A program made the translations under genes and the position numbers. Positions 1 to 8,033 of a stretch of DNA of 8,033 nucleotides are shown here, piece after piece. Positions within the stretch are counted from its first letter, which is position 1; each line of letters opens with the position of its first letter. The stretch lies in assembly GCA_009859145.1 (NCBI GenBank), contig VRVR01000053.1:210331-218363 (forward strand), in the 5' to 3' direction. This stretch comes from Andalucia godoyi And28 (lineage: Eukaryota > Protista > Jakobida). The notes under the pieces were generated by a model, which was not told the DNA's origin, did not search any database, and saw only the letters and a list, made by a program, of their open reading frames with translations.

Positions 1-360
1 GATGCACTAAATACAGGAACAGAACAGAGAAAAACTGACATGAATGATGCTTTTTTATTAAAGAGCGTTTCCCGATTTGGACTGGTTTTGATGAAAAGGC
101 AAAGACAGGTCAAAAAGGCATCTCCAATATCGTTTTTCTTTTCTCTTTCTTTTGGATTTTCATTGCAAAAAGGATCTTTTGCAGTAGGAATGCGCTTCGC
201 TCTGACTGCAGTCTCCAATTCAACCAGTTCTGCACCTCTCAGAACTCGCCAGACTGTGTTCCAGAGATTGATGGAAGGTATGCCGTTCTTCCTCCGTGGA
301 TGCCCATGCCCTCTGTCACTGGACAACAGGGTCCATCGGAATTGCGCCCTTCAGGCGTAA

Positions 361-2343
361 GAAGCCATCCGTCTTGCATTCGACGAAGAAGAACTGCTGC
401 CAGAGGAAAACTTCACAGAGCCCCACCAGTTGATATCCCTCAGAACTCTCAAGCAACGAACCGCATCCCGGGTGGCAGAGCTGTCCCTTTCTGACATGAT
501 TTGGAGTCTGTTCCCAGGATGCTCTGCTGCATGGAGCGTAGTCATGATGGGCCAGCAGCTACGACCTGCCGTTTTCCAGCGAATCGGAAGACTCGAAATG
601 GAGCCCACTTGTTCGGAACTCGAAGGTGATCTCAGGAAGAATAAGATTCCGATATGTGCATGCGACGAAAGATGTGAAGCATGTGGAGATGTGCAAGCGG
701 GCCGTTATGTCAAGTTGGCCTGCGGGCATGAACTATGCGTAACATGCTTCGCGAGCGTAGACCTCTCGTCCCGAATGAGCCGGTGGCCGGCGTGCTCTTG
801 TTTTCCATTCGGACGATATTTTCAGATTCAAGGCCCGTTCCCTCCAGTAGAAAGCAACGACAAATTTGAATGAGTCCTGGAGAGGACGGAGTGCAGGCAA
901 TCGCATGCGGGGAACTGACAGCAGCTGGAAACGGACACTGTCGCGGAAGAGCTTCCATCGTGAACAGGAAAAAGATATGGAAACTACTTTCGATACAAAT
1001 AATTGTCGATGTTGTTGAATATGCTTGAATATCATCTCAACAGTGGTATGCGTTCTGATGCAGCGAACACGGCAAAGTTGTGGAGTTCAGTGAGTCTCCC
1101 TTGCAATAGAACGTGTTCAAAGCCACCAGAATGGGGACGGACCTTGAAGTCGTTCGGGACTAATCAGCACCTCACTCTACACCGAGGCGATGCCTTCGAA
1201 GCACAGGTTGCTCCATTGATTCGGTGCCGTCAAAAGCAGCGAAGAGAGATATAAATGCCGAAAAAGATGTCAATGGGAAAGTCATTTTGAACTGTGCTGA
1301 TCCACTTCCGTCAAAACCCTACAGGAACGCAAGTGCATGATACCGCAAGAGTGGAGTGATTTCGTATGCACGTGCGTGTGCAGTTCTTCGTGGAGTTCCT
1401 CGTTGGGGTCTCCACATATTCTCTTTGAGGTGAAAGACCGTTTGTGTGGGCCAGTAATAACTGTGCAATGGAGGAAACTTCTCGCCTTTTGCATTGAAAA
1501 GTCTTTGTTGCCGAGCATTTGCTCTTCTAAGAAATTTCTCTACTGTTTTGAAAGGCTGCATGGATGTCTCTGATGATTTCGTTATTGCAAAATGACTTTG
1601 GGAACGGAAGGCCTGTCCGGCTATTGAGTCCGTTTCGGCTGAACAAGACCATCGCTCCGAGAATGCATGCTGTTCTCTGTCCAGGGATGAAGTGCCAAGG
1701 CAATTAGTGGAAGGCCCTTCACAGGATACTCGGAAATCACGTTGCTCGGTGGGTACTTCGCAATATCGAGTGCAGCAGAACCTGCTGCGCTCAAGGTCCA
1801 ATCCAATACTGCTTCAAGATGCCGTACGGGTTGGCTCTTTTCAACGACTGGGTGTGTTCGAGTTGTCCCCGAACACAAAGGAGAATGTGCTCACTCCATT
1901 GAGCTTCTATCTTCCTGTTGTGGAGCGGAATGGGTGAGAGCTGTATTGCTTCCTCCTGCTTTTCTCCATCAAAAGTATTCTTCCGGGTGTTTTTCAGCAC
2001 CACTTGATTGTCTCCTGTCCATTTCGAAAATGGGGGGTGCGACACGGCAAAGAGCACAGCAGGTGCTCGCTGAGCCAACCATGATGGTAATTCTCACGAA
2101 CGTTGATCTCTCCAGAATTCCGTAGGATTGAATTTTCAAACGGCTGCCAAAAGCAGAATATGCGTTGGTACCCCACAAGAATGCTTCATTCCCAAACTGG
2201 AGAATGAACTGCATCAAAGATCCATACAGAGAGAAGAGGAAATCGACATGTGTCGATGGATGGTCGTTGCGGAGAGACATTTGTTCCGAGTGGGCGCGAA
2301 ATCTGGGAAAAACCATCCAGACGTTTGCACGGACAGTCTCTAG
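361..2343 (+). pseudogene. Probable decayed RING-finger + ankyrin-repeat gene with multiple stops and frameshifts; boundaries approximate, may begin at ATG 190
   Basis: RING in frame 1 (673-795). Ankyrin-like remnants follow in frames 3 and 1: LTAAGNGH (915-938), FKATRMGTDLEVVRD (1116-1160), DINAEKDVNGKVILNCA (1248-1298), VEFLVG...*GERPFVWASNNCAMEETSRLL (1390-1491), LLQDAVRVGS (1809-1838), SPNTKENVLTPLSF (1866-1907), LSPVHFENGGCDTAK (2008-2052), GKNHPDVC (2305-2328). These are interrupted by TAA/TAG/TGA stops and frame changes. Confidence 0.55.
673..795 (+). other. C3HC4 (RING-HC) zinc-finger motif with the 7th ligand changed from Cys to Trp
   Basis: C-x2-C-x12-C-x-H-x2-C-x2-C-x12-W-P-A-C. 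TGG at 784-786 is one base from TGC/TGT, which would restore C-P-x-C. Confidence 0.7.
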
Positions 2344-2406
2344 GAGAAACATTCTCTTCTTTGAATAATCTATTACTGCTTTTGGTTTATTTCTGCTTTT
2401 TGAATC

Positions 2407-2478
2407 ATGACTTCAAAACAGCAACTGCTTCTCTCGTTTTTGTTTATCTTTTTCTCGCCATTCTGGCTAGCGTCTGCT
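2407..2478 (+). other. Predicted signal peptide MTSKQQLLLSFLFIFFSPFWLASA, cleavage after A-S-A
   Basis: Basic n-region, hydrophobic core LLLSFLFIFF, and small residues at -3/-1 (A-x-A). Confidence 0.8.
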
Positions 2479-5400
2479 GTCCGCACAAATGTTGCGTTTA
2501 ACGGACGAATTGGATTGTTACCGGAATCCGTCGTGACGCCGCTCAAACTGCAGATTTCTCATGAAGTGTTTGGGAATTCGCTCCACCCGGTGGAATCCAC
2601 GAGGATGATTTTGCAAGCTACAGTTGGAAATGCAACTTGGTGGTCTTCGTTGAAACCGCACATCGAGGCATCGGAGCTGGGTTTAGTAGAGGACAGTGCT
2701 CTTGGTTTTGTCGTCGGTCTTGTGGGTCAATATCGACAGCGATCTTCTCATCAATTCGCTGATTCTAAGCAATTCAATGCAGATCGACTATTGGGGTTGA
2801 CGAAGGATCCTATCAAGATTCAAAAACCAGAATGCATTCATCCTGATCACGTGCATGGCGATCATCAATTGTACACGGGAGCCGTTCATCGACCAGTTGA
2901 CACAGACAGTCATTCCAATACACTATATCGACCGAACCATGCGCATCATGCCCCTCGTGAACCGGCTTCTCTGAATCCGCCAACATTGCTTCACGATGTT
3001 TCTGAAGAATTGATGGAAACCCATGCGATCTCGTATGCGCCGGACTGCGCTGTTCTTGCTGATTTGTACGTGAGTACCGACGGACCCAACTGGAATCGAA
3101 TCAACTGGGGGCCTTCCTTGCCAGCGAACTTCTCCGCAGCATGTTGTACTCCGATACTTGGAGGATATTCGTGCGATCCGGAAACTGGAAGAATTGTGAA
3201 AATTGATTTGAATGCGAATCTGCTGTCGGGACCGATTCCGGCAACTCTGGAGAATCTATCGCTGCTTCAGTATTTGGATCTGTCATTCAACCAGCTGGTT
3301 GGCGTAATTCCAGAAGCAATCGGTTCTAGGCTGAACAAATTGCATCGCTTGGACCTGGATTCGAACCAGCTGAGTGGATCAATTCCGTCGTCACTGGGCA
3401 ATCTGGCCCAACTTCAGATCTTGGCCCTGTTTTCCAATCAACTAACAGGATCCATTCCAGAATCGTTGGGCAATCTGGCCCAGCTTGAGATCTTGGCTCT
3501 GTATTCCAACCATTTAACAGGATCCATTCCAGAATCACTTGGGAATCTTTCGCTGCTTGGGAGTTTATTTTTGTATTCCAATCAGCTGACAGGATCCATT
3601 CCAGAATCCCTGGGCAATCTTTCGCAACTGCGGTATTTATATCTATCGTCCAACCAACTAACAGGATCCATTCCAGAATCCCTGGGCAATCTTTCGCAAC
3701 TGCGGTACTTATATCTATCGTCCAACCAGCTGACAGGATCCATTCCAGAATCACTTGGGAACCTTTCGCTGCTTCAGGAGTTCGCTTCGTCCTCCAATCA
3801 ACTCACTGGATCAATTCCAGCGTCGCTTGGGTATCTGCCGCAGTTGCAGCGGATGGACTTGTCCTCCAATCGGCTGTCTGGATCGATTCCTGCATCGATC
3901 GACAATCTGTCGCAGATTCTAGAGTTGGACTTGTCTTCCAACCAGATGACGGGACGGATTCCTGCATCTATCGGCAATCTGTCGCAGTTGCAGCAACTGG
4001 ACTTGTCTTTCAACCAACTCTCTGGGTCGATTCCTGCATCGCTTGGGAATCTGCTATCTCTTCAGTACTTGGACCTGCAATATAACCAACTCACCGGATC
4101 GATTCCCGCGTCACTGGGGAATCTGTTGTTTCTTCTGCAGTTAGATCTGCAATCCAATCAGCTTAGTGGACCCATTCCAGAATCGCTCGGCAACCTGTCG
4201 CTTCTTCGGCAGTTATATTTGCAATCCAACCAGCTCAGTGGATCGATCCCAGCATCACTTGCGAATTTGGTTGTTTTGCGTGTTTTGGATTTTCACGAAA
4301 ACAACTTGTCAGGCTTTCCCGCGGATCTTTGCACAGCATCCTCGCTGCAAATTGTAGTGCTATCTAACAATGAGTTGGTTGAATTTCCGAATTGCAGTTC
4401 TGCCCCTTTCATTACACTTTTGCTGTCTGCCAACCAACTGTTGAGTTTTCCATTTGATCATGTCTTTTCATGGCCATCTTTGCAGTATCTGGACGTTTCT
4501 CGAAATCATCTTGTCGGATCATTTCCCCTTGTCCCAAACAAGGTTTCATTGAAGGTTTTGTCTCTTGCGCATAACAATTTCACTGGCACGTTTCCCTTAA
4601 CTCCTTGCGGTTATAAATCGGTTGATTTTTCTTCTCCCGAATCGGGGTTGCTCTTGTTGGACGTTTCCGGGAATGACATTTCTGGATTCGCGTTTGGGAA
4701 TCCTGTGTCTGGTTGCGAATCACTGTGCACCAACAACTACTGGTCGTTGACGACTCTCAAACTTTCTGCGAATGGTTTATTGGGAACTGCCACAGATCGA
4801 GTGTGCAATTTTTTCGGTAATACGTGGACGGGTGGATATCTTCCGATATCCCAGTTCCTCAGACTGTTTCCGTCCCTACAAACCCTCGATGTGAGCCACA
4901 ATCACTTGGATGCACCGTTTGACAGTGTCTTTGATCTTCCCCAAATTGTTTCCCTGGACCTAACGCATAATCCGTCTCTGCGTTTGGATATCGCTCTCTC
5001 CCCATTGAATCGACCCAAAATGAATCTGAGTGCATCCTCGCTGTATGCGTACAGTGACAACATGACATGCTACCAATCGACGTATGGGTCGTTGGCGGTG
5101 CAAGTGGACCCATCCTTCTTCGCATTCTCCAACTGTCAATGTCGCTCTGGATATTACGGAAAACCACCAAATTGCCGGAAATGCAACGGGTCTTTATTGA
5201 ATGCAGCATGCTCCTTTCAATCCGATGATGCTCAAAGCTCTTTTTCCTCTAACCCCTTTGTAGCATGGAGTGCAAGCGGCAATATCTTTGCGAATGATGG
5301 TTACTATGCTAGTCCATCGTTCAGTTACCGACAAATGGTGGAAAATGTTGGCTATCCGTCTTCCATTCAGCCTTGCCGTGGCGCTGGAACCGATGAAACC

Positions 5401-6693
5401 CCCTGCAAGTCATCAACAAGCGGACCGTGCTCAAACGGATATGAGGGTCGTTTGTGCTCCAAATGCTCGGTCGGCTTTTTCCAAAGTGGGGATAGTTGCC
5501 TTTCTTGTCCTTCAGGTGTTCCTCTCGTACTATTCGGTATGGTAATCGTTCTTGTTCTCTTCGGGTTGGTCGTGTGGTCGTTTTTCGTTGGCACATCGGC
5601 CTCCGGTTTCGCAAAGATCATTGTGTTCTTTTCGCAGTGTCTCTTCTTCATTCGTGCGCCAATGTCCAGTGGGCTCTATTCAACGACACACAGCGGTTCA
5701 TCCTTTGCGATGATGTCGCTCGCAGGACCAAAGTGCTTCTATCCGGATTGGTCATTCGATACAAATTATGGAGTGGCAGTTGCAAACACGCTCATTTTCC
5801 CGGCCATATCGGGTCTCATCTGGTTCGTAGGCGCACTGATACTGCGAGTGTCTCGCCGAGCATCCGCAGCGCGATCCAAAGCATGGTTGGACCGTTGTCG
5901 GCGAAGTGCTTTGTTTTTGTCTGTCTTCCTCTACATGCAAGCCGTCAACGCCATTCTTGCTCCTCTCGCTTGTTCCCGCGATGAAGGCGACCACGAGGAA
6001 TATTTGATTGCGGTCCCATATCACCGATGTTCGTCAACTTTGCGTGATTTGTCCATCGTGCTGTTGCTTTTCTATGTCATTGGAGGACCTGTTTTGTTAG
6101 CGTGGATTGTTTCTCGCAGTGGTGTGACGACACAGGACGATGCAGTATCGTCTCGCCGTCGCTATGTATATTCGCTGCTCTTCGGCTCGTATCGAGCGGA
6201 GTGTCGTTGGTGGGAGTTGATCGTCACCGTTCGCCGTGTTCTGTTTGTTTCAGCCTTTGCAACTGTGCAATCCCGATCTTCGATTCAAGCGCTCCTTGTG
6301 CTGATGGTGCTTGGTGGGTCTATTCTGCTCAGCAGTTTGTTTTCTCCATTTCGAAGTCTTGCTGAAAATAGTTTGGAAACGCTCTCCCTCCTTGTGCTCT
6401 TGATCAATTTTGGTATTGAACTAAAGTCCCTCTCTGTTGGCGCTGTGGATGTTGAAACTGTGGGAGCTGTTTTATTCGCATTGAACACAGTGACGTTTGC
6501 GAGCTTGGTGCTTGCAATTCTGTCTACCCACTGGCGATCTGTCATGGACCGAGCTGCCAGTGTGATTGGATCCGGAGTACTGGGTGTTGTGCGAAAGGGG
6601 AGCATCCGTGGACGACGAACCGGATCGATGCCACGCCCATCTGGTCAACTGAAGTCTCCGTTGTTGGATTCGGCGGAAAACAGTGAACTGTGA
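2407..6693 (+). CDS. Secreted-ectodomain leucine-rich-repeat / Cys-rich / multi-pass (~9 TM) membrane receptor-like protein, 1428 aa, no introns required
   Basis: Single open frame from ATG 2407 to TGA 6691-6693. It has an N-terminal hydrophobic signal peptide, LxxLxLxxNxLxGxIPxxLGN repeats with about ten N-L-S glycosylation sequons, a CxCxxGYYG...CxxGYxGxLCxxCxxG...CxxC stalk, and ~9 hydrophobic helices. The ORF and repeats are seen directly; the family is inferred from motifs. Confidence 0.93.
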   Translation: MTSKQQLLLSFLFIFFSPFWLASAVRTNVAFNGRIGLLPESVVTPLKLQISHEVFGNSLHPVESTRMILQATVGNATWWSSLKPHIEASELGLVEDSALGFVVGLVGQYRQRSSHQFADSKQFNADRLLGLTKDPIKIQKPECIHPDHVHGDHQLYTGAVHRPVDTDSHSNTLYRPNHAHHAPREPASLNPPTLLHDVSEELMETHAISYAPDCAVLADLYVSTDGPNWNRINWGPSLPANFSAACCTPILGGYSCDPETGRIVKIDLNANLLSGPIPATLENLSLLQYLDLSFNQLVGVIPEAIGSRLNKLHRLDLDSNQLSGSIPSSLGNLAQLQILALFSNQLTGSIPESLGNLAQLEILALYSNHLTGSIPESLGNLSLLGSLFLYSNQLTGSIPESLGNLSQLRYLYLSSNQLTGSIPESLGNLSQLRYLYLSSNQLTGSIPESLGNLSLLQEFASSSNQLTGSIPASLGYLPQLQRMDLSSNRLSGSIPASIDNLSQILELDLSSNQMTGRIPASIGNLSQLQQLDLSFNQLSGSIPASLGNLLSLQYLDLQYNQLTGSIPASLGNLLFLLQLDLQSNQLSGPIPESLGNLSLLRQLYLQSNQLSGSIPASLANLVVLRVLDFHENNLSGFPADLCTASSLQIVVLSNNELVEFPNCSSAPFITLLLSANQLLSFPFDHVFSWPSLQYLDVSRNHLVGSFPLVPNKVSLKVLSLAHNNFTGTFPLTPCGYKSVDFSSPESGLLLLDVSGNDISGFAFGNPVSGCESLCTNNYWSLTTLKLSANGLLGTATDRVCNFFGNTWTGGYLPISQFLRLFPSLQTLDVSHNHLDAPFDSVFDLPQIVSLDLTHNPSLRLDIALSPLNRPKMNLSASSLYAYSDNMTCYQSTYGSLAVQVDPSFFAFSNCQCRSGYYGKPPNCRKCNGSLLNAACSFQSDDAQSSFSSNPFVAWSASGNIFANDGYYASPSFSYRQMVENVGYPSSIQPCRGAGTDETPCKSSTSGPCSNGYEGRLCSKCSVGFFQSGDSCLSCPSGVPLVLFGMVIVLVLFGLVVWSFFVGTSASGFAKIIVFFSQCLFFIRAPMSSGLYSTTHSGSSFAMMSLAGPKCFYPDWSFDTNYGVAVANTLIFPAISGLIWFVGALILRVSRRASAARSKAWLDRCRRSALFLSVFLYMQAVNAILAPLACSRDEGDHEEYLIAVPYHRCSSTLRDLSIVLLLFYVIGGPVLLAWIVSRSGVTTQDDAVSSRRRYVYSLLFGSYRAECRWWELIVTVRRVLFVSAFATVQSRSSIQALLVLMVLGGSILLSSLFSPFRSLAENSLETLSLLVLLINFGIELKSLSVGAVDVETVGAVLFALNTVTFASLVLAILSTHWRSVMDRAASVIGSGVLGVVRKGSIRGRRTGSMPRPSGQLKSPLLDSAENSEL
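3043..3189 (+). other. LRR N-terminal cap (DCAVLADLYVSTDGPNWNRINW...CC...YSCDPETG)
   Basis: Helix-Trp-Cys cap immediately before the first LRR, containing an LYxxTxGxxW motif. Confidence 0.75.
3190..4266 (+). repeat. Coding tandem array of 15 plant-specific-type LRRs: one partial 22-aa unit, one 25-aa unit, then thirteen 24-aa / 72-bp units
   Basis: Units start at 3190, 3256, 3331, 3403, 3475, 3547, 3619, 3691, 3763, 3835, 3907, 3979, 4051, 4123 and 4195. The exact 20-mer ACAGGATCCATTCCAGAATC occurs at 3445, 3517, 3589, 3661 and 3733. GATTCCTGCATC occurs at 3885, 3957 and 4029. Confidence 0.95.
4267..4980 (+). other. About 9 irregular LRRs with Cys-containing insertions
   Basis: LxxLxLxxN cores persist (LRVLDFHEN, LQIVVLSNN, ITLLLSAN, LQYLDVSRN, LKVLSLAHN, LLLLDVSGN, LTTLKLSAN, LQTLDVSHN, IVSLDLTHN), but spacing is variable. 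Confidence 0.8.
5134..5508 (+). other. Cys-rich EGF/laminin/TNFR-like juxtamembrane stalk
   Basis: CQCRSGYYGKPPNCRKC ... PCRG...PCK...PCSNGYEGRLCSKCSVGFFQSGDSCLSC. Confidence 0.8.
5518..6525 (+). other. Multi-pass membrane domain, ~9 hydrophobic segments, resembling the protist CRMP-type / fungal Pkd2-Flc 'TRP-like' membrane module
   Basis: Hydrophobic segments plus motifs KIIVFFSQ, FLYMQAVNAILAPLAC, YVIGGP, YSLLFGSYRAECRWWELIVTVRR (6169-6237) and PFRSLAENSLE (6346-6378). The motifs are seen directly; the family assignment is from recall, not a search. Confidence 0.6.
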
Positions 6694-6868
6694 AGATCTA
6701 AGAAAGTTCTGTGGGTGACGTAAATTGGCTTTTAACAAATACGGAAAATGGTCCACAACACTTTTTCTGATATAATGCTGGGGACTGGTAGAGTCGCGGA
6801 CGGCGAGCAATCTGGTACACAAATATCGCCTGGGGACAACGCCGTTCAGGAGTTATACGTAAAATATT

Positions 6869-6909
6869 AATAAAATAAGGAGTTTGCAATAAAATAGGGA
6901 GTTTGCAAT
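6869..6909 (+). repeat. 19-bp direct tandem duplication, each copy carrying AATAAA (candidate polyadenylation signals for the LRR gene)
   Basis: AATAAAATAAGGAGTTTGC (6869-6887) and AATAAAATAGGGAGTTTGC (6888-6906) are 18/19 identical and followed by a partial AAT. They lie ~175 nt after the stop codon. Confidence 0.75.
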
Positions 6910-6937
6910 CCGACGAATTCCAAGACTGAGACCGGGG

Positions 6938-7055
6938 GTATGTAGAGCTCGTTCACGCGAATGAAACGGTGTGCCACACGCACCGGGGGGTTTTGTCTGA
7001 GAGCCGTTATGCCTCCCGACGTTCTGCTAATTCATGCTTTCCTCTTCAACTACAG
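6938..7055 (+). other. Candidate spliceosomal intron (118 nt)
   Basis: Donor GTATGT at 6938, branch GCTAAT at 7026-7031, pyrimidine tract TTCATGCTTTCCTCTTC, acceptor TACAG ending at 7055. Confidence 0.5.
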
Positions 7056-7157
7056 TGGTTTTTTTGGCGGGAAGCCTTTCTTCTCGCAGAGACGCTGTTG
7101 CAGCGACATGCACCATGGGTCATGTTTGGGAGCAGTGCTCATGGTGATGGGTGAGCG

Positions 7158-7275
7158 GTGAGTGTGCTCTCGTCCAGCATAGGAACTCCGGATCATCGGA
7201 CGACCGCGGCTAGACACAAATGGGACCTCGCAAATGGCTGACAGCTCCTGCGTTCGCTTCACTGTCTGAATGCAG
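7158..7275 (+). other. Candidate spliceosomal intron (118 nt)
   Basis: Donor GTGAGT at 7158, branch GCTGAC at 7237-7242, pyrimidine-rich run, acceptor TGCAG ending at 7275. Confidence 0.45.
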
Positions 7276-8033
7276 TCGAAGATCTCAAGCGTCACTTGGG
7301 GGCTGGTTTTTGAATATGGGTACCTGGTGCTATGCCAGAATGGAAACGGCTCGTGGGTTTTTGGTGTTTCGATACGCGTTAAATAGCGCGTCTTTGACTT
7401 ACTTAGTGGGGTTTTTGTGTGATCGTCTGGGGTGCCGTGGTACACCCAGCAAACGCTCCGGAACGAGAATTTGGAAAAAAAATAAAAAACTGACTCGTAA
7501 AACAGGGAAATGATCATCAAAAATGGCCATGGTATCATCGCGCTCGAGAGCGTTCGGCATGTGTGGGGACATCTGTACGTTTTTTTAAAACTTCAGTTTT
7601 TTAGAGAACTACAACCGTTGTTCTGGCAGAACACAGTATTTCACAGTAGTACGCCGCTGCTGCTCGTGCTGTTGCAGGGATCGCCGGGGAGTCACAGGAT
7701 CGCCGTGGAACCGCCATTAGTACTCACAGATATCGCTGCTGACCGAAAAGCGGAATGAAATGAATTCGCAATCTTATGTATTAATGATTTATCATATTAC
7801 CCAAGATGATGACGGTTGCTGTAGCCTGCGACTTTATTGTTTTACGCGATCCCAGTTTGATATTTAGTCGTTTTTTTAGTTGTTTGTTTTAACTCCGTGG
7901 TGTCGGCATTACTGAAGAAGACAATGTTGTGCTTTTACGATAATGTCCTGATTCAATTGCACCAAATCGGTATAGTGTCCTAACGTCCTGCAGATATCAT
8001 CAGGCATATGAACGGCTCAGTAAACGATGCCTG

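Follow-up and report, generated by a model that had tools for sequence, protein, structure and literature searches.

A plant-type LRR ectodomain on a CRMP-type nine-helix membrane core in the jakobid Andalucia godoyi, a putative contact sensor

Described systems and the jakobid protein

In Toxoplasma the triggered discharge of rhoptries requires cysteine repeat modular proteins (CRMPs), and so does mucocyst exocytosis in Tetrahymena (PMC9670195, PMC9815656); the step that depends on them is one of signalling and not the assembly of the organelles (PMC9670195). They have nine TM helices with the N-terminus extracellular and the C-terminus cytosolic; a conserved core carries variable ectodomains, and heterodimers formed through the TM helices have been predicted (PMC9670195, PMC9815656). 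The conserved core is defined as two EGF-like domains plus the transmembrane domains (PMC9815656), and the ectodomain is treated as variable and outside it (PMC9815656). This core has been reported before in Alveolata and Amoebozoa, with Dictyostelium Q86I19 named as a CRMP homologue (PMC9815656).

The window analysed here is a stretch of 8,033 nucleotides from Andalucia godoyi And28. By far its longest open reading frame is uninterrupted and encodes 1428 amino acids plus a stop. We read it as a multi-pass surface receptor with type-I orientation that belongs to the CRMP core family and in which a plant-type LRR solenoid replaces the Cys-repeat, Kringle or lectin ectodomain, and as a putative contact sensor; this reading is given a probability of roughly 0.6. 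A signal peptide and an N-terminal domain are followed, in this order, by about 24 LRRs, an EGF-like stalk with a DUF7630-like end, nine TM helices and a cytosolic tail that is short and basic. The features up to the membrane, all on the + strand, are:

2407..6693, +: complete CDS, without need for an intron, collinear with A. godoyi ANDGO_01900 (P0003) from signal peptide to last residue
2407..2478, +: signal peptide, aa 1-24, hydrophobic core at aa 6-23, cleavage-like site ASA-V
2479..3018, +: N-terminal region, aa 25-204, fold unassignable by Pfam, a conserved block and then a His/Pro-rich linker
3019..3183, +: Cys-containing N-terminal LRR cap, aa 205-259, 'YAPDCAVLADLY...CC...C', by direct reading
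3184..4404, +: 17 regular 24-aa plant-type LRRs, aa 260-666 (Pfam LRR_1, LRR_8 and LRR_14; motif scan, period 24)
4405..5061, +: about 7 irregular LRRs with interspersed Cys, aa 667-885 (loose LRR motif scan; conserved in the family)
5062..5514, +: Cys-rich stalk, aa 886-1036, 13 Cys in EGF/laminin-EGF-like modules (Cys positions)
5374-5511, +: DUF7630-like juxtamembrane module, the last ~45 aa of the stalk, ending in C-x-x-C-P (Pfam; collinear alignments)

A first-pass annotation of this DNA had described about 24 LRRs, a Cys-rich stalk, about nine TM helices and a short tail, and had noted that kinase, TIR, NB-ARC and ROC-COR domains are missing. Pfam, the motif scan, hydropathy and AlphaFold2 agree with this order, the tail being 52 aa long, and none of the four output domains gave a Pfam match at E <= 1 in the 1428-aa protein. 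A hydropathy peak of 2.13 at aa 7-25 marks the signal peptide, and the homologues have an equivalent N-terminus. The N-terminal region (aa 25-204) had zero Pfam matches and is 36% identical to that of P0003; its block 'GRIGLLPESVV...NATWW...LVEDSxLGF' is common to P0003, P0005 and P0007. The window flanks gave no Pfam or Rfam match, resembled none of the proteins used for comparison and lacked synteny with the A. godoyi locus compared.

The regular LRRs follow the consensus LxxLxxLxLxxNxLxGxIPxxLGN, and the Pfam E-values on the ORF are 7e-59 (LRR_1), 5e-44 (LRR_8) and 4e-32 (LRR_14). The total of about 24 is the sum of 15 strict-motif units with a 24-aa period, two units at aa ~260 and ~453 that are regular but outside the strict plant-type pattern, and seven irregular C-terminal units. 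Tandem 72-nt DNA repeats are found at 3394-4276, within the regular array, and the LRR array is 193 aa (8 units) longer than in ANDGO_01900. Nearly all family members have the cap, which is 64% identical to that of P0003. None of the 16 N-x-S/T sequons lies beyond aa 927. Ephrin_rec_like, GCC2_GCC3, Kringle and lectin domains had no Pfam match in the ORF; the ectodomain is of LRR type.

Plant LRR-RLKs and RLPs share with this protein the 24-residue, plant-specific LRR consensus 'NxLxGxIPxxLGN', the Cys-flanked N-terminal cap and the extracellular orientation. However, the plant proteins have one TM helix and the jakobid protein nine, the Pkinase profile is unmatched here, and the juxtamembrane region, acidic or with a Cys pair in plants, is here an EGF-like/DUF7630-like stalk.

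The stalk and the nine-helix core

Hydropathy and AlphaFold2 place nine TM helices at aa 1038-1376. The model (pLDDT 81.5, pTM 0.78) was built on 20 family sequences; an earlier run on 3 sequences gave pLDDT 44.7. The features from the first helix onwards are:

5515..6534, +: nine-TM CRMP-type core (AlphaFold2 model, hydropathy, CRMP homology)
5518-5586, +: TM1 (AlphaFold2/hydropathy, as for all helices below)
5602-5649, +: TM2
5755-5850, +: TM3
5866-5967, +: TM4
5971..6030, +: extracellular beta-hairpin loop TM4-TM5 with the Cys pair C1189/C1208 and a D-x-G-D motif (AlphaFold2 strands)
6034-6120, +: TM5
6151..6267, +: family signature 'RRRYVYSLLFGSYRAECRWWELIVTVRRVLFV', a cytosolic helix plus TM6 (conservation in the TM-only jakobid alignment, A2)
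6211-6264, +: TM6
6280-6342, +: TM7
6358-6438, +: TM8
6451-6534, +: TM9
6535..6690, +: cytosolic tail, 52 aa, basic, ending 'PLLDSAENSEL', without a Pfam domain

An N-out, C-in orientation is predicted, as for CRMPs, and fits the distribution of K+R (17 inside vs 5 outside), the sequons of the ectodomain, the odd number of helices and the hydrophobic N-terminus. The motif LL...L-COOH at the end of the tail is present in 12 of the 26 family members.

At the sequence level, the profile alignments show homology and collinearity of the stalk and nine-TM core with the cores of the Toxoplasma and Plasmodium berghei CRMPs; Q86I19 is closer. Alignment of A2 with four CRMP cores by hhalign gave a probability of 96.9% (E 1.5e-10, 185 columns), rising to 98.9% (E 2.9e-17, 381 collinear columns) with the juxtamembrane module added. 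Reversed-sequence controls stayed below 1% and are the ones relied on, the block-shuffled controls being an unclean null in which intact motif blocks still align. HMMER gave 5e-17 to 2e-8 against the four CRMP cores, with negative scores for reversed decoys. In the reciprocal search the CRMP HMM matched the core of the window protein at 1.7e-7, and 21 of 21 jakobid cores outranked every decoy. The jakobid stalk+core HMM matched Q86I19 at 6e-31 (113 bits, HMM positions 87-473 of 502). Across TM1-TM3 the alignment to CRMPs is of low confidence, this part being covered by the greedy alignment only.

The invariant positions of the jakobid and CRMP families, namely the loop Cys pair, WE...R[RK] and P[FY]...N..E, align mutually. 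In A2 the loop residues C159, D162, G164 and C178 are invariant and align to the CRMP-invariant C270 and C293, and W239, E240, R246 and R247 are conserved and align to the CRMP invariants 'K-YGFL-NG-...-W-WE-...-RK'. The CRMP-like membrane module proposed in the first-pass annotation is thereby upheld. The juxtamembrane module resembles DUF7630, which precedes TM1 in CRMPs.

In all four CRMP cores the DUF7630 match is at ~1e-18 (about 65 bits). At that position the scores of the jakobid members are 17-29 bits, P0157 passing the gathering score of 27 with 28.6 bits and the window protein remaining below it at 17.2-18.9 bits; position and C-x-x-C-P end are identical to those in CRMPs. The module is collinear with CRMPs by hhalign and with Q86I19 by HMMER. 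In the jakobid and CRMP families alike, the module holds seven Cys and one further, invariant Cys lies in the loop; from these counts, rather than from the model, the stalk is probably tied by a disulfide to the TM2-3 loop.

In comparison with the CRMPs (TgCRMPA/B, Pf/PbCRMP1-4, Tetrahymena CRMP1/2), the jakobid protein likewise has a signal peptide, a large ectodomain and EGF-like modules leading into C-x-x-C-P before TM1, which ends DUF7630 in CRMPs and a DUF7630-like module here, as well as nine TM helices, a predicted cytosolic C-terminus and the conserved loop Cys pair, and the same motifs 'YGFL..G....WWE....R[RK]' and 'PF....N..E', with a collinear profile alignment over the whole core. 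It differs in that the ectodomain is a plant-type LRR solenoid, whereas CRMP ectodomains are Kringle, MAR, C-lectin, ephrin-receptor-like or EGF arrays; long Cys-repeat arrays and Kringle, MAR or lectin adhesive domains are absent. The stalk has only about 13 Cys, the tail is short, and the CRMPs have a much longer cytosolic loop between TM3 and TM4. The jakobid host (Discoba) is free-living and has at least 14 paralogues, in contrast to 2-4 in CRMP hosts. As the ectodomain lies outside the conserved core, the jakobid protein is filed as an ectodomain variant of the core family and not as a canonical CRMP.

The closest characterisable relative of stalk and core is Dictyostelium discoideum Q86I19 (XP_643780.1), with the same stalk pattern and TM motifs and a repeat-solenoid ectodomain. 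That solenoid, however, is a beta-helix of the right-handed type (Pfam Beta_helix, E 2e-8), and LRR profiles gave no match; the TM3-4 loop of Q86I19 carries a long insert of low complexity, and its tail is long and acidic.

We know of no solved structure of a CRMP nine-TM core. The first-pass annotation had proposed modelling nt 5134-6525 (aa 910-1373, stalk plus TM domain); the nine-helix AlphaFold2 model has no neighbour in the PDB, the database used for structural comparison, where Foldseek gave no match to the core at E < 0.3. GPCR, ABC, rhodopsin and channel folds were rejected on this ground. The sole match in a sequence-profile search of the PDB was a spurious Pex12 fragment (E 0.19). 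Matches to DUF7475 (E 5e-5; 2 of 20 members), Pox_I5 and DUF2417 were treated as hydrophobic noise.

The paralogue family

The paralogue count, also suggested in the first-pass annotation, gave at least 14 members in Andalucia godoyi and at least four in Stygiella, both andaluciid jakobids. More than 20 homologues share the collinear architecture; they come from two genera or more, and include Stygiella Trinity transcripts and sequences on environmental contigs. The number of LRR units varies between paralogues and the core stays conserved. A. godoyi ANDGO_01900 is 77% identical; the TM core is the best-conserved part (80% identity vs 36-69% in the ectodomain). In a comparison with the closest A. 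godoyi gene, the stalk and TM region have a dN/dS of 0.12-0.14 (0.14 in the TM core). The recurrence of the architecture and the low dN/dS argue that the fusion is neither chance nor an assembly artefact. That the ORF could be a chimeric assembly, a read-through of an LRR gene into a membrane protein gene, or a decaying pseudogene, as repetitive LRR DNA can mislead assemblers and an exact-protein look-up gave no match, is effectively refuted by the uninterrupted 4.3-kb frame, the same fusion in more than 20 independent genes or transcripts, and purifying selection across the junction.

Word-indexed homologue searches were insensitive for this family, giving 2 matches (the 77%-identical P0003 was missed), 0 with a 20-sequence profile, and 6. 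The exhaustive HMM search used 924 profile positions that included the LRR columns of P0001, and its best 150 matches were mostly unrelated LRR proteins; distant relatives with the core only could therefore not be listed, and restriction to jakobids cannot be claimed from that search. In the databases the members from both genera carry automatic names as LRR proteins or kinases; the A. godoyi paralogues are given plant receptor names ('MIK2', 'GSO1', 'RPK2', 'MSL1') or labelled receptor kinases or 'conserved mitochondrial' proteins. LRR-less A. godoyi fragments bear the name of Dictyostelium DDB_G0281931, the sole hint that this protein might have the architecture too.

Possible functions and significance

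By inference from the CRMPs, the most likely function would be to sense contact or a ligand, with binding by the LRRs transmitted to the CRMP-type core by a stalk that disulfides lock. The first-pass proposal that pattern recognition is coupled to ion flux or exocytosis would likewise follow from what is known of CRMPs. The LRR array would bind an external ligand or surface, e.g. bacterial prey, a conspecific cell or a substrate, and the rigid stalk, probably disulfide-tied to the TM2-3 loop, would relay the binding event to the nine-TM core. The core, as in CRMPs, would then signal contact to a local membrane event (regulated exocytosis or uptake), possibly as TM-mediated dimers between paralogues, with ion flux or partner proteins as possible routes of signalling. 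To our knowledge extrusome-type organelles have not been reported in jakobids, and the analogy with exocytosis may therefore not transfer.

A different output would be a ligand-gated cation channel of the fungal TRP-like type (Flc/Pkd2, PF06011), in which LRR binding or stretch opens a Ca2+-permeable path through the nine helices. S. pombe Pkd2 and yeast Flc proteins are reported to have a similar plan of signal peptide, ectodomain, about nine TMs and cytosolic tail. Positions 279-405 of 426 in PF06011, the C-terminal third of the profile, match TM6-TM9, with E 0.005-0.008 for the window protein, 6e-5 for full-length P0012 and 8e-6 for the best isolated core, and conserved charged or polar residues lie in or adjoining TM6 (E1271, R1277, R1278) and TM2 (K1070, Q1077). 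However, this likeness is seen in three of ~27 cores and always below the gathering score of 28.5 bits (window 15.6-16.1, full-length P0012 22.4, maximum ~25), the family consensus reaches 11.5 bits (E 0.13), and the CRMP cores and Q86I19 have no PF06011 match. Neither a TRP_N/ML-like domain (E <= 1) nor, with Foldseek, any PDB channel was matched. Of the TRP-like/Pkd2-Flc character proposed in the first-pass annotation, a faint likeness over TM6-TM9 is what stands. A six-TM TRP or voltage-gated-like channel with a pore loop had no Ion_trans or PKD_channel Pfam match and no structural match. We consider a TRP-like channel improbable.

Alternatively, the protein could be a surface adhesin or coat protein, its LRRs attaching to prey, substrate or cells and its nine-TM domain serving as an anchor or trafficking module without signalling output. 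The large glycosylatable ectodomain with 16 sequons, the expanded paralogue family with variable LRR number and the 52-aa tail without a recognisable signalling domain are compatible with this. But the greatest conservation is in the TM core (80% identity against 36-69%, dN/dS 0.14), jakobids, Dictyostelium and Apicomplexa share invariant loop motifs and invariant residues of polar or charged type, which exceeds the constraint that an anchor needs, and it is signalling, rather than the building of organelles, that requires CRMPs (PMC9670195). A purely adhesive role is accordingly judged unlikely.

TgCRMPa and PfCRMP1 are GPCR-like according to PANTHER, and the CRMPs have been likened to adhesion GPCRs (PMC9670195). 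A divergent adhesion-type GPCR that signals through heterotrimeric G proteins would be the LRR counterpart of the animal LGRs, which share the concept of an LRR ectodomain, a Cys-rich hinge and a multi-pass domain. The LGRs, however, have another LRR class and a seven-TM rhodopsin fold, and no structural or sequence match to them was found. A few GPCRs are among the weak Foldseek matches, but the best have E 0.5-1 and TM-scores of 0.17-0.21, no 7tm Pfam family was matched at E <= 1 and no GAIN domain was detected. With nine helices, not seven, a GPCR is very unlikely, in line with the first-pass view that this is no canonical 7TM receptor.

Returning to the contact-sensor reading, a broader and tentative version, which we hold to be doubtful as it stands, is that the CRMP core is an ancient, possibly LECA-age, contact-sensor module with lineage-specific ectodomains: a beta-helix in Dictyostelium, Kringle, lectin or EGF domains in Apicomplexa and LRRs in jakobids. 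In jakobids the module would then have expanded to at least 14 LRR pattern-recognition receptors of variable repeat number for bacterial prey or microbes, directly coupled to a kinase-less membrane response, which may be secretion, uptake or ion flux. The wide spread of the core in Discoba, Alveolata and Amoebozoa argues for an ancient origin, with lateral transfer as the alternative. If true, this would be an innate-immunity-like or prey-recognition system on a transduction module unlike those of plants and animals.

The core itself is known, from a functionally characterised family, and the first-pass statement that the architecture was not described as a system holds only for the LRR ectodomain and for the presence in jakobids: no description of the pairing of a plant-style LRR ectodomain with the CRMP nine-helix core was found in the literature search. 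The CRMP-type core is now placed in Discoba, beside Alveolata and Amoebozoa, and the ectodomain on it is shown to be interchangeable. The names of the A. godoyi paralogues labelled as receptor kinases or 'conserved mitochondrial' proteins are thereby corrected. The family represents a further independent use of LRRs as a receptor ectodomain, with an output module other than a kinase, TIR or NB-ARC domain. It puts a well-understood ligand-binding fold on the core in a free-living, non-pathogenic organism with a small genome, and the jakobid protein is therefore a tractable setting for asking whether the core acts as a channel, a scaffold or a receptor.

The window gene and its surroundings

The window contains one dominant ORF, with the following features.

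Features of the window gene and its protein
2407..6693, +, dominant ORF, 1428 codons, uninterrupted
aa 6-23, +, signal-like hydrophobic segment at the N-terminus of the translation (hydropathy)
aa 886-1036, +, Cys-rich stalk with 13 Cys
aa 1038-1376, +, eight to nine hydrophobic segments (hydropathy)
52 aa C-terminal to the TM domain, +, tail

The only Pfam families matching with high significance were LRR families (LRR_1 7e-59, LRR_8 5e-44, LRR_14 4e-32), and no kinase, TIR, NB-ARC, ROC or COR domain was found in the protein at E <= 1. A motif scan gave 15 strict plant-type LRR units with 24-aa spacing (aa 284-644); with two more regular and about seven irregular units, the array totals about 24 LRRs and reaches aa 885. 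The first-pass annotation had described a kinase-less LRR receptor with a Cys-rich stalk, about nine helices and a short tail. Judged by the ORF, Pfam, the LRR scan, the Cys count, hydropathy, the tail length and the AlphaFold2 model below, this description is therefore accurate, helix count and tail length included. All 16 N-glycosylation sequons are confined to the ectodomain and the TM domain loops carry 17 K+R inside versus 5 outside; a predicted N-out, C-in topology fits both. Of 26 family members, 12 end in 'LL-(3 to 12 residues, mostly acidic or polar)-L-COOH', the window protein among them (window 6649-6690, aa 1415-1428); the motif is a possible dileucine-type sorting signal.

A 72-nt tandem array at window 3394-4276 encodes LRRs. 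The adjacent 24-aa units at aa 405-428 and 429-452 are identical, and the regular array is 193 residues (eight units) longer than in its nearest relative in A. godoyi, ANDGO_01900; this suggests that units were recently gained or lost by unequal recombination. An antisense ORF of 142 aa inside the array (window 3326-3754, -), with repeated 'ILEWIL...' units, was put down to the periodicity of the repeats and is no evidence for a gene.

The flanks, 2.4 kb upstream (window 1-2406) and 1.3 kb downstream (6694-8033), are far less compact than the gene spacing of A. godoyi, which averages 217 nt in examples (PMC7050145), and the source may be another genome with looser gene packing. The flanks gave no Rfam match, resembled none of the proteins fetched and were not syntenic with the ANDGO_01900 locus, and Pfam over their ORFs gave nothing beyond a weak Prok-RING_4 match (E 0.068) at 430-873. 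The 147-aa ORF at this position (+) has a RING-like Cys/His pattern, 'CACDERCEACGD...LACGHELCVTCF', and could belong, as an exon, to a RING-finger gene lying upstream of the receptor gene. About 180 nt past the stop codon, a 19-nt unit, AATAAAATAAGGAGTTTGC, is found in 2.2 copies (6869-6909). It is a possible 3'-end signal, with AATAAA-like strings in it.

Homology of the stalk and membrane domain

A weak, recurrent Pfam match to DUF7630 (PF24633) covers the last ~30 residues before TM1 in many family members (17-24 bits), and one of them, P0157, exceeds the gathering score (28.6 versus 27). The CRMP 'TM' input sequences were taken from S2 Table of Singer et al. 2023 (PMC9815656), and TgCRMPA, TgCRMPB, PbCRMP1 and PbCRMP2 were aligned. 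All four CRMP cores match DUF7630 at the N-terminal end (~1e-18, ~65 bits), which identifies it as the CRMP juxtamembrane module. Profile-profile comparison of this alignment with a TM-only alignment of 20 jakobid family members gave a probability of 96.9% (E 1.5e-10) over 185 columns, TM4-TM8. With the juxtamembrane module added, greedy alignment spanned the whole core in 381 collinear columns (probability 98.9%, E 2.9e-17). Reversing either alignment reduced the probability to below 1%. In the profile-profile alignments, residues invariant in the jakobid family align with those invariant in CRMPs.

Aligned invariant residues of the jakobid family and CRMPs
Before TM1: C-x-x-C-P
TM2-3 loop: one Cys
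TM4-5 hairpin: Cys pair
Around TM6: '[RK]-Y-[GS]-[FL]-L-x-x-[GS]-[YF]...W-W-E-x-V-x-x-x-R-[RK]'
TM7-TM8 interval: 'P-[FY]-x-x-x-x-x-N-x-x-E'

Dictyostelium Q86I19 has been called a homologue, its nine predicted TMs resembling CRMPs and its ectodomain differing (Singer et al., PMC9815656). An HMM of the jakobid stalk and core matched Q86I19 (sequence from S1 Table of that paper) at 6e-31 and 113 bits, HMM positions 87-473 of 502, so that no apicomplexan CRMP is as close to the jakobid stalk and core. Where the window protein has LRRs, Q86I19 carries a right-handed beta-helix as its ectodomain and gives no LRR match. Homology to CRMPs and Q86I19 thus makes the membrane module a CRMP-type core, as the first-pass annotation had suspected, and the window protein is very probably (about 0.9) an LRR variant of the CRMP-core family. 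One core bears differing ectodomains across lineages.

From the 20 family TM domains, AlphaFold2 modelled nine long helices with confidence (mean pLDDT 81.5, pTM 0.78); in the model the TM2-3 loop holds a short helix and the TM4-5 loop a beta-hairpin. Foldseek found no neighbour in the PDB (best E 0.3, every TM-score <= 0.25, and 0.13-0.21 for the handful of GPCRs and rhodopsins listed), and a sequence profile of the domain had no PDB match. A 7TM GPCR, a six-TM TRP/voltage-gated-like channel and any solved transporter fold are therefore ruled out by these searches. The canonical 7TM GPCR, raised earlier as the reading to be excluded, does not describe a nine-helix model with GPCR TM-scores <= 0.21.

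The jakobid family

In a word-indexed search, the C-terminal 529 aa matched A. godoyi ANDGO_04723 (48% identity) and one metagenome fragment. Generic LRR proteins dominated an exhaustive HMM search because the profile included LRR columns; at least 22 cluster representatives aligned through the stalk and TM domain, and their sequences have the same collinear architecture. Cluster look-ups placed 12 in A. godoyi and 4 among Stygiella incarcerata transcripts, the remainder being environmental contigs; two more from further search give at least 14 A. godoyi paralogues. The database names ('MDIS1-interacting receptor like kinase 2', 'LRR receptor-like serine/threonine-protein kinase GSO1', 'Putative leucine-rich repeat-containing protein DDB_G0281931', 'conserved mitochondrial LRR and EGF_Lam domain-containing protein') are automatic and overlook the membrane domain. 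An exact-protein look-up returned no record of the window protein.

The closest relative, ANDGO_01900, has 72% nt identity to the CDS over 2.9 kb and unrelated flanks. Protein identity is 80% in the TM domain, 74% in the stalk, ~69% in the LRRs and 36% at the N-terminus. The dN/dS in the stalk and TM domain is 0.12-0.14 (dS ~0.9-1.35); on these values the gene is judged to be under purifying selection, and it either comes from a relative of A. godoyi or is an old paralogue. ANDGO_01900 (KAF0852326.1) is named 'conserved mitochondrial leucine-rich repeat (LRR_4) and EGF_Lam domain-containing protein' at NCBI. Its N-terminus resembles a signal peptide, its LRR ectodomain is N-glycosylatable and it has nine TMs; the mitochondrial label probably stems from a false positive of a targeting predictor. 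Upstream of it on the opposite strand (2414-3936, -, of locus L002 from A. godoyi VRVR01000045.1), a second sequence resembling the N-terminal and LRR part, with ~67% nt identity to the window gene over 1.5 kb, is not among the called genes and may be a head-to-head paralogue or remnant. The paralogue ANDGO_04360 passes from halfway through the DUF7630-like module ('...CRLGY') directly to the TM3 region, and C-x-x-C-P, TM1, TM2 and the TM2-3 loop are missing; this is either a mis-predicted intron or a truncated paralogue.

Possible function and alternatives

The N-terminus of CRMPs is extracellular and the C-terminus cytosolic; the proteins collect transiently where exocytosis takes place and are predicted to dimerise via their TM domains. 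Toxoplasma needs them to discharge its rhoptries on contact and Tetrahymena to release mucocysts on stimulation, while the secretion apparatus is built without them (PMC9670195, PMC9815656). By analogy the window protein could be a contact sensor, at slightly less than even odds. The LRR solenoid would bind a ligand or surface, the EGF-like stalk would be a rigid connector, and the nine-TM core would turn binding into a cytosolic or membrane event, by ion flux or recruitment of partners. The seven Cys of the DUF7630 part and the one invariant Cys of the TM2-3 loop, found in both the jakobid family and CRMPs, suggest a disulfide joining stalk and core.

A ligand- or stretch-gated TRP-like channel is unlikely. 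Ion flux would be consistent with conserved K/Q in TM2 and E/RR at TM6, and with a weak match of TM6-TM9 to positions 279-405 of the TRP profile PF06011 (fungal Flc/Pkd2 family), with E 0.005-0.008 for the window protein, 6e-5 for family member P0012 and 8e-6 at best (one isolated core). The earlier suggestion of Pkd2/Flc likeness is retained to this extent, but the match is found in three members only and is always under the 28.5-bit gathering score. A non-signalling adhesin is unlikely to a similar degree, the core being the most constrained part of the protein. Helix number and fold search make a divergent GPCR highly improbable, and an assembly or pseudogene artefact is more improbable still, given the recurrence of the architecture in homologues, the existence of transcripts and purifying selection.

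CRMP-core receptors as a kind are already known and functionally studied. No link between CRMPs and LRRs was found in the literature searched, and LRR proteins are absent from the main text of the A. godoyi genome paper. What is new is the LRR ectodomain on a CRMP core, the core in Discoba and the large paralogue family. Four A. godoyi models (P0011, P0019, P0155 and P0156) have little or no LRR, yet are named after Dictyostelium DDB_G0281931, which suggests that the Dictyostelium protein has the stalk or TM core in common with the jakobid family. If it shares the core, proteins combining LRRs and a CRMP core may occur in Amoebozoa as well.
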